Positions 1-64,000 of a DNA stretch of 64,000 nt are shown in pieces. The stretch is taken from assembly GCF_009834535.1 (NCBI RefSeq), contig NC_045696.1, positions 70,496,001 to 70,560,000 on the forward strand, in the 5' to 3' direction. The notes under the pieces are model-generated. The model had not been told where the DNA came from. It made no database searches and worked only from the letters and a program-made list of their open reading frames with translations. Source of the stretch: Camelus ferus. Lineage: Eukaryota. Within the stretch, counting starts at the first letter, position 1; each line of letters begins with the position of its first letter. The translations under genes were made by a program, and so were the position numbers.

Positions 1-532
1 TTACTAATTTCATCATCTCCTTGGATTAGTACCACAGTAGCACTTAAAAAAACATTTAAACTTTCCTTCTCACACCTCCAGGAAATTTATTTAAAACTAA
101 ACACTTCAAATGAGTTTAAAAGGTAGTAAATTTAGAAGTGGGCTGTGAACTAGGTGTTTGCTTTGAAAAGTAAAGCTATCAATCTACAGCATGGAATAAG
201 GAATAAGAAGGAGTGAAGCTAGCCACAGGCAGGGGAAGCCAGATGGTCACCAAATTTCTTCCTGAAACACGTCCTCATGGCATGCCTCCACTATTTTATT
301 TCCACTGACAGCTCATCATGTATGCTCATGTTCAAATGAAAAGTACTCCCTCAAGATGAAATCAGTTTTCTGAACACATATTTGGAATAATCTCAGTAAC
401 TGTTACTCCTGCTAAAATTAAAAATCAAGAGCTGACTGTACTATTTGGATATCATGGGCCAGTTTCTTAACCTCAGTTTATTTCCTTTGATATCTCATCT
501 ATGTATCATAAAAAGCAATTTTATTAACATAC

Positions 533-579
533 CTTGGATCAAGAAGACTCCTCAAAAATTTGAAAAGCAAAACCTGGTT
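533..579 (-). CDS. VPS8: VPS8 coding exon (NQVLLFKFLRSLLDP + AG), 47 nt
   Basis: attcag|AAC CAG...CCA AG|gtatgt; phase 0-2. Confidence 0.93.
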
Positions 580-1977
580 CTGAATAGAAAAACAATAAAA
601 AATACAATTAAATATTAAAACAAATTCTTCAAACTATGCTATGGTAAAGAACAACTCTAGAATATCCCTTTTAAAAGCACACATGCGTATGATTATTTCC
701 ATTATGCTCTCTGTACAGATCTAAGAAATTCTCAATAATCATTTGGAGGTCATTTCCTCTCAGTAATTCTAATCACTGTCACATATTCAATTTTAAGTGC
801 AGAAGAAATACAAACACCTTATTATTGCGGGGGTCAGGGTGGAAGAAAGCTCTCCACTGAGACACATTCCTTAATGGTTCCCAGCATGAGGACCCTTGGA
901 ATGGCAGGTGCTCTGAACTGCTCTGGCTGCACCAATGGGTTTACAGTGCCTCACCTAGTCCTTCTTGTGACAAAGGCCTACTATGAGATAGTAAATCTAG
1001 TTGGGGTGGGAGGTTAAGGCCCAAATAACAAACATCACCTAAAAAGCTTATTAACTCCCCAATATAATCAATTACAGAAGAGACAACAAACTGCAACAGG
1101 TCAGCAATTAACATGCCATAAAATCTGTTTCTTCCACTTTACTACACGAATATTAATATTTCTAAGTTCATAGGAAAGCTAAGCAAAAATTATTATAGTT
1201 TAATTTTCCTTTTTTCTTTATTTTTTTGACACATTCAAACTTTACCTATAAAAAACAGGGGACCTCAAAACCGGAAAGGATTAACATTTAGAATGTAACA
1301 TTTTAAATACATTTATCAGTCTTTGATTATTTATCTTTTCCCTGGCCTATCAAGTTCTATTTTTACATAACTTTCCTTCTGGTTATAATGTAATATTCTG
1401 GCTTATTTTTCACTTGAAGAATTCTGAAAACAATTGTTCAGAGGCATATTTCTTGCCATCAAAAGTAAAGGCACTTTATAAAATTTGTGTGGGATTCTCA
1501 TATAATCAATAAAGCTCTGCAATAAATACTTAATTTCTTTAAAAGAAATGCATAAGACTCTACAAAGAGTCCACAGTCACAGAGCCAAAAATTTTTGTCT
1601 GTTTTAAATCCACAACACTTCCAGCTTTTATATATCTGTCTAATGAATGACATTATATTCATTTAAATGACCTCTCTGTCTCTAAATATTTTTAAAGATT
1701 ATAGGAAAAAGAAAATCGTGCAATGGATAACCTTACATTTTAAACAATAATAACACTAGAGTTGAGAAGATTCATCAGAACCGCTGATTTTTAAAGGAGT
1801 GGGGAAGCTTTGTGGGTTGAGAGCAGTTTTAGCAGAAACGTCCTCCTGTCCCCACCTCACTAGAATGGACCCCTCAGGATCCTGGGCAGTGAGTGCTCTA
1901 CCATCATTCAAGTCACACTATTCTTCACTTATCTTTTGGCTTATCTGTCTTCTTCCATGAGCACAGGGGTACATTTA

Positions 1978-2834
1978 TAGTTAAGCCTTAAACAACACAG
2001 ATTTGAACTGAGTGGGTCGACTTACATGTGAATGTTTTTCACTAAATATACTGGAAAAAATTTGGAAGATTTGCAACAATTTGAAAAAACTTGTAGGTGA
2101 ACCCCATAGCCTATAAATAAAGTAAAAAATTAAAAGTAAAAAAATATATATATACCCCTTTTTCTCTCTCTCTTAATTAGAGAAACTGTGTTATCAGATG
2201 GTTTTCTAAAAAATGTAACAAAGTTTCCAATACTGTATTATGAATAAGACTGTAATACTGTGTGCCATAACAAACTTTATAATAATTCATTCATTAGTGT
2301 GTAAGCTAGGCTACCATGAAGCTACTGTATCGATTGCCCTGGGCTACCATAAAGCCATCATACTGCTGCTTTTTCATTATCAATGCATGAATTGTTATAC
2401 CTGTAAATAAATATGAATTTCTTTTTCACATTATCTTTTCACCTTGGATGTCTAGTGTTACTAATATGTATAACATCTACAGTGTTTTGTATCAGGCAAT
2501 ATTGATATAGGGACTGACAAATGATTCATCTTGTAAACAGATGATGAAACTTATGGTACTGATAAACACAGTTCAGTACTATAAATGTATTTTCTCTTCC
2601 TTATGATTTTCTTAATATGTTTTTCTTTTCTCTGGCTCACTTTATTGTAAGAATACAGTATATAATACATGTAACATACAAAGCATGTATTAATTGACTA
2701 TTCACTGATAAGGCTTCCAGTCAACAGTAGGCTATTAGTAGTTAAGTTTTTGGTAAGACAAAAGTTATAGGAGGATTTTTTTTACTGCACCCAGGTCGGC
2801 AACCCTAACCCTCACATTGTTCAAGGGTCAACTG
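1978..2834. mobile_element. Tigger2-family (TcMar) internally deleted DNA transposon
   Basis: Degenerate terminal inverted repeats tagttaagccttaaacaac / gttcaagggtcaactg, each flanked by TA. They resemble the CAGTTGACCCTTGAACAAC Tigger2/MER8 termini. Confidence 0.8.
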
Positions 2835-2849
2835 TATATGTTTTTGCAG

Positions 2850-3700
2850 CCTCAACACTTCATCTGTGTGCTTTTGGCCCAGAGCAGGTACACAAATATT
2901 TACTGAATTAATGGATGAGTATTTATCTTGAGTTAATGGACTTCATCACGCTGGACAACCAACCCTATATCTGGGAGTCATTTTTAACTTCACTCATCAT
3001 GTTGAACTAATTTCCAAGCCATGTACATTTTACTTTACAAACCTATTTTGGAACTGTCCTCTCCACTATCACTGCCTTCATCCTGTCCTTACCATATTCT
3101 ACCAAGACCTTTTGTCTTTTAAGTGTTCTAACTGGTCTCTCCTCCATTTGCTCTTTGCCAGTCCATTCTCTACACTACAGAGTTAATTTTCTATAAAATG
3201 AATCTAATGGTATCGTTCCTTTGCCTAAAAAACTAGTAATTCTCCAGTACACATAAGATTCAGTATATTATTTTTTAGCATTACATATAAGATTGTTCAG
3301 TGTAAGCCCCAAAACTCTATTTTCCAGTCTCTATACCTTTAACTCCTCCCCTCTGACATACCTTTTATAGTTTAATCTAATAATGCTTTGTCTACTATTG
3401 TCCCCACCACGTCATTCTCTGAATATGCATGTTGCTTCGTGCCTGTAAGTCTTTACATACCCAGAACTCCTTCCCAATTCTCTGCCTAGAAAACTGATAC
3501 CAATTATTTAAGCCAGTTCATGCATATCTGGGAACTCTTATCTGACTTCTCTTTCTCACACAGAACTCTTGTTCCTACAGTACTTTTTTACATGTTTGGT
3601 ATAGAGCTTTTAACACTGTGCTGTGGTTAAATAGGTGCTTCTCTGTTCCATAAGAAAAATTAAAGAAAACACTGTATTCTTATTTGTGCCCCTCAGAGAC
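2850..3700 (+). mobile_element. Old L2 fragments
   Basis: L2-like motifs such as ccattctctacactacagagttaattttctataaaatgaatct; highly diverged, boundaries approximate. Confidence 0.5.
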
Positions 3701-4304
3701 TACCATACTGTGGTACATGGTGGGGCAGCAGTCGTGTGTAAATGAATGAACTCCGTATCTTTGTCTTTTATACCAGCTGCCTCCCACTCACTGCTCTGGT
3801 TTCCATCTTGCATCCTATCTCTAACGACTATTATTGCCACTTGGGGACCCTGGGTTGTGCTACACGCCCCCGTCATTGTCCTAGTCCCTGTCTCTCTCAC
3901 TTGTGGCCATAACGGTAGTGGGCAAAACATTGTACTAGCACTGCCATGGCAGTGATAAGTGGAATACTAGGTCCATCATATAGAGCTTCAAACTGAGCAT
4001 CTCAATATTCAACGTTAATATAGCTGCATTCTAGTTAAGACTTTACAAGAAAAATTCTAAGTAGTCATCATTAACCCAATTTGAGGATGGCAGAAGTCTG
4101 AATAAATAACATGAAACCCAAAGAGAATACACTTGCAGCTACTATAGCAAAGGATATGGGGAGGTGGGGCGGGGGAGGGGGAATCCTCTGTGGATTATGA
4201 TTTCTAAGTTATAGTTTCAAAAATGTTTCTGTGTTGTTAATATTTCTTATGCACAAAGAGGAATTCCCTCATTTCCAGACTCAGAGATCCATAACTGCTT
4301 CCAA

Positions 4305-4305
<1 letters not shown>

Positions 4306-4337
<32 letters not shown>
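4306..4337. repeat. (CA)n microsatellite
   Basis: About 15 perfect CA units. Confidence 0.95.
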
Positions 4338-4339
<2 letters not shown>

Positions 4340-4467
4340 GTATAGAAACTGCTATTAAAAGGCAACTATCAATTGAAAAAATTATTACAATCTAAAGTTC
4401 TTAAGCGGATATTCAATAATTCTCTCTCCACTAGATGTTTCTTTCCAATATGTTCTGCAAAATTTAC

Positions 4468-4557
4468 CTGAAGTTTTTTAATGACTGTTTCAATCTGTTC
4501 AGAAAAGTGAGTAGCAACCAGCTCTGCAGCTTTACAAGGCTTCAGGGACACAAGTTC
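4468..4557 (-). CDS. VPS8: VPS8 coding exon (ELVSLKPCKAAELVATHFSEQIETVIKKLQ), 90 nt
   Basis: ttccag|GAA CTT...CTT CAG|gtaaat; overlaps ORF 4369..4551. Confidence 0.95.
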
Positions 4558-5369
4558 CTGGAATGAAAGAAAAAGATGAAACGATCTTTAACGTTAAATA
4601 TAAATAGAATTTCCACAGATGTGAAGCATGATCATCTACCTCAAAATTTTCATGAGCTTCTACATTGCATTTCAGGAGACCTCAATATAGGGCCTCAATT
4701 TTAATTAAAGGCATATTGCAAATAAGCAAAAGATTAAAAGTACCAAGTGAAAAATCAGATTCTGATACAAAAGGTAATTCAGAATTCTTAGAAAATGAAA
4801 GCACTAAAATTCTAGATTTAGGCTATGATCTCCACAGGATGAAAAGAAGGAACAACATCTTCCCAAATTCTCTGCCAGTGAATTTCACCCTTGAGCTTAA
4901 AGTAACAACTTGAAGAAATGAAAAAAAGAATATAGTTCTGATTTCTCTGGCTAAGAATTCTGCAATTTTACTTCTGATACCTGGTGGATTTTGAAACCAG
5001 AAGTGTCTTAAGAAATGAACTTAAGGTCATAAATCTAAGAGGTTGGCCACTCTTCATAAGACCTATTTCTGTCAAATCTAAGACTTCCAATCTGCCCTCT
5101 TCTTGAACTTTCCTAAATACTATTGGCTAGCCTTTCTTCTTGAAACTCTCTTCTTTCTTGGTTTCTGTGACCCTATTCTACCTCTTCAAGTGCATGTTCC
5201 ATTGCTAAAATGCAAAGGTGAGCTACAGATCAACATATATTGTCAAATAAAAATAAGACAAGTTATTGTGGCTACAAATTTTGTGATATATTAGTAATTT
5301 TGTGATAGTATTTGTAGATGAATAATAATTAGCTGACACAAATAACTGTAGTTTATACCACTTTTATAC

Positions 5370-6302
5370 AATACATCTCAAAACAGAGAAGGTAATATCA
5401 CAAATGAAAAAGAAAATGTTACCACTGATCTTCGGACGTTAAAAAGAAACCGTTGTGAATTAATTTATGTCGAGAATTTGAAAATTTAAACGAAATAGTT
5501 ATAGTCCTAGAAAAATATAATTTACTAAAGTGATGTAAGAAATAGAAAACCTCCATTAATTTTTAACCACTAGAGGAACTGAATAGTTAAGAATCTTCCC
5601 ATATAAACATTCTGGGCCCAAATAGCTTCACTGGTAAGTTCTAGCAATCATTTAAGGAAGAAATATTTCCAACATTAAATCTCTTATAGAGAATAGAAAA
5701 GAAGAAACTTTTTCAACTCATTGTATGAGACTAACAAAATTTTGATACCTAAACCCAACAGAACAATGTAAGAAAGAAAAGGAAAATTAAAGATCAGTCT
5801 TAATCGTGAGCACTGACACAAACATCCTAAATAAAAACAAAATCCAACAATGTATAAAAAAGGTAATATATTAGCATCAAGTTACAGTATCCACAGAGTT
5901 CAAGGCTTGTTTAATATCAATAAAATTTATGACAAAAATACAATAAGGGAGAAAAGGTGATAAAATTTATTCATGAGAAAACTGTTAGCATACTAGAAAT
6001 AGAACACTTCCACAAAAATTATATAGTAAATATTGTACATTAGAAATAAAAATTTTTTAAATATTAACAATAGCACTATTGTGCTAAAAATATAAAGTTG
6101 TGATAGTAAATCTAACAGTCTAGAGATGAAAAATCTCTACCAAATGGTCATTAAATAGAAGACTCACAATGTAAAGATGTCAATTTAAATTAAAACTGAT
6201 TGATAGATTCAATGTAATCCCTATCAGAATCCCTATCAGAATCATAAGGTTAAAAAAAATTTTGGGTGTAACTTGACAAGCTGATTCTAAAATATATTTG
6301 GA
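5370..6302 (+). mobile_element. Ancient L1 (L1M-type) ORF2 fragment, interrupted by the younger L1 insertion
   Basis: Degenerate ORF2 motifs (ctgggcccaaatagcttcactggtaagttc; gattcaatgtaatccctatc; acttgacaagctgattctaaaat). The element continues at 10221. Confidence 0.75.
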
Positions 6303-9300
6303 GAGAGAAGCAAGATGGCGGAGTAGGACGCTTGTAGCTCACCCTCTCCCACAAATACACCAAAACTCACATCTACGGATCTACTCAGCCAACCAGAGCA
6401 CCTGCCGAACTCCGACAGAACATCTCCCTCTTCGAAAGACAAAGACGCCAAAAATCTGGTAGGAGAAAAGGGAAAAAGAAAGAAGAAAAAGCAAAACAGT
6501 GCGGGACCGATCCGGCGGGGAGGGAGCGGCAAAGAAGGACTGGCACTTGTTCACTGGGTCTCCCCCCTCCAGCAGAGAGGCCAGCAGGATGAAGGGGGAG
6601 CCTCCGAGGTTCAGATCCACCCTGAGCACTCCTTGACCGACAGAACTGAGTTAAATGGGCATGGAGGGTCCCCATGACACCCAGCCCGAGACGCGAGCCG
6701 GCAGCTGGGGGCCGGGACAGGCTGCCCGAGCTGGGCGGAGCACAGGGGCGGCTGCACTGAGGCAGCCGCAGGTGACTGCAGGGTGCTGAGTGCCGTGGCT
6801 GGGAGGGGATACAGAGCAGAACAACCTCAGTCCCCCATAAATTGCAAAAAAAGCAAAGCAATATAGCTAGTGTGCCCTGGGGGGAAGGGTGTCGTAGCCT
6901 TTTCTCTCCTCAGACCTGCGCTGCCATTATTGACGCTTCTCACAAGAAGAGAGAAGAGGGGCAGGGCGCAGCCACAGCCACCATTTCCTCCTGTGCGCAG
7001 CACCCAGGCCGGGGTGGGGCTGAGACCCGAATCCACACCTGGCGGCTCTGCAACCTTCTAGGCAGGACTGAGACTTGTTTACAGGCCGAGGCAGATAGGA
7101 TCTTTCTGCCCTGGCACCTCAGAGAACTTGTGCCGCCAAGACAAACAAGGAGCTGAGATTTGGCACGGAGCAGGAGCGGGACCATTCTGCGGTCTTCCCC
7201 CGAGCCTGCCTTTGGGGTGCCGACCTGAGGCAGAGCAGGCAGCTGCACAGAGCAGCGGAGCGACCGGCGCCAGGGAGAGGGCAGACAGCCACCCCACTTC
7301 CTGGCAGGAACGCAGCACCTGACCACAGTGCTGGGAGGGGGCGCTATCTGCCAACCTGCCTTGCCCGAGGGCAGCATCTGACTGCGGCATTGGGAGGGGG
7401 AGTGACCTGCCCGCCCACTCGGTAAGAGCTCAGCTCCTGACCCAGTGTTGGGAGGGGGTGCGATCTGCTAGCCAACAGCCACTGGGAGCAGCACAGACGA
7501 GGGCGCCAACAGAAGGCCTCTGGAAACAGCAAGCTGAGTTCGCGAAACAGGGTGAAGACACAAAGACCTCTCGAAAAAATCATTAAGAGCACACCCATCT
7601 CCAGGAGAACTAGATAACTGATACTCCTTAAGCCACAGTGCCAGAGAGATATGAGCAATATGAAGCAGCAGAGGAACCACTCCCAATTAAAAGATCAAGA
7701 GAAATCCCCTGAAAGCATGATCAAGGAAATAGACATTGATGGCCTACTAGATCAAGATTTCAAAAAAGGAGTGATCAAAGTACTGAAGGAACTACAAGAA
7801 ATAGTGTTTAGAGATATAAAATATGTCAAAAATGAAATAGAACCTATAAAGAACCAAATAGAATTAGTAAACTCATTTGCTGCGATGAGAGCTGAACTAA
7901 AGGCTGTACAGAGCAGGCTAGATAATGCAGAGGAACAAATAAGTGACCTAGAAGACAGGACAACAGAAAGCACCCAATCAGAACAGCTGAGAGAAAAACA
8001 AATAAAAAACAATGAAAACAATATAAGGGACCTATGGGATAATATAAAGCATGCCAATCTGTACATAATAGGGGTTCCAGAAGGGGAAGAAAGAACACAG
8101 GGGATTGAAAAAGTATTTGAAGAAATCATGACTGAAAACTTCCCAAACCTAAAGAAGGAATCAGATATCCAAGTACAGGAAGCTCAGAGGGTCCCAAACA
8201 GACCCACACCAAGGCATATCATAATCAAGATGGCCAGAGTCAAGGATAAAGAAATGATCCTAAAGTCAGCAAGAGAAAAACAAAGAGTGAGTTACAAGGG
8301 AACCCCCATAAGGCTTTCAGCTGATTTCTCTACACAAACACTACAGGTCAGAAGGGAGTGGCAAGATATATTCAAAGTCCTGAATGAAAAACAGATGCAG
8401 CCTAGGATACTCTATCCAGCAAGGCTATCCTTTAGAATAGAAGGAGAGATAAAGAACTTCACAGACAAGTAAAAACTAAAAGAGTTTAGCAACACTAAAC
8501 CTATGCTAAAAGAAATATTGACAGGTCTACTCTAAATAGAAAAGAAGCAGGATGCTACAAAAACGAGAAACTCATAACTGGAAAGGAGATAACTGCCATG
8601 AATTACAAAAAGAATAAACACAAAATTGTAAAAGAAAGACAACTAAATCATTAAGAGTGGGAGAGGGAAGGAAGGAAAGCTCCTGTGGAAAACAATATGG
8701 AGATCTCTCAAAAGACTAGGAATAGACTTACCATATGACACAGGAATCCCATTCCTGGGCATATATCCAGAAGGAACCCTACTTCAAAATGACACCTGCA
8801 CCCCAATGTTCATAGCAGCATTATTTACAATAGCTAAGACGTGGAAACAGCCTAAATGTCCATCAACAGATGACTGAATAAAGAAGATGTGGTATATTTA
8901 CACGATGGAATACTATTCAGTCACAAAAACTGACAACATAACGCCATTTGCAGCAACATGGATGTTCCTGGAGAATGTCACTCTAAGTGAAGTAAGCCAG
9001 AAAGAGAAAGAAAAATACCATATGAGATCACTCATATGTGGAACCTAAAAAAAAGAACATAAATACAAAACAGAAACAGACTCACAGACATAGAATACAA
9101 ACTTGTGGTTGCCGAGGGGGCAGGGAGTGGGAAGGGACAGACTGGGATTTTAAAATGCAGAATAGATAAACAAGATTATACTGTATAGCACAGGGAAATG
9201 TATGTAAGATCTGTGGTAACTCATAGCGGAAAAAAAAAATGTGACAATGAATATATATATGTTCATGTATAACTGAAAAATTGTGTTCTACACTGGAATT

Positions 9301-9360
9301 TGACACAACATTGTAAAATGACTATTACTCAATAAAAAAAAAATGTAAAAAAAAAAAAAA
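6303..9360 (+). mobile_element. Young L1 with CpG-rich 5'UTR, ORF1, nearly all of ORF2 deleted, 3' end and poly(A)
   Basis: Starts gagagaagcaagatggcgg. ORF1 is at 7651. At about 8679 it jumps to the ORF2 C-terminus/3'UTR. AATAAA plus an A-tract follow at about 9331-9360. Confidence 0.93.
7651..8535 (+). pseudogene. L1 ORF1p with a premature TAA at 8470-8472 and the natural stop at 8533-8535
   Basis: Coiled-coil and RRM motifs (LWDNIKHANLYIIGVPEGEE, ENFPNL, PRHIIIK, YPARLSF). The frame continues KLKEFSNTKPMLKEILTGLL* after the internal stop. Confidence 0.92.
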
Positions 9361-10206
9361 GAATAGGCCAAAAAAAAAGAGAGCCATATAAGTAATTTTG
9401 AAGAGCCATGTTTTTAATGAATACTTTAAATATAAAGTCAAAATAGAACTATACATACAATTGTGCTCTAGTTAACAAACTTTTTGCTCACATTAATACG
9501 AGTCAGCAGTTCTGAATATGTGTGTATACTAGGTTGAACAAATAATTTTAAAAGGATATAAACATAGATAGGTATTGGGAGTCAGGTTTCTCATGCCAAA
9601 AATAGTTACAATAAGCAAACTGTAAGGCTAGAATGAAAGCTGTGTAACTGACTTTGAGTTGGAGATGTCAGAATGAACTCATATTAAGAGACAGGTTGAT
9701 AGATAATAGATAGGGTTAAATAGGTAGATAGATGGATAGACTGCAACTATATGTTTTATATGTAGATATATAAACTCATATATATATATACACACATATG
9801 TATGTATATATATACACATACATATATTTTGTAACACCTTTTACTGACAGGGTCAAAAGTGGTAACAAGGTGACAATCAATAGCAATAATCATAATAAAT
9901 GTACAGTCTTAGATTTTAAATACTATTCTCTAATAAAAGGAATTAGGCCTCTCTGGAGAAATGACTGATTCTAGGGCCAAGGCAACATATAGATAAGATA
10001 ACCCTGAAGCACCTTGTGATGCTAAAATAAAAACAACATCAATAAAAAGATGAGGCACATGAGAAAGTCACAAGAGCTAAGTGAAAGAGCTCCCAATGAA
10101 CAAACTGGCACAATTTTAGTAAATAAACATCTATAGTATTGCAGTACTTCACAATAACTCAGAGAAATACATATATATATATATATATATATAAAATAAA
10201 TAAAAT
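9361..10206 (+). mobile_element. Putative L1 3'-transduced segment (old L1MC-like sequence plus AT repeats) ending in a second A-rich tail
   Basis: Lies between the L1 poly(A) and the right TSD copy aaaatatatttgga (10207-10220; left copy 6289-6302). Confidence 0.75.
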
Positions 10207-10220
10207 AAAATATATTTGGA

Positions 10221-11720
10221 AGTATCAAAGGTCAAGGATAGCCAATACTCTCTTAAAGATATCAAGACTTATTGTAAAGTGACAATATTTAGGATAGTGT
10301 GGTACTGAATGTGGAGACAAAGATTAATCACACAGAAGAGAGCCAAGAAACACAGACCAAGCATATAGATCCTTGATACACTTACGATAAGATAGCACTG
10401 CTGAGCAATGCGGCAGGGCAACCTTTTAAAATAACTGTTGCTGGGAGAACTAAGTGTCCATATTTTAAAAAATTAATTGGATCCCTGCCTCTAACTATAT
10501 ACAAAAACTGCTTTCAGATGGATCTAAGATTTAAAGATGAAAAAAAAAAAAAAGAAAACTTCTAGATAATAATATAGGAGGACTTCTCTTAGATATGGAA
10601 AGAACAAATTATTTTGACTACTTGAGAAAAAAACCTTTTCTTAAAAAGAACCATAGAAAAAAGCCACAGAGTAGAAGATATTTACAAGATATATCACTGA
10701 CAAAAAGACATCCAGGACACATAAGGAACTCCAACAAATCAAGGAGTACAGGAGACATTCCAACAGAAAAACGGGCAAAAGACTTGAACAAGCACATCAC
10801 AGAAAGGAAATTTAAATAGCCAACACATATAAAAAAGGCTATCAACCTCATTAGTAATTAAGGATATGTAAATTTAAAACATAATGAAATATCATTACAC
10901 ATACACTAGACTGACAAAATTTTAAAGTCTAGCAAGAATACAGAGCTAACAGAAAATCTCACACAATGCTGGCATGTGAAGTTTAAAGTATTTATCCCAG
11001 TTAACTGAGACAATCACAAAGATTATCCAATGCTAACATGCATCAAAATCACCAGGAAGGCTTGTTAAAATATATTGCTGGGCCCTGCCCCCAGAGCTTC
11101 TGGTTCAGAAGGTCTGAGATGAAGACGCAAACTGCATTTCTATCAGGTTCTCAGCTGATGCTGTATTGCTGGACTAGGGATCAAATTGAGAACCACTGTC
11201 CTAGAGAAACGCATGTGACTGTGCTCAAGATGCACACACAGGAATGATCATGAACATACTACTTTTAATAGTCAAAACTAGAAACAACTGCAATGCCCAT
11301 TAACAGCAGAATGCAGACACTGTGATATACTTGTAAAATTTAATACTATACAACAATAAAAATGAACCACAGCTATATACCACAAAATGTACAAATTCCT
11401 CAAAATATTGAGAAAAAAATACAGAGTATAACTTATAAAAAGTTCAGAAGCAGGCAAAATAAAAAAATACATTTTTAGGGATACAGGCAGGTGCAATAAC
11501 AGTGTATAAAAGGGCAAAAAATTATCAGAAGAACTAGGATTATGAATGTATTAGGGGAGGCAGAGAATTATGATCAGGAAAGGACATGTGGGATACAGTC
11601 CGGGGTATCTAAAGATAACTCTATTCCTGGGATGTTGGCTTTTTAATTTTTTACTAAACTGTACTTCAGTTTTATGCACTTTTTGGAGGTTTTTTATATT
11701 TCAAAGTAAGAAATATTTTA
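10221..11720 (+). mobile_element. Continuation of the ancient L1M ORF2/3' end, with MER5A nested in it
   Basis: tatcaagacttattgtaaag, aaacgggcaaaagacttgaacaagcac and aaaactagaaacaactgcaatgcccattaacag motifs. Confidence 0.7.
11020..11198 (+). mobile_element. MER5A (hAT-Charlie)
   Basis: gcatcaaaatcaccaggaaggcttgttaaaat...tgctgggccctgccccagagcttctggttcagaaggtctg...ttgagaaccactg. Confidence 0.8.
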
Positions 11721-13565
11721 AAAAATCTAATGAAACATGTGTTATCCATATTGGAAAAACCATCTAAACTAGAGATTCTCTACCAGAATTCTAAGGATGG
11801 CTTTTAGGGTGTCTGTGAATCCCTGTATTTGTAAACAAAATTATGCATCTGAGTCTATGCACAATATTATGAAGCGCAGGCCCTAATGTTTCCTTAGATT
11901 CTCAAAAGAGGTCTATAGCCCCCAACGTGTTAAGAACCACTAATCTATACACTTTGTATACGATCTAAAACTTCATTATGAGGACATTTCCCCCACATAT
12001 TTAATGTTGATTTTATTTACATTACTAAAGCCACAGAAGTCCTTCAACACAAAGTCTATAGATTTCTATTGTGGCCTTACGAGGTATTAAAAAGCTCAAG
12101 GTGAAAATACGTGCAGATGTGGGGAAATACAGTCAGCAAAAATTACTGTTGTGCAGCAAAAATATTTCTTGCTTCTCCTGTATGAGTTTCCTGCTGAGTA
12201 ACTTGTTTGCTCATTGATTAATTCACCATGCTTCACATTCTGTAGAGAGATATAGCTTTATATTTGGATGTCTGGAGTCAATGTGCTCAAACCACTGCAT
12301 AATGCAGATGAAGTAAAATGAAGAATGAGCCATAATGTAACTATGGAGACTTAAAGGGAATGATGAAAGGGAAAACAATACAAAATGATTAAAGGGGAAA
12401 AAAGATATAATTCAAAATAGAAGAAAGTTTTCTTGGGTTCTTTCACCAAGATATATTGACATTGTTAGCAGGAATATGATAAGATTAAATAACATATATG
12501 TGTTTTCAATCCTGTAGATGAAAGTGTGGACATTACTTCAGCTTGCACATCTGATGACAGACTGTGCCACCTTTCACACCAGATGTTTCACATAAGACGC
12601 TGTTCATATTTCTGATTTTTATAAACTTTACAATCACTGGGACCTAGAGGTAAGTATTCACATTAGATGAAATGCTTTCTCAAAGTTTCAGAGCTCATCC
12701 TTTCTTACAGTGTTTCACATGTAAAAAAAGTTTAAAACATGTTGAATAATCCTATCTTTCACTACAGCTCTAAACCAATCACCAGAAGCTACCTCACCTC
12801 CTGATCCTTGGTACGAGGAGGAGGAAACTTTGTAGATATAAATGTTATTTCCAAAACTAGAATTACCTTAGCATCTTTCATTACTACTTTTTTTCAATAA
12901 TCAGTGACCCATAAAAGAGAACAGATTTCAACAAATCTCTAGCTCTGTTGATTTCTGAGGAATATTTTATGTTATAAACCTAATGAAACTAAAGTGAGGA
13001 GTGATTTGGGGGCCCCTTTTTAGAATGATCACATGCTCATCACATACATATTAGTCTTTCCATGAAGGCATCTAAGAGCATATTTTTTAAAAAGAACTTT
13101 TTGTTTCAAGTCAACCCTTGCATTCTTGTAAAACAGCATGCATAAACAAAACCAGAATCATCATCCAATAACATAAGGAAGGGAAGTACCTCAGAGAGAA
13201 CAACTCATTGCAGTAACATTTCTAGAATTCCATCAGGTGATGGGGGAATGGCTCCCATCATGTATCAGGGAAAAAGATCAGGAGTACTCTCAGAATCATT
13301 CTAACAACATTGTAAAAATCCACTAGTATTCTAGTTTGTCACTCAGCTGACTGAACATGGGTTATTTTCAGAAATCACAATATAATAAATTGTATATGAC
13401 ATACGCTTTACGAATATAAACATGAGGTGGAATAAATTATTTGAAAAAAGATGTTAATCCTAAAGCAAATCAATTTAATGACATCTGTCATAGCTTAATT
13501 AGCAAAAAACAATTTGGGAGATATCTGTACAAATGAAAGTTTTAAAAGCTTTGTTGAATAAGTAC

Positions 13566-13664
13566 CTCAATATGGTCCATTGCTTTCTGCCATACAGACT
13601 GCTTCTCCTCTGCACTGTGTCCAGGGATGGATAAGATATTGTGAATGTAGTTAAAGACTTCTTC
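13566..13664 (-). CDS. VPS8: VPS8 coding exon (EEVFNYIHNILSIPGHSAEEKQSVWQKAMDHIE), 99 nt
   Basis: cttcag|GAA GAA...ATT GAG|gtactt; phase 0-0, intact. Confidence 0.95.
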
Positions 13665-13919
13665 CTGAAGAGCACAAGGCAATATCATTCGTTCATTCAT
13701 TCCCTCCAGCAATATTTAGTCACCATCTACTATCTGTACCAGTCTTGGTACAATATCTATTATTTAGAGATGGAAAACATTTGCGGAAAGTTAACTGACA
13801 GAAGACTAACTCTAAAGAGAAAGAGTAATTGTTTAAAAGTTAGAGTAGATTTGCAGAAGTTGCAAATCTGTACTGATTAATTTTAGTCTCAATTTTATTA
13901 ACTTCATGAGTGAATATCA

Positions 13920-14420
13920 TACTTTTTGTCTTTGACGGTCCCTGCTCAGGTTCCAAATTTAATCTCAAGTTCCTCCTGCCTTAGTCTATTACGCTCCACT
14001 TATACTGACCATTGCTTCATTTATATGATCTCTCTATTCAGTTCCTTGAATGTGGGAAAAAAATTTCTCACCTCAGGAATTTGCACAGACTGTTCCCTAT
14101 ACTGGAACATTTTTTCCATTACTCTTTCCTTGACTGGCTTCTTATCAAATTCCAAGACTCAGTTTATATGTCATTTTATCTGAGATTCCTTCCTTGGCCG
14201 CTCTGTATAAGTCAGTTACCCAACTGTCCTCTAAAGTTGCACCCAGTTTCTCTAGCACTCATCATAATTTACAATTATATATTTGATTTTCTTATTGTCA
14301 GTCTCCATCACTAAACTATTAAGTTCTAAAACTGCAGGAAGGAACTATATGTCTGTTTTACTTATCAATATATACTTGGCTAATGGCAGGCATGCAATAA
14401 AAGCCTGTTGAATAAATGAA
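13920..14420 (+). mobile_element. L2 3' end fragment
   Basis: Ends with gcaggcatgcaataaaagcctgttgaataaatgaa, a typical L2 tail. Confidence 0.65.
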
Positions 14421-14553
14421 GAGAACCTTGGCTCAGTAAACACACGTCCAAATATTCCTACTGAAGTTATACCTACTGAGTACTTATTTCTATTTGGTAA
14501 AGGGAGGGGAGGAAACTGAGTAAGAACAAAGGTTAAAGCTCTTATGAATGCCC

Positions 14554-14634
14554 CTCTCTTAGTGGATCACATAGGTAGCAATCAATAATTTTGTCATATT
14601 GGTGTCCTTGTTCATAAATTCACAGATTTGATAG
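14554..14634 (-). pseudogene. VPS8: Apparently disabled VPS8 exon (homologous to YQICEFMYEREHQYDKIIDCYLRDPLRE) with a 4-nt deletion and no GT donor
   Basis: atctag|C TAT CAA ATC TGT GAA TTT ATG AAC... reaches TAA in the entry frame. Homology resumes in another frame (EQGHQYDKIIDCYLCDPLRE). The expected exon end is followed by GGGCAT, not GT. Confidence 0.85.
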
Positions 14635-15368
14635 CTAGATCATAAAAGGAAAAACTTCAGCGTACCAAGCAGACAGGTGGTTATTAGCTTATAAGATATT
14701 TGTTCAGGCAAAGAGGTTAATATTAAGGAAAAATAAATACAGAAGTGATTTCTACTGTTAAATGAAGTTACAGTATCTAAGGGAGATGAGTATCTGCCAT
14801 TCTTTTAAATACAGGTTTAAGGTGCTGCTGAATACTATGTAAAAAATTTCAAAGCTGGGTACAAAATAAGTGTTAAAGCAACAATGTGTCACATAAAAAT
14901 AGGTAATAAATTAGATATCAATTAATCAATTATATGAAGCTTCCTTGTTCAGAATTAAACATGTCAAATGAAATAGTCAATAAACTAGACAAACAGTAGT
15001 GCTAACCTATTGCATCTTACTTGCTATGCTAAATTCTGCTTTATTTATAATATATATAACTGTCAAAAATCTGTCAAAAATCTATCAAATACTATAGAAA
15101 TTCTAAGTAAAAAAACTAGTAATTCATAAAACTATTATCCCATTTTCATACTAAAACAAATGCACAAGCACTTCAAATTTACTTGCTGTTAATTTCTGTA
15201 AATCTTACTAACTTCTAGACTCAAAAGGCAAAAGCTTTCAGGTTATTGTTATACGCATAGCTTTTCTTAATTAAAAAATGACAAGGCATCAATAAACTGG
15301 GCTTCAAGTTAGAGAAATGTAATTTAATAGTTCTCTGGGGATTAACACATGGCTTCAAAACAACTTAC

Positions 15369-15452
15369 AACTCTGCTTTTTCTACCATCCGGATGAGCCG
15401 ACTCTCTTCAAACTGAACTATGCCTCCAGCCTGCAGCAGTTCTAAAAGGACC
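15369..15452 (-). pseudogene. VPS8: Apparently disabled VPS8 exon (homologous to VLLELLQAGGIVQFEESRLIRMAEKAEF) with an extra G after the acceptor AG
   Basis: aatattag|G GTC CTT TTA GAA...GAG TT|gtaagt is 84 nt, where frame requires 83. Joined to the phase-0 upstream exon it reads GPFRTAAGWRHSSV* (TGA). Confidence 0.8.
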
Positions 15453-15884
15453 CTAATATTTAAAATAAATGAGTAAGAACACTTGTAATGTACTTTTATT
15501 TACTAGCGCTTTAAGAATCCATGCAGCCACACAAACCATATCTTTTTTTCTTTTGTCTTACTATTCGCTGATTTTTCAGTTTGGCTTTCATGTATACAAG
15601 GGAATAGACTGCCATTATAACGTGATCATATTGTACTTAAGTCTAATAAAAAGATACAATAGCTCTATTTTTCCAACATGGAAGGAATGCCAGTGTTTGC
15701 AAACAAAGCCTTATTAGAACATCTAATTGACCCTCCCCACTAAGCTAAAAATGTCCATACATATTCTTTCAAGAAGCAAATTTTTGTCTAATGCTTTTAT
15801 GGCTTATGATTCTTCAAAATCTGTGGCCCATAGGCAGTATCCATGTTCATGTTTAATTTTTCATGTTTAAACGTGGAGTTTCTC

Positions 15885-16200
15885 ATACTACAGCATTATT
15901 CACAAGAGCCAAAAGGTGGAAACAACCCTAATGTCCATCAATGGATAAATGGATAGATAAAATATGGTATATAAATATAATTGAGTATTATTCATACTTA
16001 AAAAGGAATGAAATTAGGGTTTATCTATATATGGATAAAGCTTAAAAACATTATGCTAAGTGAAATAAACAAGTCAGCAAAGAACAAATACTGTATCAGT
16101 CCACTTATATGAGGAACCTAAAATAGTCAAATTCAAAGAGACAGAAAGTTTAATGATAGTTGTCAGGGGGCTGGGAAGTGGGTAACCAGGGAGTAAACAC
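15885..16200 (+). mobile_element. L1MB-type 3' fragment
   Basis: cagcattattcacaagagccaaaaggtggaaacaaccctaatgtccatcaatggataaatgg. Confidence 0.75.
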
Positions 16201-16369
16201 AGAAAATTGATTACTTTTAAGTTGAAATTTTTTTAAAGGCATAGAAGAAATAAAACCTCCAAACTCTACACTTCAGAACCCTAACTTAATTCATTTTGAG
16301 TATTATAATGTACTGTTGTAGAGAACAATGATGGAGTGAACCCATATGCTGGAAGCCTATTCAAATGCC

Positions 16370-16860
16370 ATTGCTGAAGCTGTCTTAACCAACTTACTGG
16401 AGCTGGTCGTTGCCTTTTCAGGAATGTTGTACGCCAGCTGTTATATGCAGGCAGTGTTAAAAACTGAATTATATAAACTTACAAAAATAAGTTAAGTTAA
16501 AAACAAAGGTAATTAATACCCAAACTCACTACTTCCTAATTATTTTACTGCATTTGACTGTGTATGCTCTCGAGGTCAGTTACTGCAGCTGTATCTGTGT
16601 TCTGGAAACACTATGTCAGGGGCAGTGATGCACATCTCTTCCCAATGCCACGTTCAGTGTGACATCCACTGGTAGATCAAAATCAGCCATGGTGGGAGTA
16701 CTTACACCGTGGAAACTGGCAAATGCTGTAAATCAGGGCTTGTCACATTTTTAAAGGGTTGTAAAACAAACAAAGAGTATGTGACAGAGACCATATGTGG
16801 CCCATATAGCCTAAAATATTTACTCTCTGGCCCTTTACGGAAAAGGTGTGCCAATTCCTG
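16370..16860 (+). mobile_element. MER63-like hAT remnant joined to a MER58-like terminus
   Basis: aaatcagccatggtgggagtacttacaccgtggaaactggcaaatgctgtaaatcagggctt is MER63-like. gcctaaaatatttactctctggccctttacggaaaaggtgtgccaattcctg is a MER58 end. Confidence 0.65.
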
Positions 16861-18349
16861 GTTAAGAAAGTGACAGAGCTGATATGACAGTCAAAGTTGA
16901 AAGTGTGCATGTCAGAATCATTATTTTGTAAATAGTACAAAAAAGTTAAGGAATTATTTTTCCAGTATTCAAAAGCTGTTATGCAATTCAGCAGAGAAGT
17001 CACATCACTGATGAATGAGTGAACTGCACTTTCATCTTGTTCACTTACAGAAATGAACACATCAACCAACATTCACGTCAGAACTAACCAGTTGTTAAAC
17101 TTTTATTAGCAAATCACTGGAAAATACTCAAATATACTGCATAAATAAATTCTGATACATAACAAACAGTTCAAGAGAAAGAGTGCTGGATTAGAAGGGA
17201 AGGATTTGGCCTCTAATCTTAGTTGTGACTTTGAGCAATTTACTGCGTCAGTTTTCTTTCTATATTCTAAAATTAGTGTGGGGAAAAAACCCACATAATC
17301 CCAAAGAGGATTCCCAACAACAGATTATTACTGTACTATGATTACTTTTAAAGGTCTGGCATCTACATTTAGGCTTGGTTTTTATTTCTGTTTTATTCAG
17401 CTATTTACATAAAAAGTTTTTATCATTTTATATAGCAACACCATGCATCACATGTTTCATTTTTCCTGCCAACAGAAAAATAAGGGCAAAATGAGGCATC
17501 CATGTTACTACATGCATTCAATATAATTTACGAGACAATCAAAATTTTAGCAGCTGTTCTCTTCCCTAAGACAGTCTGCAGCTGTCACGGAGCCACAGGT
17601 GTGCAGAGAAAGGGCTCACTGTTGCTATTTTACGTTCTTTATCTGAGTCTCATTCTCCCAGCCAGGCATTATTACCATATAGAATTAGCATAGCTCTCAA
17701 AATACTTAATTTTTGTAGCTTACTTGTCTGACAAAGTCTGGCTATCAAGTTTTAAAAGACTGGCTCTCTTAGTGCTCACAATTACAGTGGGTAAGCTTTT
17801 AAGAAATCCTACCCCCTGAAAGGACCCTCAAGGATAAGTAGAAAGAAGTGGTAATCAAACAGTTTCTTTCTCACAGTGATTAGTGAAGGGACAGACGGAC
17901 GCCAGCCTCCAGAAATGGCCAGCCCTAGTGCAGTGGGACTACAGAGCACGCCCCAAAACTGAGTGTCCCAAAACTCAGGATCCTGAAGACTCTCTGGTTC
18001 ATGGCCACAATAGCTAGGACTGGTGACCAGATTAATGAATCTGGTGGAAAGCAGGACACAACAGGTACTGACTGGTGCTACATAACAGAGAAGGACAGAG
18101 GACATATTCTCTGTGATGTCATGTTGAATGCAAGACAGGTCCCCGTCTGCCTGGGAATTTAGCTTCATATAGGCTTAAACTAACCACCACCCACACTATT
18201 TCCTTGTTGCCACTGTCTAGCTTAGTATTAGGGTCTGGCATAAGTCATTTCCCTCTTACGCCTCATGAGGTTTAGTACTGAAGGGTTCTTTCTAGATTAG
18301 CCTCTCTTCTTTCTCATTCTCTAGCAAAGAGAGTTCTAGCAGTTCATAC

Positions 18350-18406
18350 CTGCTGTCTTTCAGAGTGTCGGGAGTCATCGTCAGGACTACAGAGGAATTC
18401 GAGGAC
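18350..18406 (-). CDS. VPS8: VPS8 coding exon (VLEFLCSPDDDSRHSERQQ), 57 nt
   Basis: accag|GTC CTC...CAG CAG|gtatga; phase 0-0. Confidence 0.95.
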
Positions 18407-18689
18407 CTGGTCAAAGAAAAGGTATTTTTTATTAGATACCAGCTTGCACGCCACACCGCTGTCACAGTGTGACAAAACAGTAACGACCCTCTTTATATCA
18501 CCAACTCATTCCCACTCGGCTACAACACACACCACATCTGAGTGGCCCAGTACATGGCACAGCAGGCTCAGGTAGGCTAACGATGTAACACGCACCTTAC
18601 ACACACTTCTTCATTCTTTAGAAACCCGACTAGAAGAAAGCATCATCTATGTACCTTGACTTGCAGATTCCTGACACCACGGACCAAGC

Positions 18690-18957
18690 AAAGCATAGAC
18701 TTTGGAGTCAGGCCACTTGAACTTGAGTCCTAACCTTATTAATGCTTAATAACCACATTTATTGCTAATAATAACACTTATTAAGCATGCCCTGGATGAG
18801 TGACTGAACATCTCTGGGCTTTAGTTTCCTCATCTACAAAATGGAGGTAACAACTATTCCAATTTCAGAGCTGCTGGGAGCACTGCATTAATATATACAC
18901 ATGTAATGTGGAACAGAGCGTGGCACTATGAAGTGCTCAATAAATGTTGGTCATTAT
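18690..18957 (+). mobile_element. MIR SINE
   Basis: Core ctctgggctttagtttcctcatctacaaaatggagg and tail aagtgctcaataaatgttgg. Confidence 0.75.
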
Positions 18958-19458
18958 ATGCAACTTTCTCCAGATAAAAAGTATTTTCTTTCTGTGGATA
19001 CATAGGAGGTACTTAACTGGGATTAGGAGATACCTTCAAAGTCATTTCCTCAAAGTAATCTCTCCTCCAGATGATCAACATCACAGTCTTACTACCAGTG
19101 AGATGGGTGACTCTTAAATTGGAAAATTCTTGAGCAAAGAATTCTAGACAATTTAGAGCAACAGAGTAATAGAGAGAACAGAATCTCTATAAACCAATCT
19201 CCACAAACCATACTCCCATGATACCAAGTTACAAGGCAAAATTATACTACCCAGACACAACATTAAAAAAAAACACACACACAACAATTTAGATTCAATT
19301 TGGACTCAATTTAGATTCAAACTGAAACCTGAACAGGTTTCTACCTGATATGGCATTTACCCAATAGGCTATTATATTAAGAAACTGTGTAATCGAGTGA
19401 TTTTTTCTATGAACAGTAAATAAAAACAATTCTAGCTCTTATGATTAAAGACACTCAC

Positions 19459-19578
19459 CTGATCAAAAAGGGTTCTGTTAACAAACAAGGTGTTGTCAGG
19501 CTTTGCAAGCTGCCGGGCAAGGAAGGTAAAGAGACACCCTACTTGTGAGGGAGTAAAATCTGAATTCTCCACCATAAC
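19459..19578 (-). CDS. VPS8: VPS8 coding exon (VMVENSDFTPSQVGCLFTFLARQLAKPDNTLFVNRTLFDQ), 120 nt
   Basis: catcag|GTT ATG...GAT CAG|gtgagt; phase 0-0. Confidence 0.95.
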
Positions 19579-20239
19579 CTGATGAGCAAAAGAGATCATT
19601 TATTTATTCAATATACCATCTGCTTTGACACACACAAAAAAACACAATTAGAAGAGAGAGGTGGGGGGAACCTCATTACTAAAGACTCACAAAAAGATTC
19701 TTTTATTGACTGTGTAACAGTTGAGATCAGTGTCATTTAGAGAAGGAACACAACTACTTGCACACTTGGAACGGAAAACGTTTTAGTCACTTTTGGCATA
19801 TTTCTAGGTATAACCTGGATAAAAACTGAATTGTTAGATAAAGGTGGATTTCAAAGAAATATTAATCATATTTCCCTCTGGAATTCTTAAAACAGAACCT
19901 AAAATTAATTTAAATTAAATTAAAGTAACCCTACTAAAATTTGTCCACCAACACAGAAAGAAGGGAATTTGCTTTGGGGTCTGAAAGTAGGATAACTTGA
20001 GAGGGAAGATATCTCAGGAAAGAAGTCAGCTGGCCCTTGAACCAATGAAGTGAATGATTTCTGCCTTGTCTATAAGCAGTTTCCTGGTTTCACATAAAAG
20101 GCTTTTTACAAACACAGACAGTTATCAAGTCATAATCACTCCTCTGATTAAGTGCCCTCTCAGCTCCTGAGCACCTACTGCTATGAGTAAGACACTGTGG
20201 TAGAGGCCTTGTAGGCAATTCTGAACCAGAAAGCAAGGT

Positions 20240-21050
20240 GAGACAGGTAAACAAATATTACATAAAAAGCATAATGTGATCAGCACAATTACAAAGGAAC
20301 AAATGACTACAGAAGCACAGTGGGGAGAATTTAGTTCCACTGGTTAGAGAGGGAATTTGAAAAGCAATGAGAAAAACAGCTTTTAAGCTAAGCTTTAAAG
20401 CCCACGTGGAACCTGTGCCAGGGGCAAATGTCAGGAGAAGAGCCGTCCAGGTAGAGAGAAGAGTGTGAGCAAAAGCATGACACAGGAAAATACAAGCCTG
20501 TTTGGAGAAACTATGTATTTCTTTAGAATGCAGCATGTGAGAGGAGGAAGGAGAAATGAGATCGAAAGAAAAGATTAGGCCTCCAGTGTCATTCTAAGGA
20601 ATCTAGACTTTATTTCATAGAAAACTGGGGTGCAACCAGGAGAGGTGCTCGTGATCAGTACTGTGCTTAGGAAAATTACCCCATCAGCAGTGTTTAGGAT
20701 AAAATAACAAAACCAAGAAACAAAAGGTAGAGAGACCAAGATACATGTGACTGCAGGGGTCCAAGGGGGAGACAGAGGGCTTCAGAACAAGGGCAGTGAT
20801 AATAAAAGAAAAAGGGAAGCGGGAACAGGTACAAAAGACACTGCAGAGAGAGAGGAGAAAGGACAGGTATTCACATGTGTGGAAACATGTGGCTAAAGGA
20901 AGCATGAGAAATGGCAGATCTTGAGCCTGACAGGCAGGGAGGAGAATGATGCCATGATCAAAGAGGGAGAATGCAGAAGACTGCGAAGGAAGACCAGGTT
21001 CTGTCCTGGATGAGCTGAATTTATGGAGGCAACTCTACAACAAATTAGGG
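20240..21050 (-). mobile_element. L2 fragments
   Basis: Purine-rich reverse-strand L2 motifs (ccaggtagagagaagagtgtgagcaaaagcatg; ctaaggaatctagactttatt). Confidence 0.55.
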
Positions 21051-22534
21051 AATAGGATACTGTTTCATCTATCAAAAAGTCCTGAATTCCCTCCTTCCAT
21101 TCTCCATTCAAAGATAAATTATAAGGTTTCTCCTATTATAAAACATTCCCTTGGGGCCCAGCTTTTGGCCTACCTTTTACTTTGCTAGGCAGTATGTTCC
21201 TTTCTTTTACTCTTCCTGCTTTTAGCCCAGCAATTACAGCTTGCTCAAGTGCATAATTAATCATTACTAGAGTACAAGGATATTTCAAGCTATAATCTGT
21301 GTTTCTAAATTCCAATTTATAACATTCAAAGAGCTTTCTATATCGCTTTAAAAACCCCGTCATCACTCCCTTTCAGTGTGCAGGTCCTTCCCTACAACTC
21401 AACTCTTGGGTCCCAGATAGTGCTCTTCTCTGCTTTAAGCCCTTCTTTTTGCCAAGTGTAAACTCTTTAACTGTCTGATCCAAGAAATTCATTTTAAGGA
21501 AACAGCCCTAACTCGCAGCTCCTTCCCTTGCCACCTCAGCCAGTGTGTAACTGGTTATCATCTTAGAAATTTTGGCTTCTTTCCATTTCCACTCTCCAAC
21601 CAATTTCAGAGACCACACTTTCAAAATTTTCTGGGCAATCTTATACAAAGTCACAAATTAACAGCATTCCCTTTCTATGTCTGCAGCCATTCAGCACACG
21701 TAATAATGCCTTAGATTTGACGCTTATTTGTTTGTTCCCTAGTCATTGCCTAGGCTCCCTGGAAAGAACACTTTAACAAATGAGTGCAACTCTCTCACCA
21801 GAAATGAGAAAATAATCTCAAAAGTGCATTCTTCATGGACCATGTGTAAACACTAACAAAGCAATACACAACTAGCAATTCACCAACAGTGATAGCTGAA
21901 GTACTTTATGGAGCTTTTCTTTCTTCATTATCATTCTTCCAACTTAGTATATTTTTAAATCTGAATTCCAATTCAATCAACTTGCAGATATCTCTTGAAC
22001 ATCCACCAGGTTGCAGGCATTGTGTTGGACATGCTCTGGGCATGTTAAAACAACGACCAAAAAAAACCAAAAACCAAAACGAAACAAGCCCTCACAGTCT
22101 CTCCCTACAGAAAGCTTAAGTCCAAGCAGGAAAATATACGTGTATACAATTACCTTGCAGTGTGCCAAGGGTAGCACCAAGTGCTGTATGTTGAAGGAAG
22201 CATGGGAGAGGGTTCTAAAAGAGTTTCTCATGGGTGATATTTGAGTTACATTTTGAAAAATGGTTAGGAATTTGCTAGACAGAGAAAGGAAAGGAAAAGG
22301 CATGACAGGATGAAAGAAAATTTCATGCAAAGAATATAAGCCATAAAGATGACACAGAACATTTAGTGAATTCCAACAATTTAATACAGTTGAGGAGTTC
22401 ATAATACAGAATGCGTGCTTTTGGTGGGGGTGGTGTGTGGTAGGAGAGGGGAGCAGTTATAAGAGAAGTAGTCAGGGACCAGAAGATATAGAAGGATCTT
22501 GGATGCCAGGTTAAACAGTTTAGACGAATATGGC

Positions 22535-23022
22535 AGAAACCAGTACCTGTACTCCAACATCTGTTCCTTCTTCCTAATTCAGAAGCAGAATTCCTCATTT
22601 TTAGCTAAACACATGGCCATCCACAATACAGAGTATATTTCTCAGTCTCAATCAGCAGCTAAAGGGTCATACACCTTAGTTCTGATCAACAAGATATACA
22701 CAGAATTGCAGTAAGCAACTTCGAAGAAATTTTCTTAAAGAGAGGGAACACTCTTCATCTTTTTCTGCATTCAGGCTAGCTAGAATGCAGAGGTGATGGC
22801 TGGAGCTTGAGCAGCCATATTAGATCAAAAGACAGAAACCATGCACTAGGAATAAAAGCAGTAAGACAGAAAGAATGTGCATCCCTGAGAAGTTTCTGAA
22901 GCCACTCTACTAGATCAGGTTGCCTGCTCTCCAGGTTCACAGAAGAAAAAGAAATTTCCATAACAATTAAGCTACTGCTATTCTGAACTTTCTCTCACAG
23001 CAGAACTTAATTCCAAACAAGT
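22535..23022. mobile_element. MLT1 (MaLR) solo LTR, MLT1J-like
   Basis: gctagaatgcagaggtgatggctggagcttgagcagccatattagatc...gcagaacttaattccaaac. Confidence 0.7.
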
Positions 23023-23997
23023 CAATGTGGAGCCATAGAAGAATATTAGGTAGAGGACAGGTAAGATCACAAATTAATGTAGGACAAGAATCAGACCATT
23101 TAGGAAGGTATTTTAGAAATCTAGGTGAAAATTCTCCCTTCTGGCCACCTGGTATTATTTGGGAGCTTAGCAATCCTGTTCTCATCTTCATAACTGCTTA
23201 TCTTACAAGGTCAATTAATATTTCAAATGAGAAAGCGTATATAAATGTGCTTTGAAAATTATAAAGAATTATTATACATGTAATAAATGCACTAATGTTA
23301 TGTGCAACTAGAGAACATTTTAATTTTGGTCTTTTGTCCAAAATAATCTAAAAGTCACTAAGAAGAAGAAATCTCCATTTTACTAGCCAAGTGAACAGGA
23401 CAAAATTCTAAGCTTTCAACCACAAGAAGAAACCGGTCTGGCTGAAGCTGTGCAGGTGGAAAGGAAAAGAATTTGTCTCTGCATTCATTCACTAGCAACA
23501 GCATGAATCTCAAAATAGTTTTCAAATGAATCTAGTTAGACTTAGATTGGGATGGTCATCTCTGAGTGTCTCAAATCATTCTTAAGTGTCACCCATCATA
23601 TCAGTACCATGGCAAAACGACATATGCCACTACCTTAGCAACATAGCGATATAGGTATGAGACAGAAGGAGACTCTCCTACATTAATTATTTTCTCAAAG
23701 CATTCTGAAGTTAGTCTCTATTATTGAAAGTAATCATGTTAATATAGCAATTATCACAATATAGATTTCTCATGAGTAGTACCCTATATCCTAGTACCCA
23801 CTCTAAAGCTCACATACATTAACTCATTTGAATGAATAACTGATACTGCATTCAGCTTCTAAAGACAAAGATATCATAATAAATTTTTAAATGATTGCAA
23901 CATATTGCTTTATTAAAGATTATTTTAGAACTTGCTATAAAATAGTTCAGTTTTCTCAATATAAACATCAATACAAAGACATGTATTGAGTACTTAC

Positions 23998-24069
23998 TTT
24001 CAACAAAATATCCACAATACGTTGTTGATATTCTACAGCTTGCTTGTCATTTTTAAAATCTTCAAAAGT
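23998..24069 (-). CDS. VPS8: VPS8 coding exon (TFEDFKNDKQAVEYQQRIVDILLK), 72 nt
   Basis: ttttag|ACT TTT...TTG AAA|gtaagt; phase 0-0. Confidence 0.95.
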
Positions 24070-24620
24070 CTAAAAGGAAAAAATTTTAAAATAAGTATTA
24101 TTTGAAAATTTTAGACGGAAATTAGATATTATATTCTTGCTAATAGGTAAATTCCCAAATAAGATAACCATTCCTCATGCAGATTTTTCCTTATATAGCT
24201 TTAACAATAAGTTATTTTTAGTGAGTTAGATAGAAAGCTAAAGCATTAAAATACTACATGGATTCTGAATAAGGTATAAAAATATAGTGATTCTCATACA
24301 ACCAAAAAGTGAGTCAAGAAAGAAAGCAAAGTTTATAAGCAACAAAAAAGAAATAATGGAAGGCAATCTGTGAGTAAGGAGGGATTGAGAAGGATGAAAT
24401 ACATATTACATGCTCAGCCATCATTCCGTCCATCATGCTGTTTGGAAATAATAACTGAAATACAGTTTGTTAACTGCCACTAAAAATAATTTTCATGATT
24501 TCCATGACAACTAGGAAAAAATGATATTCAACAATAGATATGTCAAAAAATTATTATGGTAATACTCTCACAATATTGTAATCCTCAAGGCTATATACAA
24601 AGAATAGGTGTTCTATTTTC

Positions 24621-25238
24621 TTTCTTTCTTTCCTTCTTTTTCCTGCCTCCAGTTTATTTGTACAAACAGCACAGGTAGACATGAGCCCCATGCAGACAGC
24701 AGCCCAGGGGTCACATTAGTCCTTCTATCCTCACATCAATAGATGAAAGCCTCTACTCTAGAGCCTTTGTAGGGGCCTGGGCGCCTTTGGGAGCTGGAGC
24801 CGCAGCTGTGGCCTTGGTCTGAGCCTCCTCCTTGGCCTTTGGCTGAAAGAGCCTGAGACACTTGGCGATGCGGGCAGGAGCACATTTCCCGAGCTTGGGG
24901 TGAGCAATGAAGGCAAGTCGATTGAGTTCGCGGCTGCTGACCTTTGGGATCTTGGGCTTGACCTCCTTGGGCTTTACGAGAGCCTTAGCCTCGGCACGTG
25001 CGCTCGTGGCCTTGGCTTTGTTGGCCTGCATCTTCTACAGGCCCCTCTTGTTGTGCTTCTTGGCAAAGCGCATGTTCCTCAGGAACTTGGGGTCCACCCC
25101 CTTAAGAGTTCCGTATCGTTGCGATCGGGGTTTTTTGATGCTGTTTCTGTGCCATTTTCGGGACTGCTTGTTTGTGGTGTGGTTCTTCGACTTGGCCATG
25201 TCTGCACCAGAGCCGGGAGATCCCAAATCCTCCTTTCG
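24621..25238 (-). pseudogene. RPL29: RPL29 processed pseudogene (ATG at 25199, premature TAG at 25037-25035, stop at 24753, AATAAA and a degenerate poly(A))
   Basis: Intronless [29 protein letters not shown]...[16 protein letters not shown]...[11 protein letters not shown]...AHPKLGK...QAPTKALE. Minus-strand AATAAA at 24653-24658 and A-rich tail at 24621-24641. Confidence 0.96.
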
Positions 25239-25985
25239 TTTTTTTTTTTTAATTGAAGTACAGTCAGTGAAGTACAATTTCTGGTGTACAGCACCATATC
25301 CCAGTCATGCATATACATACATATATTCATTTTCATATTTTTTCTCATTATAGGTTACTACAAGATATTGAATATAGCTCCCTGTGCTATACAGAATAAA
25401 CTTGTTTTTTAAATCTATTTTTAAATATAGTAGCTAACATTTGCAAATCTCAAACTTCCAAATTTATCCCTTCCCACCCCTTTCCCTGGTAACCGTAAGA
25501 CTGTTTACTATGTCTACAAATCTATTTCTGTTTTGTAGGTGAGTTCATAGTGTACATAGTGTCCTTTTCTTTTTTTTTAGACTCCACATATGAGTGGTAT
25601 TATATGGTATTTTTCTTTCTCTTTCCAGCTTACTTCACGTAGAATGACAGTCTTCAGGTCCATCCATGTTGCTGAAATGGCATTATTTTATTCTTTTTAT
25701 GGCTGAGTAGTATTCCATTGTATAAATATACCACAACTTCTTTATCCAGTCATCTGTTGATGGACATTTAGGTTGCTTCTATGTCTTGGCCATTGTATAT
25801 AGTGCTGCTATGAACATTGGGGTGTGTGTATATCTTTTCTAATTAGAGTTCCCTCTGGATATATGCCCAGGAGTGGGACTGCTGGATCATATGGTAAGCG
25901 TGTTTTTAGTTTTTTGAGGAATCTCCATACTGTTTTCCATAATGGCTGCACCAAACTACATTCCCACCAGCAGTGTAGGAGGGTT
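25239..25985 (-). mobile_element. 5'-truncated young L1 (ORF2 end, 3'UTR and poly(A)) fused upstream of the RPL29 retrocopy
   Basis: T-tract at 25239-25250, then the reverse complement of the same L1 3'UTR family seen at 8680-9360 and 29691-30240. Confidence 0.9.
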
Positions 25986-27381
25986 GGTATTCTATTTTCA
26001 AAACACTGTCAAGTACAGCACTTCTGGTATTTTATGTCCCTGCTCAAGTAGAACCAAATATATTTTGAATGGAATATGCACCAAAGTAAATGACAGCATC
26101 AGATTCTAAAAATACCTAGTAGCTATAGGATGCATATATGAAGAAATTAAAATTGTCTTCACTATCAAAAAATTGAAAGAAAGTATTTATTAAATAATAA
26201 GAATGATGAAAAACTTGAAAACCTTTCCTACAGTTTTCACTTAGCACATCTGGCTATGAGAAATGTTTTAAATTCACACAGCAATAATTTACTGCTTATT
26301 TTCCTGAAGCAAAATAATAGACTACACATTATCCCAAAAGATTAAAAAAAGAAAAAAAAGGAATTTTAAAGCCATAAACTTTCAAGAATATATCATAGCT
26401 ACATTCAAACCGGAATACTTGCTGTTCTTTATATGGGCCCTGAGCTTCCCCAACTTCTCCAATGTACCTTTGCTCATACTTTTCTTACTAGCATGCCCCT
26501 CCTTCCCTTTTCTTATCTGACACATAGTAAGCACTTTAAACAAATGACTACTGATTTATCTAGTTAATTACAGAGAAAAATAAAATCTTTTCTTTTTTTT
26601 ACAACTATTCTTCATCTAGAATGCTTTGCTGCCACTTAGTTGAGAAAAGCTAAAATGAGTTACCTAGGAGACTACAGGAACTCTTAATCTGGAAAGCCCA
26701 AACAAGATATTTTGATGTTTATGTGGGTTAAATTATGACCCTTCCTGAAAATGCAAATATAGTCTAAGAAGTCTCCCAGTTCTGTCTAAGGTTTCTGAGA
26801 ACAACAAACACATATACAACTTGCACAAACACATAACCCCCCTATCTCAGATGTCACTCCACTGTCACAAGAGAAGGTACTATCTACTAATACAAGTGCT
26901 ATTCAACTAAAACACAAAGCCATGGATAATTAACACAGGCATTAAATAACTACAGCATTGACAGCAAGTAAAAAAGAATTTCCTTATCCGTTTTCTTTTT
27001 GGCAGCATGTAGTCACTGCTTTGAAACAGATATTGCAAGTTTACTTCTGTAAACATAATTAAGTGGTGATATACTACATTATGAATACTGGGATACACAT
27101 AATGACATGTTTTGATTGTAGTTAACAGCTGTCACCAAAATGGCACATCTCCGTTAAAACGTTATCATTCCACAAAGATGCTTCTAATTATGCAAGGCTT
27201 TTTAGAGGGATAACATGCAAAGATGTTCTATTGGAGAATGACGCAGTTTGTGAGCAACAAAGGTAAACCCACAACTCAAGTTCAGAGTCACTTGTGAATT
27301 TGGTCATAAAAACTTCTTCCTGCAGTCCCCAAAATTATTATAGGGTTTCTATAAGATAATGATAGTTGGCTAAACCCTAAT

Positions 27382-27572
27382 CCAAGGGCCAACAAACACT
27401 CTGCAAAAGGCCAGAGAGAAAACACTTCAGACTTTCTGAGATACATGTGGTTTCCATGACATTTTTCTTGTTTTTATAACCCTTAAAAATATTTAAAAAA
27501 TTCTTAGCCCACACAGGCCAGAGGTCAAATGGAGCTGAATTTGGTCTATAGGATGTAGTTTGTGGACCTCTG
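27382..27572 (+). mobile_element. MER58 (hAT-Charlie)
   Basis: caacaaacactctgcaaaaggccagagagaaaacacttcagacttt...gaatttggtctataggatgtagtttgtggacctctg. Confidence 0.65.
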
Positions 27573-27599
27573 TCCTAATATCTTCACACATCTCCCAAT

Positions 27600-28930
27600 A
27601 AGATCCCTGTATATAGAAAAGAACAAAAAGAATCACCCACAACTCAGGCTAAAGGGAAAGCTAGAAAAACAAGAAATATTACAAACTTCAACTTTTATAT
27701 AAGTGGGAAAATAAATACCCCTAACTTAGCAAAGTTGGATCCAAAGCCCATAAAACCAAAAAGAAGTCAGGACAGAATTGAGAAGAGGAAAGGAGAGTGT
27801 GGCAAGGTTTCAGTGGGCCAACAGAACACCTATACTATCAAATGGAATTCACCTCCAGAAGGAAAGAGAGATCCATCTTGGGTGAGGAAATACTGAGGTC
27901 AGATTTGAGACCTGGTGGAGCAGAGCACTGGCCAATGGGAAGATCAAAGAAAGGAGTCTGACAAGCGTGGGTCAGAAGTCTTGATAAGATACAACTTTTG
28001 AGATAGAAAAGAGAATGGAAGAGAGAATTCTTCTCTACTGAAAAGAGAAAAGGGAATTCACTGGAGACTTGTGGTAAAGAAGGAAGTGGTTCAAGATAAA
28101 GGTCCTGCTAAAACAAAGAGAATGTCAAAGGTTGAGAAGACAACAGACTACCCTCAAAAGACACTATTTAAGAAATTGCACTTGGTTGTAGCAAATAAAG
28201 AAGGTACTGGAATGAGGAAAAACAGCAGGTAGTTTTCTCTCACCATCCAACAAGGTGACCTATTACTGCTAGTCCAGAAAAATCCAACAGCAAAAAATGA
28301 CAATAAAAACAGCAAACGAGGCACTCCAGAATATAAATAAAAACTAGCCGACAAAACAGAGGTAAACTATATATAACACTATCTCAATACATATTAAGAA
28401 TACAATTGTAGATATGAAAGAACGTCAAAAACCAGAAATTTGAGAATACAGAAAAGAAATGAATAAAGAGCAGGAAGATATGAAATAAGAGCTAACTGAA
28501 CTCAGAAAATATTTTTTTAAAAAAGTCATCTCAGAAATATAGACAGAATTACAAGCCCCACTGAAGGGAGAACAGATTTGACCAAAAGCATAGAAAGAGA
28601 AATGAAAAATTCTTTTCATAATTGAAATGAACCAAGGAAATAACATTTAAATAAAGAATGAAGTAAAGGAGAGCAAAGAAAAGGTGATAAATGTTACAAG
28701 ATAAAGAAGATACAATATACAAAAGAATTGGAGTTTCTGAAGATGAAATACAAGATAATGACACAGAAAAAGCATTTAAACCTATAGTGTCTTTAAATAC
28801 AAAAAAAGTATTCTGATCCTTTAGGAAAAAGAGACTAAGCCCCTGGGAAAGTTAGGAAAAATCAAGTTGACATTAGTTTTCTTTATAGGAATATACAAAG
28901 CAAAATAAGAGGGAGGCAATTTTTAATTTA
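27600..28930 (+). mobile_element. Ancient L1ME/HAL1-like 5'/ORF1 remnant
   Basis: A-rich coiled-coil-like remnant and aattggagtttctgaagatgaa (IGVPEE-like); highly diverged. Confidence 0.5.
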
Positions 28931-28959
28931 TCAAAAATTTTAAATTGTACAACAGTAGA

Positions 28960-31520
28960 GGAATCCTTATCACTCTGAAAACTACACTGAAAACTAAAAA
29001 ATATTGCTGACAAAAATTAAAGAAGACCTAAATAAATGGAACAGTATATCTTTTCATGGGTCAGAAAACTCACTATTGCTAAGATGTTAACTCTTAAATT
29101 GACTAAACATTGAACATAACTCTAGTCAAAATCCAGGCAAGCTTTTGTAGAAATTAATATGATAACTCTAAAAACTCATATTAAAATGCAAAAAAAAAAA
29201 ACCAACTATAAAAGACAAAGTAACTTTGAAGAAGAACAAGAACATAGAAGAGCTAACATAATATGATTTTTGTACTCATTATAAACCTATAGTAACCAAG
29301 ACAGCACGGTACCAGCATCAAGATCGAGAAATAGACCAGTGGCATAGAATAGAGTTCACAAGTAGACCCATATACAAAGATGACAAACCTTGACAAAGTA
29401 CAAAGACAATTCAGTAAAGAAAGGACAGCCTTTTTGTCAAACAGTGCTGTAAGAGTTAGGTATCTATATGCAAAAAAAGAACAAAGAACTTGCATCTGAA
29501 CATTGCACCACATGCAAAAATTTCTTCAAAATGGATCACTGATCTAAATATAAAATCTAAAAGCATGAGGCTTCTAAAAGAAATACAAGAGAAAATCTTT
29601 GTGACTTTAGGTTAGGCAGAGATTTCTAAGATATGACACCAAAAGCATGATCCATAAAACAAAACTAATAAATTAGACAATCAAAATTTAGCAGCACTAT
29701 TTACAATAGCCAAGACATGAAAGCAACCTAAATGTCCATTGACAGATGACTGGATAAAGAAATTGTGGTATATTTATACAATGGAATACTACTCAGACAA
29801 AAAAGGAATAAAATAATGCCATTTGCAGCAACATGGATGGACCTGGAGATCATCATTCTAAGTGAAGTAAGCCGGAAAGAGAAAGAAAAATATCATATAA
29901 TATGAATTATATGTGGAATCTAAAAAAACACACAAAAGAACTTATTTACAAACCAGAAACAAATTCACAGTCAGAAAACAGACTTACAGCTACCAAGGGG
30001 AAAGGAGGTACAAAGGGATTCATTAGTAGATTGAGATTTGCAGATACTATTAGATACAAAATAGATAAACAATAAGTTTCTTCTGTATAGCACAGGGAAC
30101 TATATTCAGTATTTTGTAGTAACCTATAATGAAAAAGAATATGAAAACAAATGTATGCATGTATATGTGTGACTGAAACACTACACTGTACATCAGAAAC
30201 TGACACAACATTGTAAACTGACTATACTTCAATAAAAAAATTTTTTAACTTCTTCTATTCAAAAGATATTGTCAGAAAAAGAACACACATGAACTCATCT
30301 ACAAGATAGAAACAGACTCACAGACATAGAGAACAAACTTATGGTTACCAGTGGGTAGAGGGTGGGAAGGGAAAAATCGGGAGTTCCAAACTTGCACGTC
30401 TTAGGGAGTAATAGAAATGTTAGCTTTCTTGATTGTGGTGGTGGTTTCACAGGTGTATACATCTATCAAAATTCATCAAATTGTACATCTGAAATATGTG
30501 TCATTTACTGTACAGGAATTACACCACAATAATGGAATTTAAAAAAAAAGACATTAGGAGAATGAAAAGACAAACTACAGACTGGGAGAAAACATCTGCT
30601 AGACTTATGTAATCTAATAAAGAACTTATATATAAAGAATTCCAAAACCAACAGGAAAACAAACACAATTTTAAAGAATAGAGCAGGAAATGGACAAAAA
30701 AATTGAACAGATATTTCTCCAAAGAGAATATATGGATGGCAAACATATTTTATTTGTTAATATATTTTAATGAAGATATACTCCTCTAGTAGTCAGGAGG
30801 AAAATATAAATTAAAACCACAATGAGATACCATTACACACCTATTAGAATCATCAAATTAAAGACTGACAATGCCAAGTGTTGGAGAGAAAATGAAAGGA
30901 CTGATACTCTCATGTACTACTGGTGGGAATGTAAAATGGTAGAATCACTTTAGAACAGTTCATCAATTTCTTACAAAGTAAAATAATACATTTAAATGAC
31001 CCAGCAACTCCATTCCTCAGTATTCACTCAAGAGGAATAAAAATATATGTCCACACAAAGGCCTTTATGTAAATATTCATGAGTTTTATTTGTAATAGCC
31101 TAAAACTGGAAACAACCCCAAGGACCACCTACTGGTGAATGGATCAACAATTATATATGCATAAAACAGAAAACTACATAGCTATAAAGAGGAACAATCT
31201 AGTGATATAAGCAACAGCACGGATAAATGTCAGAAGTATTACAAGTGAAAGAAGTCAGAAAAAACTACAAAGTGTATGATTCTATATAAATTACATTCTA
31301 GAAAAGGTAAAACTACACTGTCACAAAGCAGACCAGCAGTTGCCAAGGGTAGGGATGGGACTAACTACAAAACTGCAAAAGTGACTGGGGGGAATAGAAA
31401 TGTTCTCTATCTAGACTGCAGTAGTGGTTGTAAGACTGCATGTTTGTCAAACTCTTCTCTTGAAATGGGTGAATCATATTTTGTATAAATTAAACCTCAA
31501 GAAAGCTAAATTTAAAAACC
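28960..31520 (+). mobile_element. Old L1M ORF2-3' end containing nested younger L1 3' fragments (29691-30240 and about 30271-30548)
   Basis: ORF2 motifs (aaagaagacctaaataaatgg; aattaaaaccacaatgagataccattacacacctattagaat). The nested fragments end in A-tracts. Confidence 0.8.
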
Positions 31521-31789
31521 TCACTTGAAAAAAAAATTCCTAAATTTAAAAAGGAGAAAATGATTTAAAAGTCTGTCATCTAAATTCTTTTGGGTCTCCC
31601 TGAAAACGTTCTTTTTATTGAGGTACATTAGTAGGAAGGTTTTTTGATTAATCAGTTATGGCAGATATAACAGGCAGTGAATCCAGGATTTAGGATTCAT
31701 TAGTTTCTCCAGCTCCAGTATTTGGGGATGCTGCCAACTTTGATGCACGCCCGTAGAAGGAAACCTCCACTAGTCTTTCAGGCGTTCCA

Positions 31790-32745
31790 AAAAAGAACGA
31801 ATTATCTACTCCATCTACACCTCATCACTACTCTGCTTCCCACCCCTATCCATCTCCTAAGAAACTTGTTTCTCCTGATTCCCTGTTGAATCCACAAATA
31901 AACCACCAACCATCCATTTCAGCAAGTCAGAAATCTGGGTATTTTGGCGCTTCCCTATTTGTCTTCTCTTTCACATCCAACTGCACAGTAAGCCCTAAAT
32001 TTTAGGCTGATTTGCCTCCTAAAATATCTTTCAAACCCTTCCATGTCTTACTATTCCCACTATCACTGCCCTAATTCCAGCCACCATTATTTTCTATCTA
32101 GATTATCAGAAAATACTGCTACCATCTTTTTGCCTCCAATCTCATCTTATTTCAATCCATTTCCATCCAACAGTCAGGAGGAATTTTTCTAAACTACTCT
32201 TCAGGGTATTTTTCTACCTAAAAGGCTTTAATGGCTACCTACTGCTCTAGTATAAAGTCCAAACTCCTTACCATGGATTACAAAACTCAGTTTCTACCTA
32301 CCTCTCGTGATTTCTCACTCTCTGGAGGCTTCCTTACAGAAAGATGTGGCCATAATAAATACTGATTTTTTTTTCAATTACTTGAACACACATTGCTTTG
32401 TCTTATTTCGGGACTTTTTACATATTGTATCCTTCTGCCTAGAATATTTTTCCCTATCCTTAACCTAACTTCAACACATCCCTTGAGACTCCTCATGGAC
32501 ATCATTTCATGGAAGACATCTTCCTTATCTCTCCATTAGATTCTCCTCCTAAGTGTTACTACTGCACTCCTCCAGTGACATGCGTTACACTGTGCTGTGA
32601 TTACCTGTCCACAAGTCTGGATCCTCTTCCCCTACAACGGCAGAGTTTGATCATATCCTGTCAGCCCAGGGTGCATGCCCAGTTAGTACAGTACATGTGA
32701 TATATACACTTGGTACTAAAATATTTGTCAAGAAATGACAGAGAG
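31790..32745 (+). mobile_element. L2 fragment
   Basis: ccactatcactgccctaattccagccaccatt; ataaagtccaaactccttaccatgg; tail aaatatttgtcaagaaatga. Confidence 0.6.
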
Positions 32746-34502
32746 ATTGTACTGCAGCCTTACTATCAATCCCAGTATCATAATTCAGACATCAGCATAA
32801 TTCCAAATTATCATCAGTGCTACCACAGTCCTTAAAAAATGAAAATTAGGTAAAATTCTCTGTTGCTTTCTACTACTCTTTCTGAAACCCCTTGTTTCTT
32901 TTTTTCCTACATGCCAGACACCAAGACCCTTATGTTCTATTCTGGACATCTAACGTTGCCTAAACCAACTAGATCTGACTTCCATTTCTAAGTTTCTTTT
33001 TTCTCCTTCCTATGCAGTTAAAATTACCACTTCTGAAATCAGACTTTCAAATTAAACTAGTTCAAAGTATAATATGATTAGAATCTTAACCTTCTCATGA
33101 GCACTTACTTTTTAAAAATTTAACAGTTTATTATTCAACTTATAAAAGCACCATATGCTGATGATATAAATTTACCCCATCTCACAGAGTTAACCACTAT
33201 TAATTTTTTTTTATTTCTCAAATTTAATTATATCTTTCAGTGGAATAAATGCCTGTCATTTTCAGTGCCAAACGCAAACTTCACTCTATACAGGGCTTTA
33301 GTTCTTACCTAAATATTAAAAGAGATTACAATTTTGGTTCAAAATTATACAAAAATAAATGTTGTATGTTTGAAGACTCCTTCTTCACAACACTGAAAAG
33401 TGCAATATCAAATTACTCTTAAACCATAATTTCCATAATAATAAAACAACTTAACTGTGTGAAAATGACAATCTGAATGACATGCTGAAATGGTGGTGGG
33501 CTCAGGAAGGCATAACCAAAATAAAGTGAAAGTCTGAGCAAATATTCATTGAACATACAGCTCATAATATAGCCAGTTTAAATATACTAAGTAAATTAAA
33601 ACATTAATTATACAGGCAATTATTAATCCATTAGTAATCATAAAACTCTGCTTTGCTTCCACTATTAATATTTAGATGTATTTCCTTCCTGTCTTTTTTC
33701 TCCAAATATTGTGCATATACAATAGTTGTGTTTTATACATTTGTGAGCCTGATGCTCCACTAAGTATTCAAATATAAGTCCATATTATCAAAAGCTTTTT
33801 AAAAAAACTATAATACTATTTAGTTGGGAAGATATATTACGTTTTATATAATTATTCCCCTGGGGGCATTTTCACAGAGAACCTGGCTCACCCAGATTGA
33901 GCTTAACAAAAATTGGCAGACAAAATGGAATCTCTGAAGCTTTTTGTTCAGCCATTTCACGTTGAGTTTGAAAGACAAAGTTCAGAAGTGCACCATATTT
34001 GCTCTAGAATTGAACCGATCATGCAACTTTTATGTATTTTATCTTTAATAAAACATTATAATGATTTTTTTTTCAACAGGAAGCTTCCTTGTTCCATTTT
34101 AACTCCAGTTACTCCAACTACATTGTCACCACCAGATGTCCTTCAGAGCCGTCTTCCATATTTAGCAGGCAAGCTAACATAATCTACAATATCAAAGATG
34201 TACCACATATAACTGTGCTTTAACTTTCTGTAAAAATGTATAAGAAAGAGACAGGGACACAAAGACAGAGCAGAAGCAGGAAGGGAGGAAAGAGAGGGGA
34301 AGGAAGGGTGGAAGGAAGAGTAAAAGGGAGATAATGAATTAGAAAATACAACTGGCACAACAAAATTAAACATTTGAAACCCTGACTTACTGCTAGGATA
34401 AGAAAATTATCCCTGCATATGGATTATTATTTGTCTTTCTTTCTATTAAAAAAATCACCCTGACTCCTTTTTTGAACACCTTAGAATCACATTCTCTCTT
34501 AC

Positions 34503-34622
34503 CAGTGCCAATACATTTAGAAATTCTCTTGTGTCAAAATGTAGCAAAGTTCGAACATAGGGATAGATTTCTTCCTCAGGGGAAGCTTCTGCTGAATGCA
34601 GGCGAATTAGAAATTCAAAAAC
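34503..34622 (-). CDS. VPS8: VPS8 coding exon (VFEFLIRLHSAEASPEEEIYPYVRTLLHFDTREFLNVLAL), 120 nt
   Basis: ttgcag|GTT TTT...GCA CTG|gtaaga; phase 0-0. Confidence 0.95.
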
Positions 34623-34909
34623 CTGCAAATTGAAAAAAATAGTTGATTATTTTCTCACCCTACAAAGTATCTTGCTGAAGCAATGATTCTCATTTGGATA
34701 AAATAAAGGCAGGCTGAATTTAGTTTAAATTGCCACTATGTTTTAACTTCTCTAACTGCTCTCAGCTATAATTACTGGCTTCGGGGATGGTGGGTAGGCT
34801 CTCTGCTGTCATAGCTGATAGCTCCTGACCCATGTGTAACCCTCAATTACAATCTTGTCTTTACTGCATCTTAATAAGAGAGTAAAAATGCTATGAAAAT
34901 AGCACTAAC

Positions 34910-34982
34910 CTGGTTTTTAACCAAGGGCACAAGATCTTCAGGGATGTCACCAAGGGGATAGGCACGACCTGCCAGACAACAG
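34910..34982 (-). CDS. VPS8: VPS8 coding exon ((S)CCLAGRAYPLGDIPEDLVPLVKNQ), 73 nt
   Basis: ttgtag|C TGT TGT...AAC CAG|gttagt; visible in ORF 34871..35062. Confidence 0.95.
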
Positions 34983-35711
34983 CTACAACAGAAACAAGGA
35001 GAACAGATTTGGTGACTTGTAATGGGCCAACATCCAGGGAACACTTTGTTTCTCAAACCCAAGCTACTAGTTTAATTTTTAAGCAGGCTCAGCTTTTACG
35101 AGTGAGGGCAAGTTGAAACCCAGATTAAGATGACAGTTCAGAAAATATGGGTGACAGGGATGGTGGTGAAATAACACATCCTATGACGCGAGTAACGACT
35201 TTCATTTCTTCTTATTCTTCCTAAGAAAAACCCAGGCTGCACTAAAAGGGGAAGGAGGAATAAGGACAGATTACCTAAAAATCTTACACCCAGCATCTGG
35301 AAAGAGCCTAACGGCACCATTATCCCATGATTTACCTGTTAAAAGCCTCATGTTCTCAGAGACTTTTAAACCAGTGGTTCTAAGAATGGTGAATATAAAT
35401 GGGGAATGAGCTAATAAATGTCTGGAAAATGTCTGCAATTGGACAAGCCTTCAGGGATAATTAGAATCTCATGAGAAATTAACTGTAGTTTTTACCTCCA
35501 ATCAGACCTTCCTAATGGCTAATGACTTGCCTTGTGGGCTGAGTTATAAAAATGTCTTCTGAGTATATCATTTTTTTCTGTTTTTTTTTTGGGGGGGTGG
35601 AGGGGGGCGGAGGTGGTATGAATTTTAAACCTCTTTGATCTAGTCATTAATTTCGAATGTTAGAGACAGCTGGATACCAGCATATTCTAAAAAGTTTAAA
35701 GTACAGATGAT

Positions 35712-35865
35712 GGGGGTGGGGGTATATTCAGTGCTAGAATTTATGCTTAGCATGCATGAGGTCCTGGGTTCAATCCCCAGTACCTCCATTAAACAAACAA
35801 ACAAGCAAGCAAACCTAATTACCACCGCCTAATAAAAAAGTAAAAAGAAAAAAAATTTAAATAAT
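35712..35865 (+). mobile_element. tRNA-derived SINE, Vic-1-like (camelid), with TSD
   Basis: B-box-containing gaggtcctgggttcaatccccagtacctcc, then aaacctaattacc and an A-rich tail. TSD aaagtacagatgat (35698-35711) / aaagtatagatgat (35866-35879). Confidence 0.88.
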
Positions 35866-36237
35866 AAAGTATAGATGATAAAGTACTAGGTAAAGACTAC
35901 ATATGTCCTTCTACACTAAAGAATCAATTAACAAATGTGAGATAAATCTCGAAGTTAACTCTAATATATATAGAAGCTAAAATGATGCGCCAGCAGGTTC
36001 TGCCACCTTCCTGCCTGCCTGCCTGCCAGCCAGTTACCTATCTAAAAGCTCTATCAGGACACAATTCTGAGCCTGCAGTCTATTGGAAGAACTCTGTTCC
36101 AGGAGTAAGGAGATAAACATTTCAGCTTACTTCTGTCACTAACTTTTTCTTGATGCAAACTAATCTCCTGCCCTTACGTATAAAATAGGGACAAACACAT
36201 AACTCACAGAGCTGCTGGTGGTGAAAGTAAAATACAT

Positions 36238-36453
36238 CAGGGCTTCTAAATCTCTGCCCTATTGATATTTTGGGAGAGATAATTCTTTGTTATGGGGACT
36301 ACCCTGTGCGTTGCAGGAAGCTTAGCAGCATCCCTGGCCTCTACCCACTAGACACCAGTAGCATCTCTCCCTCAGCCCCAGATGTGACAAGCAAAAATGT
36401 CTGTAGACACTGCAAATGTCTGGGGTGGGAAGAGGCATGGTTGAAAAGCACTG
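36238..36453 (+). mobile_element. MER20 (hAT-Charlie)
   Basis: attgatattttgggagagataattctttgttatgggg...agcagcatccctggcctctacccactaga...aaaaatgtctgtagacactgcaaatgtc; CAG...CTG ends. Confidence 0.85.
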
Positions 36454-36582
36454 CTGTTCACGAAAGAACACCGAAAAAAGAAAAGCACTACACAGATAAG
36501 AGGTGACAGTCCCTCTAAGAATACAGGGGAAACTTTTACAGAAGAAGCATACACAGAGATAAATAAATGTAACATCTCTTAC

Positions 36583-36625
36583 CTAATATATACAAGAAGC
36601 TTGTTGCCCATAACAACTTGCTCAT
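36583..36625 (-). CDS. VPS8: VPS8 coding exon ((D)EQVVMGNKLLVYI + AG), 43 nt
   Basis: tttag|AT GAG CAA...ATT AG|gtaaga; phase 1-2. Confidence 0.93.
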
Positions 36626-37499
36626 CTAAAACAGAAAAATATCTTTAGCAATTCTCTCTCAGAACCTTTCCAGAAATAAAACATTTTTGTGGAAACAAAA
36701 AATAAAAGGTAGCATTTAAGGTAAGTATATTACCAAATAACAAAGTGAGGTAAGATCACTTTAATAATAATAATTATTATTATTATTATCATTATTAATT
36801 TTTTTTTTGGAATTTCCATTAGATCCTTTTCATAGACACAGAATCAATGAGTCATTCAAGGGTACACGTAGAAGGTACAGATCTGAGTATAGCGATCTAT
36901 GTATCGTTGGCTTAACCAATAGCTTGGGACCAAGGGAAGGCATAGAGCAGACAATGAGCTGATCAATTATAGATCACGACCAATGAACTAATATTAAGGC
37001 ATAACTGTAACGTCTTCTCATTTGTAATACGGACTCTTACCACCTACAGTACTCTAGGGCCAAGAAGGCCACAGTTCACAAGTGTTTTAAAAAACTTAGA
37101 CTAAACACTCTTTAGGAACCTTCGTATTCTATGTGTAAAATGTAAGATTCTGTCATCTAGTAATATAAACCTATTTCTTGGTTAGAAGAACTTAGAAACA
37201 TAAGGTCAAAAGATCAAAAGATCAAAATTAACAAAGAACAGAACAGGAGCATTTAGAGTGGGTGAAGTGATCAGTAATCCTTATGGTGTGCAGATTATAG
37301 GAATTTGTGGCTGGTGATATGGATAAGCTGCAACTTCTATTTTTGACATATGAATACTAGACATAATGCAAGCAAGTGTACATCTCTTATTTAATGAATA
37401 ATCCTTTATAAATACTCTAAATATGTTGTTATATGTGCAAATAAACTTGAATTGCTCAAAATTATATGAATAATTACATTCCACTTCAATTCTGAACCT

Positions 37500-40400
37500 T
37501 TTTTAGTTAATAAAATTTAATTTTTAGAAAAGTTTTAATTATTTCACAGCGAAGTTGAGAGGAAGGTATAGAGATTTCCACATATCCTTTATCCCTAGAC
37601 CATACAATCTCCCCCACAATTAACACCGTGCACCAGTGGTACATTTCTTATAATCAGTGAACCTACTACATTGACATATCATTATCACCTACAGTCCATA
37701 GTTTATATTAGGGTTCACTTTTGGTGGTGTACATTCTATGGGTTTTGACAAAGTATAATGACATACATTGACCATTATAGTATCATAGAGAATAGTTTTG
37801 CTGCCCTAAAAAAATCTTGTGCTTCACCTATTCATCCCTCCATCTCCTCAATCCCTGGTAAACACTGATCCTTCTGCTGTTTCCACAGGTTTGTCTTTTC
37901 CACAATGTTATATAATTGAAATCATACAGGATGTATGTATTTCAGACTGGCTTCTTTCACTGAGTGATACATTTAAGTTTCCTCCATGTCTTTTCATGGC
38001 TTGATAGCTCATTTATTTTTAGTGCTGAATAGTGATCCATCGTATGGATGTACACAGTTTATTCATCCATTCACCTACTAAAAACATCTTGATTGGTTTC
38101 AAGTTTTGGCAACTATGAAAAGAGCTACTATAAACATCTGTGTGCAGGTTTTTGTGTGAATAAGTTCTCATCTCCTTTGGTTAAATACCAAGGAGTGTGA
38201 TTACTGGATCATACAGTTAGAGTATATTTAGCCTTGTAAGAAACTGCCAAACTGTCTTCCACAGTGGCTCTACCATTTTGCATTCCCATCAGCAGTAAAT
38301 GAGAGTTCCTAATGCTCCACATCCTAGCCAGCATTTGAGGTTGTCAGTGTTCCAGATTTCAGGTGAGTGTACTGTTGTTGTAATTTGTAATTCACTAGTA
38401 ATGCTGAACATCTTTTTTACATGCTACTTGCCATCTGTAGATCTTCTTTGGTGAAATGTCTGTTTGGGTCTTTGCTCATTTTTTAATTGGGTTGTTCATT
38501 TTCTTACTGTTGAATTTTAAGAGTTATCTGTATATTTTGGGTAACAGTCTTCAGCAAGTATTTTCATATCAATCATCCTCAATCTGTGGATTATCTTCTC
38601 ATTCTCTCAATATGTCTTTTGCAGAGCAGAAGTTTTTAATTTTAATGAAGCCCAGCTTATCAATTATTTCTTTCATGAATGACATCTTTCTTTCATGGTG
38701 TTGTAGCTAAAAATTCATCACCATAACTACAGTCAATTAGGTTACCTCCTATGTTATCTTCTATATATTTTATAGTTTTGCATTTCACAATTACGTCTAT
38801 GATCCACTTTGATTTAATTTTTGTGAAGAGTGTAAGGTCTGTGTCTAGATTCATTTTTTGTCTGTGGATGTCCAGTTGTTCCAGCACCATTTGTTGAAAA
38901 GACTATCTTTATGCCAATACATTGCCTTTGCTTCCTCAAAGATCAGTTGACTATGTTCATGAGAATCTATTTCTGGGCTATTTTATTCTACAGATCTATT
39001 TTTCTATTTTTTTTTTTTTTTTGCCAACACCACACTGTCTTAATTATTGTAGCTTTATATTGTCTGGAAGTCAGGTAGAGTCAGTCCTCCAACTTTGTTC
39101 TTATATTTCAATACTGACTTAACTCTTCTGAGTCTTTTGCCTCTCCATATAAGTTTTAGAATAAGTTTGTCGATATCCAAAAAAAAAAAACTTGCTGGGA
39201 TTTTGATTGGGATTGCATTGAATCTATAGATCAGGGATGGAAGTAAATGACATCTTGGCAATACTGAGTCTTCCTATCCATGAATACAGACTATCTCTCC
39301 ATTTATTTAGTTCTTCTTTGATCTCTTTCATCAGTGTTCTGTAGTTTTCCTCATATAGATCTTGTACATATTTTGTCATATTTACACACAGATATCTCAT
39401 TTTTAATGTACTAATATAAATGGTAATGTGTTTATAATTTCAAATTCCACTTGTTTGCTGCAGGTGTACAGTAAAGCAACTGGCTTTTGCATATTAACTT
39501 TGTATCTGCAATCCTGCAGCAATTACTTAAAAGTTTCAGGAATTTATTGGTCCATTTTTTCAGAAATTTCATCAATTTCTACATAAATGATCATGTCACC
39601 TGTGAACAAAACCAGTTTATTTCTTCCTTCCCAATCCATATACCTTTCATGTCCTTTACTTGTCTTTTTGCACCAGCTAGGACAGACAGTATGATGTTGA
39701 GAGCAGTGGACACCCTTGCCTTGTTCTTCAGCATTAAGTTCCAGACCATTAAGTATGATGTTAGCTGTAGGATTTTGTAGATGTTTTTCATCAAGTTGAG
39801 GAAGTTTCTCTCCATTCCTAATTTGCAGAGTTTTTATCATGAACAAGAGTTGGATTTTGTCTAAAGCTTTTTCTACATATATTAATATGATCATGTGATT
39901 GTCTTCTCTAGCCTATTGATGTGATGGAGTACCTCAACTGATTTTCAAATGTTGAAGCACCCCTGCATACCTGGGATAAATCTCACTTGGTTGTGGTGTG
40001 TAATTCTTTTTACACCTTGTTAGAGTCAATTTGCAAATACCTTACTGAGGATTTCTGCATCTGTGTTCATGAGAGATACTGGCCTGCAGTTTTCTTTCCT
40101 TGTAGTGTCTTTGGTTTTGATATTAGGATAATGCGGGCCTCACAGAAAAAGTTAATTTCTGAAAGGCACACATGATGCACTAGGTAAAAGGCACTACAGG
40201 AAGTAAACCTTTAGTAATGTGGTGGTAAGGTCTGAGGAGAGGGGGAGTCTTCTAGAGTCCTGATTAGGTCTCAGTCTTCTGGCAGGCCTGTGCCCCTGGA
40301 ATGTGAACTTCACCAGTGCTTCTCAGTTGTTTCCCTCCGGCGCCTTAGGTGGACCACATGGGTGGAAGGTGCTGGAGTTGGGTATTTCCCTTTTCCCAGG

Positions 40401-40925
40401 TAAGTCAGGCTTTGATAAAAACCAAAGCAGAGGTTGACAAAACAGTTTTTTTCCTGAAGGTGGCTTAGTTGAGAAAAACAGAATACTCTGGCATATTTCA
40501 AAATGGTCCTTTCCCCCACCCTCCTGCAGGAACATAAGGGATTTTTCTCTCATGATCATTGTGAGAACCTGGTAGTAGTCCTGGAGGTAAATTTTAAGAA
40601 ACTGTGGAGGCTTCCCTGTGACCAGGCCCTCCTGGAATTTTTAAATCTCAGACTTGTTCACGGTGAGCCTGTAGCACATCATCGATTGCAGTTCCAATTT
40701 TGCTGCCCTAGCACTGGTTCCTGCAGAGGTGTCTGCTCAAGTAAGTTGTGATTCTCTGTTTCTGCCTGTCTCTCTAGTTTTTGCTGCAGTGGTTGGGCCA
40801 CTTAGATCTCTGGCAGATCTAAGAAGAGCTGTTGATTTTTCAGTTTGTTGAGCTTCTTACTTGTTCGTAGGTCAGAGTGGTGATCTCTAAACTCCTGATA
40901 TGCCAGACCAAAAACCAAAAGTCCC
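37500..40925 (-). mobile_element. Old L1M (3' end at about 37500, ORF2 to about 40150, upstream L1 region to about 40925)
   Basis: Minus-strand ORF remnants [13 protein letters not shown]..., [12 protein letters not shown] and KPTANIILNG-like. Confidence 0.85.
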
Positions 40926-41339
40926 AAATGTTATCTGATCCAACTCAATTAGCCATGTTTATTGGCTAATTAGATAGACCTTCACAGCTAGAAATCTCAG
41001 ATAGGATGTATCTAGCTCATGATATTCCTAGAGAGAGTTAAGTTTACTTGTTTAACATATCCATCTCCATTATTCCATTACTTTCAAGTTTAAGGGCAGG
41101 GAGTCTGTCTATCTCTGTGGTCCTAGTATCCAGCACAGTGTCTGATACACAGTAAATTCACACTAAATGTATACTGAACTGTACTGACATAGTACTTAAT
41201 TTTCCTGACCCCCTTTCTACTTCTCTCTCCCCAGTATCTTTTTCAGACAATTTTCTGTTGCAAAAGTTAATCCATTCTGTTTGAGACTGTTACTATTTTG
41301 CTTTCATTTTTGCTACCTATATATGTGAAAGACAATTTT

Positions 41340-44300
41340 CAAGTTTGTTTCAAAAAGATTAGTTTCAGGGCTACTATTATACATGAAGTACTGACTGCCA
41401 AATGATCCTCCCTGCCCCTGCCCTTACAAAAGAAAAAGTTATAAAACCTGGACGTAATACAAAGAGTAACTATCTGAAGCTGCTGAAGAGGGAACAGAGG
41501 TAGACAAACTGATGGGGAATTCACACTCACTGGGAGGAGGACAGACTGGCAGCCATACAAGTAACTGCACAGAGGCAGTTGGGGTGGGATGGGGGAGGGG
41601 TAGAAAAACCCCTAATCTTTCTGGCACAGAGGACCAGAAAATTGAAGCCAGGAAACCACGAATGTGGAAGAAAGTAGAACCTCAAAAAGGAAAGAGTCAA
41701 AGAGGGGGTTTCCTAACTATCTACTGGCATCTGTGACTGTTCCCTAAATCACTACGTATAAACAAGGAAGAATCAAAGCAGCTCAGCCAAAGAGAAGAAG
41801 TTAGAACCAAGACTGGAGCTCCCTCCCTGACGGTCCTGGGGTGTGAAGAAAAGCCAGCTCTGGTGCGGAGTTCACATGTGCTAGAGGAGTGGAGGCAGTG
41901 AAGTACACAAATAAATGATCATCACTTGTGGCTTTCAGCCTGCGACTAAGTGCAATCTGTGTGGCAAGCGCAGCAGCAGATGGGGACTCACATGGGAAAA
42001 CCTGTCATCTTTCTGGCTGGGGAACTAGAGAAGCTAAGAAATGTGAACAGTCAACAGATTAGCAGAATCTTGTAAAAAGAAAGCAAGAAAGAAGATCCTC
42101 AAACTTGACTACCTTCATCACTGAGTGACCCCTAAGCCACACATGTGGAACCAAATCAAAGCAATCAGTTAAAGACAAACAATCTTTTGAAAAGAAACTG
42201 GAGCCCACACAGAAACAGAGTTTGCAATTCAAGGCCAGTCAAGAAAATTACCTGATAAAACAAAGAGAAAAAATTCTTGGTGGAGAAGATTAACAGAATC
42301 CAGAATCTCTACAATGTAACATTCAAATATCCAATACAGGATACAATCCAAAGTTATCCAACATATGAAGAACCAAGAAAATAAAACATATTTTTCTTAA
42401 GAGAAAAGAAAATCAATCAAGTCCAATCCTGAAATGAACAAAATGTTAGAACTAACAGGCAAGAATTTTAAAGCAAACTATTATTTTTATCCTCATTGAA
42501 GCAAAACAAAACATGTTTCAATGCATGAAAATTTTAACAGATAAATGAAGAGACGCAGGAGAGAAACAGAAACAATAAAAAAGAACCAAATGAAAATTAC
42601 AAAATTGAAAAATGCAATCGTGGAAGATAAAAATTCACTGAGTGGATTTAACAGCTGAGTTGACATGAAAGAGCGAACCTGAAGGTATAGCAACAGAAAT
42701 CATTCAAGGAGAACAGAGAGAGGAAAAGACCAAACCAAACAGAAACAAAACCCAGAGGGAATGACCTACGAGATGTAGAGGAATAACCTTAAAAAATCTG
42801 CTCCTCCATAAAAGCAACAAGAATACTGGCAGAAACAGTCAGAATCAACTTTTCCAGAACGTTTGAAATTAATTAAAGGCTTGCAATGATTCAAGGAATA
42901 TTTATCAAGAAAAATGCCTGAATCTCAGTAAGAACAGTGAACTTTATGGTGGTTTAACATTACCTAGTCCCGTCCCCCTTTACCCAGCTTCACTATAGCT
43001 TTGAAACCAACAGCCTTGCAACTACAGTAAGTACCCACGAAAACCAGCAACCGAGCAGTCACTCCAGGGCTACCCCAAAAGCCCATCTTTAGAGAACTAT
43101 CACTATCTGACCTATCTGGCAACTCATTTAAAAAGCTCCATTCTCAGGACTTGTCTTTTTTTTTTTGTCCTGACTCAGAATTTACTCTAAGCAAACAACA
43201 GTAACCACAAAGCATTTGTCGAAAATAATCAGCACAATTGTTTAAGTTTACAGATGCCAGAGACAGTGCTACCAGAAGAGACTAATAAGAGACTCATCAA
43301 AAAACTTAAAAGGAAAAACTGGAAAATGGGAGTTCTGTAGGGGCTTTCAAAAGCTCTGACATATTTTTGGATCTCTAGAAGGACAAGTGCATGTACAGGG
43401 CTATGGACATACTCAGGAAAGACCTGAAAAGGCCTATAACCTGTGGCTAACTTTGAGGATCTGCAAAAGCAGGAAGTAAAGGCTAAGGCAGAATTGTAAA
43501 CTGCCTGCTGGAGCATTAAAAACTCCAGAATAAAATAAAGCAAAAGCTGACAGACTTAAAGTAAGAAATAGACATTTCAACAATAATATTTTACATTTCA
43601 ATACTCCTCTTTCAATAATGAATAGAACACCTAGCAGAAGATGAACAGGAAATAGAAATCTTGAACAAAACTATAAGCCAACTAGCCCTAACAGACGTAT
43701 AGAGAACATTCCACTCAACACCACACATTCAGCACATTATTTTCAAGTGCACTTGAAACTTTCTCCAGGACAGGACATATGTTAGGCTACAAGTTTCAAT
43801 AAATTTAAAAAGGTAGAAATTATACAAAGTATGTTCTCTGACTACAATGGAATGAAATCAGAAATCAATATCACAAGGAAATGTGAGAAATTTACAAATA
43901 GGTGGAAATTAAACAACATACTTCTAAATAACCAATATCACAAGAGAAATTAGAAAATACTTCGAGATAAATGAAAATGAAGACACAACTACCGCAGCTT
44001 ATGGAATGCAGCTAAAGCACTGCTTAGAGATTTGTAGCTATAAATACCATTTTAAAAAGGAGGAAAGATTTCAAATGAATAATCTAAACTTCTACCTCAA
44101 GAAACTAAAAATAAAGAGCAAATTAAACCCAAAGAAGATGAAAGATGTAAATAATAAAGATTAATCAGAAATAAATAAAAGAGTAAAGAAAAACAAAGAC
44201 CATCAATAAAATAAAAATTGGTTCTTTGAAAAGACCACCCAAACTGACAAACAGACCAAGAAAAGGAGAAAACTCAAATTAAAAAAGTAAATAAGAGACA

Positions 44301-47300
44301 TGACTACAGACCTTATAAAAATAAAAGGTATTACAAAAGACTACCATAAACACTACATGCCAGCAAATTAGATAACAGATAAAATGGACACATTCCTAGA
44401 AATACACAAACAACCAAAACTGACTCAAGAAGAAATAATCTGAATAGACTTAATAGAGACTGAACTAGTAATTTAAAAATTGCCAGCAAAGAATATCCTA
44501 GGCTTACATCACTTCATTAAAAAATTCTATGATATATTTAAAGAAGAATTAACACCAACCCTTCAAAACCTCTTTCAAAAAAAAACAGAAGAGAGAACAC
44601 CTTGATTCATTCCATGAGGCAAGAATACCAAGAGACCAAGTATACATGATACCAAGGCCAGAAAAAGTTGTGAAAAGAAAACAAGACTACAGAACAATAT
44701 ACTTTAAGAAGACAGCCATAAAAAATTCCTCAGAAAAATATTAGCAAACTCAACCCATCAACATGTGAAAAACATTATACCCCATGACCAAGTCAGATTT
44801 ATTCCAAGAATGTAAGATTGGGTTAACATACAAAAAATCCTTCAATCTTAAAAACCTTATCAATAAAGTAAAGGACAAAACCCACAAGATTATCTAAATA
44901 GATACAGAAAAAAGCATTGATACGATCTAATCCTTCATGCTAAAAACATTCAATAAACCAGGGATAGAATGAACTTCCTCAAACTGATAAGGCCATTTAT
45001 GTAAAACTCACAGTTAACGTCATATTTAATGGTGAAAAACTGAATGCTTTCCCCACTTGGATGAGAAAAAAAGTAAGTCCACTCTTGCCACTTCTGTTCA
45101 ACACTGTACTGGAGGTCCTAGCCAAGCCAGTTAGGGAAGAAAAGAAATACAAGGAATCCAGATTAGAAAGGAAGCAGTGAAACTAACTCTATTTACAGAT
45201 GACATGATTTTATATATATAGAAAATTCTAAAGAATCATATAAAAAAAAGAATCAATTAAGAAACTAATAAATGAATTCAGCAAGGATGCAGGATACAAG
45301 ATCAATATAAAAATCAATTTTATTTTTTATACACTAGCAATGAATAGTCTGAAAATGAAAACACCAATTCCATTTATAACAGCACCAAATGAAGAAACTA
45401 GGAATAGATCTAGCAAAAGAAGTATATGACTTGTACAATGAAAATGGCAAAACATCATCGAAAGAAACTAAACAAGGCCTAAAAAAATGGAAAAATATCC
45501 TGTGTTCATGGATTGGAAGACAATAATGCTAAGATAGCAATACTCCCCAAATTGATCTACAGATTCAAAGCAATCCTTAACAAAATCTCAGCTGCTGTTC
45601 TGCAGAAATTGAGAAAGCAAATTGATTTTAACAGACCAAAATAAATGAAGAAATACATCATATTCATAGATTAGAATACTGTGCTAAGATGGCAATCCTC
45701 CCCAAATTAACTTGTAGAATCAATGCAATTCTAAACACAATTCCAATAAGCTTTTTAAAAGAAATTGATGAGCTGATTTTAAAGTTCAAACAGAAAGGCA
45801 AAGGACCTAGACTAACTAAACTAATTTTGGAAAAGAAAAACAAAGTTGGAGGACTTAAGATACCTGATTTCAAGACTTACTACAAAGCTGCAATAAGCAA
45901 GACAATATATTATTGGTGTTAAGTATAGACAGACAGACCAGTGAACTTAACAGAAAGCACAGAAATAGACCCATATTTATGGTCAGATGATTTTTGACAA
46001 AAATCCATTTTTATCAAAACTTTTTTTTTATGAAAAAGGTGTCCAGGTAAAGTGGAAACAAAATATTTTCAAAAAATGGTAAAGGAACTGATCTCTGTAT
46101 GGGGGAAAAAATCCTTGAACTTGACTTTGCATCACATGTGAAAATTAACTCAAAATGGATTATAGACTTATTAAATTTCTAGAAAACAAAGGATAAAACC
46201 TTTATGATATCGAATTGGGAAAAGATTCATAAACAGAATACCAAAAAAACTGCTGAAACTAGAAAAGAAAAAATAAGTAAAATAGACTTCATGCAGATTA
46301 AAACCTTTTGCTCTTTGAAAAACATGGGTAAGAAAACAAAAAGGTAAGCAATGGACTGAGAGAAAATGTTTGTGGAACATGTATTTAAAAGGGGCTGGTA
46401 GCCAGACTACATAAAGAACTCTCACAGTCTCGTAGGGAGTTCTCCTGCTTAGGACTCAGTAACATGAAGTCAAATGACACCTCTTCCTTACCCTACAAAA
46501 AGGGCGAAAGATTTAAATAGGTAATTCACAAAAAAAGATATGTGAGTGGGCAAGAGCACACGAAAAGGTGCTGACCGTCATCAGTCTTTAGGGAAATAAA
46601 ATTACAACAAGATATACCATTACACACCCACTAGAATGGCTAAAATTTTTTAAAGATTTAAAAAGATTGACAGTGCCAAGTGCTTGCAAGGATATGGAGC
46701 TTTGGAACTCTTGCATATTGCTGAAAGGAATGCAAAATGGTACAGTCATTTTGAAAAACCAAATACCAGTACCTTAGTAAAACACATATTTACCATATAA
46801 TCTATCCATTCCAAGCCTAGGAATTTGCCCAAGAAAAATGAACACACCTGCCCCCATAAAAATTTATTCATACCTAGGGGTCAGCTATGGGAGATAAGGA
46901 CGATATAAGGGATACCTGTGGTGATGAAACTGATCTGTATCTTGACTTTATCAATTGAGTATCTGGTTGTGATATTGTGCTTCAGTTTTGCAAGATGTTA
47001 TCACTGGGGCAAACTGGGTAAACAGTATACAGATCTTGTGTGTCATTTCATACAACTGCATGTGAATCTATAAATTTCTTCCTAATAAAAAGTTTAATTA
47101 AAAACAGAACAAAACTTATTCGTAAATGTAGCAGCATTACTTACAATAGCTCCAAACTGGAAGCAACTCAAATGTCCTTCAACTGATGAATAAATAAATG
47201 ACAGTATATCCAACCCATGGAATACTATTCAGCAATTAGAGGGAACAAAATATAATACATGCAACAACATGGATGAATCTCAAAAACATTAGGCTAAGTG

Positions 47301-47575
47301 AAAGAAATAAAACATCAAGGTTACATACTGTATGATTCTATTTACATGAAATGTAGTGACAGAAAGTAAACCAGGATTGCCTGGAGGTAGGACTGTGGGG
47401 TAAGGAAGAAGTACAAGGGGACAGGAAGAAACTTTTTAGTGTGAAGAAATTATACAGTTCTGCCTTCTATAGTTTGATTAGGGTAGTGGTTATATGATAT
47501 GTATGGTTATCAAATTTCACACTGTACATATAAAATTGGTGACTTTTATGACATTTACCTAATATTTTTAAACAC
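41340..47575 (+). mobile_element. Cluster of old L1M pieces: 5' region/ORF1 remnant, long degenerate ORF2 (about 43540-45620), a second overlapping ORF2-3' end, and a nested 3' fragment at about 46880-47103
   Basis: ORF 45689..45922 (AILPKLTCRINAI...KKNKVGGLKIPDFKTYYKA). Endonuclease- and RT-region nucleotide motifs, including tttacagatgacatgatt (the FADD motif). Confidence 0.85.
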
Positions 47576-47613
47576 AGAAAAGAGGAAAAAATTAAGGCGT
47601 AGAAAACTAATAC

Positions 47614-47665
47614 CTGTTAGCGTCTTCCCTGCATTCAGTGGAGGAGCAATGACTCGGAAAAGTTT
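47614..47665 (-). CDS. VPS8: VPS8 coding exon (KLFRVIAPPLNAGKTLT + G), 52 nt
   Basis: cgcag|AAA CTT...ACA G|gtatta; phase 0-1. Confidence 0.93.
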
Positions 47666-47998
47666 CTGCGTTAAAATTAATAAGAAAACAATCACCATCA
47701 TCTTAAATAAAGAATTATTTCTTACAAATAATCAAAAATCTTATGCTTTTAGTCACTTTTCTTTCATTGAATTAGATAACCATTTGCTACTGAGATTAAA
47801 TATAAAAACTTTTAATTTGGACATGAACTTGTTTTACTAAGATCACTGGGAAATAATCATTGTTGTTATATTCCTCCCTGAAAGAAACATTTTAATAAAT
47901 ACCAGTTAGAGGAAGATGTTTGTTGAGATTATTATTTTTAATATAAGATATCCTTAAGTTCCTAAAAGTGCTTTATTCTTTTAAAAATAGTAAGCAAG

Positions 47999-48490
47999 TG
48001 AAGGGATTAATAGCCCACCAAAATGGTAATAAAGATTACTTTAAATTGAAAATATGAACAATCAGCAGCCACAGAAAGAAACATTATCTAAATTTAAGCA
48101 GAACCTCTGAAGATTTAAGCAGAACCTCTGAAGATACAAGATTAATGGCAAAACTATGTTGGTCTTCCTGGGAGCTTCCTGTTTGGGAGGAGACTGACCC
48201 TTAGCACTGGGAGGTACAAACCCAGCTGTTCATTAGCCTCAAAAAGCCCAATAAACTACTCATACTTTCAATTGAAAACCTAAATCCCTCCCCTACACCC
48301 AAAGTTTTGTTGAACTGGTATATAAACCTTTACCTCTGGCTATTCAGTGATTTACTCATTACTGAGAGCTCCCAGTACAGGTGTGAATAAATCTTGTATT
48401 TTCTCCTGTTAATCTATTTTCAGTTAATTTGCAGTCCTCTCCCCACTATTCAGATTTCAGTCTACAGAGAAAAAGTTTTTCCTCCCAACA
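47999..48490 (+). mobile_element. ERV1-class solo LTR (MER34-like) with 4-bp TSD
   Basis: TG...CA termini, CAAG on both sides (47995-47998 and 48491-48494), TATATAAA at 48319-48326 and AATAAA at 48386-48391. Confidence 0.82.
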
Positions 48491-50091
48491 CAAGGGACTC
48501 CTTTTACCTCAGAAGCAGTCAAAACTAGAATTAAGGAAAGATTTCAGAGGCTATAGAACTCATCACAAAGATGATGACACTGTTCTTCATTCTAGGAAAT
48601 CTAGGAACTTTCAGAAAGCACTATAGTTCCTCTTAATTTGGACCTCTTTAAACTGAAATTACTAAATTTTAAACACTATGAATAGTGATGTCATTACAGG
48701 CAGAGAATTATAAAAGAGGCATCATAAGATGCATCTAACCTCCCACTGCTAAACTCTCCAAGTAACTATTTAATAACAAATTCCAAGCTCCTGCTGAAAG
48801 CCATTAAACTTGAAAACTACTTTTAACACAAAACAAGGCAACCTCAATAGCTCAGTGTTCCATCTGAGATGTATAGTTATAAATGAAAACCAGATTTTGA
48901 AGAATAAAAATCCCATACAAAACAAAAACTTCAAAAGCAACAATTACAAAATCCAGCAATCATTTTTATCAACACAGAATGCATCAAATTAGAATCTGTT
49001 TTCAAAGACTATTTTGAGAGTAACTAGAAATTGCATTAATTCTTCCTAATTGTGGTTTAATAGTGGGACAGAGAACATTTTTGCAGAGAACATTTTTGCG
49101 TGCACGGATCTCACTGAGGAGGCAGCTGAGAGGTGTTCAAATGTTAATATTTATTTGACACACAGACAATCAAGGTCAAAACAAGAGCGAAGGGCTGTGG
49201 CACTCACTTTGGAAAATGATCAAGGAACAAGAAGTGCAACCAAACCTGAAGGAGTTATGAATTAGAGGGATATTCACCTATCAAGCTAAATATGTTTAAA
49301 GAAGACTGAAATATCATAGAATGACTGCTGACTTATTCACACTGAAAATAATTTTGGATGCCCATTAAATACACAAAAACGTTGACTGGACACCTTCAGC
49401 AGATGCCTGGCTCTTCTGACTCATGTAATTAAGTCGCTGTAATAAAGCAATGGGCTGGCAGGACACTGTGTGTATCCACAATCCATTATCCATAATTCTG
49501 TCCTCAAATTTAAGGTAAATAACAAGATGGAATGGGTTTGGTTCTTTTTAAAACAAGCCTAAATGCTTTTTAGATGCTCTCTTCTAAAGATTAGGAGAAT
49601 AAGAAATTATAATGAATGCGATAAAATTCTGAAATGGGAAAAGCAATAAATTAGCAATTAACAAATAATGACTTCCCACCATTTTCAGGACCTCCCCCTC
49701 AACATAATATATCTACAAAATAGCATTACTCAATAGCACACTTACCATATACAAGTATACATAATAAATTTATTATACTTCTTGGAAGATGTATCATAAT
49801 ATCAAAACTTCTCAGGAAAAAACTTGAAGTCTAATAGGCAAGCATTACTTTTAGTTTTATCTATTGTTCCTTGGGATTTAAATACCTACTTATGCAGGTT
49901 AAAAAAGAAAGCAAAGGCAGTAGGTATAAAATTAAAGGCTACCTAAAAGTCCTTAACAACAGGTGCAAGTCTAATAAATCTACAAGAAATTAAAAAATGA
50001 CTGGATGAGAACAAACTATTCAAAGCAAACAGGGAAGGGAAAAAAAACTAATTGAATATTAAATGTGTGTCCAAGTTAGGAAGTATCTTAC

Positions 50092-50181
50092 CTCCATTGG
50101 ACTAATAAATTCATTCATGCCTCTGTTGTACACATAGATCATAGCATCATATAGCCGATTTTCCCAACACATGAGAACTAC
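50092..50181 (-). CDS. VPS8: VPS8 coding exon (VVLMCWENRLYDAMIYVYNRGMNEFISPME), 90 nt
   Basis: tacag|GTA GTT...ATG GAG|gtaaga; phase 0-0. Confidence 0.95.
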
Positions 50182-50469
50182 CTGTAAAAAGGAAAAGTTG
50201 TTTGGTCCATACAGTTCAGTAAGTCTCACCAATTACTTTCCTTAAAGCTTTAAGAATGGGGAAAATCTTGAATTCTTTTCCTTAATTTTTTTCATTCCTT
50301 CTCTGAAAAAAATTGAAATTAAGGTAAAACATAACACCCAGGTAAGAGCTGTTGTAGGTTTAATATTACTTTCAATCACATTATAGGTACTTGTAAAGAT
50401 CCTCCAACGTCTGATTTTATTTCTTCTCTATTCTCTCCCTTTCCATATTTATTTTACCTTTGGTCACTA

Positions 50470-52440
50470 GTTCTACAAATATTTACTGAGCGCTTGTATT
50501 CAGGTCCTCTCCTAGGCACTGGGGATAACGTAATAGATAAGACAAACCCAGACCCCGTCTCCACCCTGGCAGAACTGCCATTCATCATGGACACCCATCA
50601 GAAAAGGGGCACAAAATGTGTGATTTATGACTTGGGGAAGATACTCAATTAAACAAATAATTCATTTACAAATGCAAGTTTATAAAGGAACCTGACTTGG
50701 TCTGGAGTATTCAAGGTCATCCCTGAGGGAGCAATATTTAAGCTATGACCTAAGGGATACATGTATGTCAGCCAAAAGCAAAGCTGGAAACTAGGGACTC
50801 TGCAGGCAGAAGGAGCAGTAAGGATGAAAGGAGTCTGAAGTGTTTAAGGATGGAAAGAAATCAATTTGAGAAAAAATTCAGGAAGAGGAATAGAGATGAC
50901 TTGAGTACAAAGTACCCTTTACTCTGTTCCTCTGAGAGCTGCATTACAGCACTGAGTACAGGAGGAGGAGGCTGAAGTAGAAGAGTAGGGGTCAACAGAG
51001 AAAAATGAGAAGCAACAGCCAAAGAGGTTAAGAGGGAAAATGGAAGTGAGGTGTCGTACGAGTCTTTCCAGATGAAGGCATGTTCTGGGACCTCTTCTCT
51101 TCTCTCACTACCCTTCCTCTCAGTCAGTCCCATGATCATGCATCCCTTTACAGCTTCAGCCCTAACCTCCCCTCAGACATACTTATTCACCACTGACTTG
51201 ATATCTTGATATCTGAATGCCTGGGAGCTATCTCAAAATAAAATGGCAAAATAGAACCCCTGACTTTGTCTCTCAAACTTAGACCTATCCCCAGTCTTCT
51301 AACCTTCTTCAAGGAATCACTATCCACCTTGTTTCTCAAGCCAAAAAATTAGGCATCAGCCTTAAATTCTCTCCTTCCACACCCTCACACTGGATTCATC
51401 AGCGCATTAGTTCTACCTCCAAAACAATCCAAAGTCAAGCCATCTCTCTCCATCTCACTGCTATCATCTCTGGCCAGGACCACCTCCTAAACCAGTTCTT
51501 AGCCAAGCTCCTTGCTTCTGTACTTGACCCCTACCCCACAATCTGTTACCACTAAAGCAAACTAGAGTGATCTGGCTTAAAACCTTTTAATGGTTTCCCA
51601 AATCACTCAGAATAAAATGGAAAAATCTTACCTTGCCCTGAATGGACCACCTCTCTCTTGAAACCAAGCTCCAAATCTGGCTTCCTTTTATTTGTAATTT
51701 TAACACCCAAGGTATACATCCTTTTTTTTTTTTTTTTTTTTTGTATTAACTGTTGCTTTTACCTGTAACAATCTTCTCCTCTAACATCTCTGCATCACTG
51801 ATTCCTTCTTGTCATTCAGATTCCAGACTCAATGTTACTTCCTCAGGAAGGTTTTCTATAATTAACCAATCTAAGGTAGCCTCTAATTCTCTGTCTGCCA
51901 TACTGCCTGTCTGATTTTTAACGGAACACTTGTTTTGGATATTTCTGGTCTGTTTACTTCTTTGTCTATTTATGGTCAAACTTTTTTTGTTTGTTTGCTA
52001 GAATGTAAGCCTCATGAGAGGATGAATCGCCTTGTCCATTAGGGTCACTGAAGAATCCTTGGAGCCTGTCACTCAATAAATGCTTCTTGAATTAATGCAA
52101 ATGCTGTTGAAAGAGTAAGTAAAATCTGAAAAAATATTGCTTGATTTAGTAGGTGTGGAGGTCATTGCTGACTTTAGTGAAAGTAAGGTGGAAGAGTTAT
52201 TAGGATGTGGAAAATATGGAAGAAGCAACCTAGAAAATGCTTTCAAAAAATCTGGCTGCAAGTGGGAGGAGTGAGATGCATCAGTGAAACATGGGGAAGA
52301 GGGGAAAAGGTTTGATATGGAAAGAAAGGAAACTGAGGGGGAGACTGTTTAAACTGCTGCTTTAACATGAAAAAGAGTACAGTGTATTTATACAATGTTG
52401 AAGAAAAGCTAAAAATGGTGAAAGGAGGAGAAATAAGCAA
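50470..52440. mobile_element. L2 fragments in both orientations
   Basis: caaatatttactgagcgctt (reverse tail at about 50476) and cactcaataaatgcttcttgaattaatg (forward tail at about 52070), plus internal L2 motifs. Confidence 0.6.
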
Positions 52441-53446
52441 TTTCTCTTATATCAGTGATCAGTAAATAAAGCCACATTGATAACATGCTCTCAATTCATC
52501 TGATCTATTATCAGACGTGAAGACTATGCCAAATTACCCATTAACAGAAAGGCATATATAAAAGAGAACCTGACTTTACTTTGCAAACTTACAGCCATTC
52601 ATGAAGAGCTTCCAGGAAGAAAACAATAACCATTTTCCAAACTCTTCACTTCCATGTGTGTACATTTAAAATAACTTTTGGTCCTTCTAAGACCTTTGTA
52701 AGTCACCAATATTTTAGCTCAATTGGGCTTAGCACCTTGGTACCACTTTGCAGGAGTAGCATGTTCATCACAAGGACTAATGTGGAAATGAAGAGTTAAA
52801 TGAAGAGTTAAGAGTGAAATGCCTTAGGTCAGATACATACTCCTCCTCAATTAAGGACTTAAAACTTACTGTGGAGATCTCGGACACACTGGAGAGGTAT
52901 ATTATCAAACAATGGGCTGGATGACTATGTTAAGTAAGTAAGATGTCCTACAATTTGCTGCTTATACTATATTCTGCATTTCAAAACAATGTATGAAAGT
53001 TACCAACTCTGGACATTTTATAAACCAGCTTTCTGAAAAAAAATGGCATCATCCTCTCCAAAGTAAAAATACTCTTGATTCATGTGAAAGTACGCACAGT
53101 TGAAATTCACTTGCAGGATGGAAACTGTAGTAATGAGCAAACAGACTGATGAAGAATGATCAGTCAGTAAGCATTTATTGAGCAACTACCAAATGTAAAT
53201 GCCATGCGAAGAGCTTTGAGGGATGCTAAAGAAACAGAAGACTCCTGGCTTACAAAAGTTCATAAACTAGATTAAAGAACAGGCTTAAGAAATATATTGA
53301 CAAATTCAAGTTTACAAGGCTTTTTACCAAAAAGTGCTCAAAAATTATTGGGACTGATAGAAGGCAGAGGGAGGCCCATAAATCAAGTAAATATAATCAA
53401 TAAAGGATGTTTATTACATAGATTAGTAGACTGTCTATAAACTTAC

Positions 53447-53669
53447 CTGCTGAATATCTAGGCTGGTGATATCCATATGTACAATGAGGGCTTCCACATT
53501 TTCCATTAACTTTTTATCTTGGAAATGAACAAGCAAGTCTTTCATTACCTGAGGTGTGATCCCCAACAATTTATCACTTAAAATATATGGTTCAAGGCAC
53601 TCCAAAAACACTCCTTTGGCCACAGAATTCTCACTTAATTTGTCATACATCTGGCTAAATAAAAGATCC
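53447..53669 (-). CDS. VPS8: VPS8 coding exon (DLLFSQMYDKLSENSVAKGVFLECLEPYILSDK...MDITSLDIQQ), 223 nt
   Basis: Lies within ORF-track entry 53435..53719. ttacag acceptor, gtaagt donor, 1+222 nt. Recognisable Vps8 central-domain peptide. Confidence 0.96.
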
Positions 53670-53769
53670 CTGTAACAGAAAGGGAAAAAAATACTTTTAA
53701 GAACATTCCAAACAACCATTAAATTCAGTCTACTAAGTATATCTCATCTTTTTGTATTTCAACTTACAA

Positions 53770-53995
53770 GTTTATTAAAAACAGTTAACAATATTTGCAT
53801 AGAGCTTTATACTGTGAAAACCTTTTCATATATACTATCTTAATTAATTCTCCCAATACTTTTCACAAATAGAAAAAAAAGTTGAGTAAGTTAAATTATT
53901 TGCTGAAAGTCAGACAGCCAACAAATGATAGATTCGGAATCTGAACCAGCTTTCTGACCTAAACTCTGTGCTGAGTCCATTATGGCGCACTGCTT
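53770..53995 (-). mobile_element. MIR SINE
   Basis: gttaaattatttgctgaaagtcagacagcc...ggaatctgaaccagctttctgac. Confidence 0.55.
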
Positions 53996-56900
53996 CTTAA
54001 AGGCAACACTGACACAGGAGCAGGTAGTACAAAGATCACAATGAAGCAGAAAAAATTAAAAGGACTATTCACAATACCCTTTCCTCCTTTCTGGTAACTA
54101 AACATTTCCACCTGATCTGCAGGGCCAATTTGCTCGTTCATCCGTTCTTACCCCTTGCTTTCCAAAGGGTTTAGGCAGTGATTATTCATGGGAGAGGAAG
54201 AAAAACTGTTAAATATTTTAAAAATACGGCTGGAAACTATTTTATTACAGAAACAAAAATCTTTTAATTAATCAAATGCACTACATTCAATAACTGTGTT
54301 TTATTTATTTAGCATTTCTTCTGCAAAGAGTCTAGAAATAATTTTAGATTTATACACATCATAAATATAATCTTCTTTGGTTTTCATGCAATATTATATG
54401 ATAAGCATTACTTAAGTTGCCCTTTACTCTGTAAAATTACCATTTTATCTAATTCACAATGTTTCAGTATGCTGAGATATCACAATTTACTTAACTATTC
54501 CTGTAGTGCTGGCTATATGCTAAATCACTTATTTCTAATATTTCTCTCTTAAGAGTAATGCCACAATGAACACCTACATATATAGTCATTTCCATTTGGG
54601 GGGCTTAATTACTTAGTCATTCTACTTTTAGAAATTTATCTAAAGTCAAAAATATGAAAAATTTCACGACACTTAAAATGTATTACTAAATTACCTTCAA
54701 AAATCATCACAGCACTAATTTATACTGCCATCAGCAATGTATAATCACACCAGTTTTAACTGTGTTTGGTTTTTCCCCCACATAATTTAATGTGTAAATT
54801 GAATAACATCACTGTTTTAACTTGATGACTGGCAGGATTAAATGTTTTTCATATTTCCATTTATACATTGTATTGACTTGTATCATTCACTAATTCTTTT
54901 TTTAATACAAAAACTGTGCTAATTCTATTTACCTGTTAGGATTGACTGATTATTTATGTATATTTATTTATTAAATGTATACTCTCTATATATGTGCATC
55001 CTGTCAATTGTGAAAAGTGGTAGATGGTTGATCCATAGGTGTGGTCTTTCATGATAAGTTCCACAAAAAGGTCAAGGAAGATTCTGAAAGCAGTGGGATG
55101 GGGTCTTGCCTAATCTGAAGTCCTGGAAGGCGACAGGTGATACATGGGCTGGCTGCAACTGCACCAGAACCACATGTCACTTTTCAATAAACAGTATTTG
55201 CAATATCTTGGGAGGAAAATCCATATCCATTTATTTTTTCTCATATCCACAAATGTAATTTTTGCATCATTTCCCCCTTTGCTTCATATTTATCAGAGCA
55301 TTTTTCACGTTGGTTTCATTTTGATCAATAGTCCATCACATTTTTGTGATTACCAATTACTAGCCAACTAAACGAAACTGAGATTAAAAAAAGCTTTACT
55401 GTGAGAAAGATAAAAAGAGTAACAAAGTAATTTTAATGAATTTAAAGAAAAAGACATATTTGCTAGCCCTTGCACTCATGATGTTGTCAAAAACAATATG
55501 CTAAGAAAGATAATTATACATTTTAGTTCAACACAAAAATCCCTGGTGAAGAGAATTAAAGAGCTAAAATTCAAAAAACAGAGCATAAAAGTTGACAAGC
55601 AAGTCACTCCTGTGACAAATAGCAGCATGCAATGCTGTTAAGATTAACCAGTTACAGGCTATAACAGAGAAGCAAGGAAAACTCAGCAACTCCTATCTGC
55701 ATTTCTACCTTAAAATAAAAATAAAACAAAATTCTAAAACATGTTCTCATCTTTCTGGGGGACTATTTATTAGAACATCAGAGAAACAAGGAGAAAAAAA
55801 AGTACATACAAAAAAACTTTTTGGCTCTTGTATTTCTTTTTACATTTAGGCATTATACTCCAGGGTGCTGACTTTGATTCCTGGAAAGGCTAACTTCAAA
55901 ATTGATGTTCATCAGTTCATGCATAGCCTCCCTATAGCTGGTATAACAGAAAATTTCATTCTGAATGATAGAGGGCCATCAAAGAGGTCTTTAACATAAC
56001 TTCACTTTTCATTAATACTCATTATTAAAAATATCATTTGGAGTTTATCGTTCATAACTTCAAATTGATAGAGAAAATGACCAAACTCACTTTTGGCATT
56101 ATCAGTTTTACAATTAAAAAATGAGAAGAACTCAGCTTTAATTATGATGAGATAATTACAAATTCAGAGGCTGGCTAAGGGAGCAAAGGCATCAATCCTA
56201 ACTCTTGCCAGTGTATAATAAATATACAACCAGAACGAAATAAATAAATCTAGACTAAATATAAGTGGGATTCAATAAATCCAAAGTTGATTTAACCTGG
56301 TCTCTTTATTTATAAAATTAAAAACAAAGTTCAAACGATCGTCAAGAAATTGTGTTCAAAATGCTGTTTTCTGAGACAGGTATTTCCTTTAAAAAAGCAT
56401 GGTTTAATTGTGGTGGTGGTTGTACAACTCTGAATATGCTGAAAACCACTGAACTGTACTCTTTAAAAGGATAAATTTTATGGTATGTGAGTTATATCTC
56501 AATATAGCTATTCAATAAAATTAAAAAGACACAGCATACTTTTCCCCTAGCTTTGATGTTTAAAATTTCAACATATAGTTATCAAGAAAATGATGAGAAA
56601 ACTCAAAATGTCAAGTTCCTTAACCATGCTTCATAATTAAGATCTTTCTGTTTTGCAAATAATAATCTTAATGTTGAACAACAAGGTTAAACAAACACTC
56701 TGGCTATCAAAAGACAACTTCAGGTTCCCTTTAAATTTAACAGAAATATTTTTCAGATTTATATACAATTCAAGTTATCTGAATGATGGCTTCTTTTTGG
56801 ATATCTACTTACCATGACATAAGCTCAAAGTGCTCAAGATCATCTGCACACAGCACCTATTTCACTTTATTTTGTTTTATAATGTCATCACTGAGATATA

Positions 56901-57325
56901 ATTCACATATAATAACATACCACTTACTTTTAAATAATCTTTAAAGTTACAGTTATAGTTCAAGTAAACTCTGGACCTATTTTCAAAATAAACTGAAATT
57001 ATAGCTACTGCTATATAAGCAAAACGACAAGTCACTAAATATGCTGCAAAAGCTTTAAGACATTTTCTATCTTTTAATCTTGAAAAAAATACACACTAAC
57101 AAACTGAAATAAAATTGTGTGAACAGAGACCAAATTATGAAAAAAAAAGTATGTCTTCAAAAACTGAATTTCCTATCATTTCTGATTTTAAACAATTCAC
57201 AGAAAGACAAAAAAGCCAAATTTTAACCAAAAAATATGTCCATAACACATTGATCAGTATGCCCCACGAGAAAAAGTGTGGTTCCTGCCACAGTTAGAAT
57301 GTTTTTACACTATAAAAGAATTCTT

Positions 57326-57696
57326 TTTTTTATCATTTTATATTGATTTATAATCATTTTACAATGTGTCAAATTCCAGTGTAGAAAACAATTTTTCAGT
57401 TATACATGAACATATATATATTCATTGTCACATATTTTTCTCTGTGAGCTACCATAAGATCTCGTATGTATTTCTCTGTGCTATACAATATAATCTTGCT
57501 TATCTATTCTACAATTTTGAAATCCCAGCCTATCCCTTCTCACCCCCCGCCCCCTTGGCAACCACAAGTTCGTATTCTATGTCTATGAGTCTATTTCTGT
57601 TTTGTATTTATGCTTTGTTTGTTTGTTTAGATTCCACATATGAGCGATCTCGTATGGTATTTTTCTTTCTCTTTCTGGCTTACTTCACTTAGTATG
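57326..57696 (-). mobile_element. 5'-truncated young L1 3'UTR with TSD
   Basis: Reverse complement closely matches 8990-9335. TSD aaagaattctt at 57315-57325 and 57697-57707. Confidence 0.9.
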
Positions 57697-58119
57697 AAAG
57701 AATTCTTAAGTATGAATGCGAAAACATATATACACTAGTTCAATTAATATTTCAGCTGGTTATGGGATTCTATGACTTATGATACTGAGGTAACAGTGAT
57801 TATAGTATAATAATGGTTGTGATACTGAGTTAAAATTAATCTCACAATATGTATTGTGTTCATAATTTGATCTACATAAGAAACAGCACAATATATGAAA
57901 ATAAGGACTGAGTATAATGTACCCAATCAGAAAATATTAATATAAGAGGCATCTGGAGGCTGGAATTGAGTGTCTAAGTGATGACCCTAGAAGTGGAAGA
58001 AGTTATCTGAAATTGGCTGAGTACTAGATTTTGTTTTGTAAGATTATATTTGTGTTATGCACAATTTGAGCATTCAAGAAAACAATCTTAATATCACAAA
58101 TACTTTGAAAATTTGAGAA

Positions 58120-58355
58120 TGTTGAAGAGAACTAGGAGCTAGACTGCCTGGATGAGAATCCCACCTTTGCTCCTAACAGAAATGTGAGTGAGCTTTGGCA
58201 AGTTAATTAGCCACTTATTGCCTCTAGAACCTCTTATGTAAAGTGATAACAATACCTACCTCGCCGTTATAAAAATCAGATATGTTGTTATAAAAATTAG
58301 ACAATTTAATGTAGTGTTTGGAACAATACCTGACATGTAGGAAGCTAACTATTAT
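58120..58355 (+). mobile_element. MIR SINE
   Basis: ctaggagctagactgcctggatgagaatccc...ttggcaagttaattagcc...aacaatacctgacatgtaggaagc. Confidence 0.65.
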
Positions 58356-58561
58356 AAACGTGAAAAAATGTGAACTAGTACAGGTTGGTTAGTTTACATA
58401 ATTACTATTTAAATGAATAAAGCCTAATCAAGAGTTTACTTACACTGATTTCTTTCAAAAGCAAAAAGGCTCTAAAAACCAACACTGCATAAGCATAATA
58501 AATCTTGTCCTTTTTTGGGTGGTAGGAAATACTGCATCTTAGTGATGATTCATAAAAGAGA

Positions 58562-58597
<36 letters not shown>

Positions 58598-58648
58598 GTA
58601 TATATATATATGTAGTATATAAATATATATACATTATATAGTATATGA
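58562..58648. repeat. (TG)n(TA)n compound microsatellite
   Basis: Read directly from the sequence. Confidence 0.9.
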
Positions 58649-58947
58649 ATCATGCATGTTTACTTTTAAGATCTTTAAGTAGTATTGCTCTTTTGTTAGC
58701 TATGTTCTTCATCTCCACTATCCTGCCACATAAATATATAGATGAAACACTCACAGCATCTATGTTGGACAAGTTATTTTATTAGGTAAATGGACTGAAA
58801 ATTGTTAAAGAATCAAATTACTGTAAATTCATTTTTTAAAAAAATCTATTCAGTCAAATTCATAGAATTTATAGTAGTAAATTATAATACAAGCAAGAGG
58901 CAACCTGGATTCAAAATAATTAAATCTGACAGGCAATGTAAACTTAC

Positions 58948-58994
58948 TTTCGCTGTAGCAGAAGGCAGTAATCCACTATGACAGGCACCATATC
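58948..58994 (-). CDS. VPS8: VPS8 internal coding exon (DMVPVIVDYCLLLQR + AA), 47 nt
   Basis: Minus strand ctacag|GAT ATG GTG...CGA AA|gtaagt. The peptide matches mammalian VPS8 as I recall it. The phase-2 end joins the next exon (AA|G = Lys). Confidence 0.93.
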
Positions 58995-60999
58995 CTGTAG
59001 AGAAAACATAAAGAAAGCATCAGCAGCATATCTCTGTCCAATGGCCCACGGGTTAGACACAACACATAATGAAAGTGGTCTGCTTCAGACACTGTTAGAT
59101 TGTTGGGAGAATGTTTAACTTTGTACCATGCTTTTGGTAAGCAATTTGGCACTCTGTGTCAAAAGTCTTAAAAATGTGAAAATATTTTTATCCAGTAATT
59201 CTATCTGGAAATGTATCCTAAATATATTTAAGAAAAAAATTTTTTAATGCATTAAGGTATTCACTGCAGCTCTGTAACAGATGAAGCAAGAGAAGGAGGG
59301 GGACAGGAGGAAGACATTGAAATGAAACATACATGGAAAAACAGTTAAGTAAATTTGCTATTTAAATAAAACATTATGTAGGTATTTTAAGTTTATAAAG
59401 AATTTATAACATAACAAACATTAGGTGGAAAATATGTATTTATCTCACAACTTTACAAAGAACATTTGTAAAGAAAATACTTCAAATTGATAATATGGTA
59501 CAGTTGTTCCTAATGATGGCTCAGGTAATTAAGGTTGTCCATATTTTGTCACTACCCTCCAAACCAGTTATTTTAAGGTTGATTTAACTTCTCAGTTTCA
59601 TAACATTTTGACCGCTTTATATTCATCATGTATAGACATATATCAAGTGAATGGCAACCCATAACTTTGGCCTTTTTCAAAAGTTTGAGGGAGAAACAGT
59701 AGTACCTTATTATGACTAGAACTTGTCAAGTAACCAAACATTAGATTTCAGCAGTACTCGTTCATTTTCTGCTGGCTGAAGAGCAATGGTTTCCTTTTTA
59801 AAATCCTAGAAGGGCTAGGTTCTAGGCAGAAAAATATCCATCAGGAGGAAGAAGGCACTATGTGAAGAAGAGAATACTGCATACTAACACTTCTTTGACA
59901 AAAAGAACAAAATTGAGGAACTCATGATCTGAAAGAGAAGTACGCAGAAGGGCCTATAGTCCTGAAAGGCTATCCCTGCCCCATCCAAACTGCTTCCTTT
60001 AGTCATCAATATTCCTCATGAATACATTTATAATCTTATACAGATTCTTCAAAAACAGGAACCAAAAACCACAGATCTGAAAAGTGTGCAAGCTGTATTA
60101 AGTCTCAACCCTGAATGAGAATACATATAGTGGGACAGATATTTTGCAGAGAAAAAAAACCTCCCTAGAAATGGAGAAATTTAATAAACATTCTTTAAAA
60201 TACATAGCTGAGGTCCCAAAAGAATAAGGGCAAGATCCAGGGCTTAAAATTGAAAAGAGAATTGAAAACTAAAGCATTAAGTCCTGAGATGCCACTGAGA
60301 CTGTCCTGTAAGTTTACAGGTCATTTAAGAGCTTGGTTTTAATGCCAGAAAGAACCTGAGGCCTTAGACTCTTCCAACAAGGAAGTGAGGCAAAGATCTG
60401 CCTAAAACCAGGATACTTAAAAAGGTGCATCCTTAGTGAAAGGCAACTAGGAAAAAAAAACAAAAATAAAAAACCCACCTGCAGGCATAGGAAGATGACA
60501 AGAAAGGTTGTCTGTCTCTGCCTAAACTCAGTGGGGGTAATGTTGTACTCTACAAGAATCTGTAATGAAGATCCACCCCACAGGTGGATGTGGGATTTGA
60601 ATTTACACTCTCTCCTTTGTATGGGAATAATCAAATTAAGAAATTAATACAAAAGGTGATCCTGAAAAAGGATATTCCTGGTACACTTGGAAAAAGAAAA
60701 TTCCAGAAACAGTGCTTCACAATGGCAACATAAGACCTACTGATTAAGCCCCACTAAATATGTGCTCATAATAAAAAATTTTAAAGCACCTCATGAAACA
60801 ATGCACCATAAGTGAATGTCAATAGAAAAACTATCAACAGCAAGGGGAGACCCCAGAACTTCAAATATTATAATTACCAAGTAGAAATTATTGAAGTATA
60901 TTTAAAATTATTAAAGGCATAAAATAAGGAATTAAGCATCTAGCCTAGTACTAAGTACTAAAGATATACTATAGAGATAATGAAGAGTGAAACCATCAG

Positions 61000-61790
61000 A
61001 TTTCCCTGTGGACATATCACTCTGGTGATTCTATCATGGGAGGATCTGGAAAACCAAGACTGAAGAAAGGCAGCTACTACAACAGTCAAAGAAAGAAAAG
61101 GGGGATGAAACTAGGGTAGTTTCATAGGCATAAAAAACAGCAGACAGAATAAAAAACTATTTATAAAGTAAAACTGTAGAAGTTGTTGACAGATTGGTTG
61201 TGGGTTGGAAGGCACAAGCAGGAGTCTATGTAACTCAAGTTTCTAATTTGAGTGATGGTTGAATGAAGATGTCACGAAATGAGGTAAGGAATATGGGAGT
61301 AGGCGTTGGAAGAAGCCAAATGTAGACTGGGCTATGGTGGATTTAAGGAATATATCTACTGAGATGCTGAATAATTAGAAATTGGATATAGTAATCTGAA
61401 ACATCTGGGTTAGAATTACAGACTTCTTAGTCATGAGAGGAAATTATGAATAAAACTGTCCAGGGATAATAGACAAAGATAAAATCAGTGGACAATGGAC
61501 CACATCTTGAGGAAGACTGGTATTTATTATATGTCCAGAGGATCGAAACAAACTCCAACTCAGCAACAGAGGTTGAAATATCAAATAGCACACAATCACA
61601 GATATCTACAGGATACAGAATTTCAGAAAGGAAGGAATGGTCATTAGTGTTTAATATAGCACTGAGGACAAATAAGATCAGATCTGAAAAGTTTTATTTT
61701 ATTTATATATTAGAGTATCATTGTTATCTTTGGTAAGAATATGTCTTGTCTTCCTGATTAGAAAGTAAGCACACTAATGGGTGAGATCCG
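61000..61790 (-). mobile_element. L2 fragment
   Basis: tcaagtttctaatttgagtgatggttgaatgaagatgtc; gaggacaaataagatcagatctgaaaag. Confidence 0.55.
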
Positions 61791-62649
61791 TCCTGCAGAG
61801 AACTGCGTGGTGAATGAAGTATTTGGGAGTATGCGACGGGGAGAAAGGTGAGAGGGAAAGAGAGGAGAGAGAGGGGAGGAAGAGAAGAGAAAGAGAAAAT
61901 ATCAGTACATGTATAACTGGAATCCCTGAACAAGGAAACTAAAACAACAGAACAGGATGAATAGTTCAAGATATAATTCAAGAAAACTTTCCTTTAAAAA
62001 AGGAATTTTTAAAAAAAGGCTTAAATCTATATATTAAAAGAGCACATCAAATATGAGGGAAAAATGGCTTAGAGTGATTATACTGAGACCCAATGCAGTA
62101 AAGTTGCCAGATTGCAAAATTAAGAAATAGCCAGGAAAAAATGAATTTTGAAAGAGGAAGAAAAAATTCTGGCCAGCCTTATATTTTCCCACAGTGACAT
62201 TCAATGCCAGAAGATAACAGAGCAATATTTTCAAGATCATTAAGGAAAGCCAAAATGTTTTTCAATATAAAAGCTAGAGACCAACAATTTGAAGATACAA
62301 CTCAAAGAGTATTTTGTTTTCCCGAGTCTTTTTTAAAAGCTCTCCCCCATATTAGTTTACTTTCCACCAAATCACGCCCAAATACCCTCCATATTTTGGG
62401 AAAAAAAGCATGTCTTTTATTAAACGTTTGTCCCTTCTTATAAGCCTATCATTTTATAGCCAAGAATCTGAAGCATGATATTCTTCTCTTCTTCATGAAA
62501 GTAACATGAATTCATAGAACATTTGAAAAATACATAAAATATTTTAAAAGATAAAGTCAACCATAATTGTACCACTAAGAGAAAATATGATTTAAAACTA
62601 TTATATCTCTTTGCCTTTTTCTAATCATTTAGCACAGTGAAGATCCTAT

Positions 62650-63360
62650 CAGTTGTTCTCAAAATGTGATCCACAAGAGGACTAAGGAGGTCATCAAGAC
62701 TCAGGGGGTTCATGAGATCAAATTAATCTTCATAATAATATCAAGATTTTATTTTTATTTTTCAGCATGTGCACATTTGCAAATATGGTGAAACAGCAAG
62801 GGTGTGTAAAACTGCTGTCTCCCTAGCCCGAATCCAGGCAGTAGCATGCATCCATAGTAGCAGTCAACATTCTTCAGAACAATCATGGCCCCAGAGGAAA
62901 GGGGAAAAAAAAATGCCATTTTTACTCAACACTGTCCTTGATGAAGCAGTGATTTTCATTAACTTTATTAAATTTCAACCCTTAAGTACATATTTTCTTT
63001 AATGTTCTGTGTGATGAAATGAGAAATAGGAATAAAGTACTTTCATTGCACAGCAAAGTACGACAGCAGTCTCAAGGAAAAGCACTTGTGCTATTGTTTG
63101 AGTTGTGAGTTGAACCAACTACTTTTATCATGGAGTACCATGACTGACAGAAAAATATATCTATTCAGACTTGAGTATCTAAAGAAAAGTTTTTCAGAAA
63201 TGAACACAGTAAAGCTGTCACTTCAAGGGAAGAAATGAACATATTTGTTGCCAATAATAAAATTCAAGCTTTCAACTGAAAGAATTTTGGAAAACACAGT
63301 CACCACTGTGAGCTTTACAGCTTCAGAGTAGACTTTACTGATGAGACTGATGGTGGTTCA
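62650..63360 (+). mobile_element. Charlie1 (hAT) DNA transposon fragment
   Basis: cagttgttctcaaaatgtgatcc terminus, then gtccttgatgaagcagtg...attaaatttcaacccttaagtaca and gtctcaaggaaaagcacttgtg. Confidence 0.75.
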
Positions 63361-64000
63361 TTAGCTTTTCTTGAAGAAACTGCTTCAGCAAACAAGAAAT
63401 GACTGTGGAAACTATAGCAAAAGCACTGGTGATCAGCATGAACTATATTTAACCACAAAAGTAAGCCTACAGCAAACAGATAGCATTTGACAATGAGGAA
63501 GAGATTTATATGATGATAAACTGTGAGGAGAAAGAGAAATGAAGGTGGGAGGTAGAAAGTATTAAGTCGTCTCAGCTGTAAGTTGGTAGTCAAAAAATAT
63601 CATTTAAAGCACACAATTAAAATTATAACTAGAAAATAATTTTTTACAGTATAAAAGATAATGGTTAAAATCTGGTAATGAAGGCAGGGTTGAGGAGGAG
63701 GAAGGAAGAAAAAATATGCTAAATTTTATCACAGAAAGGACCAATGCCCCCAAAAATAGATCAAGGGAACTATATAATGCTATAATTATAAAGGTAATCG
63801 CTAGAATAAAATATATAATGCTAAATATCAGAAGTACATGCACAGGTAAAAAATAGAGTAAGTGGTAAAAGACTTTTTTTAAAAAAATAAAAAGAAAAAA
63901 TATTTGGCTTAACTCACCTAGGATTTTCAGATTGAAATCTGAAAAAAGCAAAAATCTGAAAGCTCAAAAAGCAAACCCCCAACTCTATGTAGTAAACAAG

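Follow-up and report, generated by a model that had tools for sequence, protein, structure and literature searches.

VPS8 is the Rab5-side subunit of the endosomal tether CORVET, and in its orthologues a Vps8 beta-propeller, a central Vps8 TPR region and a Vps8 RING domain follow one another in this order. Lineage-specific in-frame exon loss is recognised where exons have been disabled, their joint removal keeps the reading frame and the gene is otherwise constrained; the lesions are then expected to be common to close relatives or, when the loss is recent, to be few. A candidate for such a loss was proposed in the VPS8 gene of Camelus ferus, in which two consecutive exons encoding 56 aa appeared to be disabled among intact neighbours, and the original prediction was that this lineage makes a VPS8 protein without these residues. 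Here we report that the observation itself is correct: in this assembly two neighbouring VPS8 exons are broken and the rest of the gene is intact. Comparison with a second Camelus sequence suggests that the camel lineage as a whole probably does not share the 56-aa loss.

The VPS8 gene in the camel assembly

The window analysed here, that is, the whole stretch of 64,000 nucleotides, corresponds to C1:70496001-70560000 of the 2.09-Gb assembly and contains no N bases. Tblastn searches seeded with the mammalian VPS8 proteins P0084 and P0045 placed 15 VPS8 coding exons on the minus strand of the window, covering residues ~576-1010 of the 1426-aa P0084. Counted from the exon carrying the ATG, these are exons 20-34. 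Thirteen of them are intact: exons 20 (58948..58994), 21 (53447..53669), 22 (50092..50181), 23 (47614..47665), 24 (36583..36625), 25 (34910..34982), 26 (34503..34622), 27 (23998..24069), 28 (19459..19578), 29 (18350..18406), 32 (13566..13664), 33 (4468..4557) and 34 (533..579). All 13, as defined by these coordinates, possess an AG acceptor, a GT donor and consistent phases, as had been stated in the original prediction. Exon 29 (57 nt) ends in phase 0 and exon 32 (99 nt) starts in phase 0; they are the upstream and downstream partners, respectively, of the junction that would form if the two exons between them were skipped.

The complete coding sequence of VPS8 was rebuilt from 46 exons distributed over 224 kb, among which the only non-canonical splice site is the GG donor of exon 31. 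The remaining 44 coding exons, outside of the broken pair, are open and bordered by canonical sites. Frame or splice lesions thus number three in the 165 nt of the pair, as opposed to none in the ~4.1 kb of the other 44 exons. A genome-wide protein search recovered the orthologous locus as 46 collinear exon matches over 213 kb, and this was the single VPS8 locus. When the pair is skipped, the gene retains a frame from Met to stop of 1370 aa (1426 minus 56), the product of which is ~97% identical to VPS8 of horse, beaked whale, dog and a primate. Three Pfam families, PF23410, PF12816 and PF23412, match the orthologue P0084, and the exons encoding these regions are present and open in the camel genome.

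Two further features of the window lie apart from the coding exons. The intron between exons 26 and 27 carries on its minus strand (24756-25304) an intronless sequence similar to ribosomal protein L29 (Pfam PF01779, E = 1e-20 on 25038-25199). Since a stop separates its two open stretches, this sequence is probably a processed pseudogene. Region 6001-8000 has a GC content of 0.50, compared to ~0.33 around it, and contains long open stretches in several frames; no Pfam match was obtained for 6943-7467.

Lesions in exons 30 and 31

Both broken exons lie on the minus strand. Exon 30 has the form of a pseudo-exon of 84 nt rather than 83 (15369..15452). Its AG acceptor and GTAAGT donor are kept, and a reading that starts from the AG runs into TGA. 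The lesion is an extra G in the GGG run after the A of the acceptor (15451..15453), a +1 frameshift by which the conserved frame comes to begin one base past the AG. In P0209, a predicted C. ferus protein described below, and in 229 of 230 other proteins, exon 30 begins in phase 0 with Val. Exon 31, also a pseudo-exon, measures 81 nt instead of 85 (14554..14634); its AG acceptor is kept and its donor is destroyed by a GT>GG transversion (14552..14553). A deletion of 4 nt between 14613 and 14612 has removed a Tyr codon together with the first base of a Glu codon. The ancestral size of exon 31 is taken to be 85 nt because this is the length of the orthologous exon of a distant vertebrate, which is bordered by AG and GT on the metagenomic contig L018.

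In addition to these disabling lesions, the pair carries four amino-acid replacements. The Ala present in 58 of the 58 proteins of our vertebrate panel and in P0209 is replaced by Val (GTA, 15383..15385), for which parsimony indicates a C>T change at 15384 as the likeliest cause. Arg Glu, found in both the consensus and P0209, has become Gln Gly (CAA GGA, 14605..14610), by parsimony through CGA>CAA at a CpG and GAA>GGA. Finally, Cys (TGT, 14569..14571) occupies the position of an Arg that is shared by 53 of the 58 panel proteins and P0209, which parsimony attributes to CGT>TGT, again at a CpG. After correction of the frame, the replacements relative to the vertebrate consensus are therefore A>V, R>Q, E>G and R>C, in addition to the missing Tyr codon.

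Counted over its 165 nt, the pair shows seven differences, of which two are indels. The five substitutions, as reconstructed by codon parsimony, comprise one transversion and four transitions, two of the latter at CpG (CpG>TpG/CpA); GCA>GTA and GAA>GGA are the transitions not classed as CpG. Both indels are found in contexts prone to slippage, the additional G lengthening a run of G and the 4-nt loss falling in short direct repeats. Such a substitution spectrum, combined with slippage-type indels, is the pattern of germline mutation and speaks, indirectly, against random consensus error. The lesions thus look like real and old germline mutations that built up over a long period. With silent changes allowed for, the pair has diverged by ~4%, from which we infer, at usual mammalian rates and with a wide error, an age of the order of 20-40 million years.

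The extra G at the acceptor, the 4-nt deletion revealed by comparison to the L018 exon, the GG donor and the four replacements relative to the vertebrate consensus, two of them CpG-like, had all been described in the original prediction and were reproduced here. The same is true of the consequences for the reading frame. If the pair is not skipped, read-through meets two stops, after which the frame is restored, because +1 and -4 sum to -3. If both exons are skipped, phase 0 of exon 29 is joined to phase 0 of exon 32 and the frame stays open. That only the joint loss of the two exons (83 + 85 nt) preserves the frame is likewise supported for this assembly.

A rescue through cryptic sites was also considered. 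An AG within exon 30 (exon start at 15430) combined with a GT within exon 31 (exon end at 14571) would yield an open insert of 42 codons. This solution, found by eye, requires two unproven sites and alters 14 residues, and was set aside as unlikely.

Search for a second copy of the pair

A further copy of the pair was found neither in the window nor in the 224-kb gene, and searches of the 2.09-Gb assembly with a 1-kb DNA query or with the 56-aa consensus likewise gave none. The proposal that the interval between 13665 and 18349 holds no further copy is hence borne out and extends to the whole gene and assembly. Self-comparison of positions 13000-19700 and comparison of the pair segment to the 224-kb gene uncovered no internal duplicate, and the second, functional pair by which an intragenic duplication would be recognised at the locus is missing from this assembly. 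A second VPS8 locus, which the original prediction had named as a sign of a recent duplicate, was not found anywhere in the genome, the extra matches covering only residues 1003-1063. Neither a second locus nor another copy of the pair nor an internal duplicate being present, both whole-gene decay and a duplicate pseudogene locus were rejected: the sole VPS8 locus has 44 other coding exons intact, with no lesions among them, and constraint is kept outside of the pair.

The extra matches deserve a separate description. A piece of VPS8 of 1.4 kb, consisting of the exon for aa 1010-1060 and flanking intron and located outside of the window (C1 ~70481500-70482900), recurs in at least 10 further places, namely three on C36, two on C20 and one each on C10, C3, C30, C15 and C31, with 78-84% identity to the gene. 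Among the copies that were retrieved, L019 (C36), L020 (C10) and L022 (C20) have more than 2.2 kb in common at 91-92% identity, and L021 (C3) has ~1.3 kb in common with the others at 83-86%. From its sequence, this set resembles a fragment of the gene that was taken up by a family of dispersed repeats or segmental duplications.

Constraint on the 56 residues

In order to compare constraint within and outside of the pair (residues 876-931 in P0084 numbering), we assembled a vertebrate panel of 58 VPS8 proteins of full length, of which 49 are placental-like and 9 are not. Since its members were picked by length (1410-1460 aa), the panel is biased to forms containing the pair. Among these proteins the 56 residues hardly vary. 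Private changes of the camel sequence at conserved sites amount to 4 of 53 in the pair versus 6 of 1196 elsewhere (Fisher p = 5e-4), the latter six being conservative. The comparison of constraint between exons that the original prediction had suggested, carried out here through private changes, thus supports relaxed constraint on the pair in this assembly. Among 230 proteins that span both neighbouring exons, 229 include the full pair and one includes 43 of the 56 residues.

Predicted VPS8 isoforms of three carnivores, cat (P0019), fur seal (P0065) and sea lion (P0066), lack 89 residues in frame, among them those encoded by the same two exons. They fall outside of the 230-protein count because they do not contain the downstream neighbouring exon. 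The likeness to the camel case is incomplete: here exons 30-32 are all dropped, and the isoforms are alternative predictions from genomes in which the exons are intact and not decayed. Such omissions indicate that some annotation pipelines see skipping at this position in species with intact exons.

An intact pair in a second Camelus sequence

The exon for residues 1010-1060 carries several private substitutions, and its use as a query resulted in one match of 100% identity, to P0209, a 486-aa 'hypothetical protein CB1_000660003 [Camelus ferus]'. This record is a partial, ab initio-looking model of poor quality and was compared at the protein level. The model begins within exon 28 and omits exon 29; four spurious exons derived from introns stand in for several true ones, and the RING exons are missing. 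Outside of the pair, P0209 is identical to this genome in all common true exons, and 125 of the 126 residues of its four intron-derived exons are also equal, which indicates that the two Camelus genomes are very close. Neutral divergence between them is estimated at ~0.4%, with an upper bound of ~2% (1 difference in 126 codons); judged by these residues, the genome of the window might belong either to C. ferus itself or to a sister species.

Residues 40-95 of P0209 agree with the consensus of the pair at all 56 positions, and their frame is unbroken. The loss can therefore not be common to the whole genus, and the part of the original prediction that ascribed a VPS8 without the 56 residues to 'this lineage' is contradicted. 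Between the two camel genomes, the encoded amino acid differs at 4 of 54 codons of the pair, as compared to 1 of 126 codons derived from introns (Fisher p = 0.029), a count that leaves aside the two indels and the change at the donor. If 0.3 to 1 substitutions are expected on a single branch, five or more would occur with a probability of 1.6e-5 to 3.7e-3. Given two nearly identical genomes, seven differences in 165 nt are too many to postdate their split; the lesions are thus neither common to this close relative nor few. Near-invariance of the residues in vertebrates and their integrity in P0209 argue that selection has kept them, and it appears well supported by these protein comparisons that a nearly identical camel genome holds an intact pair under selection.

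Further searches were aimed at camel transcripts and camelid relatives. No transcript-derived camel VPS8 was recovered by protein searches, among them a near-length search for which exon 28 and its intron flanks served as the query: all 48 matches of the latter were open reading frames from exon plus intron in the genomes of other vertebrates, and none was a spliced form. Camelid members were absent among the matches listed for VPS8 protein clusters (6, then 10), including 15 of a cluster with 913 members, and none of 10 intronic open reading frames around the pair was present in the protein collection by exact look-up. Scanning of metagenomes with the 56-aa consensus returned 594 pattern matches, of which one was confirmed (exon 31 of the distant vertebrate on L018), and no camelid DNA. 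The share of sampled words was 0.84-0.87 in 14 DNA-like sequencing runs and 0.07-0.52 in RNA runs, shares that are not counted here as evidence. A superficial literature search for VPS8 in connection with camels, Camelus, alpaca or exon skipping found nothing relevant.

Structural context of the pair

To locate the 56 residues in the protein, an AlphaFold2 model was built for the C-terminal 855 residues of the bat orthologue P0010 from 30 aligned sequences. The model has a mean pLDDT of 62.8, with averages of 62-90 for the blocks of 10 residues that cover the pair. The best structural match to the model is yeast Vps8 in CORVET (8qx8_F, E = 1.6e-9), at a sequence identity of 16%. The pair corresponds to model residues 306-361, which include helices 321-330, 334-343 and 347-356 and, of helix 300-312, the final seven residues. 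This mapping, proposed in the original prediction as a check, resolves the 56 aa into four short helices, or two hairpins of the alpha-solenoid. Deletion of the pair in the model connects residues 300-305 to helix 363-373. Skipping would thus remove two hairpins and, as it joins two helix segments, the register of the solenoid could survive according to the model. In a HMMER alignment, residues 852-862 of yeast Vps8 fall on the first helix encoded by exon 31, the site of the 4-nt deletion. In the CORVET cryo-EM report (PMC11187117), this yeast helix is described as one of two that contact a loop of the Vps11 beta-propeller.

Origin of the broken exon pair

Any explanation has to accommodate an old decayed pair, an intact pair in a very close genome and the presence of only the decayed pair in this assembly. 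All three can hold if the genus has a copy besides the decayed pair. Our preferred reading, to which we would assign slightly less than an even chance, is that this assembly or haplotype holds only an old pseudo-exon pair while the genus keeps a functional one. Exons 30 and 31 would be present here solely in an old mutated form, with the added G, the 4-nt deletion, the GT>GG change and the four amino-acid changes. The genus would have, or would until very recently have had, a functional copy, as the 56 residues are unchanged throughout in another Camelus genome. An old duplication within the gene, for example, might have produced two units, of which this assembly shows only the decayed one; the functional unit may be lacking in the assembly itself or in the haplotype that was sequenced, the latter for instance owing to a deletion variant. 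We infer the existence of this second copy; with no further pair or internal duplication in the assembly, the postulated duplicate is unseen. If the haplotype is real, its sole open product would presumably be spliced without both exons, giving a 1370-aa VPS8 devoid of two helical hairpins. That some camels do carry a haplotype with the old pseudo-pair as their only exons 30 and 31, and build CORVET with such a shortened VPS8, strikes us as rather improbable.

Under a different reading, the decayed pair would be the only copy in this camel species, its exons would be skipped, the 1370-aa protein would be the normal product and the C. ferus record would be misleading. The confinement of lesions to the pair in an otherwise intact and conserved gene, the excess of private changes within it and the lack of another copy in the assembly are all in line with this possibility, as is the modelled deletion, in which helix segments join after the removal of two hairpins and the solenoid register could be maintained. 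It is nevertheless unlikely, being at odds with the intact pair of P0209 in a nearly identical Camelus genome and with a number of differences far too high for the time since such close genomes split. Moreover, exon 30 has a usable acceptor and a consensus donor, and would then act as a poison exon. The conflict with P0209 vanishes if the lesions are assembly errors at exons that are truly intact, arising in a poorly polished or gap-filled patch or from polishing with misplaced reads, and small indels, which account for two of the seven differences, are what long-read consensus errors usually look like. Yet the other five are substitutions, four of them transitions and two at CpG, which is not expected of random consensus error; the 13 other exons of the window and indeed all 44 other coding exons are free of errors, and the assembly offers no paralogous source of misplaced reads. 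We give this explanation only a small chance. Three disabling lesions in one gene could also mean that VPS8 is a young unitary pseudogene whose first lesions happened to fall in these two exons. This is hardly credible, considering that the remaining 44 coding exons have open frames and canonical sites, that the few private changes at conserved sites outside of the pair are all conservative, and that no second VPS8 locus could take over; in addition, the pair makes up ~4% of the coding sequence, and the chance of three random lesions in the same pair is ~0.0015.

Comparison with known systems

Should the decayed pair be the only copy in living camels, it would represent a natural experiment on how much of its solenoid CORVET can spare: a natural in-frame deletion, compatible with life, of a nearly invariant region in a core endosomal tether, in which one of the lost helices would be, by alignment, homologous to the yeast Vps8 helix that holds the Vps11 beta-propeller. 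A more general lesson is that a single record from a sister genome can contradict an exon-loss call that seems compelling in one assembly, where the flanks are clean, the skip is in frame and substitutions are in excess; reads and relatives are needed before such calls are believed.

With the class of lineage-specific exon losses the locus shares the joint removal of exons that keeps the frame (1370 aa) in a constrained gene, the lesions being confined to the pair and the rest intact; it differs from the class in that the lesions are not common to the close relative that encodes P0209, nor few as expected of a recent loss (seven differences against 0.3 to 1). P0209 itself represents the same VPS8 locus in another Camelus genome, equal to this one in 125 of 126 intron-derived residues, and differs in that all 56 residues of its pair are intact. 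To yeast Vps8 (8qx8 chain F) the likeness is more remote: the helix that contacts Vps11 in the cryo-EM description (PMC11187117) aligns with the start of exon 31, at a low identity of 16% and with the contact known from yeast. The closest counterparts are the mammalian VPS8 proteins (P0084, P0045 and P0034), with ~97% identity over 1370 residues, the same 46-exon layout by protein alignment and the domain order of the orthologues. Unlike in these, the exons for residues 876-931 are disabled in the present camel assembly.
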